Source: Planctomycetota bacterium (GTDB taxonomy: Bacteria > Planctomycetota > SZUA-567 > H5-PLA8). From it: a stretch of 64,000 nt of DNA. Made by a program: the position numbers and the translations under genes. The notes beneath the pieces are model-generated. The model made no database searches. It was not told the DNA's origin and saw only the letters and a program-made list of their open reading frames with translations. Location: positions 1-64,000 of the forward strand of contig BTVV01000001.1 of assembly GCA_045863855.1 (NCBI GenBank), read 5' to 3'. This document shows, one piece after another, positions 1 through 64,000 of this stretch (position 1 is its first letter; each line of letters begins with the position of its first letter).

Positions 1-251
1 GCATGCGGTATAGGCATGTCAAGATTGGAATTAAGTTCCGAAATCGATAAAAAATTAAGCTTGTTGCGCACCCGCGTTAAGTCCCGTGCTCGGCCCTGCT
101 TTCGACACTTTTTAGCATGAAGAATTAAAGTCAATTCGAAGCGCGGGGATTGCACCGGGGAGGAAAAGAGGGTTTGGTTGCGCAAAAGGGCGCCGAAATC
201 GTCGCGACTCGGTGAGCCGTTCGGCGTGCTTAAGGCTTGAGGGTAGTAGTC

Positions 252-1085
252 ATGGAGCTGAATTTCCGGCAAAAAGCCGAGTTCTACGAACAAGGCTACA
301 CGGTGCTGCGCGGGGTCGTACCGAAGATCATGATCGATCAGGCGCTGCACGAGATTAACCATTCGTTGGGCGAAGGGCTGCCGAAGGAAGAGATTCAAAC
401 GCTGCGCGCGCGCAGCTACTGTTCGGAATTGCAGGGTACGGAGCTGTTCAAGGGCCTGTTTCAGGCGACGCCGGCGTGGGAATTGGCCGAGTCGCTGGTG
501 GGTAAGGGGAATCTGCTTAAGTCCGGCGGCGCACAGATCGCTCTGCGCTTCCCCGGCAGCAACGCGGCGATGCAGAAGCCGCCGAACCTGAGCTGCCATC
601 TGGACGGGATGCACAGCCCGCACAACGGCGTGCCGAAGGACGGTAAGTTTCACAACTTCACGGCGCTGGGCGTGGTTCTTTTAAGCAAGCTCGACGGCCC
701 GTACCAAGGCAACTTCACGGTTTGGCCGGGGACGCACCGGAAGTTCGAGAAGTTCTTCCGCGAACACGGCCCCGAATACCTGAACAACGAAGGCATGCCG
801 AAGATCGATTACCCAGAGCCGGTGATGTGCGAGGGAGAACCGGGCGACGTGGTGCTGACGCATTACATGGTTGCGCATACCGCGGCGCCGAACCATTCGC
901 CGCACGTACGCTATGCGACGATCTACCGCTTGAACCATGTCCGCCGCAGTTCGGAGAACGGTGGGCAGGGCGGCAACTACCCCGACGTGATGACGGACAT
1001 CTGGAAGGAATGGGACGGCATCCGGGAGATCATCCCCGAGGTCGAGACCAACCGCCGCGAAGTCAAACTGCACCCGGTGTATTGA
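252..1085 (+). CDS. phytanoyl-CoA dioxygenase (PhyH) family Fe/2OG dioxygenase
   Basis: F.EQGY.VL N-terminus, HxD (CHLDG), WPGTH, GEPGDVVLTH...H. Confidence 0.85.
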   Translation: MELNFRQKAEFYEQGYTVLRGVVPKIMIDQALHEINHSLGEGLPKEEIQTLRARSYCSELQGTELFKGLFQATPAWELAESLVGKGNLLKSGGAQIALRFPGSNAAMQKPPNLSCHLDGMHSPHNGVPKDGKFHNFTALGVVLLSKLDGPYQGNFTVWPGTHRKFEKFFREHGPEYLNNEGMPKIDYPEPVMCEGEPGDVVLTHYMVAHTAAPNHSPHVRYATIYRLNHVRRSSENGGQGGNYPDVMTDIWKEWDGIREIIPEVETNRREVKLHPVY

Positions 1086-1269
1086 TCCGCAGCTAGAGCA
1101 TTCAGGGGGCTCCCGTGAAGGCGGGAGCCCTCTGTCTTTTCGTGCGCGGCGGGAGGCAAGTAAGCGGTAAACGGCGGTCGGAAGACGGATAGGGCGGGCG
1201 GCGTTCGAGAGGCGATGGCGCAATTTCTTTTTATCTTCCATTTCCACTTAAAATTCGAGGGCTTCAGCC

Positions 1270-2022
1270 ATGAGCGGGATGACCGAAGAACAACGCTTTC
1301 TCTTCGACTTGCAGGGTTACTTGCTGGTTCCGAACGTGCTTCCGAAGGAGCAGGTCGAGCGGATGCGCACGCATATGGAGGAGCACGGGATCAAGGATCC
1401 CAAGAACAACCCCAACGATTCGCGCTTCGGGAATTTCTTGAGCTGGGGGGCGGAATGGCGCGAGCTGATCGATCATCCGAAGCTTTTCCCGCTCTTGGTG
1501 GAGCTGCTGGGCGACAACTTCCGGCTCGACCACGCTTACGGAATGGCGGCCTCGGCGAAGGCCGCGCCCGAAGCGCACGGGCTGCACCACCACGCCGACA
1601 TGTTCAGCTACGGCTGCTTCTACGTGGCGAATGGGCAGCGCATCCACAACGGGCTGATCGTGGTGAGTTTCGCGCTGACGGACATCGAACCGGGCGTGGG
1701 CGGCTTCTGCTGCATTCCGGGCTCGCACAAATCCCAGTTCAAAATGCCCGATAAATGGTACGGGCTGGCCGACAATCCGCTGGTGCGGCAGGTGCCGCAG
1801 CAGGCCGGTGACGTGGTGATCTTCACCGAATCGCTGACGCACGGCACCTGGCCGTGGACGAAGCAGACGGGCGAGCGGCGCAGCGTGCTTTTGAAGTACT
1901 GCCCGGGGTACATGCAGTGGAGCCAGAAGCCGATGAATGCGGCGCTGGAGGGTTTGACCGAGCGGCAGCAGGCGATCATGAAGGGCGCGTATGTGTGGCA
2001 GCGGCCGAGGGTGACGGAGTAG
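1270..2022 (+). CDS. PhyH family dioxygenase
   Basis: FDLQGYL, LHH motif, IPGSHK, AGDVVIFTESLTHG. Confidence 0.88.
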   Translation: MSGMTEEQRFLFDLQGYLLVPNVLPKEQVERMRTHMEEHGIKDPKNNPNDSRFGNFLSWGAEWRELIDHPKLFPLLVELLGDNFRLDHAYGMAASAKAAPEAHGLHHHADMFSYGCFYVANGQRIHNGLIVVSFALTDIEPGVGGFCCIPGSHKSQFKMPDKWYGLADNPLVRQVPQQAGDVVIFTESLTHGTWPWTKQTGERRSVLLKYCPGYMQWSQKPMNAALEGLTERQQAIMKGAYVWQRPRVTE

Positions 2023-2087
2023 GGGGGCAAAGAGCAAATCGTAGAAAGCGAAAAGTAATAACGGCGTCCGGGATGCGCTTGGCGATG

Positions 2088-2117
2088 CGTAAGGCGTAAG
2101 GCGTAAGGCGTAAGGCG
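2088..2117. repeat. heptamer tandem repeat (CGTAAGG)x4
   Basis: read directly between PhyH genes 2 and 3. Confidence 0.85.
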
Positions 2118-2212
2118 AAGTACGGCGGGATTGCACGGCGACGCAGAAGGGTTCCGGTGCGGCAGCACACGCTGCGGCCGGCGAGGCGATCGGGATTGAG
2201 GAGTTGGACCGT

Positions 2213-3124
2213 ATGCACGGCACCACGATAGGGTCGGACGAGATCGAGCAGTTCGTGACGCGGGGTTGGATCCGCTTGGACGAATGCTTCGAGCGTGGGG
2301 TGGCGGAGCGCTGGGTCGCGGAGGCGTTCGCGCGCGCGGGGATCGATCCGGCTCAACCTTCGACGTGGCCGAGGCAGCTACTTTTTTTGGGCCAGCAGTT
2401 CGGGATTAAACACGTTTACGACGTCGCTCGCTTCGCGCCGAAAGTCTGGGACGCGTGCTGCCGGCTGCTGGGGGGCGCGGAGCGGATCGACGGGCCGTGG
2501 CTGCAGAACGACGGCTTCATCGTCAACGCGCCCGATCCGGCGGGAGCGAACGCGTCGATTCCAGGCCCGGAATCGAGCGGCTGGCACGTGGACGGGGACT
2601 TCAATCACTTTCTGGACAGTCCCGAATTGGGGCTGCTGACGGTTTGGCTGTGGAGCGACGTGGCGGCGGACGGCGGCGCGACGTACATCGCGCCGGAAGC
2701 CTTGGGCCCGATCGCGCGCACGCTGCTGGCGCATCCCGAAGGGTTGAGCGCCAAGGCGTTGCGCCTGGATTACCGTTTCGGGCGGGAGTGCCGAACCTTC
2801 GTGCCGCTTTGCGGCCCCATCGGGACGGTGTACCTGATGCATCCGCTGATGCTGCATTCGGCGTCGGGGAACCGTTCGTCGAAGCTACGCCTGATCCGCA
2901 ACGGCGCCCCTTCGCTGCGCGAACCGCTGCGCTTCGACCGTTCCGATCCGGCGGCGTTCTCGCCGCTGGAGCGCGCGACACTGCACGCGCTGGGCGTCGA
3001 ACGGCTGGACTACCAGGCTCCCTCGCCGGATCGGCGGCATCCGACCGATCACGATACCGGCGCGCCGAAGCCGAAGCCGGAACGGCCGTCGCGGTCGAAG
3101 CGCCTGGCGCAGGTGACGGAGTGA
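2213..3124 (+). CDS. PhyH family dioxygenase-like protein
   Basis: QFVTRGW, WHVDGD, GTVYLMHPLMLHSAS; GAGGAG RBS before ATG 2213. Confidence 0.8.
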   Translation: MHGTTIGSDEIEQFVTRGWIRLDECFERGVAERWVAEAFARAGIDPAQPSTWPRQLLFLGQQFGIKHVYDVARFAPKVWDACCRLLGGAERIDGPWLQNDGFIVNAPDPAGANASIPGPESSGWHVDGDFNHFLDSPELGLLTVWLWSDVAADGGATYIAPEALGPIARTLLAHPEGLSAKALRLDYRFGRECRTFVPLCGPIGTVYLMHPLMLHSASGNRSSKLRLIRNGAPSLREPLRFDRSDPAAFSPLERATLHALGVERLDYQAPSPDRRHPTDHDTGAPKPKPERPSRSKRLAQVTE

Positions 3125-3221
3125 ATGGGGATGCTCCGCATTCAAAAGTAAAATGTAAAAAGGCCAGGGCCACGGGCGCAGGCCAACCTGTGTAGATGGT
3201 GCGGGCCGTTCAAACCCCAAT

Positions 3222-4268
3222 CTAAAGACTAAAAGTTAAAATCTCGTCATCTCCCGCGGCGCTGCAGGCGAGGAGCGTGGTTCCGGCGGTGTGCGCGTCG
3301 CCGGGCGGGGCGGGGCGGTACAGGTAGTCGTCAACATTCAGGAGCGGGCCGCAGCCGAAGCTCCCGTTGAGGACGGTGCCGTCGCGGGTGACGAAGCCGC
3401 AGAGGGCGGCGAGGGCGCGTTCGCCGGCGGCGCGGTAAGGATCGGCGGGCAGGAATCCGGCGGCGGCGGCGCGGAGCAGGCAGTGGGTGATGAGTCCGGT
3501 GCCGGTGGTTTCGGGGTAGCTGTCGGCGCGGTGCGGGACCTGATGCCACATGCCGCGGGCGTCCTGCAGCCGGAGTAAATCGCGCGCAAATTCGAGCAAC
3601 AAATCGCGCAGGATGCCGGCGGCGGGGTGTTCGGGCGGCGTGAGCGCGAGGCATTCGACCATGCCGCGGATGACCCAGCCCTGCCCGCGCAGCCAGGCCA
3701 GCGGCGCGAGAAAATCGGCGCTGGGCCCCCATCCGCGCCCCTGGCTCCAAAGGCCCGTCTCAGGATCGCGTAGCGCGTCGCGCTGGAGCTTGTACTGCGC
3801 GGCGGCTTCGTCGAAGAACCGTCCTTCGCCGGAAAGTTTCCCAGCAGCGGCCATACGCACGGCGTAAGCCTGGAGCATGTCGACGAAGATGCGCCCGGTC
3901 CACGGGCGGTGCACGAAGCAGGCTCCGCCGGCCGCGTCGCGCGGGACGTCTTTCAGGCAGGCGCGTGCGTCCTCGACCCAGCCGTCGAGCCAGGCGCGTT
4001 CGCCGCTGAACTGCGCGTAGCTGAGATGGATGAAGGTGAACGGGTTGCTGCGCCAAGTCAGCCCGTCGGCGGGCTTCCAGCCACGAAATTGAGTCAAAAC
4101 CGCACGCACAAATTCGAGCGGTTCGCGCGTTTTCGAGGCGGCTCCGAAGCGAAGCAGTCCTTCGAGCGCGAGGTCGTTGGTGTAATTGGCGGGGTAGTCG
4201 CGGCGGCGCATCAGGCGCGCGGCGACGCGCGCGCCGGCAGCGGCGGCGAGTGCGGGCAGCGGCCTCAT
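3222..4268 (-). CDS. glycoside hydrolase family 88/105 protein
   Basis: DPETGLW, WLRGQGW, LQDARGMWHQV, ETTGT motifs; overlaps upstream stop (ATGA). Confidence 0.8.
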   Translation of the reverse strand: MRPLPALAAAAGARVAARLMRRRDYPANYTNDLALEGLLRFGAASKTREPLEFVRAVLTQFRGWKPADGLTWRSNPFTFIHLSYAQFSGERAWLDGWVEDARACLKDVPRDAAGGACFVHRPWTGRIFVDMLQAYAVRMAAAGKLSGEGRFFDEAAAQYKLQRDALRDPETGLWSQGRGWGPSADFLAPLAWLRGQGWVIRGMVECLALTPPEHPAAGILRDLLLEFARDLLRLQDARGMWHQVPHRADSYPETTGTGLITHCLLRAAAAGFLPADPYRAAGERALAALCGFVTRDGTVLNGSFGCGPLLNVDDYLYRPAPPGDAHTAGTTLLACSAAGDDEILTFSL

Positions 4269-5221
4269 GCTCCGGCCCTCCGCGCGCGTTCCCAGGCTTC
4301 GTCGAGCGCCTGTTCGTAGTGGAAGCGGACGAGTTCGACGGTGCGGCGTTCGCGGGCGGCTTGCGCGGCGGCGGCGGTGAGCGCGATGGACTGGAGCCCG
4401 TCGAGCGCGTTGGTTTCGGGTTCGCGCCCGGTGCGGCACGCTTCGATCCAGTCGGCGAAGTGTGCGGCGGCCGGCTCGTTGAGCGCGCAGGCTTCGGGAC
4501 GCCAGGCTTCGCCGCGCGTGGAGACGAGGAGGCGGCGGTCGGCGCCGAGGCGCAGGGCGCCGTTCGCGCAAGCGACGCGCAGCGCCCAGCCGGCCGGGAT
4601 TTCGGGCTGCGGGCCGGGGAGCGTGGCGAAGACGAGCGGTTCGCCGGCGTGGCCGAACGCGAGGAAGCCGTGGGCTTCGCGGGCCGGTACTTCGGCTCGT
4701 GCAAGGCGGTCGGGCCGGACGCCGAGACCGATGGGGGCTTCGCCCATGATCCAGCAGGCGAGGTTGAGGAGCGGGAGTGCGTGGCCGAGGTAGCCGTCGC
4801 CGCCGCTCGCGCGGAGCAATTCGAGCTGCGCGGAGTGCGGGAGGCCGAGCGCGTGGTCGAGGACGATCTGGCGCATGCGGATGGCGGCGGCGTCGAAGCG
4901 CAGCGGAAGCCACGCGCCGATGCGCAGGTTCTTCGCGTTGGCGCGAGCCATAAGCGCGTCGAAGGCCGCGTATTCGACGGCGAAGGGTACGGGCAGGAGT
5001 ACGTGGAGGCCGCGTTCGAGGAGCGCGCATGCGTCGGCGGCGCGGCGTTCGAGGGGCGTGGCGACGACCGCGGCATCGAGCGCGGCGGGCAAATCGCCGG
5101 GGGCTTCGGCGGAGGCGGCGGGTTCGGCGTGCGGATCGGCGGCGGCGAGGCGTTCGAACGGGGCGCGGGCTTCGGCGGAGCCGAGGAGGCCGAGGCGGAG
5201 CGGGGCGGCGGTGGAGGTCAT
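4265..5221 (-). CDS. Gfo/Idh/MocA family oxidoreductase-like protein (degenerate motifs)
   Basis: LRLGLLG N-terminus, DAAVVATP, GLHVLL, C-terminal AAAQAARERRTVEL. Confidence 0.65.
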   Translation of the reverse strand: MTSTAAPLRLGLLGSAEARAPFERLAAADPHAEPAASAEAPGDLPAALDAAVVATPLERRAADACALLERGLHVLLPVPFAVEYAAFDALMARANAKNLRIGAWLPLRFDAAAIRMRQIVLDHALGLPHSAQLELLRASGGDGYLGHALPLLNLACWIMGEAPIGLGVRPDRLARAEVPAREAHGFLAFGHAGEPLVFATLPGPQPEIPAGWALRVACANGALRLGADRRLLVSTRGEAWRPEACALNEPAAAHFADWIEACRTGREPETNALDGLQSIALTAAAAQAARERRTVELVRFHYEQALDEAWERARRAGA

Positions 5222-5288
5222 GCGCAGCAGCGTAGCGCGGGGTCGCGCATTTGGGATTCCTGATTTCGGATTTTGAAGCGCAGCGGGC

Positions 5289-6113
5289 TTATCCGGCGGC
5301 GGCTTTTTTGCGCAGCGTGCGGGTGGCGTGGTTGACGATCCAGCGGGTTTCGTCGCGCGGGGATTCGCGGAGCCAGCGCTTGGCGAGCGCGCTGACCCAG
5401 TCGGCGCGGTCCTTGCTGGCGTCGTTGATCCAGTTGGCGACGCTGGTCTGAACGTAGCGGTGCGGGTCGGCGCGGAGCGGCTCGAGGAGCGCGAGGCCGG
5501 GTTCGGGGTCGCGCTTGAGCGTGTCGAGATGCGCGCACCAGACGCCGCGCGGGCGGGTGGCTTCGACGGCGCAGCGGCGGACGCGGAAATCTTCGTCGCG
5601 GACCCAGCGTTCGAGAAGCGCGAAGGCGCGGGGGAGATCGGCGGCGAGATGCGGGCGCAGGGCGTCCCAGGCGGTTTCGCGGACGGCCATGGAGCGGTCG
5701 GCGGCGAAGGGCTTGGCTCGTGCGAGCCTGCGCGTGAGCGGGAGTTTCGATTCGGCGACGGCGGCGTAGCAGGCCCAGGCGCGGACCGAATCGCTGGGAT
5801 GTACGGCGAGTCGCGCTTCGACCGCTTCGCGCCGTTTGTGGGCGTCGAGATGTTTGCGGAGCGCGGCGCCCATGCCTTTGCCGCGCGCGGCGATACCGAG
5901 TGCGGCGAGCGCGTCGGCGTCGCGGCCGAGGGCCGCGGGGTCGAGGCCGGTGTCGGCAGCCATGGCTCGCGCGAGTTTGCGGACGTCGATGGCGAGCCAC
6001 TCGACGAGCGTGATGGTTTCCTCGCGGCCGGCGTTGAGGGCGGCAAGAACGGCGGGCGGGATCTCGGCCATGCGCCGCGCGCCCTTGCGCCGGGGAGCGG
6101 GCTGGGCGGTCAT
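5289..6113 (-). CDS. DNA alkylation repair (AlkD-like, HEAT-repeat) protein
   Basis: RRCAVEATRPRGVW, DPHRYVQTSVANWINDASKD. Confidence 0.8.
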   Translation of the reverse strand: MTAQPAPRRKGARRMAEIPPAVLAALNAGREETITLVEWLAIDVRKLARAMAADTGLDPAALGRDADALAALGIAARGKGMGAALRKHLDAHKRREAVEARLAVHPSDSVRAWACYAAVAESKLPLTRRLARAKPFAADRSMAVRETAWDALRPHLAADLPRAFALLERWVRDEDFRVRRCAVEATRPRGVWCAHLDTLKRDPEPGLALLEPLRADPHRYVQTSVANWINDASKDRADWVSALAKRWLRESPRDETRWIVNHATRTLRKKAAAG

Positions 6114-6643
6114 TCTTTCAGGTTGACCCAGAGCTGGCTTTGGGTGACCCACTTCTGCGTCCCGATGCCTTCCTCGCCGATGTGTACCTGGTATTCGGCG
6201 AAGCCGGTGCGCGCGACGCGGACGGCCCACCAGATGTCGGCGAAGAAGGTGAGTTTGGGCGCAAGGTTCTCGGTGAGGTCGCGGGCGAGCTTCAAACTGG
6301 TGCTGGAGCGGCGGGACAGGCGCAGCGAATCGTGCAGCGCGGCCTGGTGGCGTTCGGGGACGGGAACTTCGCCGCGGTAGATGACGGCTTCGTCCTTGTC
6401 GACCCAGAGCGCGACTTCGAAATCGGTGCCGACGGGAATCTCGCGCTTGAGGATCACGCCGTCCTCGCGAAAGGGGACGGCGCGGTCGGCGGTGGCGACG
6501 ACTTGCTGCGCGCGGTCGAGGGCCGCGCCGAAGGGATCGAGGAAGGCGGCGCGCACGGTGATGGGCACGGCCAGCTTTGGCATGGAAATCTCCTTCGGCA
6601 CGGACTGAGGCAGCGGACCGGTCGGCTTGTTCGATTCGAACAT
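6110..6643 (-). CDS. hypothetical protein
   Basis: ATG with AGGAG RBS, GC3-biased codons, coupled to downstream gene. Confidence 0.6.
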   Translation of the reverse strand: MFESNKPTGPLPQSVPKEISMPKLAVPITVRAAFLDPFGAALDRAQQVVATADRAVPFREDGVILKREIPVGTDFEVALWVDKDEAVIYRGEVPVPERHQAALHDSLRLSRRSSTSLKLARDLTENLAPKLTFFADIWWAVRVARTGFAEYQVHIGEEGIGTQKWVTQSQLWVNLKE

Positions 6644-6803
6644 AGCGGCTTGCTCCTGGAGGGTTCGTTCGCAACCGTCCAAGGTAGCCGGTCCGATCGC
6701 GCGGAGTATGTAGCAGGCGTGAATGGCGTGCAAAGACGGAATTGGAGGAAGGCTCTTAAGGGCAAACGGCAAACTACAAACGGCAAGCACGGCCATTGGG
6801 GCT

Positions 6804-6890
6804 AAGCACAGTCCCGAAACCCTTCTTCGGCGATTGCTTGCGGGGAGCTGCGCAGCGCATTCGCCTTCGAAGCGTTTCGGGACAGAGCCT
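6804..6890. mobile_element. short MITE-like element (deleted copy of 10917-11082)
   Basis: inverted ends GTCCCGAAAC/GTTTCGGGAC; shares TGCTTGCGGGGAGCTGCGCAGCGC with the 10917 copy. Confidence 0.7.
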
Positions 6891-6932
6891 GGGCATTCTT
6901 GCTTGGAGCGGTGGGCGGTACGCAGTGCGTAT

Positions 6933-7388
6933 TCAGCGCATGCAGCACTTTTTGAACTTTTTGCCGCTGCCGCAGGGGCATGGATCGTTAGGACGGGTGG
7001 CGCGGCCTTCGCGCTTGAGGGTGTGGGTGGGGATGACGGGCTGGTCGGCGGCGGGGTCTTGTTCGCGTTCGGGACGCGGAGCGCCGCGTCCGGAGGCGGC
7101 GTTGGGGGGCCGGAAGCCTGGGGCGCGTTCGGTGTGCTTGGCGGCGCGTTCGCGTTCGGCGAGGCGGAGGGCTTCGGGCGGCAGCGCGTCGGTTCCGAGG
7201 ACGCGGCAGAACCAGGCTTCTAGGCCGAGGGTGTCGAGTTCGGCGGAGGACTTGCCGCGGGCGGCGGGGTTGGGCGCATGCTTACCGCAGGCTTCGCGGG
7301 TCATCGCGTCGGCATGGCAGCAGGGGAGGGCGTCGCGCGCGCCGAAGCCGAGGTGCGGGCACTGCGCGGTTCCGATGAGCGGGTCCAT
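6933..7388 (-). CDS. SEC-C motif protein
   Basis: C-terminal NDPCPCGSGKKFKKCC. Confidence 0.8.
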   Translation of the reverse strand: MDPLIGTAQCPHLGFGARDALPCCHADAMTREACGKHAPNPAARGKSSAELDTLGLEAWFCRVLGTDALPPEALRLAERERAAKHTERAPGFRPPNAASGRGAPRPEREQDPAADQPVIPTHTLKREGRATRPNDPCPCGSGKKFKKCCMR

Positions 7389-7554
7389 GGGGGGACTCTA
7401 CGTCGCTTCGCGGGGAGGCGCAACGCGCGGCGGAGGCGCTTACGTTTGATTGCGTACCGGCGGCGCTTGCGCTTGCAAGATTAAGTGAAAAGCTATAAAC
7501 CGTTTCGATCATACGCAAAAGGTATGCACGTAGGGCCTGATGGAAGGGAGTTCC

Positions 7555-8454
7555 ATGCCGCGGCGAAAACCCAAGTCTGCTTCGCCTCGTGCCGCGGCGC
7601 CGGAGCGGATGCCGGTGGGGCTGCATGCTGCGCGCTTTGCGTGCCGCTATCACTATCACGCTCGGGAGCGGCTGGCGGGGACGCCGGGCGCAGCTCGGGC
7701 GGCTTTGGAATTCGAGCGCCTGGAAGTGGCGTTGCAGGGCCGCGTGGAACTGACGGCCGGGGCTCGGACGTTCACGCTCGAGGCCGGGGAAGCGTACGCG
7801 ATTCCGGCGGGCGTGGCGCACCGGCGCACGGCGCTGGCCGACGAGACGCTGGTGCTGAGCGTGACGCTGGAGCGCGGGGATGCTCAGGCCGCGCCGGGGG
7901 TCGTGCGCGCGGGCGAGGACGGGGTGTGCGCGTCGCTGCGGGCGGCGCTGGTGGCGGTGCTTCCGGACGTTCCGCAACTGAACGAGGCGGAGCGCGCGGT
8001 CGTGGAGCCGCTGCTGGCGGCGCTGCTGGCGCGGCTGAGTCCGGCGTCAAACGAAGTTCCCGCGGAGGAAGGCGCGACGCGCACGCTGGTGGCGCGGGTA
8101 AAGGCGCGGATCGCCGAGGTTGGCGGGCGGCCGGTGACGGTGGCGGACTTGGCGCGGGAAGCGGGGTATTCGACGAGCCATCTTTCGGCGGCGTTTCGGC
8201 AGATCGAAGGCCTGCCGCTAAAGGGGTACCTCAACCGTTTCCGCGCGGAATTGGCGGCGCGGCATCTGGTGTACGGCGAGTTGAGCATCGGGGCGTTGGC
8301 GTGGGAACTCGAGTTTCCGGACGTGTACTCGTTCTCGCGCTTTTTCCGGCGGCAGATGGGCTGCAGTCCGAGGGCGTACCGTCGGCGGATGCGTACGACG
8401 CGTGCCGGGGCCCCAGCTCCGGGCCGGCGGCGCTTGGCGGCGGGTGCGCGCTAA
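7555..8454 (+). CDS. AraC family transcriptional regulator (cupin + HTH)
   Basis: LEAGEAYAIPAGVAH; LAREAGYSTSHLS; FSRFFRRQMGCSP. Confidence 0.88.
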   Translation: MPRRKPKSASPRAAAPERMPVGLHAARFACRYHYHARERLAGTPGAARAALEFERLEVALQGRVELTAGARTFTLEAGEAYAIPAGVAHRRTALADETLVLSVTLERGDAQAAPGVVRAGEDGVCASLRAALVAVLPDVPQLNEAERAVVEPLLAALLARLSPASNEVPAEEGATRTLVARVKARIAEVGGRPVTVADLAREAGYSTSHLSAAFRQIEGLPLKGYLNRFRAELAARHLVYGELSIGALAWELEFPDVYSFSRFFRRQMGCSPRAYRRRMRTTRAGAPAPGRRRLAAGAR

Positions 8455-8735
8455 GCGGCAGTCTTTTGTATAAAGAAACCCAACGTGCTCCCCAATATCC
8501 ATTGAATCTTCCGTAAAGAATAACCGGGACAAGCTCGAATATCGGCCAGTTTGCGTGGGTTGGGGTGCACTGCCTGTGGACACCTCCCCCCATGAACATA
8601 TAGTAAAAAGTGCGTACCTAAACGGCTCATTCGACCGCGGGATTGCTCTTCGGCTCCGTCTCGCGAACCGTTCAGGTGACGCCACTATAAAGGAAGGCCG
8701 GCCCTTATCGAACGGGCTGGGCATTGGGGAAACCG

Positions 8736-10901
8736 ATGGATCAGCCTGCAGCGAGTGCCACCGGGGAGCGCCTTGATGCGCCGCCGGATGCTCCGCCGGC
8801 CGCGCCCCCCACGGTCGCGCCGGAAGTGGGGCCGCGCTATCTGAACCGCGAGTTGCAGTGGCTGGAGTTCAACCGCCGGGTGCTGCATGAGGCGCTGGAC
8901 GAACGCACGCCGTTGATGGAGCGGGTGCGATTCCTGAGCATCTACAATTCGAACCTCGACGAGTTTTTCATGAAGCGGGTGGGCGGTCTGTGCCGCCAGC
9001 GCGCCGCGGGTTTGCTCTCGCGGACGGCCGACGGGCGCACGCCGCAGGAACAGTTGCAGGCCATCCGGCGCGCGGTGGAGCCCCAGTTGGTGAAGCTGGC
9101 GGAGTGCTTCCAGCAAGTGCTGCATCCGGCGCTGACGGCAAACGGCGTGCATCTGCTGGAGTGGAACCAGTTGGCGGACGCCGAGCGACAGTGCGCGCGG
9201 TCATACTTCCGGGCCAACGTTTTCCCGGTGCTTACGCCGCTGGCCGTCGATCCCGGGCATCCGTTCCCGTTCATCAGCAACCTGACGACTTCGCTGGGGG
9301 TGATGCTGCGGCATCCGGACCGCGAGGAGAAGCTCTTCGCGCGCGTCAAAGTTCCGGACGTGCTGCCGGCGTGGGTGCGCGTGAACGCGTCGGAAGACGG
9401 CGGGCATCGCTTCCTGCGTCTGGCCGACCTGATCCGGCACAACCTGCAGGACTTGTTTCCGAACATGGTGCTGCTGGGCGTGATGCCGTTCCGCGTGACG
9501 CGCAACGCCGACGTGGAGCACGACGAGGACGACGCCGAAGATCTGCTCGAGATGGTGGAAGAAGAATTGCGCCAGCGGCGCTTCGCGCGCGCGGTGCGGC
9601 TCGAACACGGTCCCCATCCGCACCCGTGGATTCTGAAAGTGCTCGTGGACCAGCTCGAACTGGCCGACGACGACGTGTACGAGATGCCGGTCGAGCTCGA
9701 TTATACGAGTCTGGGGCAGATCGCCGACCTAAACCTTCCGGCGCTGAAGTACCGCCCGCATGTGCCGGCCGTTCCGCCGCTGCTGGGCGACGAGGACCTG
9801 GATCTGTTCAGCACGATTCGGAACGGCGACGTGCTGGTGCACATGCCGTACGAGAGCTTCAACGCGAGCGTCGAGCGCTTCATCCTGGCGGCGGCCGACG
9901 ATCCGAAGGTGCTGGCGATCAAGATGACGGTCTACCGGACGGGGGAGAACAGCCCGTTCATCCACGCGCTGGTGCGTGCCGCGCAGTCGGGCAAGCAGGT
10001 GGTCTGCCTGGTGGAACTGAAAGCGCGCTTCGACGAAGAGCGGAATATTTACTGGGCGCACCAGCTCGAAAAGGTCGGCGTGCATGTCGTCTACGGCGTA
10101 GTGGGCCTGAAGACGCACAACAAGACGGCGCTGGTGGTGCGGCAGGAGCCCGAGGGCCTGCGGCTGTATGCGCACATCGGCACCGGCAACTACAACAGCA
10201 CGACGGCGCGGCTGTACACCGATTTGGGGCTGTTGACGTGCCGCCCCGAGATCACCGAGGATCTCGTCGAGGTTTTTCACTTCCTGACCGGCCGGTCGCT
10301 GAAGCGCGAATACCGCAAACTGCTCGTCGCGCCGGTGACGATGCGCGACCGGTTCCTGGAGATGATCCGCCGCGAAGCCGCACACGCGCGCGCCGGCCGG
10401 CCCGCTCAGATTTACGCCAAGATGAACCAGCTCGAGGACGGCCCTGTGATCGAGGCGCTGTACGAGGCCAGCCAGGCGGGCGTGGCTATCGACTTGGTGG
10501 TGCGCGGATTCTGCTGCTTGCGTCCGGGCGTGCCGGGGATGAGCGAGCGGATCCGCGTCGCCTCGGTGATCGGGCGGTTCCTGGAGCACAGCCGGATTTA
10601 CTTCTTCCGCAACGGGGCCGAAGATCCGCTGGACGGCGATTTCTTCATCGGTTCGGCGGACTGGATGTACCGCAACCTCAGTTCGCGCGTGGAAGTCGTC
10701 GCGCCGATCGAAGGGCGCGCGCTGCGCGAGCGGCTGTGGGAAATCCTGCAAGTGATGCGCCGCGACCAGCGTCAGGCGTGGGACATGCATCCGGACGGAA
10801 CCTATGTCCAGCGCACGCCGCCGCATGACAGCGAAGGTCCCGAGGCGGCGGGGACGCACCAGGCGCTGATCAATCTCGCGCGCAAGCGCGCGGGTCTGTA
10901 A
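8736..10901 (+). CDS. ppk1: polyphosphate kinase 1
   Basis: NRELQWLEFN, SNLDEFFMKRV, ELKARFDEE, GRFLEHSR, GSADWM. Confidence 0.97.
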   Translation: MDQPAASATGERLDAPPDAPPAAPPTVAPEVGPRYLNRELQWLEFNRRVLHEALDERTPLMERVRFLSIYNSNLDEFFMKRVGGLCRQRAAGLLSRTADGRTPQEQLQAIRRAVEPQLVKLAECFQQVLHPALTANGVHLLEWNQLADAERQCARSYFRANVFPVLTPLAVDPGHPFPFISNLTTSLGVMLRHPDREEKLFARVKVPDVLPAWVRVNASEDGGHRFLRLADLIRHNLQDLFPNMVLLGVMPFRVTRNADVEHDEDDAEDLLEMVEEELRQRRFARAVRLEHGPHPHPWILKVLVDQLELADDDVYEMPVELDYTSLGQIADLNLPALKYRPHVPAVPPLLGDEDLDLFSTIRNGDVLVHMPYESFNASVERFILAAADDPKVLAIKMTVYRTGENSPFIHALVRAAQSGKQVVCLVELKARFDEERNIYWAHQLEKVGVHVVYGVVGLKTHNKTALVVRQEPEGLRLYAHIGTGNYNSTTARLYTDLGLLTCRPEITEDLVEVFHFLTGRSLKREYRKLLVAPVTMRDRFLEMIRREAAHARAGRPAQIYAKMNQLEDGPVIEALYEASQAGVAIDLVVRGFCCLRPGVPGMSERIRVASVIGRFLEHSRIYFFRNGAEDPLDGDFFIGSADWMYRNLSSRVEVVAPIEGRALRERLWEILQVMRRDQRQAWDMHPDGTYVQRTPPHDSEGPEAAGTHQALINLARKRAGL

Positions 10902-10916
10902 TTTCGGCCGCGGCCC

Positions 10917-11080
10917 AGGCTCTATCCCGAAAGGCTACTTCGGCGTCTGCTTGCGGGGAGCTGCGCAGCGCTTCGTCGGCCCCGCTTGCTGTATCTACTC
11001 TAGAGATACAGCGCGTTCGGCTTCCTCGCCCTGCTTGGTCCGCGCGTCGCATACGCTTTCGAAGCGATTCGGGACAGAAC

Positions 11081-11082
<2 letters not shown>
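10917..11082. mobile_element. MITE-like element between convergent genes
   Basis: TIR AGGCTCTATCCCGAA / TTCGGGACAGAACCT, no ORF. Confidence 0.75.
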
Positions 11083-13867
<2,785 letters not shown>

Positions 13868-14015
13868 CGGAATTCGGCGGCTCCGTATGCATACAGATAC
13901 CGGGCGAGCGCCGGACGCGCGAACCCTGAAAGGCGCGCCGGCCGTTCGCCCAGCCGGTGTTGGCCAGTTCAAAGCGGCTCCGCTAAACTCCGCTTTCGGC
14001 CTCGGCGGAGTTGTC

Positions 14016-14795
14016 ATGACATACCCCAGCAGCAGCACATCGTCGCGCGAGCTTAAGGCGCTGCACACGCCCGAGGCGATCCGGCGGCGCTTGCGGGACG
14101 GCCAGGAGCCGGGGTATCTGCGCGATCTGATCTACGGCGGGATCGACGGCACAGTCACGACCTTCGCCGTGGTCGCGGGCGTGGTGGGCGCCGAACTTGC
14201 GGCGGGCATCGTGGTCGTGCTGGGGCTGGCGAATCTGTTCGCCGACGGCTTTAGCATGGCGGTGAGCAATTACCTGGGCACGCGCGCCGAAGAACAAGTC
14301 CGCGAACGCGCGCGGCGGCTCGAAGAGAAGCACATCGAACTGGTGCCCGACGGGGAGCGCGAAGAGATCCGGCAGATCTTCGCCGCCAAAGGCTTCGAAG
14401 GCGCGGACCTGGACCGCGCGGTGGAAGTGATCACCGCCGACCGCCGACGCTGGGTGGATACGATGCTGCAAGACGAACTGGGCATGCCGTTGCAAGGCCC
14501 ATCGGCGATCAAGGCCGCGTGCGCGACCTTCGGCGCATTTCTGGCGGCCGGTTCGATCCCGCTGCTTCCGTACCTGTACCCCGTGGTGCTGGGCGGACAT
14601 CTGGCGCATCCGTTCGTGTGGAGTTCCGCGGCGACGGGCGCGGCGTTCTTCGGCATCGGCGCGCTCAAATCGCGCGTGGTGGACCAGCGCTGGTACCGTT
14701 CGGGGACCGAGACGCTGCTGGTGGGCGGCGGCGCGGCGGCGCTGGCGTACGCCGTCGGCGTTTTCCTTAAAGGCTTTGCGGGCGCGAGCGGATGA
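14016..14795 (+). CDS. VIT1/CCC1 family transporter
   Basis: YGGIDGTVTTFA, LANLFADGFSMA. Confidence 0.9.
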   Translation: MTYPSSSTSSRELKALHTPEAIRRRLRDGQEPGYLRDLIYGGIDGTVTTFAVVAGVVGAELAAGIVVVLGLANLFADGFSMAVSNYLGTRAEEQVRERARRLEEKHIELVPDGEREEIRQIFAAKGFEGADLDRAVEVITADRRRWVDTMLQDELGMPLQGPSAIKAACATFGAFLAAGSIPLLPYLYPVVLGGHLAHPFVWSSAATGAAFFGIGALKSRVVDQRWYRSGTETLLVGGGAAALAYAVGVFLKGFAGASG

Positions 14796-15847
14796 CCGCG
14801 CTGCTCTTGCCGCCCGCGGCGATCCTGGCCTGCGCGCCGGTGGGCGAAGGCGCCGGCATCGAGCTGGGCCGCTCGCGCGAAGGACGCGTGCTGCGCGGCT
14901 TCGTCTTCGGATCGGGCGCGCGGCGCGTCAGCCTGATCGGCGGCTGCCACGCCGACGAGCCGGTGGGTCCGTGGCTGCTTCGGCGGCTCGCGGCGTACCT
15001 GGACCATCTGCCGCCGGCGCATCCGCTGCTCACGCAGGCCCACTGGACGCTCGTCCCGCACGCCAACCCCGACGGCGAAGCGCGCAACCGTGCGTGGTCG
15101 GAGCCCGAAGGCGCGGCGCCGCCGCTCGACGCGGGTTTCGATCCGCTCCTGTATCTGCGCCACGCGTCGCGCGAACTGCCCGGCGACGATATCGAGTTCG
15201 GCTTTCCGCGCGAGTCCGGCGACGTGGAGGCGCGTCCCGAGAACCGCGCGGTGGCTGCGTTTCTTCGCGCGCACGGGCCGTTCGAGCTGCACGCGAGCCT
15301 GCACGGGATGGCCTACGCCGGCGGGCCGTGGTTTTTGCTCGACGAAGCGTGGAGCGCGCGAAGCGAACCGTTTCAGGCCGAGTTGCGCGCGCTGACGGAG
15401 GCGCTGGGTTACCGGCTTCACGACGTCCAGCGCCACGGCGAAAAGGGGTTCGTGCGCATCGCGCGGGGCTTTTGCACGCGCCCCAACCATCTTGCGATGC
15501 AGGCGCATTTCCGGGCGCGCAACGATCCCGAGATGGCCGCGCGTTTCCGGCCCAGCAGCATGGAATTCGTCCGCGCGCTGGGCGGCGACGCGTTGACACT
15601 GGTCAGCGAGATGCCGCTCTTCACGGTGGAAGGCTTGGGCGACCGGATCGAGCCGTCGGATCCGGCAGCCGAGCGCCTGCGCGGGACGGTGCTGCCGCGT
15701 GTGCAGAGCCTGCTCTTGAAGGACGAGCCCGCGGCGCGCGCGGCACTGGCCGAAGGTGGCGTGCGCGCGATGCCGATCGGCGAACAGATGCGGCTGCAAC
15801 TGGGGATGATCGAGGCGGGCCTGCGGCTGGTGAGCGCGGGTAGCTGA
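14792..15847 (+). CDS. M14 zinc carboxypeptidase-like protein
   Basis: GCHADEP, ANPDG, SLHGM. Confidence 0.75.
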   Translation: MTALLLPPAAILACAPVGEGAGIELGRSREGRVLRGFVFGSGARRVSLIGGCHADEPVGPWLLRRLAAYLDHLPPAHPLLTQAHWTLVPHANPDGEARNRAWSEPEGAAPPLDAGFDPLLYLRHASRELPGDDIEFGFPRESGDVEARPENRAVAAFLRAHGPFELHASLHGMAYAGGPWFLLDEAWSARSEPFQAELRALTEALGYRLHDVQRHGEKGFVRIARGFCTRPNHLAMQAHFRARNDPEMAARFRPSSMEFVRALGGDALTLVSEMPLFTVEGLGDRIEPSDPAAERLRGTVLPRVQSLLLKDEPAARAALAEGGVRAMPIGEQMRLQLGMIEAGLRLVSAGS

Positions 15848-15849
15848 CG

Positions 15850-17466
15850 CTACGGCTTCTCGGCGACGAGGAGCAGGTTGGTGGGCGGCCAGGGGATCGG
15901 TTCGAGCGCGTCGCCGCGGCGTTCGTAAAGCCGCGCGCGGCCTTCGTAGCGATTGCGGATCGACCAGGGGTTGGCGTAGGCGCGCGAACCGGGATGAATG
16001 CGAAAGCCGGCGGCTTCGGCGGCGCGCGTCCAGTCGGCGAAACTCCAGAAGCAGAACGTCTCGTGCATTTCGCTCTGCCAGTTATCGGTGTAATCCTTTT
16101 TGCTCAGGAATTCGCAGGCGTCGCGCAGCGCCAGGACGGCCACGCGTCCGGCTGGCCCGTCTTCGTAGCGGTGCGGCAGGGCGTAGCCTTCGGCGGCGCG
16201 GTAATCTCGGGCGAAGCGCAGAAAGCGCGCGGCGGTGGAGAGGCCGTCGAGGTAGGCGCGGAGTTCGTCGCGCGCATCCGCGGGAAACGCGCGCTCCCAA
16301 TCGCCGTTGCGGCCGTCGGCGGCGTCGAGCCAGAGGCGGACTTCGCGCCCGCCGTCTTCGGGGCCGACGACATCCACGTTCAACCAGCGGCCGCCCGGCG
16401 CGAGCTGTTCGAAGAGCAGGCGCAGGAAGCCGGTGAGCGCGCCGCGGCCCTGGTAGGATTCGAGTTCGTGGGTGAGCGAGAAGGTGGTGAAGACGTTGAC
16501 CGAGTGCGGCGGGAAGATGCCGCGCTGGGCGGCGTTGCGGCGGTAAAAGAAGACGTGCTCGTTGGCGAAGTGGCCCTGTTCTTTGCGGTGCAGGCATTCT
16601 TCGTGCAGATGGCGCGCGACTTCGATGCCGTAAAAGTCCGACTCGTCGAGTCGCTCGTCGAGCGTCATCTCGCGGATCACGGAGCCGGTGCAGCAACCGA
16701 CGTCGACGATGCGTCCGGGGAGCATGAAAGGCTTGACGATCTCGTACTTGCGCGGCGCGCCTTCGTCGAAGCTGCGCACGTAGGTGTTGTAATCGCGCGT
16801 GGCGGTGAGGTCGCCGTCGTCGCCGAGCAGCGGATCGCGGAAGAGATCGAGGAGCATCTCGGGGTAGGCGTACTTCTCGAAGAGATCGCGGGTGGCCGGC
16901 GCGAGCGCGCTTTGCCAGGCGGGCGTGGCGCGGAAGTCCGCTCCGTTCAGCCCGGCGTCCACGCATTCGGTGAGCAATTCCCAGGGCGTGCGCGCGGCAA
17001 AGCGCGGCGGATCGAGCGCTTCCAGTTCGACGGGCAGGATCTGGAAGCCGAGCGTTTCGTACTGGGCCAGCACTTCGGGCGTCGAGCAGCCCACGACGCA
17101 ATTTTCCGGCGCGAGGCGAAAGCGCCCGCGGCTCTCGACTTCGATCTTCTTGACCACGTACTCGGCGAAGCGCGGCGAGCGGCCCACGTCGTCGACGAGA
17201 TAGACGTAGTGCTTGCCGGGCAGGCCGAGCGCGAAGAGTTCGATGGCGACTTCGCGGTGGTGCGCGGGGAGCGGATTGCGGCGCGTGTTGGCGTGGTTGG
17301 CGCTGGTGACGGCCCAGAGGACGGTATCGACGGGGCCGGAGAGTTTCAGCGGCCGGCCGCGCAGATCGCGGAGCGTATCGCGCGGCGCGGCGAGCACACG
17401 CGCCAGATAATCGCGCTGGTAGTTCGTGAGCGCGTGGTGGCGGCCGGGGAAGAGCAGGACGGCCAT
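15850..17466 (-). CDS. nucleotidyltransferase-like N-domain fused to class I SAM methyltransferase
   Basis: LLFPGRHH...TSAN...RNPL N-terminus; IVDVGCCTG, LAPGGR C-domain. Confidence 0.7.
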   Translation of the reverse strand: MAVLLFPGRHHALTNYQRDYLARVLAAPRDTLRDLRGRPLKLSGPVDTVLWAVTSANHANTRRNPLPAHHREVAIELFALGLPGKHYVYLVDDVGRSPRFAEYVVKKIEVESRGRFRLAPENCVVGCSTPEVLAQYETLGFQILPVELEALDPPRFAARTPWELLTECVDAGLNGADFRATPAWQSALAPATRDLFEKYAYPEMLLDLFRDPLLGDDGDLTATRDYNTYVRSFDEGAPRKYEIVKPFMLPGRIVDVGCCTGSVIREMTLDERLDESDFYGIEVARHLHEECLHRKEQGHFANEHVFFYRRNAAQRGIFPPHSVNVFTTFSLTHELESYQGRGALTGFLRLLFEQLAPGGRWLNVDVVGPEDGGREVRLWLDAADGRNGDWERAFPADARDELRAYLDGLSTAARFLRFARDYRAAEGYALPHRYEDGPAGRVAVLALRDACEFLSKKDYTDNWQSEMHETFCFWSFADWTRAAEAAGFRIHPGSRAYANPWSIRNRYEGRARLYERRGDALEPIPWPPTNLLLVAEKP

Positions 17467-17549
17467 GGGGATCCTCTCGGGCACGCGGGCGCCGCTCGTT
17501 GCAGACGCGCGCGCGGAGCGTATTTTGAGGGCGCCCCGGGAGCGCGGCA

Positions 17550-18491
17550 ATGCCGGAACTGCCCGACGTGACGATTTACGTGGAGGCGCTGCGCCGGACG
17601 GTTCGGGGGCAGACACTGCGGCGCGTGCGCATCGCGAGCCCGTTCGTCGTGCGCAGCGTCGAGCCGCCGGTCTTTGCCGCCGAAGGGCGCGTGCTGCAAA
17701 GCGTCTCGCGCCTGGGCAAGCGCATTGTCCTGGGCTTCGACGAGGATTATTACTTCGTCCTGCACCTGATGATCGCGGGACGGCTGCGCTGGGAAGCGCC
17801 GGACGCGAAAGCGCCGCCGAAGCTGGGGCTGGCGGCGTTCGAGTTCGAGCGCGGGACGCTCCTGTTCACCGAAGCGGGCACGAAGAAGCGCGCAAGTCTG
17901 CACGCGGCGCAAGGCGCGGCGGCGCTGGCCGCGCATGCGCGGGGCGGGCGGGACGTCTTTGCGCTGGATGCGAGCGCGTTCGCTACGGAGTTGCGGCGCG
18001 AGAACCATACGCTGAAGCGCGCGCTGACCGATCCGCGGTTCTTCGACGGCATCGGAAACGCGTACGGCGACGAGATCCTGCACGCGGCGGGGTTGTCGCC
18101 GGTGGCGCTGACGGGAAAGTTGAGCGACGAAGCGGCCGCGCGGCTGCACGCGGCGGCGCGGCGCGTGCTGGCGGCGGGGCTGGAGCGATTGCGCGCGCAG
18201 TTCGCGGAGCGCTTTCCCGGGCCCGGCGAGATCACGGCGTTCCGGCCGGAGTTCGCGGTGCACGGCAAGTACGGGCAGCCGTGCCCGGTCTGCGGCACGA
18301 ATGTGCAGCGGATTCGCTACGCCGAGAACGAGACGAACTACTGCCCGCGCTGCCAGACCGGCGGCAAGCTGCTCGCCGACCGCTCGTTATCGCGGCTTTT
18401 GAAGGACGACTGGCCGCGGACGATCGAGGAACTGGAGGACGCGCGCGCGGTTCCGCCGGCTGAGCCGCCTCGCCAGAAGCGGAGTTCGTGA
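17550..18491 (+). CDS. Fpg/Nei family DNA glycosylase
   Basis: MPELPDV, HLMIAG, GIGNAYGDE, C-terminal CPVC...CPRCQ. Confidence 0.93.
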   Translation: MPELPDVTIYVEALRRTVRGQTLRRVRIASPFVVRSVEPPVFAAEGRVLQSVSRLGKRIVLGFDEDYYFVLHLMIAGRLRWEAPDAKAPPKLGLAAFEFERGTLLFTEAGTKKRASLHAAQGAAALAAHARGGRDVFALDASAFATELRRENHTLKRALTDPRFFDGIGNAYGDEILHAAGLSPVALTGKLSDEAAARLHAAARRVLAAGLERLRAQFAERFPGPGEITAFRPEFAVHGKYGQPCPVCGTNVQRIRYAENETNYCPRCQTGGKLLADRSLSRLLKDDWPRTIEELEDARAVPPAEPPRQKRSS

Positions 18492-18498
18492 AGCGAAA

Positions 18499-19734
18499 TC
18501 AGGCCGGCGCGGCGTTGCGGAAGATCGCGAAGCTGCTGGTGAAGCCGTGGATGTAGGTGGTGCCGCCGACGGGTCCGATCTCGCCGTTGCAGAAGAATCC
18601 GGCGAGGGGGACGTCGCCGAGGCAGGCGCGGAAGGCGTCGCTGTCGTGGTTGGGGCGCCCGTACATGTGTTTACCGCGGCCGAGGCACGAGAAGAGCAGC
18701 GCGCCGGCGGGCGGCGCGCCGAGCGCTTCGCCTTTGCCTTCGCTGAGCAGCGCTGTGGCGTAGCGGCGCAGAATCTGGAGCAGTTCGTGTTCGGCGGCTT
18801 GCGCGTCGCGGACGTGGAACTGGACGACCTGCCCTTCGCGCAAATACGTGCCGACGATCAGCGCGCCGGCCTGCGGGTCCATGCCTATGACGTTGCGGAT
18901 CAAGAAGTCGCCGGCGTGCCACGGCGGCGCGCGGTAAGGATCCATGATCAGGCCCATGAAGAGCGCCGAGCGGATCAGTTCGCGGTCGCGTTCGGGGGCT
19001 TCCTGAAAAAGCTCGGCGACGATTTCGAGCGGTTTTTTTCCGTCTAATTCCTGAAGCACGTTCTGGCGGCACTTGGTGACGCGGACCGGCACGCCGATGG
19101 GCCGGCAGCCTTGGGCGACCAGCGGATCGATGCGCACGCCGCCGGAAACGGCCAGCCCCGTGCTGCCTTCGCGGTAGGCCCGCCCGTCGAGGAATAGGGC
19201 GTTGCGCCCGGCCTGGCGCGCGCCGCTGATGAGCCCGCCGACCTTGACCGCTTCGGGGTACGCGAAGTCGAGCCCGCGCAGCAGATCTTCGACGCGCGCG
19301 CTGAAGGGATCGCAGTGCAGGATAAAATGGGGCTTGCGTTCAGGCGATAAATTCAGAGCCGCATGCCAGGCGCGCGGACCGGCGTCCTGATCGGGGAGCG
19401 CTTCGTTGGGCCAGTGGTACGGTGTCAGTTCGACGCCGGGGAGCCAGGCCGCGGCCAAGGCAAGGCCGGGCTGGTGCTCGGTCTCGCGCATACCGCCGAT
19501 CAGGCCCGCGGCCGAGCCGCCGAACATGTGCCGGGGGCCGAAGGCTTCCTGCAAGCGCGCGGCGAGGCGGTCGTAGAGCGGTTCGAAGTGCGGCGAGGCG
19601 TAAACGATGAGCACGTCGGGGCGCGTACCGCCCAACTGCGGGCCGAAGTGGCGGCGCGCGTCTTCGAGCGCGGGTTCCAGTTCGCCCATATCGCTCATGA
19701 AGGAGGCGAAGCGCATCGTCGTGGTCAAGGACAT
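18499..19734 (-). CDS. FIST N/C domain signal transduction protein
   Basis: VAQGCRPIG, VQFHVRDA, LLFSCLGRG, GFFCNGEIGP. Confidence 0.9.
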   Translation of the reverse strand: MSLTTTMRFASFMSDMGELEPALEDARRHFGPQLGGTRPDVLIVYASPHFEPLYDRLAARLQEAFGPRHMFGGSAAGLIGGMRETEHQPGLALAAAWLPGVELTPYHWPNEALPDQDAGPRAWHAALNLSPERKPHFILHCDPFSARVEDLLRGLDFAYPEAVKVGGLISGARQAGRNALFLDGRAYREGSTGLAVSGGVRIDPLVAQGCRPIGVPVRVTKCRQNVLQELDGKKPLEIVAELFQEAPERDRELIRSALFMGLIMDPYRAPPWHAGDFLIRNVIGMDPQAGALIVGTYLREGQVVQFHVRDAQAAEHELLQILRRYATALLSEGKGEALGAPPAGALLFSCLGRGKHMYGRPNHDSDAFRACLGDVPLAGFFCNGEIGPVGGTTYIHGFTSSFAIFRNAAPA

Positions 19735-19793
19735 GGGTTCGGCTTCACCTATCCGCTCGTTCCGCCGGACATCCTACCGAACGCTCGCCGCGC

Positions 19794-21020
19794 TTACCAG
19801 TCGTGCACGCTGCCGTCGGCGCGGCGGGCGATGGGCAAGTACGCGGGCTTGTACTCGTGCTTGCGCGCGAGGTCTTCGTTTACGTCGGTGCCCAAGCCGG
19901 GCTTGTCGGAGACGTACAGGAAGCCGCTGCGCAATTCGGGGCCGCCGGGAATCACGTCGCGGACGACGTCGGGGAAGCGGACCATCTCCTGCACGCCGAA
20001 GTTCGGGACGGCCAGATCGAGGTGGACATTGGCCGCATGCGCGACGGGCGAGATGTCGCCGGGGCCGTGCCAGGCGGTCTGGACCTGATAGGTTTCTGCG
20101 AGGATCGCGATTTTGCGCGCTTCGGTGATGCCGCCGACGTGCGACAGATCGCAGCGGATGTAGTCGATGAGCTGTTCGGCGATGAGCGGGAGGCATTCCC
20201 AGCGGTTGGTGAAGAGTTCGCCCATGGCCAGCGGGGTCGTCGAGGCCTGGCGCACGAGGCGGAAGGACTCTTTGTGCTCGGGGCGCAGCGCGTCTTCGAG
20301 GAAGTAGAGGTGGAAGGGCTCGAGTTCCTTGGCGAGGCGCGCGGCCTGGACGGGCGTGAGCCGTTCGTGGACGTCGTGGAAGATGTCGATCTCGTCGCCG
20401 AGGTTGGCGCGAAGGTGTTCGAAGAGCGCGGGAATGGTGCGCAGGTACGGGCCGGGCTCGAAGACTTCGACGTGCGGGCGCGCGTTGGGGCCTGGGGTGT
20501 TGGTCCAGGTGGCGAGTGCGGCTTCCTTGCCGCCGCCGATGCCGTAGGTGCCGCCCGATCCGGGAATCGCGACCTGCGCGCGAATGACGGTGAAGCCGGC
20601 TTCCATGTGTTCGCGGATGCGGTCTTCGGTTTCCTTGAAGTCGCGCCCGCCGGCGTGCGTGTACGCGCGCGCGCCGGCGCGGTTCTTGCCGCCCAGCAGC
20701 GAATAGACCGGGCGGTTGGCGGCTTTGCCCTTGATGTCCCACAGCGCCATGTCCACGCCGGCGAGGGCTGTCATCAGCACCGGCCCGCCGCGCCAGTACG
20801 CGCCGCGAAAGAGATCCTGCCAGATGTGCTCGACGTTATCCGGATCGCGCCCGATCAGGAGCGGGCCGATGTGCTCCTTCAGCGCCGCGGCGACGGAGAG
20901 TTCGCGCCCGTTAAGCGTCGCGTCGCCGACGCCGTAGACGCCGGCATCGGTGAGGATCTTGACGAGGACGTAATTGCGGCTGGGGCAGGTGACGATGGTG
21001 CGGACTTCGGTGATCTTCAC
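19794..21020 (-). CDS. D-mannonate dehydratase ManD/RspA family (enolase superfamily)
   Basis: GDATLNGRE, YWRGGP, HDVHER, WHGPGD, DGSVHDW. Confidence 0.9.
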   Translation of the reverse strand: MKITEVRTIVTCPSRNYVLVKILTDAGVYGVGDATLNGRELSVAAALKEHIGPLLIGRDPDNVEHIWQDLFRGAYWRGGPVLMTALAGVDMALWDIKGKAANRPVYSLLGGKNRAGARAYTHAGGRDFKETEDRIREHMEAGFTVIRAQVAIPGSGGTYGIGGGKEAALATWTNTPGPNARPHVEVFEPGPYLRTIPALFEHLRANLGDEIDIFHDVHERLTPVQAARLAKELEPFHLYFLEDALRPEHKESFRLVRQASTTPLAMGELFTNRWECLPLIAEQLIDYIRCDLSHVGGITEARKIAILAETYQVQTAWHGPGDISPVAHAANVHLDLAVPNFGVQEMVRFPDVVRDVIPGGPELRSGFLYVSDKPGLGTDVNEDLARKHEYKPAYLPIARRADGSVHDW

Positions 21021-21080
21021 GCGCGCGCTCCTGGAGGCGGTACGCCTTCCAGTATGCCGGGCGCGTCGCGCGTGGAAAGG

Positions 21081-21917
21081 TCAGGCTTGGGCCGTCTCGG
21101 GCACGCCCACGTCCTCCGCCGCCGGCCCGCGCTCGGGCCGCGCGCCGCGCTTCCAGAAGACGAACGGATGCAGCATCTGGCCCAGATAACCGCGCGCGAT
21201 GGGCTCGTGGATGCCGACGCGTTCGGGCTCATGGTCCGGGCAGCGGTAGGTGCCGAAGAGCACGTCCATCAGCGGCGAGATGTTGGCGTAGTTGCCGGCC
21301 TCGCGGTCGCGGTCGTGGTGCCAGTGGTGGAGTTCGGGCGCGCCGAAGAGGACGCGGAGCGGTCCGGTGTTCAAGCGCACGTTGGAGTGGATGTAGATTG
21401 CCCAGAGCCCGCGGAAGGCGATCAGTCCGGCGAGCGTCTCAAGCGGGAAGCCGAGGACGAACGCGGGCAGATTGATCAAGCCCATCGTGTAGACGGTATC
21501 GACGGGATGCTCGCGGTGCGCGGCGAGCCAGTCGAGGTGTTCGGAACTGTGATGGATCGAATGGAAGCGCCAGAGAAAGCCGACTTTGTGCTGCAAGCGG
21601 TGCCCCCAGTAGACGCACAGGTCGCTGAGCACCACGACTTCGATCGCCTGGAGCCACCACGGTTGCGCGGCCACGGCGGCGCGAAAGCCCGCGGGCATGA
21701 AGCCGTCGAGGTGGTCGGCGAAGTGGACCAGGAGCGCGAAGACCAGCCCGCCCCAGAGCAGGTACTGGCCCAGGAAGAAGCACAGATCGATGAACCATTC
21801 GCGCCGGAAGAAGCGCTGCCCCGGCTTCGCCGGGAAGGCCCATTCGAGCGGGCGGAAGAGGACGACCAGAAAGAGCAGGCTCAGTCCGGCGCCGAGCAGC
21901 ATGTCGAGGGTGGGCAT
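21081..21917 (-). CDS. sterol desaturase / fatty acid hydroxylase family protein
   Basis: His boxes HRLQH, HSIHHS, HHWHH. Confidence 0.88.
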   Translation of the reverse strand: MPTLDMLLGAGLSLLFLVVLFRPLEWAFPAKPGQRFFRREWFIDLCFFLGQYLLWGGLVFALLVHFADHLDGFMPAGFRAAVAAQPWWLQAIEVVVLSDLCVYWGHRLQHKVGFLWRFHSIHHSSEHLDWLAAHREHPVDTVYTMGLINLPAFVLGFPLETLAGLIAFRGLWAIYIHSNVRLNTGPLRVLFGAPELHHWHHDRDREAGNYANISPLMDVLFGTYRCPDHEPERVGIHEPIARGYLGQMLHPFVFWKRGARPERGPAAEDVGVPETAQA

Positions 21918-21938
21918 GGGCGAGTCCTCTGAGACGAT

Positions 21939-22463
21939 TCAAGGCTGCTGCTGCACCGCTTCCTCTTGCTGCGCCGGCATCGGCGCGCGCGATTTCGAGC
22001 CCGACATCAGGACCTGGCGCTTCGGCTTCGGCGGGGGCTCGGGCGCTTGGGGGCTGATCGCCGCCGATTTGGACCCGCTCATGATCATCTGGCGCTGGGG
22101 CGGTTCGGCGGCTTGCACCGGCAGCACTATCTTTTCGCTCTTGGAGCCGCTCATGATTACTTCGCGCGGCGGCGCGTTCACGGGGAATTCCACGGGCGCC
22201 GACTTCGAACTTTTCATAAGCATGCGCTGCGCGGCTTCCCCCTCGAGCTTGACGGCCGCCGGGATCGGATCGGCGCCACGCTCGATCGGCTCTTCCGTTG
22301 CTTCGGGCGCCGGAAGGCCCGCAAGCGGGAGCGGCGCGCTCGTCGCCTCGGCCTCCGACGAATCCGCGCGCGAGGCGCCCGAGCGCAGCCAGACGTACGC
22401 GCCGAAAAGGACAACGGCGCTGATGACCGCGGCCACGCGGGCCCAAGCCTGAAGTTTTCGCAT
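21939..22463 (-). CDS. membrane-anchored protein with four (I/L)MSGSKS-like repeats
   Basis: N-terminal TM segment; repeats visible in translation. Confidence 0.7.
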   Translation of the reverse strand: MRKLQAWARVAAVISAVVLFGAYVWLRSGASRADSSEAEATSAPLPLAGLPAPEATEEPIERGADPIPAAVKLEGEAAQRMLMKSSKSAPVEFPVNAPPREVIMSGSKSEKIVLPVQAAEPPQRQMIMSGSKSAAISPQAPEPPPKPKRQVLMSGSKSRAPMPAQQEEAVQQQP

Positions 22464-22611
22464 GTTCGTTCGAGACCTCTCTTCTTCGGACCAAAAGGCG
22501 CGACGGTGCGAGACCGCGCCGCGGAAGCGTGAAAAGCGTTCTATAGCTGTGTCGCTCGAATGGGCGCGGAACGCCGTAAGAGGTGTGTAAAAGCTTCGGA
22601 CAGGCGCTGGT

Positions 22612-23595
22612 TCAGCCGAGTGCGGTGGGCGGGAGCAGCAGGTAGTACCAGAAGGCGGCGACTTCGCGGGCCATCAAGATCGGGAGCTTGGCGAGGGTGC
22701 AGCGTTCTTCAGCCGGCACCGTAAAGACTTCGGCGCCCGCGTCGGCGAAGGCCAGTTTGACGCGCGGCAGGTGATAGGCGTGGCTTACCGCGAGGACGCG
22801 GCGGAAGCCGTGCACGCGGGCCAGTTCGCGCACGCGTTGCGCCGTCGCTCGCGTGTCGACGCCCTGCGCGTCGAGCAGGATCGCGTGATCGGGGATGCCG
22901 GTGCTGAGTGCGAGGCGGCGCATCGCTTCGGTTTCGTGAATCGTGCCGTCGCCGGGGCCGCCGGAGAAGATCAGCTTGGCGACGAGCCCTTCCTTATATA
23001 GGCGGCAGCCGGTGAGGACGCGGTCGGCCAGCGCGTCGGAGCAGCGCCCGTCGGCGTAGGCGCGCGCGCCCAGGACCACCGCGGCATCGGCCGGGCGGCG
23101 GTAGTCGGTGCGCCCGAAGCAGTACATCTGCACGAGCGGGAATCCGATGACGGCGGCGGCGAGCGCGGCGAGGCCGCTGGCCCAGGCCGAGCGCGGCGGC
23201 GGCAGATCGCCGGGCGCCCAGATGCGCCAGAGCATCCCGCCCAGCACCAGCGCAAAGAGGAAGGACATCGGCAGCCACGGGCCGTCGTGCAGGCGTCCTT
23301 GGGCATGAAACGCGAGGACGCGCAGACCGTTCCAAAGAACCGCGGCGAGCGCGACGCCGAAGATCGCCGCGGTGGCGGTGCGGCGCGGGCCCGACGGAGC
23401 GGGCGCGTAAGCGAACCACGCGGCGGCGGCGGCCAGCGCGAGCAGCCCGATTACGCGCAACGCTTCGGGCGCGCCGCGCAGATCGAGCCACCAGCGATTG
23501 GCGTCGGGCATGCCGGTCAGGAGCGCGCGGATCAAGTTGAACGCGATAAAGGCGGCCAGCGCGCCGGCCCAGACGCGCGCGGTAACGGTCAGCAT
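22612..23595 (-). CDS. YdcF/DUF218 (ElyC/SanA-like) membrane protein
   Basis: ADAAVVLGA, LIFSGG, VSHAYHLPR, REVAA. Confidence 0.85.
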   Translation of the reverse strand: MLTVTARVWAGALAAFIAFNLIRALLTGMPDANRWWLDLRGAPEALRVIGLLALAAAAAWFAYAPAPSGPRRTATAAIFGVALAAVLWNGLRVLAFHAQGRLHDGPWLPMSFLFALVLGGMLWRIWAPGDLPPPRSAWASGLAALAAAVIGFPLVQMYCFGRTDYRRPADAAVVLGARAYADGRCSDALADRVLTGCRLYKEGLVAKLIFSGGPGDGTIHETEAMRRLALSTGIPDHAILLDAQGVDTRATAQRVRELARVHGFRRVLAVSHAYHLPRVKLAFADAGAEVFTVPAEERCTLAKLPILMAREVAAFWYYLLLPPTALG

Positions 23596-23666
23596 GGCGG
23601 CGGCCCCCGAATCGAGAGTACTCCCCAATCGAGTATCGGCCGTGTGCGCGCGCCACTAAAGGGATA

Positions 23667-23754
23667 TGGCGGAGGACAGAGGAGTCGAACCCCACTCGCA
23701 TGCGAGCGATCCGCTTTCGAGGCGGTCCCGGTGCGCCTGTCCGGTTTGTCCTCC
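23667..23754 (-). tRNA. tRNA-Ser(CGA)
   Basis: cloverleaf with long variable arm, loop CTCGAAA, GCCA end. Confidence 0.9.
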
Positions 23755-23760
23755 GGCGTG

Positions 23761-24318
23761 TCAGCGTCCTTGCACGAAGCGCGCCCAGCGGGCTTCGTCT
23801 TCCCACGGGCGCGGCGGCATCCAGACCGGCTGCGCCGGCGGCTTGGCCAGGCGCATCCGCGCTTCTTCCGGCGTGCGGTCGTTCTTGCGCCGGTTGCAGG
23901 CCACGCAAGCCGCGACGCAATTGGACCATACGGTCGCGCCGCCGCGCGAACGCGGCAGGACGTGATCGATGGTCAGGCGCGCGGCGTGGTCGTGCTGCCC
24001 GCAGTATTGGCACGCGCCGCGGTCGCGCTTAATCACGTTTGCGCGCGAGAACGCGGGCTTGCGCACCGGCACACGGTCGTAGCGCGTGAGGATGATCACG
24101 TCCGGAGCCGGCACGTCGTACGAGCCGCCGCGCACCAGCGCCACGGCCTCGCGGAAGTCCACGCGCGTCCACGAATCGAGGTCATGCGTCGAAAAGTCCT
24201 CCAGGTTCACGGCGCGAGCGTTCCCGTCGGCGAGTTTGCAGAGCGCGCGCATCACGTTCGTCACGTCGATCGGGACCCAGTGCTTGTTGAGCACCAGCGT
24301 CGGGCGGTGGCGTACCAC
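23761..24318 (-). CDS. HNH endonuclease inside tRNA array
   Basis: TLVLN, RD..CQYCG, TIDHVLPRSRGG, WSNCVAAC..CN..K; GGAGAGGA RBS before GTG. Confidence 0.92.
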   Translation of the reverse strand: MVRHRPTLVLNKHWVPIDVTNVMRALCKLADGNARAVNLEDFSTHDLDSWTRVDFREAVALVRGGSYDVPAPDVIILTRYDRVPVRKPAFSRANVIKRDRGACQYCGQHDHAARLTIDHVLPRSRGGATVWSNCVAACVACNRRKNDRTPEEARMRLAKPPAQPVWMPPRPWEDEARWARFVQGR

Positions 24319-24350
24319 GAATTGATTCCTCTCCGGTTTCCGAACAAAAT

Positions 24351-24424
24351 TGGCAAGGCGCCAGGGAGTCGAACCCCGCCGCGCGGTTTTGGAGACCACA
24401 CAGGTTCCCGGACCGTCGCGCCTT
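24351..24424 (-). tRNA. tRNA-Trp(CCA), atypical D-arm
   Basis: loop CTCCAAA, TTCGA T-loop, CCA end. Confidence 0.85.
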
Positions 24425-24440
24425 GTCGCGTACTTCGATC

Positions 24441-24514
24441 TGGCTCGCCCGCCGGGGATCGCACCCGGTCCGCGACCTTCGCAAAGTCGCATGCCTCTCT
24501 TACACCACGGGCGG
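24441..24514 (-). tRNA. tRNA-Arg(GCG), rare anticodon
   Basis: loop TTGCGAA, T-loop TGCGATC, C1:A72 mismatch, GCCA end. Confidence 0.8.
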
Positions 24515-24526
24515 TTCTATTTTCTT

Positions 24527-24600
24527 TGGCGCTCCCGGGAGGATTCGCACCTCCAACCCCCGGTTCGAAGCCGAGGATGATTCTGTTTCAACACGGGAGT
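24527..24600 (-). tRNA. tRNA-Arg(TCG)
   Basis: loop CTTCGAA, T-loop TGCGAAT, GCCA end. Confidence 0.82.
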
Positions 24601-24756
24601 GCAACCCCTACGGCAACGGCGTTCACCACGGAGGCCACGAAGCGCACGGAGAACGGCTGGGCAGGGGAAAACCTCGGCCTTCAACCTCCTTCGTGAGCGC
24701 GGGCCTTATACGGAATCTCCCATGCGCTATTTAGCGCTCCAATCGGCATCAGAATG

Positions 24757-24843
24757 TGGTCGGGGCGGGGAGATTCGAACTCCCATGAGCCGTGAAGCTC
24801 CCGGTTCCTCGGACCGGCGCGTATGCCTTTCCGCCACGCCCCG
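24757..24843 (-). tRNA. tRNA-Leu(GAG), C33
   Basis: loop CCGAGGA, long variable arm, ACCA end. Confidence 0.85.
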
Positions 24844-24897
24844 CATGAGATTCCCATGGCCGTTCACCGTTGACGGTTCACCGTTCACTGTCTTTGC

Positions 24898-24973
24898 TGG
24901 TGTCGCGAGCAGGATTCGAACCCGCACCGTACCGAGTTTAAGTCGGTTGCCTCTGCCGTTGGGCTACCGCGAC
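24898..24973 (-). tRNA. tRNA-Leu(TAA) lacking long variable arm
   Basis: loop CTTAAAC, 5-nt variable loop, 76 nt. Confidence 0.85.
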
Positions 24974-25024
24974 AGGCCATGTCATTCGCTTCCCTTGTTG
25001 ACCGGAAAATCCGGTCGTTCGCTA

Positions 25025-25111
25025 TGGCGGAGGGCGGAGGAGTCGAACCTCGTGCCCGAAAGCACGCGCTGCTTAGCATGCAGGCCCGAACCCGCGTCCG
25101 GCTCGCCCTCC
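25025..25111 (-). tRNA. tRNA-Ser(GCT)
   Basis: loop ATGCTAA, long variable arm, GCCA end. Confidence 0.87.
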
Positions 25112-25121
25112 GCTTCAAAAT

Positions 25122-25209
25122 TGGTCGCCCCGGAGGGATTCGAACCCTCACGTCCGTGTGGACCCGAGCTTCTGAGACTCGTGCGTCTGCCAGGTTCCGC
25201 CACGGGGCG
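25122..25209 (-). tRNA. tRNA-Leu(CAG)
   Basis: loop CTCAGAA, long variable arm. Confidence 0.9.
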
Positions 25210-25326
25210 ATCGCAGCGGCGGAGGGCCAGGCATCGGAGTATTTCCGAGGGTGGAGCCGCTCGGAATTCGAGGACTCCCACGCCTGGCCGCTCACGCCGC
25301 CGGTTTCAAAATCTCTTTTCTCCTGC

Positions 25327-25400
25327 TGGTGCCCACTGGAGGAGTCGAACCTCCGCCTCCACCGTGTCAGGGTGGCGCTCTCCCGTTGAGCCAAGCGGAC
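25327..25400 (-). tRNA. tRNA-Val(GAC)
   Basis: loop CTGACAC. Confidence 0.9.
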
Positions 25401-25412
25401 AACCGTTCCTAT

Positions 25413-25486
25413 TGGTAGCCGCTGAAGGAGTCGAACCTTCGTCTCCAGCGTGTGATGCTGGCGCCCTCCCGTTAGGCGAAGCGGCT
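25413..25486 (-). tRNA. tRNA-Val(CAC)
   Basis: loop ATCACAC. Confidence 0.88.
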
Positions 25487-25493
25487 AAACAGT

Positions 25494-25569
25494 TGGTAAC
25501 GAGCCGTGGAATCGAACCACGCTTGCAAGCTTATGAAACTCGCCAGACCTCCAGGCCTTGCCGCTCGTT
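25494..25569 (-). tRNA. tRNA-Met or Ile2 (CAT)
   Basis: loop TTCATAA; atypical D-arm. Confidence 0.8.
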
Positions 25570-25593
25570 GCGCCATGTCCTCCGTGTCTTTTT

Positions 25594-25676
25594 TGGTGGG
25601 GCCGTGAGGAATCGAACCTCCTAGCCGCCGGCGCCGGCTTTACAGGCCAGCTCTGATCCCACTCAGCAGGGGCCCC
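25594..25676 (-). tRNA. tRNA-Tyr(GTA)
   Basis: loop CTGTAAA, extended variable region. Confidence 0.85.
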
Positions 25677-25699
25677 TTTCTCTTTCGTCTTGCCAGGTT

Positions 25700-25777
25700 T
25701 GGTCGGAGCGGTGGGATTTGAACCCACGACCTCTGCGTTCCGAACGCAGCGCGCTTGCCAAACTGCGCTACGCTCCG
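25700..25777 (-). tRNA. tRNA-Pro(CGG), A37
   Basis: C1:G72, A73, loop TTCGGAA. Confidence 0.92.
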
Positions 25778-25831
25778 CCTTACGAATTCATCTGCCTCGT
25801 CTCTTAATCAAAATCCGCAATCCCAAACGGT

Positions 25832-25906
25832 TGGCGGGGCCCCCGGGAATCGAACCCGGCTTTCCTGCGCTTCAAGCAGGCGTCGTCCCATCCCGACCCA
25901 AGCCCC
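25832..25906 (-). tRNA. tRNA-Phe(GAA), atypical
   Basis: loop TTGAAGC, G73. Confidence 0.82.
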
Positions 25907-25928
25907 GGCTGTTACCGTTCATCGACTT

Positions 25929-26005
25929 TGGCGCCTACGGCCGGAGTCGCACCGGCTTGCTCCACCGTGACAGGGTGGCGGCTCCACGGCTTCGCCTTCG
26001 CAGGC
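25929..26005 (-). tRNA. tRNA-Asp(GTC)
   Basis: loop CTGTCAC, T-loop TGCGACT, G73. Confidence 0.85.
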
Positions 26006-26023
26006 TTTGTCTGCTCCTTCGTT

Positions 26024-26097
26024 TGGAGACCGCGGAGGGATTCGCACCCCCGTGGACGGCGTTGCAGGCCGCCGCCTCGCTTCTCGGCCACGCGGTC
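26024..26097 (-). tRNA. tRNA-Cys(GCA)
   Basis: loop CTGCAAC, U73, T-loop TGCGAAT. Confidence 0.88.
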
Positions 26098-26111
26098 TTC
26101 GCTACGGTTCA

Positions 26112-26186
26112 TGGGGTGGCGTGCGGGAGTCGAACCCGCTCTTCAAGCTTCACGAGCTTGCGTGCGCCCGGCACACTCACGCTACC
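26112..26186 (-). tRNA. tRNA-His(GTG), C33
   Basis: loop TCGTGAA, G-1:C73. Confidence 0.85.
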
Positions 26187-26198
26187 GACCCATGCGCC

Positions 26199-26272
26199 TG
26201 GTCGGGCAGGAAGGAATCGAACCTTCTCCGGCTGCGTATCAGACAACCGTGCTGCCGTTACACCACCGCCCG
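26199..26272 (-). tRNA. tRNA-Ile(GAT)
   Basis: loop CTGATAC. Confidence 0.88.
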
Positions 26273-26276
26273 ACCG

Positions 26277-26828
26277 CTACTTCCGCTCCTTTCGCGCGAA
26301 CCATTCTTCGGCCAAGACGCCCATGATCAGGACATCGTGGTAGCGCCCTTCGCAAAACGTCGCCTGGCGCATGATGCCTTCGCGGACATAACCGGCCTTC
26401 TCGTACGCGCGGATCCCGCCCGGGTTGTTCGCGTACACGTGAAGACAGATCCGGTTCAGGTTCAGCGTTTCGAACCCGTACTTCAGCATCAGCTTCGCCG
26501 TCTCGGTTCCGTGGCCTTTGTTCCACTCGTCCTTCGCGCCGATGAAGATGCCGAACATGGCCGCACGGTCTTTTTCCAGCTTCAAATGCAGGCCGGTATT
26601 GCCCAGGAAGCGGTCGTCGCTCTTGCGCGCGATGGCGAGCAGGACGTTGCGCTCGTCCTTCATCGCCTTTTCGAGCCACGCTTCTTCCGCTTCAAGCGTC
26701 AGCGGCCGGTGCATGTTCAGCGTCCGCGTGATCTGCTCGTCGTTGAGGTACTCGACGATGGCCGGCGCGTCCGCGCGTTCGAGGGGCCTCAAGTAAATGC
26801 GCTCGCCGATCAAGAATGGATTTCTCAT
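26277..26828 (-). CDS. GNAT N-acetyltransferase (RimJ/RimL-like) inside tRNA array
   Basis: GERIYLRPL, WNKGHGTE, N..GIRAYEKAGY..EG; GGAG RBS. Confidence 0.92.
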   Translation of the reverse strand: MRNPFLIGERIYLRPLERADAPAIVEYLNDEQITRTLNMHRPLTLEAEEAWLEKAMKDERNVLLAIARKSDDRFLGNTGLHLKLEKDRAAMFGIFIGAKDEWNKGHGTETAKLMLKYGFETLNLNRICLHVYANNPGGIRAYEKAGYVREGIMRQATFCEGRYHDVLIMGVLAEEWFARKERK

Positions 26829-26860
26829 CGCTCCACCGCTTCCTTTCGTGTCCGTGCTTC

Positions 26861-26934
26861 TGGTTGGCCCGCGAGGATTCGAACCTCGGTCTGCGGAGCC
26901 AAAGTCCGCCGTCTTACCTTTAGACGACGGGCCA
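26861..26934 (-). tRNA. tRNA-Gln(TTG)
   Basis: loop CTTTGGC, U1:A72. Confidence 0.9.
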
Positions 26935-26943
26935 TTCGAGCGT

Positions 26944-27019
26944 TGGCGTTCCCGGCGGGATTCGAACCCGCGTGACCAGACTGAGAACCTGGCATCCTCA
27001 ACCGCTAGATGACAGGAAC
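26944..27019 (-). tRNA. tRNA-Glu(CTC)
   Basis: loop TTCTCAG. Confidence 0.9.
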
Positions 27020-27036
27020 ACCTACGTCGCTTTCTT

Positions 27037-27111
27037 TGGAGCAGCCGGCGGGAATCGAACCCGCGCCTCGGCGTTGGAAGCGCCGCATGCCGCCGCGAAC
27101 ACCTCGGCCGC
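27037..27111 (-). tRNA. tRNA-Gly(TCC)
   Basis: loop CTTCCAA, U73. Confidence 0.87.
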
Positions 27112-27141
27112 TCGATTTTCATCCCTCGTTTCCGTCTCATC

Positions 27142-27215
27142 TGGCTGCGGGGCAAGGATTCGAACCTCGATCGCCTGGTTCAGAGCCAAGCATCCTGCCG
27201 TTAGACGACCCCGCA
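27142..27215 (-). tRNA. tRNA-Gln(CTG)
   Basis: loop CTCTGAA. Confidence 0.9.
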
Positions 27216-27217
27216 TC

Positions 27218-27293
27218 TGGTGCGTCCCGTGGGGCTCGAACCCACACCGTCCCGGGTAAGAACCGGGTGCTCTGCCGCTCGAGCTACGGACGC
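27218..27293 (-). tRNA. tRNA-Lys(CTT)
   Basis: loop TTCTTAC. Confidence 0.88.
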
Positions 27294-27327
27294 GACCGAA
27301 ACTCATCCACGAACGCTCACGACCGTC

Positions 27328-27403
27328 TGGTTCCTCCGGTGGGATTTGAACCCACACCCCTCGGCTTAAAAGACCGGTATGCTGCCGTTGACACCACGGA
27401 GGA
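27328..27403 (-). tRNA. tRNA-Lys(TTT)
   Basis: loop CTTTTAA. Confidence 0.88.
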
Positions 27404-27451
27404 ACGGGCGTTTACCGCTCACGCGTTTCATCCGCTTCCTCCTTTCTCTTT

Positions 27452-27525
27452 TGGCAGCCCCACGGGGAATTGAACCCCGATCTCCGGACTGAAAATCCGG
27501 CATCCTGCCCTTAGACGATGGAGCC
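27452..27525 (-). tRNA. tRNA-Glu(TTC)
   Basis: loop TTTTCAG. Confidence 0.9.
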
Positions 27526-27624
27526 GCCTTACTCCGCCGCCGTCCTTTTCCCTTCCCGCCCGCCTCCGCAGGGCTGCGCCCTGCTTCGGCGCGGCAGCCT
27601 TCGCTCGCTTTCGCTCGCGAAGGT

Positions 27625-27699
27625 TGGTGGAGCGGCCGGGAGTTGCACCCGGATCTCGGCCATGCGAGGGCCGCGTGTTTCTGTTGTCACCACCGTCCC
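27625..27699 (-). tRNA. tRNA-Ala(CGC)
   Basis: loop CTCGCAT, G3:U70 identity pair, T-loop TGCAACT. Confidence 0.88.
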
Positions 27700-27724
27700 A
27701 CTGCCGCCTGCAAACTCGATACTT

Positions 27725-27798
27725 TGGCTCCGGCGGGAGGATTCGAACCTCCATTTCCTGCGTAACAGGCAGGCGTGATGCCTTTACACCACGCCGGA
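27725..27798 (-). tRNA. tRNA-Asn(GTT)
   Basis: loop CTGTTAC, G73. Confidence 0.9.
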
Positions 27799-27899
27799 AC
27801 GAACCGTCCCTCGCCGCCCGCGGGGGGCCGGGGCTCGGAAGGCGCGGAGCCATGAAGCTCGGCGCTTCCGCCCAATCCCCGGCCCCCGTCGGCAACCCT

Positions 27900-27971
27900 T
27901 GGAGCCGCGTGCGGGAGTCGAACCCGCTCGCACCTCGTTACGAGCGAGGCGTGCGCCCGGCGCCTCGCGGC
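27900..27971 (-). tRNA. tRNA-Thr(CGT), shortened D-arm
   Basis: loop CTCGTAA, 72 nt. Confidence 0.78.
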
Positions 27972-27986
27972 GAACTCAACTTCATC

Positions 27987-28061
27987 TGGAGCCGCTCGAG
28001 GGACTCGAACCCTCTCTTGCGCTCTACCAAAGCGCCGTGCGACCCTTCACACCCGAGCGGC
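27987..28061 (-). tRNA. tRNA-Thr(GGT)
   Basis: loop TTGGTAG. Confidence 0.85.
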
Positions 28062-28104
28062 ACGCCAGCAGTCGGCTTGCCGAGCCGAAGCCGCAGGCGA
28101 AGGC

Positions 28105-28178
28105 TGGAGCGGGAGACGGGACTTGAACCCGTGTCTCGAACTCGGCAAGTTCGCGCTCTCCCCTTGAGCTACACCCGC
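28105..28178 (-). tRNA. tRNA-Gly(GCC), first gene of array
   Basis: loop TTGCCGA, U73. Confidence 0.92.
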
Positions 28179-28361
28179 TCGACTCAGACCCTTTCGCTTC
28201 GGCCAGGCAACAGGCCTCCCGGCGAAGCGCGCGCTGCGCTTCGAAAAATCCGGCCGGTCTGTCGTCTGCGAACTCTCGGCGGGCTATTTACGACCCGCAT
28301 TCGGAACGAAATTCACATCGTTCCGCGTGGCTCAAAACCCATTTCCAGCCGCGCGCAGAAC

Positions 28362-28397
28362 AAAAAAGCCTTCCTGGGTCGGTCCCAGGAAGGCTTT
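28362..28397 (-). terminator. intrinsic terminator upstream of tRNA array (candidate attenuator)
   Basis: GCCTTCCTGGG-ACCGA-CCCAGGAAGGC perfect 11-bp stem followed by T6 on minus strand. Confidence 0.88.
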
Positions 28398-28425
28398 AGC
28401 CAAGCGGCGGCGATGTAAGCTCTTC

Positions 28426-28590
28426 CTAGGGCGCGGGCCCTCCCAGGGCCTCGCTATCCCGGTACGAATTCTGCGTACCTTGGGCTCGCGGACTTGGTTT
28501 TACCAAGCCGATCCCGGCGCAGAATGCGGCCGGCATAAATCCGCGCGCGGCGGATTCATGGCGGGTTAGGAAGAGAAACCAGTGCTGCAT
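28426..28590 (-). CDS. candidate attenuator leader peptide (54 aa, all 20 amino acids)
   Basis: AGGAG then ATG; MQHWFLFLTRHESAARGFMPAAFCAGIGLVKPSPRAQGTQNSYRDSEALGGPAP*; stop about 30 nt before terminator; below the ORF-track size cut-off. Confidence 0.7.
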   Translation of the reverse strand: MQHWFLFLTRHESAARGFMPAAFCAGIGLVKPSPRAQGTQNSYRDSEALGGPAP

Positions 28591-28852
28591 GGAAGATCAC
28601 GCTCCTCAATACTTCGTGCTCTCAACCAACCGCATGAAAGACGCTTCGTCAAGCAGGTAGCCTGAAATTTTCTTGAGCGATGCGAAGAGTAATTCCTCCC
28701 TAGCAGGGCGAATAATTCCCGGCATGACGGTTTAGATGCGGCCGATGAACCCGCATCGTGCGTGCGGACCGGGAGTAGCACGCCGCGCGCGCCGATGGTA
28801 GCCTGTAACGCACACGTGTGAATTGTTACGCCGAAGCCGTGGGAGTCCCGTG

Positions 28853-29686
28853 ATGCCGGCCGCTGCGTTGAGCGACACCGCGAAGCTGTGTGTGCATACG
28901 ATCACCACCAAGCCGCTCCCGCTGGAGCAGGCCCTGGACCTGTATCCGCGCTACGGAGTTCACGGGATCACCGTCTGGCGCCAGGCGCTGGAAGGGCGCG
29001 ACGTCAAAACCGCGGGGCGGCAGATTCGCGAAGCGGGGCTGGAGATCGTGAGCCTCTGCCGCGGCGGGTTCTTTCCCGCGCGCGAAGCCGCCAAGCGCCA
29101 GGCCGCGATCGACGAGAACCGGCAGGTGGTCGACGAAGCCGCCAAGCTGGGCGCGCCGCTGGTGGTGCTCGTTTGCGGCGCGGTGCCGGGGCAGCCGCTG
29201 GCCGAGAGCCGCAAGCAAATTCGCGACGGGATCGCCGCGGTGGCCGACCACGCGCGCGCCTGCGGCGTGAAGCTGGCCGTCGAGCCGCTGCATCCGATGT
29301 ACGCCGACGACCGCAGCGCGATCAACACGCTGCGCCAGGCCAACGATCTGTGCGAAGAACTGAACCATCCGGCCGTCGGCGTCGCCGCCGATGTGTACCA
29401 CTTGTGGTGGGATCCCGAACTGGAAGCGCAGATCGCGCGCTGCGGGAAGCTGGGGCGGCTGTGGGCTTACCACATCTGCGACTGGAAGACGCCGACCACC
29501 GACCTGCTGAACGATCGCGGTCTGATGGGCGAAGGCTGCATCGACCTGCGCGGCATCCGCGGCTGGGTCGAAGCGGCGGGGTTCCGCGGCTTCAACGAAG
29601 TGGAAGTCTTCTCCACGCGGCGCTGGGAGACGGACCAGCGCGCGTATCTGGACGAGATCAAGCGGGCGTACCTGGAACACGCCTGA
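28853..29686 (+). CDS. sugar phosphate isomerase/epimerase (xylose isomerase-like TIM barrel)
   Basis: LCRGGFFP, VEPLHPMY, DVYHLWWDP, HICDW, GEGCID, EVEVF. Confidence 0.9.
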   Translation: MPAAALSDTAKLCVHTITTKPLPLEQALDLYPRYGVHGITVWRQALEGRDVKTAGRQIREAGLEIVSLCRGGFFPAREAAKRQAAIDENRQVVDEAAKLGAPLVVLVCGAVPGQPLAESRKQIRDGIAAVADHARACGVKLAVEPLHPMYADDRSAINTLRQANDLCEELNHPAVGVAADVYHLWWDPELEAQIARCGKLGRLWAYHICDWKTPTTDLLNDRGLMGEGCIDLRGIRGWVEAAGFRGFNEVEVFSTRRWETDQRAYLDEIKRAYLEHA

Positions 29687-29713
29687 CATCCCTTAAAAGG
29701 AGCAACACGAGCG

Positions 29714-30862
29714 ATGAAGCAGCACCGCGTCGGCATCATCATGAACGGCGTCACCGGACGCATGGGGACCAATCAGCATCTGGTCCGGTCGATCCTGGCG
29801 ATCCGCAAGCAGGGCGGCGTGAAGTTGAATGCCGACGAAACGATCATTCCCGATCCGATCCTGATCGGGCGCAACGAGAACAAGCTCCGCGCGCTCGCCG
29901 ACGCGCACGGCGTCGAAAAGGTCTCGACCGACCTCGACAAGCTCCTGAAGGACAAGGACTATCCGCTCTACTTCGACGCGGTGACGACGCAGCAGCGCGT
30001 CGAAAACGTGCGTAAGGCCATCGCGGCGGGGAAGCATATCTACTGCGAGAAGCCCACCGCCACGAACACCGCCGAAGCGCTCGCCTTGTATAAGGAAGCG
30101 CAGAAGGCCGGGATCAAGCACGGCGTCGTGCAGGACAAGCTGTGGCTGCCGGGGCTGCTGAAGCTGAAGTATCTGATCGACACCGGCTACTTCGGGCGGA
30201 TTCTTTCGGTCCGCGGCGAGTTCGGTTACTGGGTCTTCGACGGCTACGAGCAGACCTGCCAGCGCCCGAGCTGGAATTACCGCAAGGAAGACGGCGGCGG
30301 GATCATCGTCGATATGCTCTGCCACTGGCGTTACGTGATCGACAACCTCTTCGGCGCCGTGAAGTCGGTCTCGTGCATGGGCGCGACGCATATCGGCAAG
30401 CGCCTCGACGAGAGCCGCAAGGAATACGCCTGCACCTCCGACGACGCGGCGTACGCGACCTTCCTGACCGAGAAGGGCATCCTCTGCCACTTCAACAGTT
30501 CGTGGTGCGTGCGCGTGAGGCGCGACGATCTGCTGACGGTGCAGGTGGACGGCGAAAAAGGCAGCGCCGTCGCCGGCCTGCGCAAATGCTGGGTGCAGCA
30601 CGACAGCTTCACGCCCAAGCCGGTCTGGAACCCCGACATCGACCAGCCGATCAACTTCTATTCGAGCTGGGAGGAGATGCCGAGCAACCGCGAGTACGAC
30701 AACGCGTTCAAGATCCAGTGGGAGATGTTCCTGCGCCACCTGGTCAAGGACGAGCCGTTCCGCTGGGGGCTGCTGGAAGGCGCGAAGGGCGTGCAGCTCG
30801 CCGAACTGGGCCTGCAAAGCTGGGAGAAGCGCGCGTGGCTGGATGTCCCGCCGCTGGGCTGA
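29714..30862 (+). CDS. Gfo/Idh/MocA family oxidoreductase
   Basis: NGVTGRMG, HIYCEKP, GGGIIVDMLCH. Confidence 0.9.
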   Translation: MKQHRVGIIMNGVTGRMGTNQHLVRSILAIRKQGGVKLNADETIIPDPILIGRNENKLRALADAHGVEKVSTDLDKLLKDKDYPLYFDAVTTQQRVENVRKAIAAGKHIYCEKPTATNTAEALALYKEAQKAGIKHGVVQDKLWLPGLLKLKYLIDTGYFGRILSVRGEFGYWVFDGYEQTCQRPSWNYRKEDGGGIIVDMLCHWRYVIDNLFGAVKSVSCMGATHIGKRLDESRKEYACTSDDAAYATFLTEKGILCHFNSSWCVRVRRDDLLTVQVDGEKGSAVAGLRKCWVQHDSFTPKPVWNPDIDQPINFYSSWEEMPSNREYDNAFKIQWEMFLRHLVKDEPFRWGLLEGAKGVQLAELGLQSWEKRAWLDVPPLG

Positions 30863-30960
30863 GCCGGTTGCGAACATTCGTTAGTTAAACGCAAAGCGGA
30901 GCAAGGCGACGAACCTTGCTCCGCTTTTTGATGCGTGGAGACTCATGGTACGCCGGCGGC

Positions 30961-32019
30961 TTACTTCTTCGCGGCGGCCTTCTCTTCCTTGGGCGGTTCG
31001 GGCTTCCAAAGAATCCGGTCCTGCGGGCGCACGGGGTTCATGTGCGAGCCCACGCCGATCTCGACGCGTTGCGATTGCGGCAGGCCGAAGCGCTCGCACG
31101 CGTAATCCCACAGCTTGCGCGCGGGCCGTCCGAGAATCCGCTCCGTCATGTTCCGCTTCGCGCTCCCGTCTTCACGCAGCATCTTCAACTGGTCGCGCGT
31201 GAGCTGCGGCTTGCTCGAGAACGTCTCCATCGCCAGCGCGATCAGGTGCGCTTTCCAGAACGGGAGCGGCACCAGGATGCGGCTGCGCTTCGCCGCGCGG
31301 CAGGCGATCTGGACGATCTCGCGGACCTTCAACGGCTCCGGCCCGCCCAGTTCGTACGTGCCCGGCGGCAGCGGGAAGCCTTCCTCGCACGCGCGCGCCA
31401 GCGATTCGGCCACGTCTTCGACCCAGATCGGCTGCAAGTACGAATGCCCGCCGCCGATCACCGGCATGATCGGCCACGGCGGATTGATGTTGCTCTTGGC
31501 CATGTTCACGAACAGGTTGAGGAACTCGTCTTCCGGCCCGAAGATCACCGAAGCGGGAAAGTTGTACGCGCGCATCCCGCTCTCGGCGACGATCCGCTCG
31601 GCTTGGTATTTCGATCGGTGGTAACCGCTGGCGTCGGCGTCCGGCCGCGAACCCAAACCCGAGAGGTACACGAAGACCTGGCAGCCCGCGCGCTGCGCCT
31701 CGGCGACCGTGTTGCGCGTGCCGTTCACGTGGATCTGTTCGAACGAGCCTTCCTTCTCGTTGATCACGCCGACGAGATGCACGACGCCGTAGCAGTCGTG
31801 CGCCGCTCCGGCCAGCGAGGCCGTATCGGTCACGTTCCCCGAGACGAAGTCGCTGCAGCAGTCCTCGATCGCCGAGCGGTCGCTGCCGTCGCGCACCAGG
31901 GCTCGAATCGAGAAGCCGCGCTCGAAGAGCTTCGGCACGACATGCCGCCCCACGTACCCGGTCGCCCCCGTCACCAGGATCTTTCGGCGTACTCCGCCGC
32001 CCGCTGTCGCTTCGTTCAT
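30961..32019 (-). CDS. NAD-dependent epimerase / NDUFA9-like SDR
   Basis: VTGATGYVG, YHRSK, QPIWVEDVA. Confidence 0.88.
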   Translation of the reverse strand: MNEATAGGGVRRKILVTGATGYVGRHVVPKLFERGFSIRALVRDGSDRSAIEDCCSDFVSGNVTDTASLAGAAHDCYGVVHLVGVINEKEGSFEQIHVNGTRNTVAEAQRAGCQVFVYLSGLGSRPDADASGYHRSKYQAERIVAESGMRAYNFPASVIFGPEDEFLNLFVNMAKSNINPPWPIMPVIGGGHSYLQPIWVEDVAESLARACEEGFPLPPGTYELGGPEPLKVREIVQIACRAAKRSRILVPLPFWKAHLIALAMETFSSKPQLTRDQLKMLREDGSAKRNMTERILGRPARKLWDYACERFGLPQSQRVEIGVGSHMNPVRPQDRILWKPEPPKEEKAAAKK

Positions 32020-32244
32020 GGTCTTCCTTTCGGACTCTCAGAATGAAACAGATCTATGGCTCAAGCCCGCTCAGGACGTCTCGACGAACCCGAATCTTAA
32101 CCTACAAAGTCTTAGTTAACTCATTTACTTACAATGTTTTACAATTATTTCGCCAAGCCTTGATGCTGGGTCGGCCCTGCCTTTGCTCCCAAGCACAACG
32201 TGGTTCACCAAGGATGGTGGCCGAACAGGATAAAGGATTAAGCC

Positions 32245-32682
32245 ATGCCGCAAATCGAAAAAGCCAGCCGCCCGCAGCGTATTCTCGTAGTCGACGACGA
32301 CCCGATGATCCGCATGCTTTTCCGCACGGTCTTCGAGAAGCAGGGCTACGAGGTCCGCTTGGCGGCGAGCGGCAGCCAGGCGCTGGCGGAGTTGCACGCG
32401 CATCACTTCGATCTGCTCACGCTGGACATCCTGATGCCGGGCTTCAGCGGAGCGCAGGTGCAAGACTTGCTCTCGCGGATGCAGGGCTACGGACACCGCG
32501 AAGCGTACGGTTCGCAGAAGCGCTTGCCGCCGATCCTGATCATCACCGGCGGACTGAACAACGTGCCCGGCGACATGCTTTACGCCGAAGGCGTCGTCGG
32601 GGTGCTCGAGAAGCCGGTGGACATCAAAGCGCTGGTGGCCTTGGTGCGCGGGATCTTGGGCATGGCCAAGACCGCGGTGTGA
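32245..32682 (+). CDS. single-domain response regulator
   Basis: ILVVDDD, LDILMP, EKP. Confidence 0.88.
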   Translation: MPQIEKASRPQRILVVDDDPMIRMLFRTVFEKQGYEVRLAASGSQALAELHAHHFDLLTLDILMPGFSGAQVQDLLSRMQGYGHREAYGSQKRLPPILIITGGLNNVPGDMLYAEGVVGVLEKPVDIKALVALVRGILGMAKTAV

Positions 32683-32746
32683 AAATTGGCAACTTCTATC
32701 AGAGAGTGGTAAAATGCCTCCTATAGCCAACTAGAGGGGGCATACG

Positions 32747-33775
32747 ATGGCCAAGCTGCGTGTCGGTTTGATCGGTTGCGGCGGACGCGGGCGCGCGCAT
32801 GCGCGCGGATACGCCGCGGCGCCGGACGTCGAACTGGCCGCCTGCGCCGACCTGTATCCCGAAACCGCGCAAAAAGCCGCCGCCGAATTCAAGATCCCCA
32901 AGACTTACACCGACTACAAGGAAATGCTCGAGCGCGAACGCCTCGACGTGGTCAGCATCGCGCTGTGGACGGGCCTGCATCACGAAGCGGTCCTCGCCTG
33001 CGTGAACGCTTCCAAGCCGCCCAAGCTGATCAACGCCGAGAAGCCCATGGCGCCGACGTTGGGCGCCGCTCGGAGCATGCACGAAGCCTGCGCCAAGGCC
33101 GGCATCGCGCTGACCTTTTGCCATCAGCGCCGGCTCGGCTCGACTTTCGCGAAAGCGCGCGAGTTTGCGCAGTCCGGCGCCATCGGCAGCCTGCGCCGCA
33201 TGGAAGGGTACTGCCCCAACCTCTTCGACTGGGGTACGCACTGGTTCGACATGCTCTTCTATTACAACGCGCAGACGCCCGTGGCATGGGTGATGGGGCA
33301 GATCGACGTGGCCGCCGACAAGAAGGTCTTCGGCACGCCGGTCGAGACCAGCGGCCTCTCGCTCTTCCGCTTCGTCAACGGCGTCGAGGGGCTGCTCGTC
33401 ACGGGCAGCGAAGCCGGCGCCGAACCGACTGGGACGCGCATCTACGGCAGCGCCGGGATCGTCGAAGCACGCGAGCATTCGCTGCGCATCCTGCGCGAAG
33501 GCCGGAGCTGGGAAGACGTGGACTGCGGGGATCTCAAGGCCGAGGCCGCGAACCCCACCACGCGCTACGTGCGGGAGACGCTGGGCAGCTTGCGCGAGTC
33601 GCAGGAGTCGCTCTTCAGCAGCCGCCAGTCGCTGATGGCCACCGAACTGATCTTCGCGACCTACGAATCGGCCCGCCGCCGCGCGAAAGTGACGCTCCCG
33701 CTCGGCACCGACGACTCGGCGCTCCTCACGATGCTCGAAAAGGGCGAGATCGTGGCGCCGAAGGCGCCGGTTTGA
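32747..33775 (+). CDS. Gfo/Idh/MocA family oxidoreductase
   Basis: IGCGGRG, AEKPM, DWGTHWFD. Confidence 0.9.
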   Translation: MAKLRVGLIGCGGRGRAHARGYAAAPDVELAACADLYPETAQKAAAEFKIPKTYTDYKEMLERERLDVVSIALWTGLHHEAVLACVNASKPPKLINAEKPMAPTLGAARSMHEACAKAGIALTFCHQRRLGSTFAKAREFAQSGAIGSLRRMEGYCPNLFDWGTHWFDMLFYYNAQTPVAWVMGQIDVAADKKVFGTPVETSGLSLFRFVNGVEGLLVTGSEAGAEPTGTRIYGSAGIVEAREHSLRILREGRSWEDVDCGDLKAEAANPTTRYVRETLGSLRESQESLFSSRQSLMATELIFATYESARRRAKVTLPLGTDDSALLTMLEKGEIVAPKAPV

Positions 33776-33816
33776 GGGCGGCGAAAGAAGTTCGCGCCCG
33801 CGCGTAAGACGCCCGT

Positions 33817-34683
33817 ATGCAGGACGCGACCGATCCCGGCGCCAACCGGCGCCTTTCCCGCCGCCGCTTCCTAAAATGGACCGCCGGCGGCGTGCTGGGC
33901 GCCGGGCTGCTCGGTGGCGGCTATACGCTGCTCGAAGCCGGCTGGATCGAACTCACGCGCCCCACACTGCCGCTGCCCAACCTGCCCGCTCCGTTCGAAG
34001 GGCTCACCGTCGCGTTCCTGGCCGATCTTCACCACGGCCCGTGGACGGGCCTCGAGTACATCCGCGAGATCGTGCGGCGCACGAACGCGCTGGCGCCCGA
34101 CGTCATTCTGCTGGGCGGCGATTACGTCCACCAAGACCGGCGCTACATCGTTCCGTGCGCGGCCGAACTCGCCGCGCTTTCCGCGCCGCTGGGCATCTAT
34201 GGCGTGCTGGGCAATCACGATCATTGGGAAGGCGCGGCCGAGACGCGGGATGCTCTTAAAGCCGCGGGCGTCTCGCTGCTCGATAACGACGGCGTCTGGC
34301 TCCAACGCGGCGGCGCGCGGATGCGTTTGGGCGGCGTGGGCGATCTGTGGGAGGACGTCCAAGATCTCGACGCGGCCTTGGGCGATGCCACCTCCGGCGA
34401 CGCGTGCCTGGTCCTGAGCCACCATCCCGACTTCACCGAGACGCTGGCCGATCCGCGCGTCGGTTTGCTCCTGAGCGGCCACACGCATGGCGGCCAGGCT
34501 TACATACCCTTTTACGGCGCGCCCTTACTGCCCAGCCGCTACGGACAAAAATACCGCGCCGGATTCGTCCAAGGCCCGACCGCGCCGGTCTACGTCACGC
34601 GCGGGTTGGGCACGATCACGCCCCCGCTGCGCTTCGCCTGCCGCCCCGAGCTGGCCCTCCTCACCCTCCGCGCGAACGCCTGA
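33817..34683 (+). CDS. metallophosphoesterase with Tat signal
   Basis: SRRRFLK; DLHHG, GGDY, GNHD, SGHTHGGQ. Confidence 0.9.
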   Translation: MQDATDPGANRRLSRRRFLKWTAGGVLGAGLLGGGYTLLEAGWIELTRPTLPLPNLPAPFEGLTVAFLADLHHGPWTGLEYIREIVRRTNALAPDVILLGGDYVHQDRRYIVPCAAELAALSAPLGIYGVLGNHDHWEGAAETRDALKAAGVSLLDNDGVWLQRGGARMRLGGVGDLWEDVQDLDAALGDATSGDACLVLSHHPDFTETLADPRVGLLLSGHTHGGQAYIPFYGAPLLPSRYGQKYRAGFVQGPTAPVYVTRGLGTITPPLRFACRPELALLTLRANA

Positions 34684-34728
34684 ACCCCGGAAACATTCAC
34701 GGCTGACGGCGCGCGTGCGTCTTATACA

Positions 34729-36876
34729 ATGATGCGCATGCGCCTCCTCGCCTGGACCGGGCTCCTCGCCGCGCTGCTGGCCGCGCCGCTCGCGCGAGCC
34801 GAAGCGGCGGGCGAGGTCGTGCCCGCCGAGGGCCCCGCCGACGGCCGGCCCCAGGCCCTCCCGTACCTGGACGGCAAGCCGCTCGTCGGGCGCTGGGCCT
34901 GCCTCAGCGGACTCAACTCGCGCCCGGGCAAGAGCCCCATCGAACGCTACGAATGGCGGCAACTCAAAGGCCCCCCGCTGCGCTTCTTCGACGAGCAGCA
35001 GGAAAGCCCGCGCGTCTGGACCTTTCTCGAACGCCCCGGCGAGTACCACCTGATCCTGCGCGCGCGCAACGCCCAGGGCTGGTGCCCGTTCGTGGCCCTG
35101 GAATTTACCGTCACGCAGGACACACGCCCCGATCCAAGCCCCGATCTGCTGATGCCCATGGGCCTTGGCGAAAAGATCGCGCTCAGCGGCGAAGGCTGGA
35201 AGCAAGTCTACGGCGAACCGATCGAACAGCGCCGCGCGCCCGACGGCAGCGAGACCGTCGTGCGCCTGGTCAAGCCGGGGCTGTACCTCTTCGAGGCGCT
35301 CCACGCCGGCGATCTGCCCATGCGCCGCGGCTATCTGCTCCCGCCCGACAAGGACGGCTTGCTCGGCGACCGCCGCCCGCTCGCCAAACTCCCCGCCATC
35401 CAGACCGTCTCCGTCGGCCAGAAGTTCACGCTCGACGGTTCGCTCAGCCTCGATCCGGACGGCGACGCGCTCACCGCGCGCTGGCTGATGCCCGAGACCG
35501 AAGGCATGGAACTGCTCCACGAGAAAGAGCTGGCCGCGACCTTTTTTCCGCGCAAGGCAGGCTACTTCCGCGTGCAGCTCGTCGTCAGCGACGGGAAGCT
35601 CGACGCGGTGGGCGAATGCTACGTGACGGTGCAGGACGCGCCCGAAGGCGAACCCGAACCCGGTCCCGCCGCGCCGGCGCCGGCCGCGCCCGACCCGTGG
35701 CCGCGCGACACGACGGTGGGGCTCTTCGAGGCCGATCTCGACCGCGCCGTGCAGCTCTTCCCCAGCCGCGCCGGCGTGACGCTGCGCGTGGCCTCCGAGT
35801 TTCTCCCGCCCGAAAAGCTGAACACCGTTCCGCTGCATCTGGCCATCCGCAACGGACCCACGCGGCTGCTGCTGGACTGGATCGCGCGCCAGACCGGAGC
35901 GCCGTACGTGCTCGAGACGCCCACCGCCGTCTGGCTCACCAAGATCGGGCATACCGTCAACCCCGATCCGGTCTCCAACGTCGTCTTCGCCGCCGACGCG
36001 CTCTACGACGACGGGCAGGAAGCCGAGTTTCTGAACCTGCTGCGCCTCTGCTGCCGCGGAGCGCTGGGCGGTGGGCCCGAGACGAGCCTCACGCTGGAAC
36101 CCAAGTCCAAACGCATCATCGCTTTTTTGCCCAAGTCGGTGGCCGAACGCCTGAAGGAAGTGCTGCTGCATATGCGTACGCCCAAAGGGCTGGGCCTGCT
36201 CCCGCCGCCGCCTTTCGACGACGAAGAACGCTGGCTGCGCGCGCAGCTTGGCCTGCGCACGGTCAGCCTCGATTGGGAAGGCCGCCGGCTGGATCTGGCG
36301 CTGCGCGACCTGGCCGAACGCTCCGGCTTCGCGGTGGGCTTCGATCCGCGGCAGTTCGACTGCCTCAAGTTCACGCCCGACTACTTCGCGCGCAAGCTCC
36401 CCAAGCTGACGCTCAAGCGCGCGAACGTTCCGCTGCGCCAAGCCGTGCGCGATCTGTGCGAAGCCGCCGGCTTCGACGGCTGCCAGCCCGAACGCGGCGG
36501 CGGATTGTGGTTCTACAAGGGCAAGCCCCCGTATCCGTCGGGAGCCAGCCTGCGCGCGACGGCGCGCGTCGGGAGCTACGATCTGTCCGGGCTGCTGCCG
36601 CACTTTCCGCTGCTCAGCGGCGAGGCGATCGCGCACGAAGTCCGCCAGCGCGTCTACCCGGACAGTTGGGCCGATCCCTTTGTTGCGTGCGTGTACCACA
36701 AGGCGACCGAGAAGCTGATCGTCATCCACGGCCCCGAAGCGCTTGGGGGGGTCCTGCGCGGGCTGTACGACCTCGCGCTGCGCGGCGTGAACGGGCTGGG
36801 CCAGGCGCCGGAAGATTACGCGCGAAGCGCACCACTCATGTCGACAAAATGCCAAAATACCGACACGAATGCTTGA
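34729..36876 (+). CDS. secreted PKD/Ig-like domain protein
   Basis: signal peptide; LDGSLSLDPDGDALT.RW, Y..QLVVSDG. Confidence 0.7.
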   Translation: MMRMRLLAWTGLLAALLAAPLARAEAAGEVVPAEGPADGRPQALPYLDGKPLVGRWACLSGLNSRPGKSPIERYEWRQLKGPPLRFFDEQQESPRVWTFLERPGEYHLILRARNAQGWCPFVALEFTVTQDTRPDPSPDLLMPMGLGEKIALSGEGWKQVYGEPIEQRRAPDGSETVVRLVKPGLYLFEALHAGDLPMRRGYLLPPDKDGLLGDRRPLAKLPAIQTVSVGQKFTLDGSLSLDPDGDALTARWLMPETEGMELLHEKELAATFFPRKAGYFRVQLVVSDGKLDAVGECYVTVQDAPEGEPEPGPAAPAPAAPDPWPRDTTVGLFEADLDRAVQLFPSRAGVTLRVASEFLPPEKLNTVPLHLAIRNGPTRLLLDWIARQTGAPYVLETPTAVWLTKIGHTVNPDPVSNVVFAADALYDDGQEAEFLNLLRLCCRGALGGGPETSLTLEPKSKRIIAFLPKSVAERLKEVLLHMRTPKGLGLLPPPPFDDEERWLRAQLGLRTVSLDWEGRRLDLALRDLAERSGFAVGFDPRQFDCLKFTPDYFARKLPKLTLKRANVPLRQAVRDLCEAAGFDGCQPERGGGLWFYKGKPPYPSGASLRATARVGSYDLSGLLPHFPLLSGEAIAHEVRQRVYPDSWADPFVACVYHKATEKLIVIHGPEALGGVLRGLYDLALRGVNGLGQAPEDYARSAPLMSTKCQNTDTNA

Positions 36877-37203
36877 CGCGTCGATGCCATCGACGTATGC
36901 GCGCCTCCGTCCCAGGATAGGAGTCTTTTACCTTCGAGCTGCCCTAAAGAGCGGGCGGCTAGGTAGCCCAAGCTCAAGCCGCCTTTTGGCGACTACGAAA
37001 CGCCTCCAGGGCAACATCCCCGGCCTTACCAGGCGCCCCCTCAATCGGAAAATGGAGTAGATCGTATAACCATATACAACAAAAGCACTTATTGAATCAC
37101 ATGCCACGAACGTGAATAGCCGTCATTGTTATTAACGAAATCGCTCATTTGCGATATTATGGAGATCGCTTATTATCGTTTGAGCAAAGTGGAGATGTAA
37201 GGC

Positions 37204-38406
37204 TTGAATATCAAGGAGTTTACAGACGCGGCCGCGGGGCGCTGCATCCGCACGCCTCGAGACTACTGGGCCTATGTGCCCAACCCGCTGCCGCCCGAAT
37301 TAACGTGGGACGCACGATTGGCGCAAGGGCTCACGGATGCTTCGTTGGCCTTGGGCGAACTGTCGGGTGCGGGGCGACTGCTGCCCAATCCGCATCTGTT
37401 AATGGCCTCGTATATCAAGCGCGAAGCGGTGCTAAGTTCGAGAATCGAGAACACGCAAGCCGGACTGAGCGATCTGTTTTTTTTCGAAGCCGAAAACGAG
37501 GAATCGCCGGTTATCCCGGATGTGCAAGAAGTGGCTCAATACGTTAAGGCGATGAACTATGGCTTGGCCCGCTTGCGGGACTTGCCCATTTCCAGTCGAT
37601 TGATACGGGAAATTCATAACGTACTCATGAGCGGCGTGCGAGACGGGCATCTGACGCCCGGGGAGTTTCGCACCTCACAAAACTGGATTGGACCGCCGGG
37701 CTGCACGCTCAACGAAGCCACCTACGTTCCTCCGCCTGTCGACGAAATGAACGAAGCGTTGAGCGCTTGGGAACGGTACGTGAACGCGCAGGACGCGCGT
37801 GAGCCGAACCTGATTCAATGCGCGCTTATGCATTACCAGTTCGAAGCCATTCACCCTTTCCTCGACGGGAACGGACGCGTGGGCCGTCTGCTGATTACGT
37901 TCTTTCTCTGCGAAAGGTGCTGCCTGTCTAAGCCGCTTTTGTATCTATCCGCCTACTTCGAACAACACAGGGACGAATACTACAAGCGTTTGCTCGAAGT
38001 AAGTCGAAGCGGAGACTGGGGCGGCTGGCTCAACTTTTTCCTTCGCGGAATCACGACCCAAGCCAGGGATGCGTTGGAGAACGCGAACCGGATTCTGGAA
38101 TTGCATGCGTCCTATCGAGCGCAATTGAGCGGCAAGCGCGTGCCCCGGGCGGCAGGACTGCTGGTGGACCATCTGTTTCAGAATCCTGTACTCTCCCTGG
38201 CGAAAACCGCGAAGGAATTGGATCTGACCTTTCCCACGCTTAAGCGCGGGGTGGACGAACTTCAGAAGCAAGGCATTCTTAAAGAGATCACCGGCAAGAA
38301 GCGCAACAGGCTCTTTGTGGCTCACAAGCTGATGCGCTTGCTCTTGCCCCCCGGCGACCGGGCCGGCACATGGGGTTCACCCAGGCGCGAACGCGGCACC
38401 GTGTAG
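37204..38406 (+). CDS. Fic family protein
   Basis: HPFLDGNGRVGR, SSRIENT; C-terminal winged helix; lower GC. Confidence 0.92.
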   Translation: MNIKEFTDAAAGRCIRTPRDYWAYVPNPLPPELTWDARLAQGLTDASLALGELSGAGRLLPNPHLLMASYIKREAVLSSRIENTQAGLSDLFFFEAENEESPVIPDVQEVAQYVKAMNYGLARLRDLPISSRLIREIHNVLMSGVRDGHLTPGEFRTSQNWIGPPGCTLNEATYVPPPVDEMNEALSAWERYVNAQDAREPNLIQCALMHYQFEAIHPFLDGNGRVGRLLITFFLCERCCLSKPLLYLSAYFEQHRDEYYKRLLEVSRSGDWGGWLNFFLRGITTQARDALENANRILELHASYRAQLSGKRVPRAAGLLVDHLFQNPVLSLAKTAKELDLTFPTLKRGVDELQKQGILKEITGKKRNRLFVAHKLMRLLLPPGDRAGTWGSPRRERGTV

Positions 38407-38517
38407 CCCATTTAACTCCCTGTACCATAACCCCTTAACCTCCCCGTTGCACTTTGCCATCCCTTCCCGTAACATGTGCGCGCCAGATAACCTGGACCCA
38501 AGGAGTCCGCTTTCACC

Positions 38518-39831
38518 ATGGCCGATTACCATCGCAAGTACTTCGGGCTCAAGAAGGAAGTCGCTCCGGTCCTGGAAGGCACCTACGCCTCGCGCCTCGT
38601 GGACCTGCTCCGGCTCAAAGGCTACGAAGTCGCCTTCGGCGGACTCACCGTCAAGCTGGCCAAGGAATTCGGCTTCTGCGTCGGCGTCGAACGCTCGATC
38701 CAGATGGCCTACGAAACGCGCCGCATGTTCCCGCATAAGCGCATCTTCATCACCGCCGAGATCATCCACAACGCGTACGTCAACAAACAGCTCGTCGAGA
38801 TGGGCTGCATCTTCCTCAACGGCCAGTACAAGAACGGGAACTTCGAGAACATCACCGCCGACGACGTCGTGATCCTGCCCGCCTTCGGCGCCAGCGTCGA
38901 AGAGATCGAAGAGATCAAGAAGAAGGGCGCCTTCATCGTCGACAGCACCTGCGGCGCGGTGGTCAGCGTCTGGAACAACGTTCACCGCTATGCGAAGGAC
39001 GATTTCACGAGCCTGATTCACGGCAAATACAGCCACGAAGAAACCATCGCCACCGCCAGCCGCGCCACCGGCAAAGCCGATGGCTACACCGGCATCGACG
39101 TCGGCAAGCAGGGCAAGTACCTCATCGTCCGCGACATGGACGAAGCGAAGTACGTCTGCGAATACATCATCCGCGGCGGGAACCGCGACGAGTTCCTCAA
39201 GAAATTCAAGCACGGCACCAGCGTCGGCTTCGATCCCGACCGCGATCTCGAACGCATCGGCGTCGCCAACCAGACCACGATGCTCAGCAGCGAAACGCTG
39301 GCCATCCAGGGCGCCGTGCGCGCGGCCTTCGTCCAGAAGTACGGCGAAGCCGAAACGCAGCAGCGCGTGCGCAGCGCCGATACGATCTGCAGCGCCACGC
39401 AGGACCGCCAGGACGCCATGGGCGAGATGCTCCAGCGCCGCCGCCCCGACGTGATGATCGTCATCGGCGGCTACAACAGCTCGAACACGGGGCACCTCGC
39501 CGAGATGGGCATCGAGAAGGGCGTGCCCACCTACCACATCGACGACGGCACCTGCCTGATGAGCAAGAATCAGATCCGCCATCAGCCCATCGGCGCGAAG
39601 GAGAACGTCGTCACCGAGAACTGGTGGCCGCGCAGCGCCGAACCGCTGATCGGGATCACCGCCGGCGCGAGCACGCCGAACAACAAGATCGGCGATGTCT
39701 TCGTGCGGCTCTTCGAACTCAACGGCGCGGACCTCGACGAGATGATGGCCAGCGTCGAAGGACTGCCCACGCCGGAGCTGACCGAAGAAGAGAAGCGCAA
39801 GCTCGAACGCATGAAGATTCTGCACCACTAG
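38518..39831 (+). CDS. ispH: 4-hydroxy-3-methylbut-2-enyl diphosphate reductase
   Basis: FGFCVGV, IIHN, DSTC, NQTT, TICSATQDRQ, SSNT, TAGASTP. Confidence 0.95.
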   Translation: MADYHRKYFGLKKEVAPVLEGTYASRLVDLLRLKGYEVAFGGLTVKLAKEFGFCVGVERSIQMAYETRRMFPHKRIFITAEIIHNAYVNKQLVEMGCIFLNGQYKNGNFENITADDVVILPAFGASVEEIEEIKKKGAFIVDSTCGAVVSVWNNVHRYAKDDFTSLIHGKYSHEETIATASRATGKADGYTGIDVGKQGKYLIVRDMDEAKYVCEYIIRGGNRDEFLKKFKHGTSVGFDPDRDLERIGVANQTTMLSSETLAIQGAVRAAFVQKYGEAETQQRVRSADTICSATQDRQDAMGEMLQRRRPDVMIVIGGYNSSNTGHLAEMGIEKGVPTYHIDDGTCLMSKNQIRHQPIGAKENVVTENWWPRSAEPLIGITAGASTPNNKIGDVFVRLFELNGADLDEMMASVEGLPTPELTEEEKRKLERMKILHH

Positions 39832-39869
39832 TAGGCGCGCAATTCGAATCAGAAAAGCGATTTATGGAG

Positions 39870-39908
39870 ACCCCGCGAGTGGCGCCACCGCCGCCCGTGG
39901 GGTTTTTC
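39870..39908 (+). terminator. hairpin terminator between ispH and convergent tRNA-Leu
   Basis: ACCCCGCG...CGTGGGGT followed by T run. Confidence 0.6.
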
Positions 39909-39939
39909 GTTTGCCGGAAACTGGAAACGCGGTTTGAGG

Positions 39940-40027
<88 letters not shown>

Positions 40028-40217
40028 GGCATGAGCGGCCATTTTCGCCGGAGCGCGCGGCAGTTCAAGCGAGCGCCGCAAGCGCCGGCGGCCCTCCGGC
40101 GCAAAATCCAAAATAAACGCTATCGTAGACGACGGCCATCTCGGCTCCCCGCAAGCACTTCCAGGGGGAACGCCAGACGCGAGCGTCTAAGATATAACAA
40201 AATATGCACCGAAATTC

Positions 40218-40246
40218 TTGATTACGTGAACATTGCCGAGTACACT
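40218..40246 (+). promoter_or_regulatory. sigma70-like promoter facing the phage-like cluster
   Basis: TTGATT-17 nt-TACACT in AT-rich intergenic DNA. Confidence 0.55.
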
Positions 40247-40339
40247 AACGTATACTGAATATGAGCGCTAGCACATAGGGAAGCGGTCCAGATCGTCACC
40301 GGGTCGTCCGGCGCTCCAACTCCAATGCAGGGGGGAACC

Positions 40340-40600
40340 ATGCCTACCGTCCATACCTGGGGAGCGTCACGCCCGGCGCCGCCGCACGCGGAACCGGCGG
40401 CGTTCCTGCGTACGCCCGAAGTCGCCAGAAAGCTTGGAATATCCACGAAACGTGTACGCCTGCTGCTGCGTCAAGGCAAGCTCCCCGGTGTCCGCGTGGG
40501 CTCCGTCTGGTACGTGCCCCGCGAAGCCCTCGACGCCTTCCTCCGCCACCTCGTCGCCCAAGCGCAACACAACGTCATCAACCGCTTACAAGAGAAATGA
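40340..40600 (+). CDS. excisionase-type HTH DNA-binding protein
   Basis: LRTPEVARKLGIS..RVRLLLRQGKLPGVRVG..WYVP. Confidence 0.85.
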   Translation: MPTVHTWGASRPAPPHAEPAAFLRTPEVARKLGISTKRVRLLLRQGKLPGVRVGSVWYVPREALDAFLRHLVAQAQHNVINRLQEK

Positions 40601-40674
40601 AACGCAGCGCCTCCCGCGCCCTTCCGCGTCATCGCATCCCGGTTCATGACCGTCTTGCTGGCAAAGGAAATCAA

Positions 40675-40977
40675 ATGATTCAGCTCCATACGAAAATCGA
40701 AAAGAAACTTTCCGGGGAGATGCTCCCGGAACTCGCAGCCGAATTTCGGCGCATCGCGAAGTGCTTGTGCAAAAAAGACCGCGCGATGCAGGAGGACTTA
40801 ATTCAGGAAATGGCGCTGGCGGCGTTATGCGTTCGCGGGGCGCACTCGTGGGGATACTACGTGCGTTTGGGGAGGTGGCGGGCGCGGGATTATCTGCGGC
40901 GCTTCGGGGCGCCGGCGGGCGGGACGTACGAGGACATCGAGCGGGCGCGGGATTTGGCGGCGGAACGGGAAGACTAG
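40675..40977 (+). CDS. small sigma-factor region 2-like protein
   Basis: EDLIQEMALAAL...ARDYLRR. Confidence 0.5.
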   Translation: MIQLHTKIEKKLSGEMLPELAAEFRRIAKCLCKKDRAMQEDLIQEMALAALCVRGAHSWGYYVRLGRWRARDYLRRFGAPAGGTYEDIERARDLAAERED

Positions 40978-41092
40978 GCCGCGGCGGGCGCTTATCACGG
41001 AGCCAGACGCGCCGCGCTCTCCGCGCGGCCGGGCTTCGGCGGCGGCTACGCGGCAGCAACTCTATTTTTCGAGCATTCCGGGGGGAAATTCT

Positions 41093-41356
41093 GTGCTGGA
41101 GTCGGATCCTATCGCGGCGGCGGAGCGGCTGGTGCGCATCGAAGCTCAGCTCGATGCCCTGGTCTTGCTCACTTCGCGTTTGCACGGCGAGATGAAGGAG
41201 CAGCTCGATCTGGAGCGCCGGCGCTTCGAGGCGCTGGATGCGCGGGCGGGGGCTCTGGAGCGCGAGGCCGAGCGGACGCGGACGCACCTGGCTTGGATGA
41301 AGGGCGTCTGGGCGGCGGTGCAGGCTCCGATTCTGGCCTGGCTGGGCCTGAAATAG
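41093..41356 (+). CDS. coiled-coil protein with C-terminal hydrophobic segment (phage lysis-module-like)
   Basis: ERLVRIEAQLD...; C-terminal hydrophobic tail. Confidence 0.55.
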   Translation: MLESDPIAAAERLVRIEAQLDALVLLTSRLHGEMKEQLDLERRRFEALDARAGALEREAERTRTHLAWMKGVWAAVQAPILAWLGLK

Positions 41357-41486
41357 TTTCGCCGCGCGCCGGATCTTCCCGCGGCCCGCGGAGCGATGTC
41401 ACGCCGGCGGCTGGAGCGCGGCTCTCTCTCTTTTCGAATGGGCGCACCCTGTTCACGGTGGATTCTTTTTTCATAGGAGGCCTTTC

Positions 41487-41699
41487 ATGCGTGCATTTCT
41501 GGGCAAATTGGGCGGGCGGAAGTTCATTCTCGCGGTCTTCGGCGCGATCGCGGTGGGCTTGAACGGACTCTTGGGACTCGACGAGGCGAGCATCCTGGCG
41601 CTGGGCGGGATCGTCGCGACGTACTTGATGGGGCAGGGGATCGCCGACGGACTTTCGGGCGGCTTCACGTCGACGACGGAGGATGCGAAGGAGAAGTAG
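41487..41699 (+). CDS. putative holin
   Basis: 70 aa, two TM segments, GRKF...YLMGQGIAD, charged C-terminus; AGGAGG RBS. Confidence 0.7.
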   Translation: MRAFLGKLGGRKFILAVFGAIAVGLNGLLGLDEASILALGGIVATYLMGQGIADGLSGGFTSTTEDAKEK

Positions 41700-41764
41700 G
41701 CGATTGGAGTGCGGACTGAAGAACAGAGCGCGGCATTGAGGTTGCGCTTCGCGCGGCTTGTCCT

Positions 41765-41806
41765 GTTCACCTCCCCTACCCCTCCTTGGCAAGGAGGGGA
41801 AACGGC
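41765..41806. repeat. REP-like palindrome CCTCCCCTAC.CCTCCTTGGCAAGGAGGGGA
   Basis: near-identical copies at 54689 and 54769; variants at 53438 and 61861. Confidence 0.75.
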
Positions 41807-41862
41807 CGAGCGCGCTTCGCGCGGTCTATCTGGCAAACGGTGTGGCGAGAGGGTCGGGCACG

Positions 41863-42471
41863 CTAACGGCGCGCGAGGCCGCTGAGTTCGGCGAGGTCTT
41901 CGACGGTGCGGTGAAGTTCGGCGACGAGCGGCGATTCGCCGTGGCTGCGGTAGGCATCGACGAGCGAACGGTAGTACCAAAGCGTGCCGTCGCGGCCGCC
42001 GTTGAAACGATCCCAAAGCATATCGCCGATCACGTGGTAATCGGCGCGGAGGTCGCGCGCGTTGGCGAGCTTGTCGCAGGCGCTGACGAGGCGGACGGAA
42101 GGCGAGGCGGTGCGGACGTGAGCGATGTAGCGTTCCTTGCGTTCGCGCCAGGGCGGCTTGGGTTCGGTGTCGGCGTCGGTGCAGCCGACGACGATGGCCG
42201 CGACGGCGGGCCCGTATTCGCGTTCGATCTCGGCGACACGCGGCTTGCCGCCGCAGTCTTCGACGATGTCGTGGAGAAGTCCGGCGATGACTTCGTCCTC
42301 GTTGCCGCCGTGTTCCATGACCAGCGCCGCGACGGTCATCAGGTGCGAGAGGTATGCGACTTCCTTGCCTTTGCGTTTGTGGTGGCCGTGACAGCGATGG
42401 GCGTCGAGGAAGGCGTTTTCGAAGCGTGGCGAGTAGTAGGGGAGGGGCGCTTTGTCGGGGTGGGGGCGCAT
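41863..42471 (-). CDS. HD domain protein (Mesh1/small alarmone hydrolase-like)
   Basis: H..RKG..AYLSHL, AGLLHDIVED, DKLANA. Confidence 0.85.
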   Translation of the reverse strand: MRPHPDKAPLPYYSPRFENAFLDAHRCHGHHKRKGKEVAYLSHLMTVAALVMEHGGNEDEVIAGLLHDIVEDCGGKPRVAEIEREYGPAVAAIVVGCTDADTEPKPPWRERKERYIAHVRTASPSVRLVSACDKLANARDLRADYHVIGDMLWDRFNGGRDGTLWYYRSLVDAYRSHGESPLVAELHRTVEDLAELSGLARR

Positions 42472-42680
42472 GGAGTGGGCCTCGGAGTGGAAAGTGGAGC
42501 GTAAAAGGTGAGGTACGAAACTTCAAAAAGCAAAAAGCAATGAGTAATAAGGGCGTTGCGGTGGGCTGTTCGGCCGCACTACGCGCGTAGCACCTTACGC
42601 ATCGCGTCTCGCGTCGTACGCCGTTCATTACTCATTAAATTTTCACCGTTCACCGCAGCGCATCATCAAGGAAGCACCGC

Positions 42681-42977
42681 ATGTCTTGGGGACCGTTTTT
42701 AAGTCTGCTGCTGCGCGCTCTGCCGGACGTGCTGTTCTTGTGCCGGCGGCGGGCGGAGCGATCGGATCGGGAGGAGTTGCATGCAAGCGAACAGACGTTC
42801 CGCGTGGCGCTGGCTCGCGGGGATCTCGATACTGCTTCTGTGTTGCTGGAGCGGCGGTTGCGGGAAGCGCGCCGTCTACGTCACGGGCGGGCACCGCATC
42901 GTGAAGCTGCAGAAGGGGCAGCCGGCGCCGGAGCGGGGCGTGTGGATGAGCGAGGAGTACCTGGCGGAGATTCATGA
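42681..42977 (+). CDS. putative i-spanin-like membrane protein
   Basis: N-terminal hydrophobic segment; overlaps lipoprotein ORF in another frame. Confidence 0.45.
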   Translation: MSWGPFLSLLLRALPDVLFLCRRRAERSDREELHASEQTFRVALARGDLDTASVLLERRLREARRLRHGRAPHREAAEGAAGAGAGRVDERGVPGGDS

Positions 42978-43002
42978 AGCGCTGGGGCGGGAAGGGCAAT
43001 AA
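42781..43002 (+). CDS. putative o-spanin-like lipoprotein
   Basis: GGAGGAG RBS; signal ILLLCCWSGG|C; 73 aa. Confidence 0.6.
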   Translation: MQANRRSAWRWLAGISILLLCCWSGGCGKRAVYVTGGHRIVKLQKGQPAPERGVWMSEEYLAEIHEALGREGQ

Positions 43003-43091
43003 GTAGAAGCAATGGACTCCATTCGGCGGGCGCAGGCGGGCGAACGTTCTGCATCGGCCCGATTTGCACTTTGAATCGAAAGGCTTTTCGC

Positions 43092-43358
43092 ATGGCCAAA
43101 ACGAAAGCGCTGCCGCTGGCGCCTTTGGCGCGGCATTCGACGGACGAATTGCTGGACGAGCTGGAGCGGCGGTCGCTGGGGTGCTTGGTGGTTTCGCTGC
43201 GGGTGGAGGAGCCGAACGCGGACGCGTGGCGTTACCGGATCAAGGGCTCGAACGTGCTGCTGGGGGCGATGAGCGCGGCGCTGACGGTGCGCATGCATTG
43301 CGTACTGACCGAGCGGGCGGAGTGGAACGACGATCCGTTCGCGGGGAGCGTGGTGTAG
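43092..43358 (+). CDS. hypothetical protein
   Basis: GC3-biased ORF co-oriented with cluster. Confidence 0.6.
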   Translation: MAKTKALPLAPLARHSTDELLDELERRSLGCLVVSLRVEEPNADAWRYRIKGSNVLLGAMSAALTVRMHCVLTERAEWNDDPFAGSVV

Positions 43359-43407
43359 GGGCTGGATTCACCGCGGAGGCGCGGAGGACGCAGAGAAGGG
43401 CCACGAA

Positions 43408-43438
43408 TTTCACCACGGAGCGCACAGAGCACACGGAG
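43408..43438. repeat. 31-bp direct repeat copy 1 (TTTCACCACGGAGCGCACAGAGCACACGGAG)
   Basis: identical to 45070-45100. Confidence 0.9.
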
Positions 43439-43696
43439 AAGGGCAGGGCAAACTGGAGACGGCGGGGTTTGGGTTGCGCTGAAGGTTCGATTGCAGCGAC
43501 ACGTTATTCATCCTGCGCATGCCTCGCATTACCGCATTTCGGCGGTCAGGCCGCGGGGATGAGTCATTTAGGATAAAGAAAGTCATGAGGTTAAGTAACT
43601 GGAGCTTTGACGGTCCGATGCAATTTAGGTAGAAGCGCGTACAAGATAGGCCGCACGAATGAGGTCGAATACAGAGTTAGGCACCTACGAGCGCAT

Positions 43697-43996
43697 ATGG
43701 CACTCATGAAATGCAGAGGGTGTCAGAGCAAGTTTGCAGTTGGATTCATGCCAACCGCCACCTGCGGACTGCTCATCATTCCCGCATTCGTGATTACGCT
43801 GATGGCGTCCTTTGTCATTTGGCGTTTTGTGACTTGGTGGGCACTGGTTCTTTCCATTCCTGCCTTCTTTCTCGCTTTGCTCGGAGTCCACTTCATCCCG
43901 TGGACTTGCGAGTATTTGTTTACGTTCTGGCGTCGTTGCCCGCGATGCGGACAGCGCCGATGGTCGTATCCATTTACTGAAGGGTTTGGATTATGA
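43697..43996 (+). CDS. integron cassette 1: membrane protein with two CxxC motifs
   Basis: lower GC; preceded by GTTAGGC core site (43676); followed by attC-like site. Confidence 0.7.
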   Translation: MALMKCRGCQSKFAVGFMPTATCGLLIIPAFVITLMASFVIWRFVTWWALVLSIPAFFLALLGVHFIPWTCEYLFTFWRRCPRCGQRRWSYPFTEGFGL

Positions 43997-44006
43997 GTCA
44001 CACGAT

Positions 44007-44106
44007 GGCTAATCATGCGCTGTAACGAACTTGGCATGACGTGGCGGCTTCCGGTATCTTCAAGCTCTGTCTCGGCGGGCCGGGCAGGTGAGCTTGGTCG
44101 TTCGGC
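44007..44106 (+). other. attC-like site (degenerate R'')
   Basis: GGCTAAT CATGCGCTG ... GGTGAGCTTGGTC GTTCGGC. Confidence 0.6.
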
Positions 44107-44124
44107 GGCAGAAGGGGGTTTCCC

Positions 44125-44610
44125 GTGAGTCGAAGATTGTTTCTTATGCTGGCGATGGCTGCGAGCGTGACGTGTCTCCCTGCGGCCGCCGCTGATCCCG
44201 ATCCGGCTGTATCGCTGCTCCTGCACAAAGTTGCAGCCGAGCGTTTGGAGAAGGACATCCACTTCCGGTGCGAGGTGACTCTCGACAACGGCACCGGCCG
44301 CGACCTGGCCGTGCGGTCGAACTTCAGCTCGGTCTTCGACGGGCTGGAGGTCGTCGTGACCGACCCGAAGGGCAAGGTTCTGGTGCAGCGGGGGTACACG
44401 ATCCACCAGTCGCCGTTCGCCCCGCCGGGCCGTGTGTTCCCCCTCAAGCAGGGTCAGACGGCGGGTACGTTGGTGTTCCCCATCCACGATTTGCCGGCCG
44501 ATGCGCGGACGCTCAAGGTCCGCTTGGTGGGTACACTGCCGGGGAGCGGTTTCGAGCGGATTTTGTCGTCGGAGACGCTGGAGGTCACGGTCACGGCGCG
44601 TGACCAGTGA
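44125..44610 (+). CDS. integron cassette 2: secreted hypothetical protein
   Basis: signal peptide; bounded by attC-like sites. Confidence 0.7.
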   Translation: MSRRLFLMLAMAASVTCLPAAAADPDPAVSLLLHKVAAERLEKDIHFRCEVTLDNGTGRDLAVRSNFSSVFDGLEVVVTDPKGKVLVQRGYTIHQSPFAPPGRVFPLKQGQTAGTLVFPIHDLPADARTLKVRLVGTLPGSGFERILSSETLEVTVTARDQ

Positions 44611-44623
44611 GGAGCAAAGGCAC

Positions 44624-44720
44624 GCCGAACCAAGCGCTGCAGCAGACGGCGGGGGCATGACGGCTTTCCAAGGGTTGAAGTCTCTGCAGCCGGTCCCGCT
44701 GCTGAACTCGATCGTTCGGC
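44624..44720 (+). other. attC site
   Basis: R'' GCCGAAC and R' GTTCGGC perfectly complementary; inner CAGCAG/CTGCTG boxes. Confidence 0.8.
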
Positions 44721-44735
44721 GGAAGTTGCGCGTAT

Positions 44736-45011
44736 ATGACAAACAAGAGACAGACTCCCTGGCGTCGTAGATTGACCAAAGTGCTCATCACCATCGGTCC
44801 GGTTACGGTGCTAGCAGGCATTGCTCTCCAGACTCCCGCTCTTACTGGATTCGCGTTGCTGCTTTGCTTTCTGGCGGTGGCCTTCGGCAAGTACACCGTT
44901 GTGTGTGCCAAGTGTGGGAAGAAGTATCATGCGATTGGCGTGGAGGTACTCTGCTGTTACAGCTGTGGCGCACCTTACTTTGAGGAGGCAGAGAAACATG
45001 ATGCTGTCTAA
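44736..45011 (+). CDS. integron cassette 3: membrane protein with zinc-ribbon
   Basis: two TM segments, CAKC...CYSC; stop overlaps R''-like GTCTAAC. Confidence 0.65.
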   Translation: MTNKRQTPWRRRLTKVLITIGPVTVLAGIALQTPALTGFALLLCFLAVAFGKYTVVCAKCGKKYHAIGVEVLCCYSCGAPYFEEAEKHDAV

Positions 45012-45069
45012 CCGGATCACTGCACACAAGGCTGGATAGCCGCCTCAGTTCCGCTTCGCGGTCCACGGC

Positions 45070-45100
45070 TTTCACCACGGAGCGCACAGAGCACACGGAG
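45070..45100. repeat. 31-bp direct repeat copy 2
   Basis: identical to 43408-43438. Confidence 0.9.
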
Positions 45101-45189
45101 CAGGGCAACGGCGTGCACTTTGGTTTGGAAGTCGTTACCTTTCCTGCGATTTGGCCCTTCTCGGCGTGCTCCGCGCCTCGGCGGCGAGA

Positions 45190-45990
45190 TCATCCTTCGA
45201 TCTCGAGTTCGGCGAGGACGGGGTAGTGGTCGCTGGGGTAGAGCGGGGGTTCGGCGTCGCGGACGATATGGCAGGTCTTGGCGCGGACGCGGGCGGTCCC
45301 ATCCTTATACAGAATCCAGTCGATGCGGCCGTGGTGGGGTTTGTTCAGGCGCGTGCCGGTAAACCCGTGGAAGGTGTAGATCTCGGGGCCGTCGGGTTGC
45401 CCGGTCTCGACATGCGCGTCGCGGTAACCGGCGGCGCGAAAGACTTCGTAGGGTTCTTCGCCGGGATCGGTGTTGAAGTCTCCGGTGATCAGCGTGAAGC
45501 CCGCGCCCGGGCTTAATTCGGCCAATTTTTTAACGATCAATTTCGCGCCTTCGATACGCGCCCATTGGCTCATGTGGTCCAGATGCGTATTGAGGTGCCA
45601 GCCTTCGAGGCCGCCGGCGAGCCGCAGCTTGAGCGCGAGGGCGGAGCGGATGCAGTTGGTGTCCCACGAGGCGCTGTGGCAATCGGGGGTTTCGCTGAGC
45701 CAGAAGGCTTTGGAGTCGAGGACTTCGACCGCGCCGGGTCGCCAGGCGGCGGAGGTGTAGCAGAAGGGATCGCGGTTGTTGTAATGCGGCCCGCGTTCGA
45801 TGCGGTGGGCGTTCCAGCCGCGCGCGTAGTGGTCGAGATTGCCGGTCTGGACTTCCTGAAAACCGACGAGATCGGGATCGAGTTTCTTGAGCGTGGCGAC
45901 GTTGAGCTCGGCTCGCGCGGGCCAGACGTTGGCTCCGTCGTTCACGAAACTTCCGCGCAAATTAAAGGTGACCACGCGCAGGGCAGGCAT
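45190..45990 (-). CDS. endonuclease/exonuclease/phosphatase family protein
   Basis: VTFNLR, GFQEV, NTHLDH, TGDFN, RIDWI, SDHYPV. Confidence 0.92.
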   Translation of the reverse strand: MPALRVVTFNLRGSFVNDGANVWPARAELNVATLKKLDPDLVGFQEVQTGNLDHYARGWNAHRIERGPHYNNRDPFCYTSAAWRPGAVEVLDSKAFWLSETPDCHSASWDTNCIRSALALKLRLAGGLEGWHLNTHLDHMSQWARIEGAKLIVKKLAELSPGAGFTLITGDFNTDPGEEPYEVFRAAGYRDAHVETGQPDGPEIYTFHGFTGTRLNKPHHGRIDWILYKDGTARVRAKTCHIVRDAEPPLYPSDHYPVLAELEIEG

Positions 45991-46108
45991 GAGGGGAACT
46001 CCAGGTGTGCGGGGGAGCATAGCGGATCGATTTTGGATTTTCGATTTCCGATTTTGGAGAGGGGCGCCTGGCCAAGGGGGCGAATTCGTGACGCTCACGT
46101 TCTGCTCG

Positions 46109-46279
46109 ATGCAGCGCAATCCGATACGCAAAGCAGCTCCGGCGTACTGCCGTTCGTGCAAGCGGACGGTGCAGGCGGTGCGGGCGTCGGCTCGGGATAC
46201 GCTGCGCTGCCGGGTGTGCGGAGGCGGAGTGATCGTCTCGCGGATGGTGGCGCGGAGTTTGGGGCTGCTGACCTTTTAG
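46109..46279 (+). CDS. small zinc-ribbon protein upstream of terminase
   Basis: CRSC...CRVC; start uncertain. Confidence 0.45.
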   Translation: MQRNPIRKAAPAYCRSCKRTVQAVRASARDTLRCRVCGGGVIVSRMVARSLGLLTF

Positions 46280-46315
46280 GCATTGGATGTTGGACATCGG
46301 TTCTTGGGATTGCGC

Positions 46316-47662
46316 ATGGCGATGCAGGAAGCGGCGGCGGGCGGGGCGGGGTCGGATGCGCTGAAGGTTTTTACGCCGGACCGGCTGCATGCGGCTCAGC
46401 GGGCGATCCATGCGCATCCGGCGCGGATCCGGGTGGCGGCGTGCGGGCGGCGCTTCGGGAAGACGACGCTGGGCCTGGTGGAGGCGGTGCAGACGGCGTT
46501 GCAGAAGCCGAACGCGCTGGTCTGGTGGGTGAGCGCGGCGAAGGAGCAGGCGAAGCGGCACGCGTGGAAGCTGAAGCGCGAACTGGACTGCGCGCACGAG
46601 AAGAACGGAAAGCACCGCAGCGACCGGATCGAATTTCGGAACGGATCGGTGCTGGAATTCCTGAGCGCGCTGAGCGGCGACCGGCTGCGCGGGGAGGGGC
46701 TGGACTTTTTGGTGATCGACGAGGCGGCAGACGTTCCGGAGGAGGTCTGGACGAGCGTGCTGCGGCCGGCGCTGGTGGACCGGCGGGGGCGCGCGCTGAT
46801 TCTGGGCACGCCGCGGGGGCGCGGGAACTGGCTGCACCGGCTGTATCTGCAGGGGCAGGACCCGGCGCTGGAGGCGGAGCTTCGCGCGTTCCGTTTCCCG
46901 ACGCTGGAGAATCCGAAGATCAAGGAGGAGGAGCTGGAGAGCACGCGGACCATCATGACGGCTTTAGAATTCAAGCAGGAATTCGAGGCCGAATTCGTGA
47001 ACGGTTCGGGGAAGGTCTTCGGCGACGTGCGGGCTCTGGCGACCTGCGAGAAGCGGGCGGTGGGGCGCGAACACGCGCGGTACTTCACCGGGATCGACCT
47101 GGCGCGCAGCGGCGATTACACGGTGCTGGTGAGTTTGCGCGCGCCGGACCCGGAGGTGTCGAGCGTGCTGCCGCCGGCGGCGCGGATGGAAGGCTACCAC
47201 CGCATGCGCGGGCTGCCTTGGGACGAGCAGCTCCGCGCGATCAAGGATCATCTGCGGCGATTTCCGGGGCCGTGCGTCGTCGACGCGACGGGGCTGGGCG
47301 ATCCGGTGGCCGAACGGATCCGGGCGTTTCATCCCGATACCGAGGCGTACCATTTTTCGAGCGTGCGGAAGCAGAACCTGGTCCGCGGGCTGCTGCTCGG
47401 TTTCGACCTGAAGCGGCTGTATCTGCTGCCGGAGGAGACGCTGCTGAGCGAACTGGAGAGTTTCGAGGCCGAAGAGCCGTCGCATTGGTCGCGCGGGCGC
47501 GCCCCCAAATACGGCGCTCCGGCCGGGCAGCACGACGACACGGTGATCGCGCTGGGCCTGGCGTGGTGGGGGTTGTGCCAGCGCGAGGGGATGCCGGGGA
47601 TCGACGAGGCGGGGTTGAAGGCGGCGGGGCGGATGTTCCGGTTTGGGTTCTTCGCGCGATGA
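46316..47662 (+). CDS. terminase large subunit
   Basis: GRRFGKT Walker A, LVIDEAA Walker B, GTP motif III, GIDLA and HDDTV nuclease motifs. Confidence 0.93.
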   Translation: MAMQEAAAGGAGSDALKVFTPDRLHAAQRAIHAHPARIRVAACGRRFGKTTLGLVEAVQTALQKPNALVWWVSAAKEQAKRHAWKLKRELDCAHEKNGKHRSDRIEFRNGSVLEFLSALSGDRLRGEGLDFLVIDEAADVPEEVWTSVLRPALVDRRGRALILGTPRGRGNWLHRLYLQGQDPALEAELRAFRFPTLENPKIKEEELESTRTIMTALEFKQEFEAEFVNGSGKVFGDVRALATCEKRAVGREHARYFTGIDLARSGDYTVLVSLRAPDPEVSSVLPPAARMEGYHRMRGLPWDEQLRAIKDHLRRFPGPCVVDATGLGDPVAERIRAFHPDTEAYHFSSVRKQNLVRGLLLGFDLKRLYLLPEETLLSELESFEAEEPSHWSRGRAPKYGAPAGQHDDTVIALGLAWWGLCQREGMPGIDEAGLKAAGRMFRFGFFAR

Positions 47663-47835
47663 GGGCGTGAAAGGCACAGGTACTAAGGGCGCGGCACGGC
47701 AGCTTGCGGGCGCTTAGGCGGCGATGCGGCCGTGCCTACGCTTCAGCTTTCCCCGCGCTGCGGGCGAGACGGCCGCGATACGAACGGCCCGTTCGCGCAT
47801 CGGGTTTCAGCCGGCCCTTCGCATAAGGAAATCGC

Positions 47836-49284
47836 ATGACGCAATCCCATGAACGTTCTTCGCTCATCGCGGCCTTGGCTTCGCGCCGGCCGGGGTTGGA
47901 CGTTTACGAGCAGCAGTGGCGGCTGGTGGAGGATGTGCTGGCGGGGCGGCTGAAGCGGCGGGCGACGCCGTTGCCGGGGTCGTTGGAGGCGTTCGGCGCT
48001 GCGGCGCCGGGGTGGTCGAGCGCGTACTTGCCGCAGGGGACGCTGGAGTCGGACGCGGAATACGCGAAGCGTGTGGAGCTGACGCCGTTTTTTCCGGAGA
48101 CGCCGCGGATCATGGCGGGGCGCGTGGGCGCGCTGATGGGCCGGCCGACGCAGGTGAGCGGCATTTCGGACCCGAAATGGAGCGCTTTTCTCGCCGCGGC
48201 CGGACGGCGGGGGAGCTTCGACGACCTGCTGATGCAGGCGGCGTGCCTGGTTCAGACCTATGGCTTCTGCGCGGCGCTGCTGGATCGCGAGCCGTTGCCG
48301 GCGGACGCGCGGGGTCGCGAGGCGTCGGTGGCGGAGGCCGAAGCACGGCAATTAGGGTGCCCGTATTTGACCTTATATGGCGCTCCGGACGTGCTCGATT
48401 GGGACTATGCGGACGATGGACAATTGGCGTGGGTGAAGCTGGTGGAGCGCGAGTGGTCGCGGCCGGCGTGGGATGCGGCGCCGGTGGAGACGTACGTGTA
48501 CCGGATCGCGGATCGAACGGCGATCCGGGTCTTTCGGGTTTGGCGGGCGGGGCAGGGGGAGTGGCGTGTGCGCGCGGAGGCGGCGGCGGCGCACGGTTTG
48601 GGGCGCGTGCCGGTGGCGCTGGCGCATCCGTTTCCCGGTGCGGACGGGATCGGCCGGCCGTTGCTGGCGCGCGCGGCGGAGGCCGATATCGCGGCGACGC
48701 GGGTGCTGAGCGATCTGGTCTGGGACTTGTTCGTGCTCGGCAATCCGATCCTCACGTTTAAGACGCACCGCGGCGAGGAGGAGTTGCAGCGGATCGGTGT
48801 GGGCGCATCGCGGTACATCCCGCTGCGCAACGGCAGGCCGGGCATTGAAGAGCCGGAAGCGCTGGAATTCGTGCAGTTGGATGCGACGGGCCTGGAATTT
48901 CTGTTCCGTGCGCACGCGTTATTTGCGGCTCAGGTGAGCCGCCAGGCGGGCTTGGCGGCGCACGAAGCGGCGGCGACGCCGCGCGAGCAAAGCGGCGTGG
49001 CGCACGCCTGGTCGTTCAAGACGGGCGAGGAGCGGCACCTGGCGCTGCTGGCTCGGGCGTTGGAGCGGTTCTTCGACGAGAGTCTATTGATGGCCGCAAT
49101 CGCGCTGGAATTACCGGGCACGCCGAAGGTGGACTTGCCGGACCGGTTCGAAGTGGAAGCTCCGGCGGAGGCGCTGGAGGTGGCCGAGCGGGCGGTTCCG
49201 TTGGCGCGTGAGGCGGGGCGCGCGGATTTGGCGGACGCGGCGCTGCTGCGGTTGGGCCAGGCGTTGGGGGGGAATAAGGAGTGA
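47836..49284 (+). CDS. portal protein
   Basis: follows terminase; YLPQ...ES..EY..R and SGVA motifs of SPP1/DUF4055-type portals. Confidence 0.75.
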   Translation: MTQSHERSSLIAALASRRPGLDVYEQQWRLVEDVLAGRLKRRATPLPGSLEAFGAAAPGWSSAYLPQGTLESDAEYAKRVELTPFFPETPRIMAGRVGALMGRPTQVSGISDPKWSAFLAAAGRRGSFDDLLMQAACLVQTYGFCAALLDREPLPADARGREASVAEAEARQLGCPYLTLYGAPDVLDWDYADDGQLAWVKLVEREWSRPAWDAAPVETYVYRIADRTAIRVFRVWRAGQGEWRVRAEAAAAHGLGRVPVALAHPFPGADGIGRPLLARAAEADIAATRVLSDLVWDLFVLGNPILTFKTHRGEEELQRIGVGASRYIPLRNGRPGIEEPEALEFVQLDATGLEFLFRAHALFAAQVSRQAGLAAHEAAATPREQSGVAHAWSFKTGEERHLALLARALERFFDESLLMAAIALELPGTPKVDLPDRFEVEAPAEALEVAERAVPLAREAGRADLADAALLRLGQALGGNKE

Positions 49285-49311
49285 CGCGCGGCGTGGTCAT
49301 AGGAGGCGAGC

Positions 49312-49812
49312 ATGAACGAGCATGACGAGACGGGAGCGAACGATCCGGCGCCGGATCCGCCGGCGGAGGTGGAGGCGTTGCGGAACGAGTTGGAGGCGCT
49401 GCGGGCTCGGGCGGAGGCGGCGGAGCGCGAGAGGGCGATCCGCAAAGCGTTGGCGGAGGCGGCGTGGTTCGAGCCGGAGGACGCGTACCGGGTGCTGAGC
49501 GAACGCGCGGAGCGTTCGAGCGACGGAGCGTGGCGCGTGGCGCTGGCGGAGGGCGACGGGAAACCGGGAGCGTGGCTGAGTCCTGCGGAGGCGGCGCGGG
49601 AGCTGGCGCGGCGCAAGCCGCACTGGGTGCGCGCGCGCGTGACGCCGGGGACGGGCGCGGGGGCCGGCGAAGCGACCGGCGGCGGGGGCGCTCGCGGACC
49701 GTTAACGTATTCCGAGCTGCTGAAGCCTGAAAATGCGGCTCGGCTTCGTGAATTCGTGCACGACCGGCCGCAGGAATTGGAGCGCTTGCGGGCGGCGCAT
49801 TTCGGCGGCTAA
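49312..49812 (+). CDS. putative capsid scaffold protein
   Basis: coiled coil, KPHW, G-rich C-terminal linker; lies between portal and capsid. Confidence 0.65.
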   Translation: MNEHDETGANDPAPDPPAEVEALRNELEALRARAEAAERERAIRKALAEAAWFEPEDAYRVLSERAERSSDGAWRVALAEGDGKPGAWLSPAEAARELARRKPHWVRARVTPGTGAGAGEATGGGGARGPLTYSELLKPENAARLREFVHDRPQELERLRAAHFGG

Positions 49813-49935
49813 AGGCAAAGGCTTCGTCAAGGATACAGGGCGGGGCGTGTTCGCTTGCGGCGAGTAACCGCGGTGAGCGGGGATACCGGGCGCAGTCATT
49901 ATTCAGAAAAAACAGGTCCAAAAGGAGAAGCAGGC

Positions 49936-50967
49936 ATGGCGTTTTCTTTGGTTTCGGGGTTCACATTCGATCCGCAGTTGGCGAGCGAGTACGCGTCGGC
50001 GGCGTTCGTCGAGAACTTGCAGCTGCTCGACCAGGCGCTGGGCGTGGTGCGGACGCTGAGCGCGGGGCAGTTTCAGTCGAGCCTGGGCGGGGGCGGGCAG
50101 TTCGTCGATATGCCGTACTTCGCGAACGTCTCGTCGCTGATCGCGCGGCGCGACCTGACGAGCACGTCTGCGCCGAGCGATCTGGACATCACCGGCGCGG
50201 CGGACAAGGCGGTGATCCTGCGGCGGCGCGCGGGGCCGGTGAAGTTCACGGAGGATTTGTTCATCCGCGGCGTGCGGCGCGAGGCGGTGGAGCAGGAGAT
50301 CGGGCGGCAGATCGGGAACATGGCGGCGAAGGAGGTACGCGCGCGTCTGCTGCAGGTGAGCGTGGCGGCGCTGGAGAGCCTCGATGCGCCCGGCGCGAAC
50401 GCGCACATCAAGGATGCGTACGCGGCGAGCGGGACGAAGGGGCTGCTGACGCTGAGCAATCTGTACGATTCGCGGATGCTGCTGGGCGACGCGTACAACC
50501 GGCTGACGACGGTGGTGTGCCACAGCGAAGCGTTTGCGGATTTGGTGAAGGATACGATCGGGAATTACAAGGTCGAGAACGTGGGCGGATTCACGGTGGT
50601 GACGGGTCTGCCGCAGGCGTTCGGGATGCGGATCGTGGTGGTGGACGACGCGAGCCTGAAGAGCGATCCGGGCGGCGGGGATTTCATGAAATACCGCACG
50701 CTTCTGTTCGGTCCGGGCGCGCTGGGGCTGATCTACCACCAGCAGTTGCGGATCGAGGCGGAGCGGCGGCTGGACTTCGAAGCGCCGTATTGGCGCGTGC
50801 TGGCGAACTTCGATTTCGCTCCTCATCTGTTCGGCATGAAATGGACGAGTTCGACGGCGAATCCGGACAATTCGACGCTGGGAACGGCCTCGAATTGGGA
50901 CGAAGCGTACAACGATCACCGCGAGGTGGTCTGCGCGGAGCTGGTGCATAACGCGAGCGCGGCGTAA
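49936..50967 (+). CDS. major capsid protein
   Basis: GQFVDMPYF, LGD, VCHS...DL, FGMRIVVVDD, FGPGA; position; AGGAG RBS. Confidence 0.8.
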   Translation: MAFSLVSGFTFDPQLASEYASAAFVENLQLLDQALGVVRTLSAGQFQSSLGGGGQFVDMPYFANVSSLIARRDLTSTSAPSDLDITGAADKAVILRRRAGPVKFTEDLFIRGVRREAVEQEIGRQIGNMAAKEVRARLLQVSVAALESLDAPGANAHIKDAYAASGTKGLLTLSNLYDSRMLLGDAYNRLTTVVCHSEAFADLVKDTIGNYKVENVGGFTVVTGLPQAFGMRIVVVDDASLKSDPGGGDFMKYRTLLFGPGALGLIYHQQLRIEAERRLDFEAPYWRVLANFDFAPHLFGMKWTSSTANPDNSTLGTASNWDEAYNDHREVVCAELVHNASAA

Positions 50968-51011
50968 GGGCAAGCCGGGGGGCGGCGGAGGGCGCTTTAC
51001 GCTCCGCCGCC

Positions 51012-51285
51012 TAGCAGCCCGTTGAAAAAGGGTGCGGACCGCGTTGCGAGGAGCATTTGGACTGGGCAAGGCGTCGCGCAGGGAGCCGCATCGAAAGATG
51101 CGGCGAGCGAAGCGCAACGACGCCCAGTTCGAATGATCCCGCAACCCTTCGGGCAGCCTCGTCTTGTGGCCCGGCTCTGCGTTGCGCTGCGGTCGTCGCA
51201 TCTCTTGATGCGACTCCCCTCCGCGCGCCTTGATCCGGACCACAATCCAAGGCTGCGCGGTCGTACCCTTTTCAACGGACTGCTA
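51012..51285. mobile_element. MITE-like element
   Basis: TIR TAGCAGCCCGTTGAAAAAGGG / CCCTTTTCAACGGACTGCTA; internal hairpins; no credible ORF. Confidence 0.78.
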
Positions 51286-51691
51286 ACGGCCAGAGGCGCA
51301 GGCGGATGCGCGCGGCGATTTCCATCGAGGCTCCGAGGAGCGCGAGGAGTCCGAGGCAGAGGAGGACGTTGAAAGCGAGCGGTTTGAATTGCCAGCCGCG
51401 CTGCGTGAAGGAATAGAGGATCGCGCGCTGGCCGTCCCAGTCCTTTTCGGGGTGCTCGAGCGGTTCGACGTAAGCTTCGTTGAAAGGCCAGCCGTAACCG
51501 GTGAACCGGTAATCGTGGTACTGGAGGTCGGGGCTGAGGACGGAGCCTTGCGGCGTCGCGGTGAGCGCCATGTCGGTGATGATGCCGCCGGGCCGGGGCT
51601 GGGCGTTGAGCCAGACCAGGGCGGCGATTCCCAGCGCGAGGGCCAGGACGGTGCTGAGCTGGAGCGTGAAACCGGCGCGCGGTGCGTTCAT
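51272..51691 (-). CDS. membrane protein (FTLQLST N-terminus, YGWP motif)
   Basis: two TM segments; stop codon falls inside the MITE end. Confidence 0.65.
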   Translation of the reverse strand: MNAPRAGFTLQLSTVLALALGIAALVWLNAQPRPGGIITDMALTATPQGSVLSPDLQYHDYRFTGYGWPFNEAYVEPLEHPEKDWDGQRAILYSFTQRGWQFKPLAFNVLLCLGLLALLGASMEIAARIRLRLWPLAVR

Positions 51692-51734
51692 CGAGGTATT
51701 CTACCACAAAATGCATAGGTAAAAGGGAAACGCG

Positions 51735-52139
51735 ATGGCTTTGACGGCGGCTCAGGTGACGCAAGTTTTCGAAGTGCTGGGGGTTCCCGAGCATTCGAGC
51801 GGATCGGTGGTGCTGGAATTGACGGGTCTTTTCGGTCCGCAATTCGAGAGTTACGACGTGAGCGCGGTGCGGAATCTGCTGGCGGCGCGGCTGGCGGGGT
51901 TGAGCGCGAGCCAGGAGGCGCGGGCGGCGGAGCTGCTGGCGCGGTGGAGCGCGATCGGCGCGACGAGTCCGCTGACGGTGGCGAAGGAGGGTTTGGCGGC
52001 GGGCACGTTGGCGGATCATCCGGCGGAGCGCGAGCATCTGCGGCGGGCGCTGGCGAATACGATCGGCTTCGCGGTGGCGGGGGGCGGGTTCGCGGCGGAG
52101 GCGGCGGTGAGGGCGGGGAGAGGGAGGGTTGTGCGGTAG
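51735..52139 (+). CDS. putative head completion/adaptor protein
   Basis: size and position after capsid. Confidence 0.45.
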   Translation: MALTAAQVTQVFEVLGVPEHSSGSVVLELTGLFGPQFESYDVSAVRNLLAARLAGLSASQEARAAELLARWSAIGATSPLTVAKEGLAAGTLADHPAEREHLRRALANTIGFAVAGGGFAAEAAVRAGRGRVVR

Positions 52140-52286
52140 GCGGGTATGCAATGGGGTACTTATTTTAGAGTGAAATGAAAAGTCAAAGCCAACATTCAAA
52201 TGCCAGGATGCGATGGCTCGAGGGACAGGCAGCGCGGGGGCGCAAAGCAGGCATTTCGGTTCCAATTCTTCGGAGCATTCAAACGC

Positions 52287-52652
52287 ATGACGGTTTGGGA
52301 AACGATTCGAAGCGCGCGGGCGGAGGCGGCGGCGGCGGTTTTCGGCGCGGTGGGGGTGCGGGTGGATCTGATCGGCGAGGGGGGCGCGGCCGAGGACCTG
52401 GCGGCGTACGTGGAGCAGGGCGGTGCGGCGTTCGAGGGGAGCCTGGCTCGGCACGGCGTCGAAGCGGAACGGGTGGTGCATCTGCCGCGGCAAAGCGGAT
52501 TCGACGGGAGCGTGCGGCCGGGGGATGTGGTGGTGCTTCCGGCGGGCGGTGCGACGAAGTACGTGATCCGCGCCGTCGATTGCGACGCTCACGAGGCCGT
52601 CTTCCGCCTGCGGGTGACGCGTGCGGCGGCGCCGGTGGGGCTGGGGGGGTGA
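52287..52652 (+). CDS. putative head-closure/joining protein
   Basis: VRPGDVVVL...YVIRAVD beta-rich pattern. Confidence 0.5.
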   Translation: MTVWETIRSARAEAAAAVFGAVGVRVDLIGEGGAAEDLAAYVEQGGAAFEGSLARHGVEAERVVHLPRQSGFDGSVRPGDVVVLPAGGATKYVIRAVDCDAHEAVFRLRVTRAAAPVGLGG

Positions 52653-52782
52653 AGAAATTTCGGAGCTCGGATTTCGGATCGAGGGCAGTGCGAGTTCTGC
52701 ACCGCGGCACTTGAACAAGCGAGCGCTTGCATCACGCAAGCGGATCGAATTAGGACGCATTTTGAAGCGATAAATTGGAGGA

Positions 52783-53397
52783 ATGGCGGCGATGCCGGCG
52801 GCGAGTCTGATCGGGAAGACGCGGGCGCGGTTGAAGGCGCTGGCGGAAGGCGTGAGCGGAGGCGGGCTGACGCTGGCGGCGGAGCGGGTGGTGCTGGGTT
52901 ACGCGCGGACGCTGGAGAGCGGCGGGTTCTTCGCGAACCTGCTGGCCGAGGGGCCGTGCCTGGCGATCGGTTCGGCGACGCTCGACTACGGCGCTCAGGC
53001 GGCATACGGTCCCGCCGAGGTCCGCGCCATCCTTTACGTGGGATTCGAGCGCGGCGCTGCGGAGGATTTCACGGCCGTGGACGATTTGCTGGAGGCGCTG
53101 CGCGAGGCCTGGAACGCTCCGGAGTCGTTCGGGAGCGGCGAGGCGGCTCCGATCCGGATCGGCTGGGACGCTTGGAAGACGGAGACGAAGAGCGAGCCGG
53201 GCGTGGTGGCGATTCCGCTGCGGGTTCAATTTCCCGATCCGCCGCTGGGCGAAACGTTCGAAGCCGAGGCGCGCCTGGGTGCGGCGCTGGAGCGGGAAAC
53301 GCCGACGATCTTGCGGACGTGCTGGCGCTATTTCGTGCATCGTTCGCGGTTCGAAAAACTGGCGCGGTTCGGAAGGAGCTGGTTGGAGGGAAGTTAG
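52783..53397 (+). CDS. putative tail completion protein
   Basis: position; GGAGG RBS. Confidence 0.45.
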   Translation: MAAMPAASLIGKTRARLKALAEGVSGGGLTLAAERVVLGYARTLESGGFFANLLAEGPCLAIGSATLDYGAQAAYGPAEVRAILYVGFERGAAEDFTAVDDLLEALREAWNAPESFGSGEAAPIRIGWDAWKTETKSEPGVVAIPLRVQFPDPPLGETFEAEARLGAALERETPTILRTCWRYFVHRSRFEKLARFGRSWLEGS

Positions 53398-53528
53398 GTT
53401 TTGGATGTAGGAGCGCGCTTCGCGCGTTTTGTCGAGTCCACCTCCCTGCCTCTCCTTGGCCAGGAGGGAATCGGCCCCGTCCGAAGCAAAAGATTCAGGC
53501 CCTTCCGCTTAGAACAGGAATCGAATGC

Positions 53529-53921
53529 ATGGCGCAAACGGGTGCGGGATTTCGGATCGAGTCGGCGACGCACGGCGAGTTGACGCTGGGGCGGGCGCTG
53601 GAGGCGTGGTTGCGCGAGGAGGCGGAGTGGGTGCCGCTGGAGGCGGGGGCGTTCGCCGGCGTACCGGGTTTGGCGGCGGTGCCACGCGGGTACGAAGCGG
53701 TGGTGGTGGTGACGGACCTGGCCGCCGAACCGGCGCTGGGAGCGAAGGCGACGCTGGAGTTGACGCTGAAGGCCGCGACGGGCGAGCGCGTGATTCTGAC
53801 GCTTCCGCACATGAAGCGCGGACCGTGCGAATGGAATCTGCGCCGCGCTCCGCACGCTCGCGCATTGGCCTTTCGCTACGAGGGCGCGCTGCTGCCGGCG
53901 CCGCTGGCGGTGAGCGTGTGA
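53529..53921 (+). CDS. hypothetical, possibly tail-tube-like
   Basis: beta-rich 130 aa ORF in tail region. Confidence 0.4.
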   Translation: MAQTGAGFRIESATHGELTLGRALEAWLREEAEWVPLEAGAFAGVPGLAAVPRGYEAVVVVTDLAAEPALGAKATLELTLKAATGERVILTLPHMKRGPCEWNLRRAPHARALAFRYEGALLPAPLAVSV

Positions 53922-53982
53922 CGATGGCCGATTCTGGATTGGCGTGCGCGGAGCGGTGATGGCTTAAGGGGCAAGCGGCGGT

Positions 53983-54270
53983 ATGGCGGCTAACGAAGCG
54001 GTGCGGACGCGTGGATTCGACGCGGTGCTGTATACGGATCGCGGAAGAGCGCTGGCGTTGGCGCGGGTGCGTCGCGCTCCGTTGATCAAGCGGCGCGGGT
54101 TGCGCTTCGGATTGACCTTCCGATTTCGCTGGATCCACGAGGGGCATGCGGTGACGGCGGCGTTTCCGTTCGAGGCGGCATCGAGTGCGTACGCGCGTGC
54201 GGAGGAATTCGAGTGGGAGCGGTTGGGGGAAGGGGCTTGGGGCGGGAGACGAGCAAAAAGTAAAACGTAA
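53983..54270 (+). CDS. hypothetical protein
   Basis: co-oriented ORF. Confidence 0.45.
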   Translation: MAANEAVRTRGFDAVLYTDRGRALALARVRRAPLIKRRGLRFGLTFRFRWIHEGHAVTAAFPFEAASSAYARAEEFEWERLGEGAWGGRRAKSKT

Positions 54271-54361
54271 ATCGTAAAGGAAAGGGCGGACTACGGATTA
54301 CCGCCCGCTCATCGTTCCCTGCGAAGCGGATGCTGGCGCATCCTTATATAGGAGACTCGGG

Positions 54362-54634
54362 GTGAGGATCGAGGAGGCGGAGGAGCGGGCGCGGCAGGTG
54401 CTGGCGGCGCTGGATCTGGGCGTGGCGTTCGCGGCGGAGCCGGGCCGGGTGCGGAAGGTTCGGGCGGCATCGGCGTCGAGTGCGGAAGCGCCGGGGGACT
54501 TGGCGGCCGCGGCCGAACCGAGTTCACCGCGGCCGATCGTTCGTGCGAGCGGCGGCGAGACGGAACGCGCTCGGCAGGAGGAGTGGTTGTACCGGCGGCA
54601 TCGACTGGCGCGGACGGGGTGGAACCGGGATTGA
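54362..54634 (+). CDS. hypothetical protein
   Basis: AGGAG RBS, GTG start. Confidence 0.45.
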   Translation: MRIEEAEERARQVLAALDLGVAFAAEPGRVRKVRAASASSAEAPGDLAAAAEPSSPRPIVRASGGETERARQEEWLYRRHRLARTGWNRD

Positions 54635-54675
54635 GCGCAGCGGGGCGTTCGGAATTCAAAGGGTGGAGCGCGCGG

Positions 54676-54840
54676 CGCGCGCATTTGGGTTCACCTCCCC
54701 TACTCCTCCTTGGCAAGGAGGGGAGACGGCATGGCAGGGCATTGAGGTAGCGCTTCGCGCGCATTTGGGTTCACCTCCCCTACTCCGCCTTCGCTGCGCT
54801 TTGGCGCGACAAGCCCTCCTTGGCAAGGAGGGGAGACGGC
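54676..54840. repeat. two tandem REP-like copies, second with a 30-nt insertion
   Basis: CGCGCGCATTTGGGTTCACCTCCCCTACTCC...TCCTTGGCAAGGAGGGGAGACGGCA twice. Confidence 0.85.
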
Positions 54841-54904
54841 ACGGCACAACGCTGCGATCGGGTAGCGCTGCGCGCCGCCATTCCATTTCAGCAAGGGATC
54901 ACGC

Positions 54905-55324
54905 ATGTCCGATTGGATCGTGGGGAGTATCGCGTTCGCCGATCCGGCGGGGTTGGCCGATGCGGCGGGCTTGGTGCTGGGCAAGTACTGGCTGGGCGAC
55001 GTGCGCGTCGGAGCGGGCGAGTACGCGGCGGCGGCGTACGCGTTTCCGGGCGTGGACGGCGTGGGCTTGAAGCGTTTGGGTTTTCGCGGGCGGCGGGTGG
55101 AGGGCGAGGTGGCGTACGTGGCGGAGTCGCCGGCCGCATTGCGTACGGCTCTGGCGGTCGACCGCCAGGCGTTGGAGGACCAGACCTTCGCCACGACGCC
55201 GCCGGACGGCGCGGAGCTGGCGGCGTGCACGCTGGAGGCGTTTCCGGACGGCGCGGTGCTGGCCGACGCGGGCGGCGCGTTCGTGCTGCGGACGCGGTTG
55301 GCGGTGCGGCAGGTCAGATTGTAG
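54905..55324 (+). CDS. hypothetical tail-region protein
   Basis: FPGVDG..LKRLGFRGR pattern; position. Confidence 0.5.
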   Translation: MSDWIVGSIAFADPAGLADAAGLVLGKYWLGDVRVGAGEYAAAAYAFPGVDGVGLKRLGFRGRRVEGEVAYVAESPAALRTALAVDRQALEDQTFATTPPDGAELAACTLEAFPDGAVLADAGGAFVLRTRLAVRQVRL

Positions 55325-55431
55325 AGGGGGGATGTTGGATTTTGGCTCGCGGGAAGGCGGCGCGCATGCGCCGCCGGGGACGCGAATGTTCAGGCTCTAT
55401 TTCAGTTCGGTTTTCATAAAGGATTAACTGC

Positions 55432-57174
55432 ATGTCGGCTTCTCATGTGCCCGCGTCGGAAGACGCGGCGTTCGATGCGTTCGCGGGATTGACGTTCGAC
55501 GATCCGCTGCTGTACGCAACGCCCGATGCGCGGCGGATCGACGCGAAGTATTTCTTGAAGCCGGTGCAGGACGAATTGCTGCGCTTGATCGAGCTGGATT
55601 TGGAGGGTTCGGCGGCGTTGCCGGTGCGCAACGAGTCGGGCGGAACGCTGGCGGCGGGGGCGCTGGTTTGCGTGACGGGGCGCGACGGCGGAACGGGGCG
55701 CTGGCTGGTCGAAGGCGCGGACGCGGGCGATCCGGATCGGCCGGCGCAGTTCGTGCTCGACGCGGACTTAAACGATGCTTCGAACGGGGTGGCGTACGCG
55801 CACCGGACGGTGGACGGCTTGGACACGTCGCCGGCGGCGCCGAACGATCCGGTGTACCTCGCAACGCTCGCGGGCGGCTTCACGTTCGTTGCGCCGTCGA
55901 GCCCGGACCGCGTGCAGGAAGTCGGGCGCGTGGCGGCGGCCGATGCGAACGGATCGATTTGGTTCAGCGTGGGCGGCTTGCATGCGGGCGCGGTCGGCGG
56001 AAGCGCGGGGAGCGGGACGGCGGGCGCGCTGGCGAAATGGACGAGTTCGGCGGAGCTGGGCGACAGCATCGTGAGCGAGGACGGATCGGCGGCGACGGTG
56101 GCCGGCGATCTGATCGTCGACGGAGGGCATCTGGAGATCGGGGCGGGCGATGCGACGTTGAGCGCGGGCGACGTGCGGCTCGAAGCGGGCGCGTTGCGTT
56201 TGCATGCGGGCAGCTTCGTGGGAGCGGAGAACGGCGCGGCGGATACGGCGGGTGCGGATCTTCCGCTGTACGCCGGGGCGGGGGGCGCGCATGCGTCGGC
56301 GCATCCGCGCGGGGGCGACATCGTGGCGAAGCCCGGCGCGGCGGGCGCGGGCGGGACGGGGCGCGACGGACGTTTCGCGGTCGAAGCTCCCGGCGGCGGG
56401 AGCGCTCAGTTGCGCGCGTCGCACACCGGCGCCGACGCGCGGCTGGAGACGAGCGCGGGCGATCTGATCGTCGAGCCGGCCGGCGGGCAGTTGATCGTTC
56501 GTCAAGCGGGCGGCGTGGCGGGGACCGACGACGTACAGCTGTTTCACGACGGTTCGGACGGGTACGTCACGTCGGAGAGCGGCGATTTGCGGCTGAGCGT
56601 GCCGAACGGAAACCTGAAGCTGCGCGTGCGGACGAGCCAGGTGGTCTGCTACGTGCCGCTGGTGCCGGACGGCGCGAACACGCGTACGCTGGGCGGAAGT
56701 TCGAACGAGTGGCTGGCGTTGTACGCGGGCGAGGATGCGAACAGCGGATTCTTCGCGGGTTTGGACCAGAATATCCGCGGCTATTACGACGAGGCGGGCG
56801 CCGACGTTTTCAAATGGACCGGCGGGAGCGGCGCGGCCGACTGCGGCGATATGGAGTGGGAGACGACGTACACGCTGGGCGGGAACGCGGGCGACGGGTT
56901 CGCTTCCGCTTTGCGGCTGGACCCGGGCTACACGGCGGGCAGCGCGTACACGGTGACGCGGCATAACTATCTGGATCTGCAGAATCCGAGCACGGGCGGG
57001 AGCGCGGCGCTGACCGATGCGTGCGCGATGCGCTTCGACGCGGCGGCGGGAACGCATAAGGCGCTGGCGGGAAGTTCGACGAAGGCGACGCCGGGCGCGG
57101 TGGATGCGTGGTTGAAGGTGAATATCAACGGGACGGTGCATTACATGCCGGCGTATGCGAGCGTGACGAGTTGA
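55432..57174 (+). CDS. Gly-rich fibre / decoration-like virion protein
   Basis: N-terminal cement-like segment (GTLAAGALVCVTG...PVYL...QEVGRV); Gly/Ala-rich beta repeats; C-terminal WLKVNINGT. Confidence 0.6.
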   Translation: MSASHVPASEDAAFDAFAGLTFDDPLLYATPDARRIDAKYFLKPVQDELLRLIELDLEGSAALPVRNESGGTLAAGALVCVTGRDGGTGRWLVEGADAGDPDRPAQFVLDADLNDASNGVAYAHRTVDGLDTSPAAPNDPVYLATLAGGFTFVAPSSPDRVQEVGRVAAADANGSIWFSVGGLHAGAVGGSAGSGTAGALAKWTSSAELGDSIVSEDGSAATVAGDLIVDGGHLEIGAGDATLSAGDVRLEAGALRLHAGSFVGAENGAADTAGADLPLYAGAGGAHASAHPRGGDIVAKPGAAGAGGTGRDGRFAVEAPGGGSAQLRASHTGADARLETSAGDLIVEPAGGQLIVRQAGGVAGTDDVQLFHDGSDGYVTSESGDLRLSVPNGNLKLRVRTSQVVCYVPLVPDGANTRTLGGSSNEWLALYAGEDANSGFFAGLDQNIRGYYDEAGADVFKWTGGSGAADCGDMEWETTYTLGGNAGDGFASALRLDPGYTAGSAYTVTRHNYLDLQNPSTGGSAALTDACAMRFDAAAGTHKALAGSSTKATPGAVDAWLKVNINGTVHYMPAYASVTS

Positions 57175-57272
57175 AGGGCGCAAACGCCAAACTGCAAACG
57201 GCAAGAACCAAGCAAACGGCAAACTTTCAAAATCAACAATCCCACATCCAACATCCGGAGGGCCCCGGCGGC

Positions 57273-57488
57273 ATGGCGGAGGAACGGTTATCCGGCGCGG
57301 ACGCGGAGCGCTTGCGGGCGGGTCATGCGGCGCTGGTGCTGGCGCGGCGCGAGCTGGCCTGGGCGGAGGAGCGCATGCGGCATTTACAGGAGTTTTTTGG
57401 ACTTAAATACGGCTTACGGTCGGGAGATGGGATTCGCGCGGACGGGCGGATCGAGCGGCGATGGGAACAGGAGCAGAGACCTTCGTGA
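57273..57488 (+). CDS. small hypothetical protein (fibre chaperone-like position)
   Basis: short helical ORF after fibre gene. Confidence 0.45.
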   Translation: MAEERLSGADAERLRAGHAALVLARRELAWAEERMRHLQEFFGLKYGLRSGDGIRADGRIERRWEQEQRPS

Positions 57489-59035
57489 TGCCAGGCATGC
57501 GAACGTCGTCGTTTCCGGGGCGGGTGGAAGACGCGTTACTGGATCTGGAGCTGTCGGCTCCCGCGAGCCTGGGCGCGGCGCGGGTGTTGCTGCGGCCGGC
57601 GCCGGGGTACGGCGGGCGGTGGTACGGCTTGTACGCGAACGCCCGGCTGGCGGCGGTGGTGTACGCGGCCGAGGGAGGCGCGGCGGAGGCGCTGCTCGCG
57701 TGGCCCGCGGAAGCGGAGGAACTGTGCGTGCACGCGGAAGACTTGGGCGGCTGGCCGGCCGGGTACGATCCGGAATTTACGGCTCGCGCGGCGGATGAAA
57801 TGAGCGCACCGGGATTGCGCCTGGAGTGGGCGGCGCAGCCGGAGGCGCTCTGGGGAAGCGAAGACGGCGGCCAGTTGAGCGGATGGTTAATTTCGGGGGC
57901 GAAACGGTTCAGCAATTCGGATCCGCTGGCGGGCTGGCCGACCCGGGCGAGCTGGGCGGTGGCGCTGGACGACGAGGACGGCGTTCGGCGCGTGCGGCTG
58001 TATGCGAGCGGGCGACTGGTGGCGGAAGGTTCTCGCGCAGGGGACGGCGCGGTGGAACTGGAGGCGCGGAACGAATCGGGATTGAGCGGGAGCGTGACGG
58101 TGGCGTACGAGGGCGGGGTGGCGCTGGGCGAGGCGAAGCTGATCGCGCGCTGGCCGGCGGCGTACGCGCTTCACTTCGCGCCGGGCGGATTGAGCTTTCC
58201 GCGCGCGGCGGAAGCGGAGGTATTCGACGACGGGCGGAGCGGGCGGTATCGGTTCGCGTCGGGGAAGCTGGCGGCGGGCATTTATACCGTCGCGGTGCGG
58301 CCTATTTCGGACACGGGCGCGGCGGCCGGTGAGCCGGAGACGCGGACGGTGGAGGTGTACGGTCCGCCGCAGGCGCCGGGTGCGGCGGCCTATGCGAGCG
58401 GGGATGCGGCGTCGACGACGGTGGCGTGGGTGCCTTCGGCGACGGCCGGCGCGACGTATCGCGTGTATGCGGGGGAGATCGGCGGGGCGCTCCGGATGTT
58501 GGAACCGCAAAGCGTAGCGGGGCCTCCGTACGAGGCGGCGCTACCGGCGGTGTCCGGATATCCGGGCCTGCGGCGAGTGCTGGTGCGCGCGGTGAAGGAC
58601 GGCGTGGAGGAATCGAACGGGCAGGTCTTGACGCTGGAGTATGCGGCCGATGGCCGCGTGGTAGCGAGCCGGCCGAACGCGGCCCGGATCGCCGAGGTGG
58701 CGGTGGAAGAGGGCATGACCGTGCGCGTGCGGGCGGTGTATCGAGCGAGCGGGGAACGCGCGGCGCCGGAGACGGCGGAGTTGTATCTGGCGGAAGGCGA
58801 GGCGGCCTTCGATTTCGAAGCTCCGGCGGCGAGCGAGCCTTGGGATGCGGAGCTGGCCGGGGTGCGCGGCGCGGAGTTGGCGGCGGTGGCTTCGGGCGCG
58901 GGATGGTATCGCGTGGCGGTGCGGGCAAGGTCGGCGGACGGGACGCCGGATGCCGGCGAGGCGTGGGAGCGTGTGTATGTATCGGCGAGCGAGCCGGCGG
59001 GAGTAGGGGAGTGGGAGGCTTGGGCGGGACGGTAG
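57488..59035 (+). CDS. FN3/Ig-like tail-associated protein
   Basis: YTVAVRP, VAWVPS...TYRVY, WYRVAVRARS. Confidence 0.55.
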   Translation: MPGMRTSSFPGRVEDALLDLELSAPASLGAARVLLRPAPGYGGRWYGLYANARLAAVVYAAEGGAAEALLAWPAEAEELCVHAEDLGGWPAGYDPEFTARAADEMSAPGLRLEWAAQPEALWGSEDGGQLSGWLISGAKRFSNSDPLAGWPTRASWAVALDDEDGVRRVRLYASGRLVAEGSRAGDGAVELEARNESGLSGSVTVAYEGGVALGEAKLIARWPAAYALHFAPGGLSFPRAAEAEVFDDGRSGRYRFASGKLAAGIYTVAVRPISDTGAAAGEPETRTVEVYGPPQAPGAAAYASGDAASTTVAWVPSATAGATYRVYAGEIGGALRMLEPQSVAGPPYEAALPAVSGYPGLRRVLVRAVKDGVEESNGQVLTLEYAADGRVVASRPNAARIAEVAVEEGMTVRVRAVYRASGERAAPETAELYLAEGEAAFDFEAPAASEPWDAELAGVRGAELAAVASGAGWYRVAVRARSADGTPDAGEAWERVYVSASEPAGVGEWEAWAGR

Positions 59036-59122
59036 CTAGGAATTAGAATTCAAAACCTGCCTTCGAAAAATCAAGGATGCGCGCCGAATATGCTTCTATT
59101 TGCGCTATTTTCGAGGCTGTAA

Positions 59123-59536
59123 TTAGGGCTCAATTTTGAGATCGCGGAGTCGCCAGCGTCCGTTTTTGGCGATCTGATACTGGATGGTGCAGTTGTAGAC
59201 GTGGCCTTCGATGGCTCGGCCGGCGCCGCCGAATAATGCATCTACGTCATGCACGGCAAAATGTTTCACGTCGCCCACCTTAAAGGGAGCCTTCTGTCCG
59301 TCGCCGAGTTCGACGAGCTGGGCGCTGACGCAGTAGCGCGGATCGGAATCGGTGGCGGTGAGGACTTTATCGGTGGAGCCGACGGGTTCGACGGCGAGGA
59401 GTTTGGCTTTGAAGCGGACGGCGTTTTCTTCGAGCAGCGGAAAGCCGGGGGCGCCTTGGTAGAGGTGCGTGGGTCGCTTTTGGCTGCAACCGGCCAGAAG
59501 CGCGAGCGGCAGCAGGATGGCGGCGATGCGTCGCAT
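59123..59536 (-). CDS. lipoprotein
   Basis: lipobox LLAG|C. Confidence 0.75.
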   Translation of the reverse strand: MRRIAAILLPLALLAGCSQKRPTHLYQGAPGFPLLEENAVRFKAKLLAVEPVGSTDKVLTATDSDPRYCVSAQLVELGDGQKAPFKVGDVKHFAVHDVDALFGGAGRAIEGHVYNCTIQYQIAKNGRWRLRDLKIEP

Positions 59537-59620
59537 CTTCGAACTCTCCGCGTGAAGCGCAGACTATACCTCAGGCGCCCTTAAAGCGGAGCGCGTTTTC
59601 GGGCACGCAGGAGGCGGACG

Positions 59621-61741
59621 ATGCCGGCGACGGCGGTGGTGGCGCTTGCGGAGCAGATCGACCGGCGCGCGGCGGTGTACGGCGTGCGTTTCGATCCGGG
59701 CGGTCGCGAGAGCGCCTTACGATTTGCGTTCGCGACGCGGGTGGTATTGCAAGCCGGAGCGCGGCCGGGGTACGCGGTGGCGGGGATTCCGCTGGGCGCT
59801 TGGGACGAGCGCGCGCCGGCGGTGGCGGGCGTGCGGGGCGGGCCGCTGTCGGGGTTGCGGCTGGGCACGCGGGCGCAGGCGTACGTGTACGCGGAGGGGC
59901 GAGCTTTCGCGCTGCTGACGGGAAGCGTGGTGAACGTGCGGCAGGATCTGGGCGCGGACGAGGCGGAGGTGACGATACTGGACGACCGCTGGCTGCTGGA
60001 GGGCGTGCCGGTGGCGGGGCAATTCAGGTACGATCCGCGCTCGGAATCGGCTGCGTACACGGAGCGCGGTCCGTGCCGATTCAATCCGGACGGGCAACCG
60101 AATTGCATCGATGCGCCGGGTGGGCCGCTATTCGCGCCTTGGCCGAATTTCGGCCGGGCCGACGGTTCGCCGGAGCCGTGGCCGGGGCAGGCGAAGAAGG
60201 AGGCTCGCGCGTGGCGGCACGCGGATATCGTGGCCTACTTTATTCGCACCCTGGCCACGGCGGAATTCGCGGGGCTGACGGCGGCGTATCCGTATTTTAC
60301 GCGCGTGGACGGGGATAAATTAAGGATACCGGAGACGCTGGGCGCGGCGCTTTTGGGCGATGCGGAGCACGCGGCGGAGGACGCTCGCGGGCGCGCGGGC
60401 TTCGGCGCGGCGGATCGCGAGGGATCGTCGTCGGCGCAGCGGGCGCCGGACTTGGCGCTGGAGGGCTGGGACTTGCTTTCGGCGCTGGACCGCGTGGTAT
60501 CGAGCGCGGGCGCGTACGCGCTGGATTGCGCGCCGGAGGATGCGGAGGGCATGCGGAGCGTGCTGCGGATCGTGCCGGCGCGGTACGTGGACGGCGCTCG
60601 GGACGGTTTGCGGATCGTCCGGCCGTCGGGCGGGACGCTGGCGACGCATGCGCGGGGGCCGAGCGCGAGCGGGGGCGCATTGGAGGAGGACGCGGGCGGG
60701 GTCTTCACGTGCGTGGCGGCGGCGGGGAGCGCGGCGGCGCTGGAGCGGCGGCTGGCGTTCGATCCGGAGGCGCCGGGCGGCGGCTTGCAGGCGGGCTGGA
60801 GCGCGGCGGAGGAAGACGCGTTCAAGGCGTATATCGCGGAGCATCCGGAGCATCCGAATTCGGCGGAAGCGTTTTTGGAGGCGGCGTGGCGCTGGCCGCG
60901 GGTCTTCGCGGCGTATCAGATCGATCCGAATTTCGACCTGCATGCGGGTACGAAATACGCGGGCGTGCCGCGCGCGACGGCGCATCCGCCGCTGCTTCCG
61001 TATCTCTTGAGCGGCGCTCACGAGGAGTCGCCCGGCGGCGCGAAGGGGCGGGCATTTCCGCTGCCGATCGCGGTGGAATTACGCAACGATGAGGAGGCAT
61101 GGCGGGCGCGGACGCAGTTGGACGGCTTGGAGACGGACGCGGACGGGACGCTGTGGCTGACGGGGCTGCGCGAGGCGGGCTTGCACGAAGCCGAGGCCGG
61201 AACATTCAAAGGCACTCCAAGCGAACCGGACGAACTGGCTCCGCGCGCGCTGCGGGTGACGCTCGCGGTGCAACTCGACAAGCGCGCGGTATCCGCGGCG
61301 GGCTTGGCGGGATCGGGGAGCGGAGACGTGGCGCTGGCCGATCCGAACGCGGAGGCGGCGGCGCTGGAGCCGGGTTTGGTTCGGACATACTGGGCCGACG
61401 CGGACGGCGCGTACGTGGAGCATTTGCGCGCGGGGAGCTGGCCGGTTCCGCAAAGCGTAGAGGGAGCGGAAGCGGCGGAAGACCGGGCGGCGGAAGGCTC
61501 GGAGCTGCGCGGGTGCGCCGAGCGCTTGCGCGCTCACGCCCAACGGCGGCTCGCGGAGCTGGCTCGTCCGCGCAAGACGGGGCGGCTGGTCTTTCCGGGC
61601 GCGGTACTGTGGTCGCCGGGGGCGGCGGTGGAGGCGTTGGCGAACGCGGGGAGCGAGCGCGGGGCGTATCCGGTGCGCGGGGTGGTGGCGAAGGTGATTC
61701 ATGAGTACGGGAGAGGGGAGACGGTGGTGGAGTTGGTGTAG
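59621..61741 (+). CDS. putative baseplate hub / tail protein
   Basis: 706 aa; VTILDDRWLL N-terminal motif and C-terminal V..VIH...TVVEL as in hub proteins. Confidence 0.5.
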   Translation: MPATAVVALAEQIDRRAAVYGVRFDPGGRESALRFAFATRVVLQAGARPGYAVAGIPLGAWDERAPAVAGVRGGPLSGLRLGTRAQAYVYAEGRAFALLTGSVVNVRQDLGADEAEVTILDDRWLLEGVPVAGQFRYDPRSESAAYTERGPCRFNPDGQPNCIDAPGGPLFAPWPNFGRADGSPEPWPGQAKKEARAWRHADIVAYFIRTLATAEFAGLTAAYPYFTRVDGDKLRIPETLGAALLGDAEHAAEDARGRAGFGAADREGSSSAQRAPDLALEGWDLLSALDRVVSSAGAYALDCAPEDAEGMRSVLRIVPARYVDGARDGLRIVRPSGGTLATHARGPSASGGALEEDAGGVFTCVAAAGSAAALERRLAFDPEAPGGGLQAGWSAAEEDAFKAYIAEHPEHPNSAEAFLEAAWRWPRVFAAYQIDPNFDLHAGTKYAGVPRATAHPPLLPYLLSGAHEESPGGAKGRAFPLPIAVELRNDEEAWRARTQLDGLETDADGTLWLTGLREAGLHEAEAGTFKGTPSEPDELAPRALRVTLAVQLDKRAVSAAGLAGSGSGDVALADPNAEAAALEPGLVRTYWADADGAYVEHLRAGSWPVPQSVEGAEAAEDRAAEGSELRGCAERLRAHAQRRLAELARPRKTGRLVFPGAVLWSPGAAVEALANAGSERGAYPVRGVVAKVIHEYGRGETVVELV

Positions 61742-62019
61742 GAGGGAGTTGGGCGAACAAGGTAAAGAGTAAGGGGCGTGAGGTGAGCGGTGAGCGGTGA
61801 ACGGGAAGGGCAAACGGCAAACGGAAATTTCGCCTCAAAAATATACTTCAAATTCAAGGGCACCCCCCATCCTGCCTTCCCCCACAGGGGGGGAAGGTTT
61901 CATCACGGCGCTGCGCGCCTTGAAGGGCAAGGGCTGCTTTGCGCTACGCGCCTCAAAGGTCAAGCGCGGCTTTGCGCTACGCGCTCTCTATGGATTCATT
62001 CCGTTCTGGAGGCTCTTTC

Positions 62020-62598
62020 GTGCACGCTCCGCTGGAGGATCTGACGACGCTGCGGAAACTCGCGCTGGGCGAGCGAACTCGAGCGCTGGCGGCGGGGCCG
62101 GCGGGGCGGACGCGGGTGCGGCCGGCGGGGGCGATGGGACAGCCGTACGACGTGCTGGCGATCGACTTCTACGACGGCGAAGCGCTGAGCGTCCAGCCGG
62201 TCCCGGGCGATACGGCATTCGCGTACGGGGCGGCGGTGGCGATCGATCCGGCTTGGGCGCTGGCTCCGTACTCGATCTTGTGGTGCGAAAGCCCGCCGCT
62301 GGAACTGGACGACGCGGCTTTGGGGGGATCGTTCTTGAGCTTCGTGGAGCTGACGCTGGATGACGCGAGCGTGGCGGCGTTGAATCCGTTGCGCGTGAAC
62401 GCCGAGGGCGGCGCGGTCTACGCGGAGCCGGGCTTTTTGAATCCGGTGGAGACGATCGGGCCGGCGCGGCGCATCGTGAACGCTCGGCGCGTCGTCCAGG
62501 CCGACGGCCCGGGGACGGCGACGGCGACGGTTTTTCCGGGGCTGGCGTTTATGGTTTTCTTTCGTTCGCGGGAGGGGCGGTTTCGGGAAGCGCCGTGA
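62020..62598 (+). CDS. hypothetical protein, last gene of cluster
   Basis: GGAGG RBS, GTG start. Confidence 0.55.
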   Translation: MHAPLEDLTTLRKLALGERTRALAAGPAGRTRVRPAGAMGQPYDVLAIDFYDGEALSVQPVPGDTAFAYGAAVAIDPAWALAPYSILWCESPPLELDDAALGGSFLSFVELTLDDASVAALNPLRVNAEGGAVYAEPGFLNPVETIGPARRIVNARRVVQADGPGTATATVFPGLAFMVFFRSREGRFREAP

Positions 62599-62631
62599 GT
62601 TTTGCCGTACCGGATTCAATGGGCGGGGCGG

Positions 62632-62659
62632 AGCGGAGCGGGGGGGCTCCGCTTTTTTT
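62632..62659 (+). terminator. intrinsic terminator closing the cluster
   Basis: GCGGAGC-GGGGGG-GCTCCGC followed by T7. Confidence 0.75.
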
Positions 62660-62742
62660 GTTTCGGGGTTGGGGGGCGGTCGATGCACGGCGATTGTTTG
62701 AAATGATCGAAAAGGCCGCCAGACTTCGCTTAAGTTTTTGGC

Positions 62743-63138
62743 ATGACTCCGGCGGTTGCGCTATGGCTGTTGCTGATCCTCGGCTTTTGCCTGATGGCCG
62801 TGTTCGTGTACGTCCTGTACCGCATCGGTAAAGCGCTGCTGGCGGAAGAGCAGACGTTTCTTTCCGAGATCGTTTTGGCGACGCTGTTCACGGGTTTGTG
62901 CACGGCCGTCGCGAGCAGAACGATCTACGCGTTCGCGGGCTTTAAGGACCCCCAGTACGTGGTGGTGCTCTTCATGAGCTTTTTCATGCTGAGCGTCCTG
63001 GCGAGTACGGCCTATGGGTTACATCGCATGAGCGGACAGAAGGTTTCGGGCGCTCGCGCCCGGATCGTGAACCTCCTCTTGATGTGGATCGTTACGTGCA
63101 GTCCGTGGTTCTTCATTTTGTATGCGGTATTTGGCTAA
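62743..63138 (+). CDS. 4-TM membrane protein
   Basis: hydrophobic segments. Confidence 0.7.
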   Translation: MTPAVALWLLLILGFCLMAVFVYVLYRIGKALLAEEQTFLSEIVLATLFTGLCTAVASRTIYAFAGFKDPQYVVVLFMSFFMLSVLASTAYGLHRMSGQKVSGARARIVNLLLMWIVTCSPWFFILYAVFG

Positions 63139-63220
63139 GGCTAGGGCGGGATGGGTTGCGGTTGCGGAGGGCCGGACCTAGGCGCGACTGATATGCGGCA
63201 TACGGTACAGGCATTCCTCG

Positions 63221-63463
63221 CACCCCTGCCGGGGTGCGCACGCGAAGGAGAGGCTGGGTTCCGGGGGTGGCGCGCGCTCACAAGCGCGCTTACCCCCGGC
63301 TCATGTCTTGTGCCGCTCCGCGGCGCGGGCCACGGCCACTGCCTTGAGCCGCTTTGCGGCACCCCTGCCGGGGTGCGTACGCGAAGGAGAGGCTGGGTTC
63401 CGGGGGTGGCGCGCGCTCACAAGCGCGCTTACCCCCGGCTCATGTCTTGTGCCGCTCCGCGGC
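63221..63463. repeat. tandem REP/REPIN-like units (139-nt period, 2 copies)
   Basis: CACCCCTGCCGGGGTGCG...CCGGGGGTGGCGCGCGCTCACAAGCGCGCTTACCCCCGG duplicated. Confidence 0.85.
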
Positions 63464-63568
63464 ACGGGCAACGGCTCCAGATTTGTGCCTTTCCGCGGCA
63501 CGGGCCACGGCTACAGATTTATGCCGCTTCGCGGTGCGAACCACGGCGAGCAGGTTCGAGGAGTGCGC

Positions 63569-63976
63569 TTAGAAAAAGGTATCCAGGTAGGCGGCGGCTT
63601 CGGGCGAGAGGCCGACGATTTTGTTCGTGGCTTGGCGGTAGAATTTGAAGTTGAGTTCCGTTTCGGGGCGGCCGTCGTTCCAGTTGGAGCAGGGTTTCAG
63701 TTCGGATCGGCCGAGGCGGCGCTTGGCGCGCGCGGTGCACTTCACGACGATGCTTACGCAAGGCGTCTGGCGTTCGACGCCCGGCCTTCTGGGGATGCTC
63801 TTGGCCGCGGTGACGACCCCGCGCGCGACGAGGCCCGGGCCGCCTTCGTTCTCGCTTGCGAAGAGAAAGATCCGGTCGCCGACGGCGATGCGTTTGCCGC
63901 CGTACATCGTTTTCTGTTTGGGGAACGCGAGCGATTTAGCTCGGGGATCGTCGATCCGGGTTTTGATGGCGTACAT
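63569..63976 (-). CDS. hypothetical protein (EVE/PUA-like)
   Basis: VGDRIFLFASENEGG.GLVARGVV. Confidence 0.6.
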   Translation of the reverse strand: MYAIKTRIDDPRAKSLAFPKQKTMYGGKRIAVGDRIFLFASENEGGPGLVARGVVTAAKSIPRRPGVERQTPCVSIVVKCTARAKRRLGRSELKPCSNWNDGRPETELNFKFYRQATNKIVGLSPEAAAYLDTFF

Positions 63977-64000
63977 GGGTTCGGATTCTCCGGAGACGAG

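Follow-up and report, generated by a model that had tools for sequence, protein, structure and literature searches.

The region upstream of a long tRNA array in the window analysed, a 64,000-nt stretch of contig BTVV01000001.1 from a Planctomycetota bacterium, appears to encode a ribosome-mediated (leader-peptide) transcription attenuator of the trp/BmrB type, gating a horizontally acquired, supernumerary 30-tRNA 'L-array'. We hold this reading, drawn from comparison of sequences, with moderate confidence. Trouble in decoding any one of the amino acids would probably be enough to turn on the spare tRNA set. Attenuation by leader peptides, in textbooks for 45 years, is known to sense one or a few amino acids, or antibiotics, and to control protein-coding genes. 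A sensor covering all 20 amino acids would, if true, be new, and so would an output of tRNA genes, by which translation would govern the supply of its own adaptors via a cis-acting test translation. The preliminary description of the locus knew of no described attenuator of this kind; no published example acting on tRNA genes was found in the literature, but general translation-stress leaders are known (BmrB, toiL).

The regulated unit occupies positions 23667..28178 on the minus strand, as do the leader features described below. It comprises 30 tRNA genes, which together serve 20 amino acids, and a GNAT gene (26280-26828) and an HNH endonuclease gene (23764-24492) are embedded in it. Its coverage of 20 amino acids, asserted at the outset, holds when weaker tRNA calls are admitted, while ARAGORN at default settings yields 26 tRNAs for 18 amino acids; tRNA-His (26112-26185), tRNA-Asp(GUC) (25932-26005), tRNA-Ser(GCU) (25025-25111) and tRNA-Thr(GGU) (27992-28060) were added from Rfam or from ARAGORN with relaxed settings, which raises the total to 30. 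Elsewhere in the genome 52 dispersed tRNA genes cover 20 amino acids, and 25 of the 26 array anticodons are duplicated outside the array, at 54-85% identity to the dispersed genes of the same anticodon. The unit combines the features by which L-arrays are recognized (Santamaria-Gomez et al., 2021): a long array that supplements an already complete dispersed set and has an HNH endonuclease gene linked to it. The leader codons CTA, GCC, GCA, TCC, CCA, CCC and GTA have no reader among the array's own tRNAs.

The leader is preceded by a candidate promoter, its role being read from conservation. It consists of a -35-like TTGACG (28647..28652), kept in the sister species G001 and present as TTGACN at equal spacing in six other genera, and a conserved block TGCGGTTGGTTGAG (28621..28634) containing a -10-like TTGGTT (28629-28624), identical in G000 and G001 between diverged flanks. 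RNA-library contigs from four studies end just past this block, at 28618, 28605, 28602 and 28602, a weak hint of transcription start near the predicted site, given that such contigs show neither RNA ends nor levels and that DNA may contaminate RNA libraries. Two RNA-library contigs, 28338-28602 and 28409-28605, cover the leader only. The organism occurs in bioreactor, wastewater or sludge communities.

A Shine-Dalgarno sequence, GAGGAG (28602..28607), is followed 11 nt downstream by the ATG at 28590, which opens an ORF of 54 sense codons ending with TAG at 28428-28426 (28426..28590 in total). These positions were verified in the sequence, and a recount agreed with the reported presence of all 20 amino acids and 40 different sense codons. 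An SD-like word precedes the start in 9/9 family leaders, and the frame is retained in relatives whose peptides are unalignable. Alanine is the commonest residue (8), nine amino acids are single-copy, and the last sense codon is CCC (Pro); the ORF has no codon runs and thus lacks the tandem or clustered regulatory codons of trp/his-type leaders. The codons singled out as unusual are rare in this genome (per thousand, CTA 1.5, AGT 2.1, CGA 3.3 and GTA 4.0), and the codon adaptation of the leader lies at the 1.6th percentile among the genome's gene windows.

The stop codon is located within segment 2, CCTAGGAAGAGCTT (28417..28430), the 5' strand of the predicted antiterminator. This segment can form 13 pairs (-21.4 kcal/mol, including the enclosed small hairpin) with segment 3, the 5' arm (28396-28384) of an intrinsic terminator (28366..28396; -24.2 kcal/mol), whose loop (28383-28379) and 3' arm, segment 4 (28378-28366), adjoin the T-run TTTTTTG (28361..28367). 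The terminator comprises a GC-rich stem and T6, and is 98% paired across 48 sequences; its stem has 13-14 pairs, in place of the 11 bp first given. The linker inside the antiterminator (28397..28416) carries a small hairpin, present here in 9/9 family leaders with differing sequences, which may act as a pause hairpin. Segment 1, CTCTTCCTA (28567..28575, codons 6-8), is the exact complement of TAGGAAGAG at 28428-28420 in segment 2, occupies the same position in G001, and is a candidate anti-antiterminator in this genus. An internal SD-like GGGAGG (28439..28444) lies 7 nt upstream of the P-site codon when the stop is in the A site, and can alternatively pair with CCUUCC of segment 3. The distance from the end of the T-run to tRNA-Gly (28178) is 183 nt, in line with the earlier estimate of about 180 nt. 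The spacer (28179..28360) contains a hairpin (28242-28224) and CTGTTGCC (28214-28206), which were recognized by eye in 7/8 family loci; RNAalifold found 0 consensus pairs in the spacer before tRNA-Gly.

In the proposed mechanism, transcription would begin near 28618, and a ribosome would load at the SD and ATG and read the 54-codon leader. Prompt arrival at Pro-UAG would place the ribosome over segment 2, where it is probably held by slow release after proline together with the SD-like GGGAGG; segment 3 would then pair with segment 4, and RNA polymerase would terminate at the T-run. A delay within about the first 47 codons would instead allow the segment 2:3 antiterminator to form in place of the terminator, and read-through would lead to transcription of the tRNA, GNAT and HNH genes. 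Once decoding is restored, the array would be switched off again. Leader translation, ribosome parking at the stop, the coupling and timing of ribosome and polymerase, and the inducing signal are parts of this scheme that we infer. Since the array leaders keep at least one codon per amino acid, mostly a single one, any tRNA shortage or damage, or an elongation block, should induce the full set.

Homologous arrays starting with tRNA-Gly(GCC), located via their tRNAs and not via the leader, were found in G001, G003, G004, G005, G006, G007 and G010; besides the present genus, seven genera of the same Planctomycetota family are represented. All of their leaders carry the promoter, SD, ATG, an ORF of 51-58 codons, the linker hairpin and the terminator, with the TAG within CCCTAG(G)AAG and the Pro-TAG stop embedded in the antiterminator; the first tRNA follows 110-210 nt after the terminator. 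The peptides have diverged to background identity while the module is retained, and identity across the leader interior is about 50% even between members of the genus, without a conserved core. Across nine leaders the terminator has energies of -21 to -26 and the antiterminator of -17 to -22 kcal/mol. As a matter of geometry alone, segment 2 contains the stop codon in 9/9 family leaders and in nearly all other leaders.

The antiterminator is 83% paired over 48 sequences, as against 28-59% for slid controls, and contains 14 double-change cells versus 4.0+-1.6 in shuffles, with 0/500 shuffles reaching 14; the covarying cells sit in columns left free by the search pattern (GCACCC with GGGUGC of the terminator loop). 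In a test blind to frame, with an ORF minimum of 15 codons and tested ORF lengths of 19-62 codons, the most upstream ORF with SD and start closed at precisely the conserved stop at 34 of the 41 loci. Complementarity to the anti-SD shows a trough at -19..-15 before the stop (mean -6.4 kcal/mol versus about 0 elsewhere; 53 leaders), an SD-like word stands at this position in 44 of the 53, and CCC is the last codon in most leaders. Conservation of the SD-like motif, Pro and UAG around the stop points to programmed parking of ribosomes there. Sibling leaders of the same module control ABC exporters, GNATs, a MATE pump and, in a case resting on the unpublished genome G017, Ro60, all of them customary targets of attenuators that respond to translation stress.

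The features that the preliminary description proposed to look for upstream of homologous arrays are present there, namely an SD, a diverged short ORF, a stop overlapping the antiterminator, and covariation. Every comparative test run agrees with its core idea of a leader whose stop codon is part of the antiterminator strand, so that stalling would cause read-through into spare tRNAs. Of the 1:2, 2:3, 3:4 logic that it put forward, the 2:3 and 3:4 helices are conserved, but the 1:2 pairing only in this genus: in six other genera the best duplex of segment 1 with segment 2 is no better than in shuffles (P 0.09-0.71), so the general switch would have two states. Whole-leader BLAST against 61 relatives recovered only G002 (99%) and part of G001. 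Among 401 Planctomycetota genomes, matches to the three-segment pattern at 0 mismatches are confined to genus g1, and at 1 mismatch their frequency is not above the reversed-pattern control. A strict DNA pattern (segment 2 plus terminator arm) matched 15 loci in genome contigs, two of them genus relatives; one locus (L046) was, on reading, a chance terminator, and two others (L032 and L040) were rejected as array leaders, being without tRNAs. The first metagenome sequence pattern gave 0 matches, and the plasmid collection held no related array, with single-tRNA matches only.

The recurrent property of the array leaders is, in the sequences compared, amino-acid completeness and not codon completeness. 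The term 'pan-codon' used at first is unsupported: the leaders use 34-44 of the 61 codons, and the codon diversity of G001 is no more than expected (34 codons, P=0.30-0.39). At the present locus completeness exceeds chance only moderately: all 20 amino acids occur in 0.3-1% of genome ORFs or windows of equal length and in 1-2.8% of composition-matched shuffles kept open, while 21-25% of shuffles have an open frame to begin with. The weight of the completeness argument is recurrence in relatives, not the single sequence.

Seventeen array-linked leaders, forming 14 clusters at <40% identity with most pairs at the 0.24 background, contain 20 amino acids in 12 cases, 19 in four and 18 in one. Against a length-corrected null from the leaders' own pooled composition, every completeness z-score is positive (mean +1.72, n=17), whereas among 15 protein-gene leaders with the same module none is complete and the mean z is +0.21. 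The contrast between the two sets gives p=4e-6 (Mann-Whitney). For the 14 cluster representatives, completeness under the pooled-composition null gives p=2.5e-6 (Fisher); combined p-values of this kind overstate the case, because the relatives are kin and some peptides are still related (G006/G013/L085; G010/L110). In two cases the start codon was picked by an SD criterion whose outcome happens to suit the completeness hypothesis; the effect of start choice is seen in L093, where the GTG gives 54 codons and 20 amino acids and the inner ATG 27 codons and 14. In the last 45 codons, a start-independent measure, array leaders contain 18.4 different amino acids versus 16.9 in protein-gene leaders (p=3e-4). 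Ten of the 12 complete leaders already contain the full set of 20 within codons 1..L-7, upstream of the stretch that a ribosome masking segment 2 would reach. Among close relatives Cys has shifted from residue 28 to 32, and all are still complete.

We see about an even chance that the array leaders are 'decoding-completeness' sensors, through which the loss of any one tRNA species would call up a mobile, sequence-diverged replacement set with feedback shut-off. Possible triggers of such a sensor would be anticodon nucleases, tRNA-cleaving toxins and modification failure. The strongest competitor, which we rate as rather unlikely, keeps the same attenuator as a general ribosome-arrival sensor of antibiotics or global slowdown, similar to BmrB and toiL, with completeness a functionless by-product of length, flat composition or descent. 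The module is indeed common to leaders of efflux-pump, GNAT and Ro60 genes, which are incomplete. Some array leaders are incomplete as well (G086, outside the class, with 16-18 amino acids, L128 with 18 and G011 with 17), completeness p-values for single leaders are a modest 0.03-0.24, and extra tRNA would be expected to bring little relief in amino-acid starvation. A by-product of flat composition is, however, at odds with completeness above a null that already has this composition and length built in, and with the array-sibling contrast, which persists in the fixed 45-codon window. The peptides have turned over to background identity and are still complete, and Cys has relocated among close relatives.

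Alternatively, the ORF could be a separate gene for a small protein, followed by an ordinary terminator, with the array driven by its own promoter in the 183-nt spacer and not gated at all, which we find improbable. The peptide is unconserved, and the stop always lies inside an antiterminator that shows covariation and has one strand in common with the terminator; moreover, the module stays before arrays in 8 genera. The length of the spacer in all these loci (110-210 nt), with its conserved hairpin and TGTTG motif, would suit a separate promoter, but no sigma70-like site was found in it. One RNA run (X9) covers the leader and tRNAs and not 28173-28408, a gap that proves nothing, and one RNA-library contig, from a relative, joins leader and tRNAs across the terminator.

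Slightly less probable again is an untranslated structured RNA, either a riboswitch-like aptamer closed by segment 1:2 or an sRNA with its own terminator, where a ligand or protein would decide the outcome. In its minimum free energy fold the leader forms a multiloop with five hairpins, held shut by segment 1:2 (z=-5.1; 0/200 shuffles as stable), and this pairing is kept in G001, but segment 1 is missing from the other genera and the interior, about half identical within the genus, has no conserved core. In 7/9 leaders the ORF interior has more structure than its shuffles, with z down to -7.4, and such strong structure in several leaders is unexpected for a leader that needs to be read fast. 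Against an untranslated RNA, the SD, start, frame and stop position are retained over ORFs of 19-62 codons, and amino-acid completeness would be meaningless. The leader strand matched no Rfam 15 family at E<=1, and the opposite strand gave only a 21-bit chance match. A chance ORF with chance complementarities beside an ordinary terminator is very improbable: open frames of this length arise in 21-41% of shuffles of GC-rich sequence and the all-20 property was spotted post hoc, but the arrangement recurs in independent genera and in metagenome contigs of diverged sequence.

The preferred reading, an attenuator gating the array, places the leader beside several known systems. The trpL, hisL, leuL, thrL and ilvL leaders of E. 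coli and Salmonella repeat one or a few regulatory codons in runs and govern biosynthesis of the corresponding amino acids. The present leader resembles them in its short translated ORF, intrinsic terminator and mutually exclusive antiterminator, in that a ribosome at the stop would mask the antiterminator strand and an upstream stall would free it, and, in this genus only, in the presence of a 1:2 anti-antiterminator; unlike them, it has no codon runs, contains every amino acid mostly once, has tRNA genes as its output, and shows no sequence relation. T-box riboswitches bind uncharged tRNA directly, are untranslated, and control aminoacyl-tRNA synthetase and amino-acid genes. They share with this leader an antitermination that responds to tRNA status, and no T-box match was found at the leader in Rfam.

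The BmrB leader senses general translation stress (PMC4191407). Like it, the present system has a leader ORF of about 53 codons and a terminator/antiterminator pair predicted to sense any slowing of translation, with rare codons tuning the outcome, and the sibling leaders precede ABC exporter, MATE pump and GNAT genes, a setting similar to that of bmrB. The bmrB terminator lies within the ORF, whereas here the stop is in the antiterminator and the terminator follows the stop; further differences are the tRNA array as the target, the amino-acid completeness of the leader, and the conserved Pro-UAG stop with its positioned SD-like motif. The toiL uORF of E. coli topAI is described as reporting many translation stresses (PMC12121999) and is likewise a multipurpose uORF acting through ribosome position and RNA refolding; unlike the present leader, it is reported to work by RBS occlusion and Rho-dependent termination and to control a toxin-antitoxin pair.

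The Anabaena L-array is described as silent and induced by translational stress, in work that lists Planctomycetes among the phyla with such tRNA arrays (PMC8421152). In Anabaena sp. PCC 7120 the trn L-array, which like the present one is long, supernumerary and linked to an HNH endonuclease gene, is reported to be repressed by TrcR (PMC8421152; PMC10272220), a ribbon-helix-helix repressor acting on direct repeats over the -10 box, in contrast to the cis-acting translated leader with terminator and antiterminator predicted here. For 'silent' L-arrays spread by horizontal transfer, this leader would provide a concrete, testable account of activation outside cyanobacteria. Together with its siblings it would define a translation-stress regulon in the little-studied Planctomycetota, comprising the tRNA array, GNAT, ABC and MATE exporters, and Ro60. 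The all-20 design principle is visible by comparison alone, the leaders being complete before arrays and ordinary before pumps and acetyltransferases. If the decoding-completeness reading is true, leader-peptide attenuation would be a general, undescribed control of tRNA supply.

Leaders before single tRNA genes ('type B') were also considered as matching the anticodon downstream, a candidate relation that was dropped as inconsistent by eye; Rfam reported tRNAs only at these loci. Some of these leaders fit, with ATA codons before CAU tRNAs in L071, L088 and L103. Others do not: L106 precedes tRNA-His but lacks a His codon, L112 has no AGY before its GCU tRNA, and L105 is without ATA.

On the minus strand of the window, a conserved TTGACG (28652–28647) and a conserved block, TGCGGTTGGTTGAG (28634–28621), are followed by GAGGAG (28607–28602) and a 54-codon ORF running from ATG 28590 to TAG 28428–28426, with 40 different codons and 20/20 amino acids. 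A 20-nt linker separates this leader from a GC-rich terminator hairpin (28396–28366; T-run to 28361), and a 183-nt spacer then leads to tRNA-Gly(GCC) at 28178, the first gene of the tRNA array. Codons 6–8, CTCTTCCTA (segment 1), are the exact complement of the stop-containing TAGGAAGAG, and CCTAGGAAGAGCTT forms 13 pairs with the terminator 5' arm; the strand with the stop is segment 2, and the terminator arms are segments 3 and 4. Coordinates, codons and complements in the preliminary description proved correct on re-checking, while the terminator stem, at 13–14 bp, is longer than it stated. Preferred codons are scarce in the leader (codon adaptation 0.465 vs. 0.70 ± 0.10), and 11 of 53 codons are rare, against a mean of 3.8. 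Judged by eye, promoters of the family have TTGACN and an unusual −10-like TTRRTT in common, separated by a 17-nt spacer whose last bases are GG (window 28621–28652, minus strand; loci L062–L068).

ARAGORN predicts 26 tRNAs in the array, and Rfam with relaxed ARAGORN adds His, Asp(GUC), Ser(GCU) and Thr(GGU). The proposed 20-amino-acid array thus holds for the resulting 30 tRNAs, but not for the ARAGORN set by itself, which does not include these four. Elsewhere the genome carries 52 dispersed tRNA genes covering 20/20 amino acids. Of the 26 array anticodons, 25 are also present elsewhere in the genome, in copies only 54–85% identical, so the array is both supernumerary and diverged. This agrees with the L-arrays as outlined by Santamaria-Gomez et al. 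2021 (PMC8421152), where a linked HNH endonuclease gene is also described for cyanobacterial L-arrays. Inside the window array, an HNH endonuclease gene (23764–24492, minus) lies between tRNA-Trp and tRNA-Ser(CGA); its true start is probably further in, because the listed ORF start overlaps tRNA-Trp. A GNAT acetyltransferase gene (Acetyltransf_3, 5e-26; 26280–26828, minus) is also embedded on the same strand. The CTA codon of the leader requires a UAG anticodon, which the array does not contain; a lone tRNA-Leu(UAG) lies at 39940–40024 (minus), 11.8 kb away.

BLAST with the leader matched only G002 (99%) and part of G001, both of the same genus. The G001 interior is about 50% identical to that of the window leader; the promoter block, ATG, TCTTCCTA, CCCTAGGAAGAGCTT and terminator are kept, and the frame is open for exactly 54 codons again, encoding a different peptide with 19 amino acids. 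Arrays of relatives were therefore sought in 17 family genomes via the array's tRNAs rather than the leader. Arrays headed by tRNA-Gly(GCC) were found in G003, G004, G005, G006, G007 and G010, and the comparison of upstream regions called for in the preliminary description revealed an equivalent leader module in each of these six genera. The module comprises TTGACN, a 17-nt spacer and TTRRTT; SD and ATG opening an ORF of 51–58 codons; a TAG stop within CCCTAG(G)AAG; a linker hairpin; and the terminator CCTTCCNGGG...CCNGGAAGG with its T-run, 110–210 nt before the first tRNA. All 20 amino acids occur in 7 of the 9 family leaders (G001 lacks Ile, G004 Trp). A looser sequence pattern yielded 62 metagenome loci, and a covariance model built from segment 2 and the terminator found members in 18/62 genomes of the class and 6/151 sampled genomes of the phylum, including the window's own, in which the array leader is the sole match.

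Two structures are mutually exclusive in 9/9 family leaders: the terminator, at −21 to −26 kcal/mol, and a segment 2:3 hairpin that encloses the linker hairpin, at −17 to −22 kcal/mol. Across 48 non-redundant sequences (alignment A4) the terminator is 98% paired, a value partly forced by the search pattern in metagenome rows, and the antiterminator 83% paired vs. 28–59% in slid controls. Three pairs between GCACCC (the last two codons) and GGGUGC (terminator loop), which lie outside the search pattern, carry 14 double changes vs. 4.0 ± 1.6 in shuffles (0/500). The exclusive 2:3 and 3:4 pairing predicted from the window is thus supported across the family, and the terminator is strongly conserved because segment 3 must pair both with segment 4 and with the strand encoding Ala-Pro-stop. 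The predicted 1:2 pairing has a narrower range: segment 1 is retained at +14..+24 in the window genome, G001 and G002, whereas in the six other genera no upstream stretch pairs with segment 2 better than shuffles do. Since segment 1 is restricted to the window's genus, the family core is a two-state switch to which an anti-antiterminator was added there.

Translation of the leader has comparative support from a frame-blind test that took the most upstream SD and start opening 15 codons or more: in 34 of 41 loci that ORF terminated precisely at the conserved stop, with lengths of 19–62 codons, and the other 7 had no candidate. Most leaders have CCC as the final sense codon, and TAG is the usual stop. 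Anti-SD complementarity in 53 leaders shows a single sharp trough for 8-mers starting 19–15 nt before the stop (mean −5 to −6.4 kcal/mol vs. ~0 elsewhere in the ORF), with an SD-like word at this position in 44; in the window it is GGGAGG (28444–28439, minus), 7 nt from the P-site codon when the stop is in the A site. Peptide release is slow after a C-terminal proline, and ribosomes are held by SD-like sequences spaced as at initiation; a terminating ribosome would stay on segment 2 long enough for the terminator to form. Pairing of GGGAGG with CCUUCC of segment 3 is likewise possible, as the preliminary description had noted for this stretch, and from sequence alone the two putative roles appear inseparable. 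ORF interiors are better folded than shuffles (z −2.6 to −7.4) in the window (28436–28581, minus; four successive hairpins), G002, G003, G007 and G010, but not in G004 and G005. Such a strongly folded interior sits oddly with the need for rapid translation of a leader.

Taken alone, the completeness of the window leader is a post hoc observation and only suggestive. In this genome all 20 amino acids occur in 0.3% of 43,117 54-codon windows in short open stretches, 1.0% of 8,310 such windows in long ORFs and 0.8% of 3,708 ATG ORFs of 50–60 codons; the value is 1.1–2.8% for composition-matched shuffles kept open, the frame staying open in 21–25% of shuffles. The proposed "pan-codon" diversity is not conserved, G001 having 34 codons, at expectation in shuffles. 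Amino-acid completeness was assessed in 53 leaders sorted by downstream feature, against a length-corrected null of the pooled composition of all leaders. Dropped before the count were G002, L085 (peptide identical to L138), L119 and L120 (near L110), L071 and L102 (near L088), L114 and L117 (near L103), L122 (leader cut off) and the remaining metagenome pattern hits (ends of long protein genes, no SD + start ORF, or duplicates), leaving 33 of the 62 metagenome loci in the analysis.

The 17 array leaders (14 clusters at <40% identity) contain 20 amino acids in 12 cases, 19 in 4 and 18 in 1 (mean z +1.72, all positive). Among 16 leaders before single tRNAs one is complete (mean z +0.61), and among 15 before protein genes none (mean z +0.21). 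Array leaders differ from protein-gene leaders (Mann-Whitney p = 4e-6) and from single-tRNA leaders (p = 0.009), and for the 14 cluster representatives of the array leaders the combined Fisher p against the null is 2.5e-6, kin leaders not being independent in these statistics. A start-independent check on the last 45 codons gave 18.4 vs. 16.9 different amino acids (p = 3e-4). Pairwise identity of array leaders is 0.15–0.43 vs. 0.24 for shuffled peptides. Ten of the 12 complete leaders have their full amino-acid set within codons 1..L-7, the tail being Gly/Ala/Pro-rich, and 4–9 amino acids per leader occur exactly once. Three close leaders, all complete, have Cys at residue 28, at 28 and 32, and at 32 only. 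Outside the class, the array leader of G146 has 19 amino acids in 45 codons; that of G086 counts against the pattern, with only 16–18. Among the array leaders counted, L093 is complete only if its GTG start is used, which also weighs against the reading.

The serious rival, unlikely in our judgement, is a general translation-stress sensor, otherwise the same attenuator, in which completeness has no function. Leader copies also precede ABC exporters with ABC_membrane (G001, G004, G005, L111), GNAT Acetyltransf_3 genes of the array type (G005, with its own leader copy, L149; G015, after tRNA-Asn, L141), a MATE pump (G032), a PF04308 gene (L092) and Ro60/TROVE (only in G017, an unpublished genome whose release needs its depositors' permission; 1 of the 15 protein-gene leaders). 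Genes of these kinds are what attenuators of translation stress typically control; one example is BmrB-bmrCD, which has a 53-codon leader tuned by rare codons and responds to several ribosome inhibitors (PMC4191407).

That the ORF is a small gene in its own right, the array having its own promoter, is improbable and would leave the covarying antiterminator around the stop unaccounted for; an array promoter may nevertheless serve part of the expression. Parts of 27900–28750 occur in six RNA runs, four of which were analysed as Logan contigs, which give neither RNA ends nor levels and could stem from DNA in RNA libraries: X18 (28263–28618), X9 (28409–28605, 100% identical), X19 (28338–28602, a 266-nt contig) and X16 (27900–28602, a relative with 35 differences, crossing the terminator into the tRNAs). 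Their upstream ends (28618, 28605, 28602 and 28602) include no loose ends, and none reaches beyond 28618; the start is expected 5–9 nt after TTGGTT, and the ends are a weak hint of transcription start near 28618. Before the first tRNA, a hairpin, GAAGCGCAGCGCGCGCTTC, and the word CTGTTGCC were observed 30–60 nt upstream (28206–28242, minus). By eye, 7 of 8 family loci have a hairpin and a TGTTGTC-like word; RNAalifold on the spacer found no consensus pairs. This element could be a processing site or promoter. Also improbable is an untranslated structured RNA (a riboswitch-like aptamer or a small RNA with its own terminator), which would suit the very stable fold (z = −5.1) and the interiors structured in 7/9 leaders (z to −7.4) but not the unconserved interior, the lack of Rfam matches for leader and type-B loci, the frame evidence or the amino-acid completeness.

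The module is classed as a probable ribosome-mediated attenuator, in which both the output (tRNA genes) and the sensing design (all 20 amino acids) would be new. A literature search, with subscription journals and supplements outside its range, found no leader-peptide attenuation of tRNA genes; the sole regulated L-array in the papers found is under the repressor TrcR (PMC10272220).

A second version of the module (type B) was observed before single tRNAs at L071, L073, L078, L079, L088, L090, L099, L103, L105, L112, L113 and L123 (~850–1300 of the oriented locus). A sigma70-like promoter and SD precede a 19–45-codon ORF whose Pro-TAG end lies in an antiterminator and terminator of the same kind, followed by a strongly conserved ~120-nt spacer, for which Rfam returned no family, and the tRNA. 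The tRNA body is near-constant between loci, with varying anticodons (GAU, CAU, GCU, UGG, CGG, odd loops). At L155 (G146), L086 and L128, leaders head sub-arrays starting His-Asp-Arg-Phe-Met-Trp or Pro-Pro-Ile-His-Cys. Because these match middle parts of family arrays, long arrays may have internal attenuators or be built from leader-headed cassettes.
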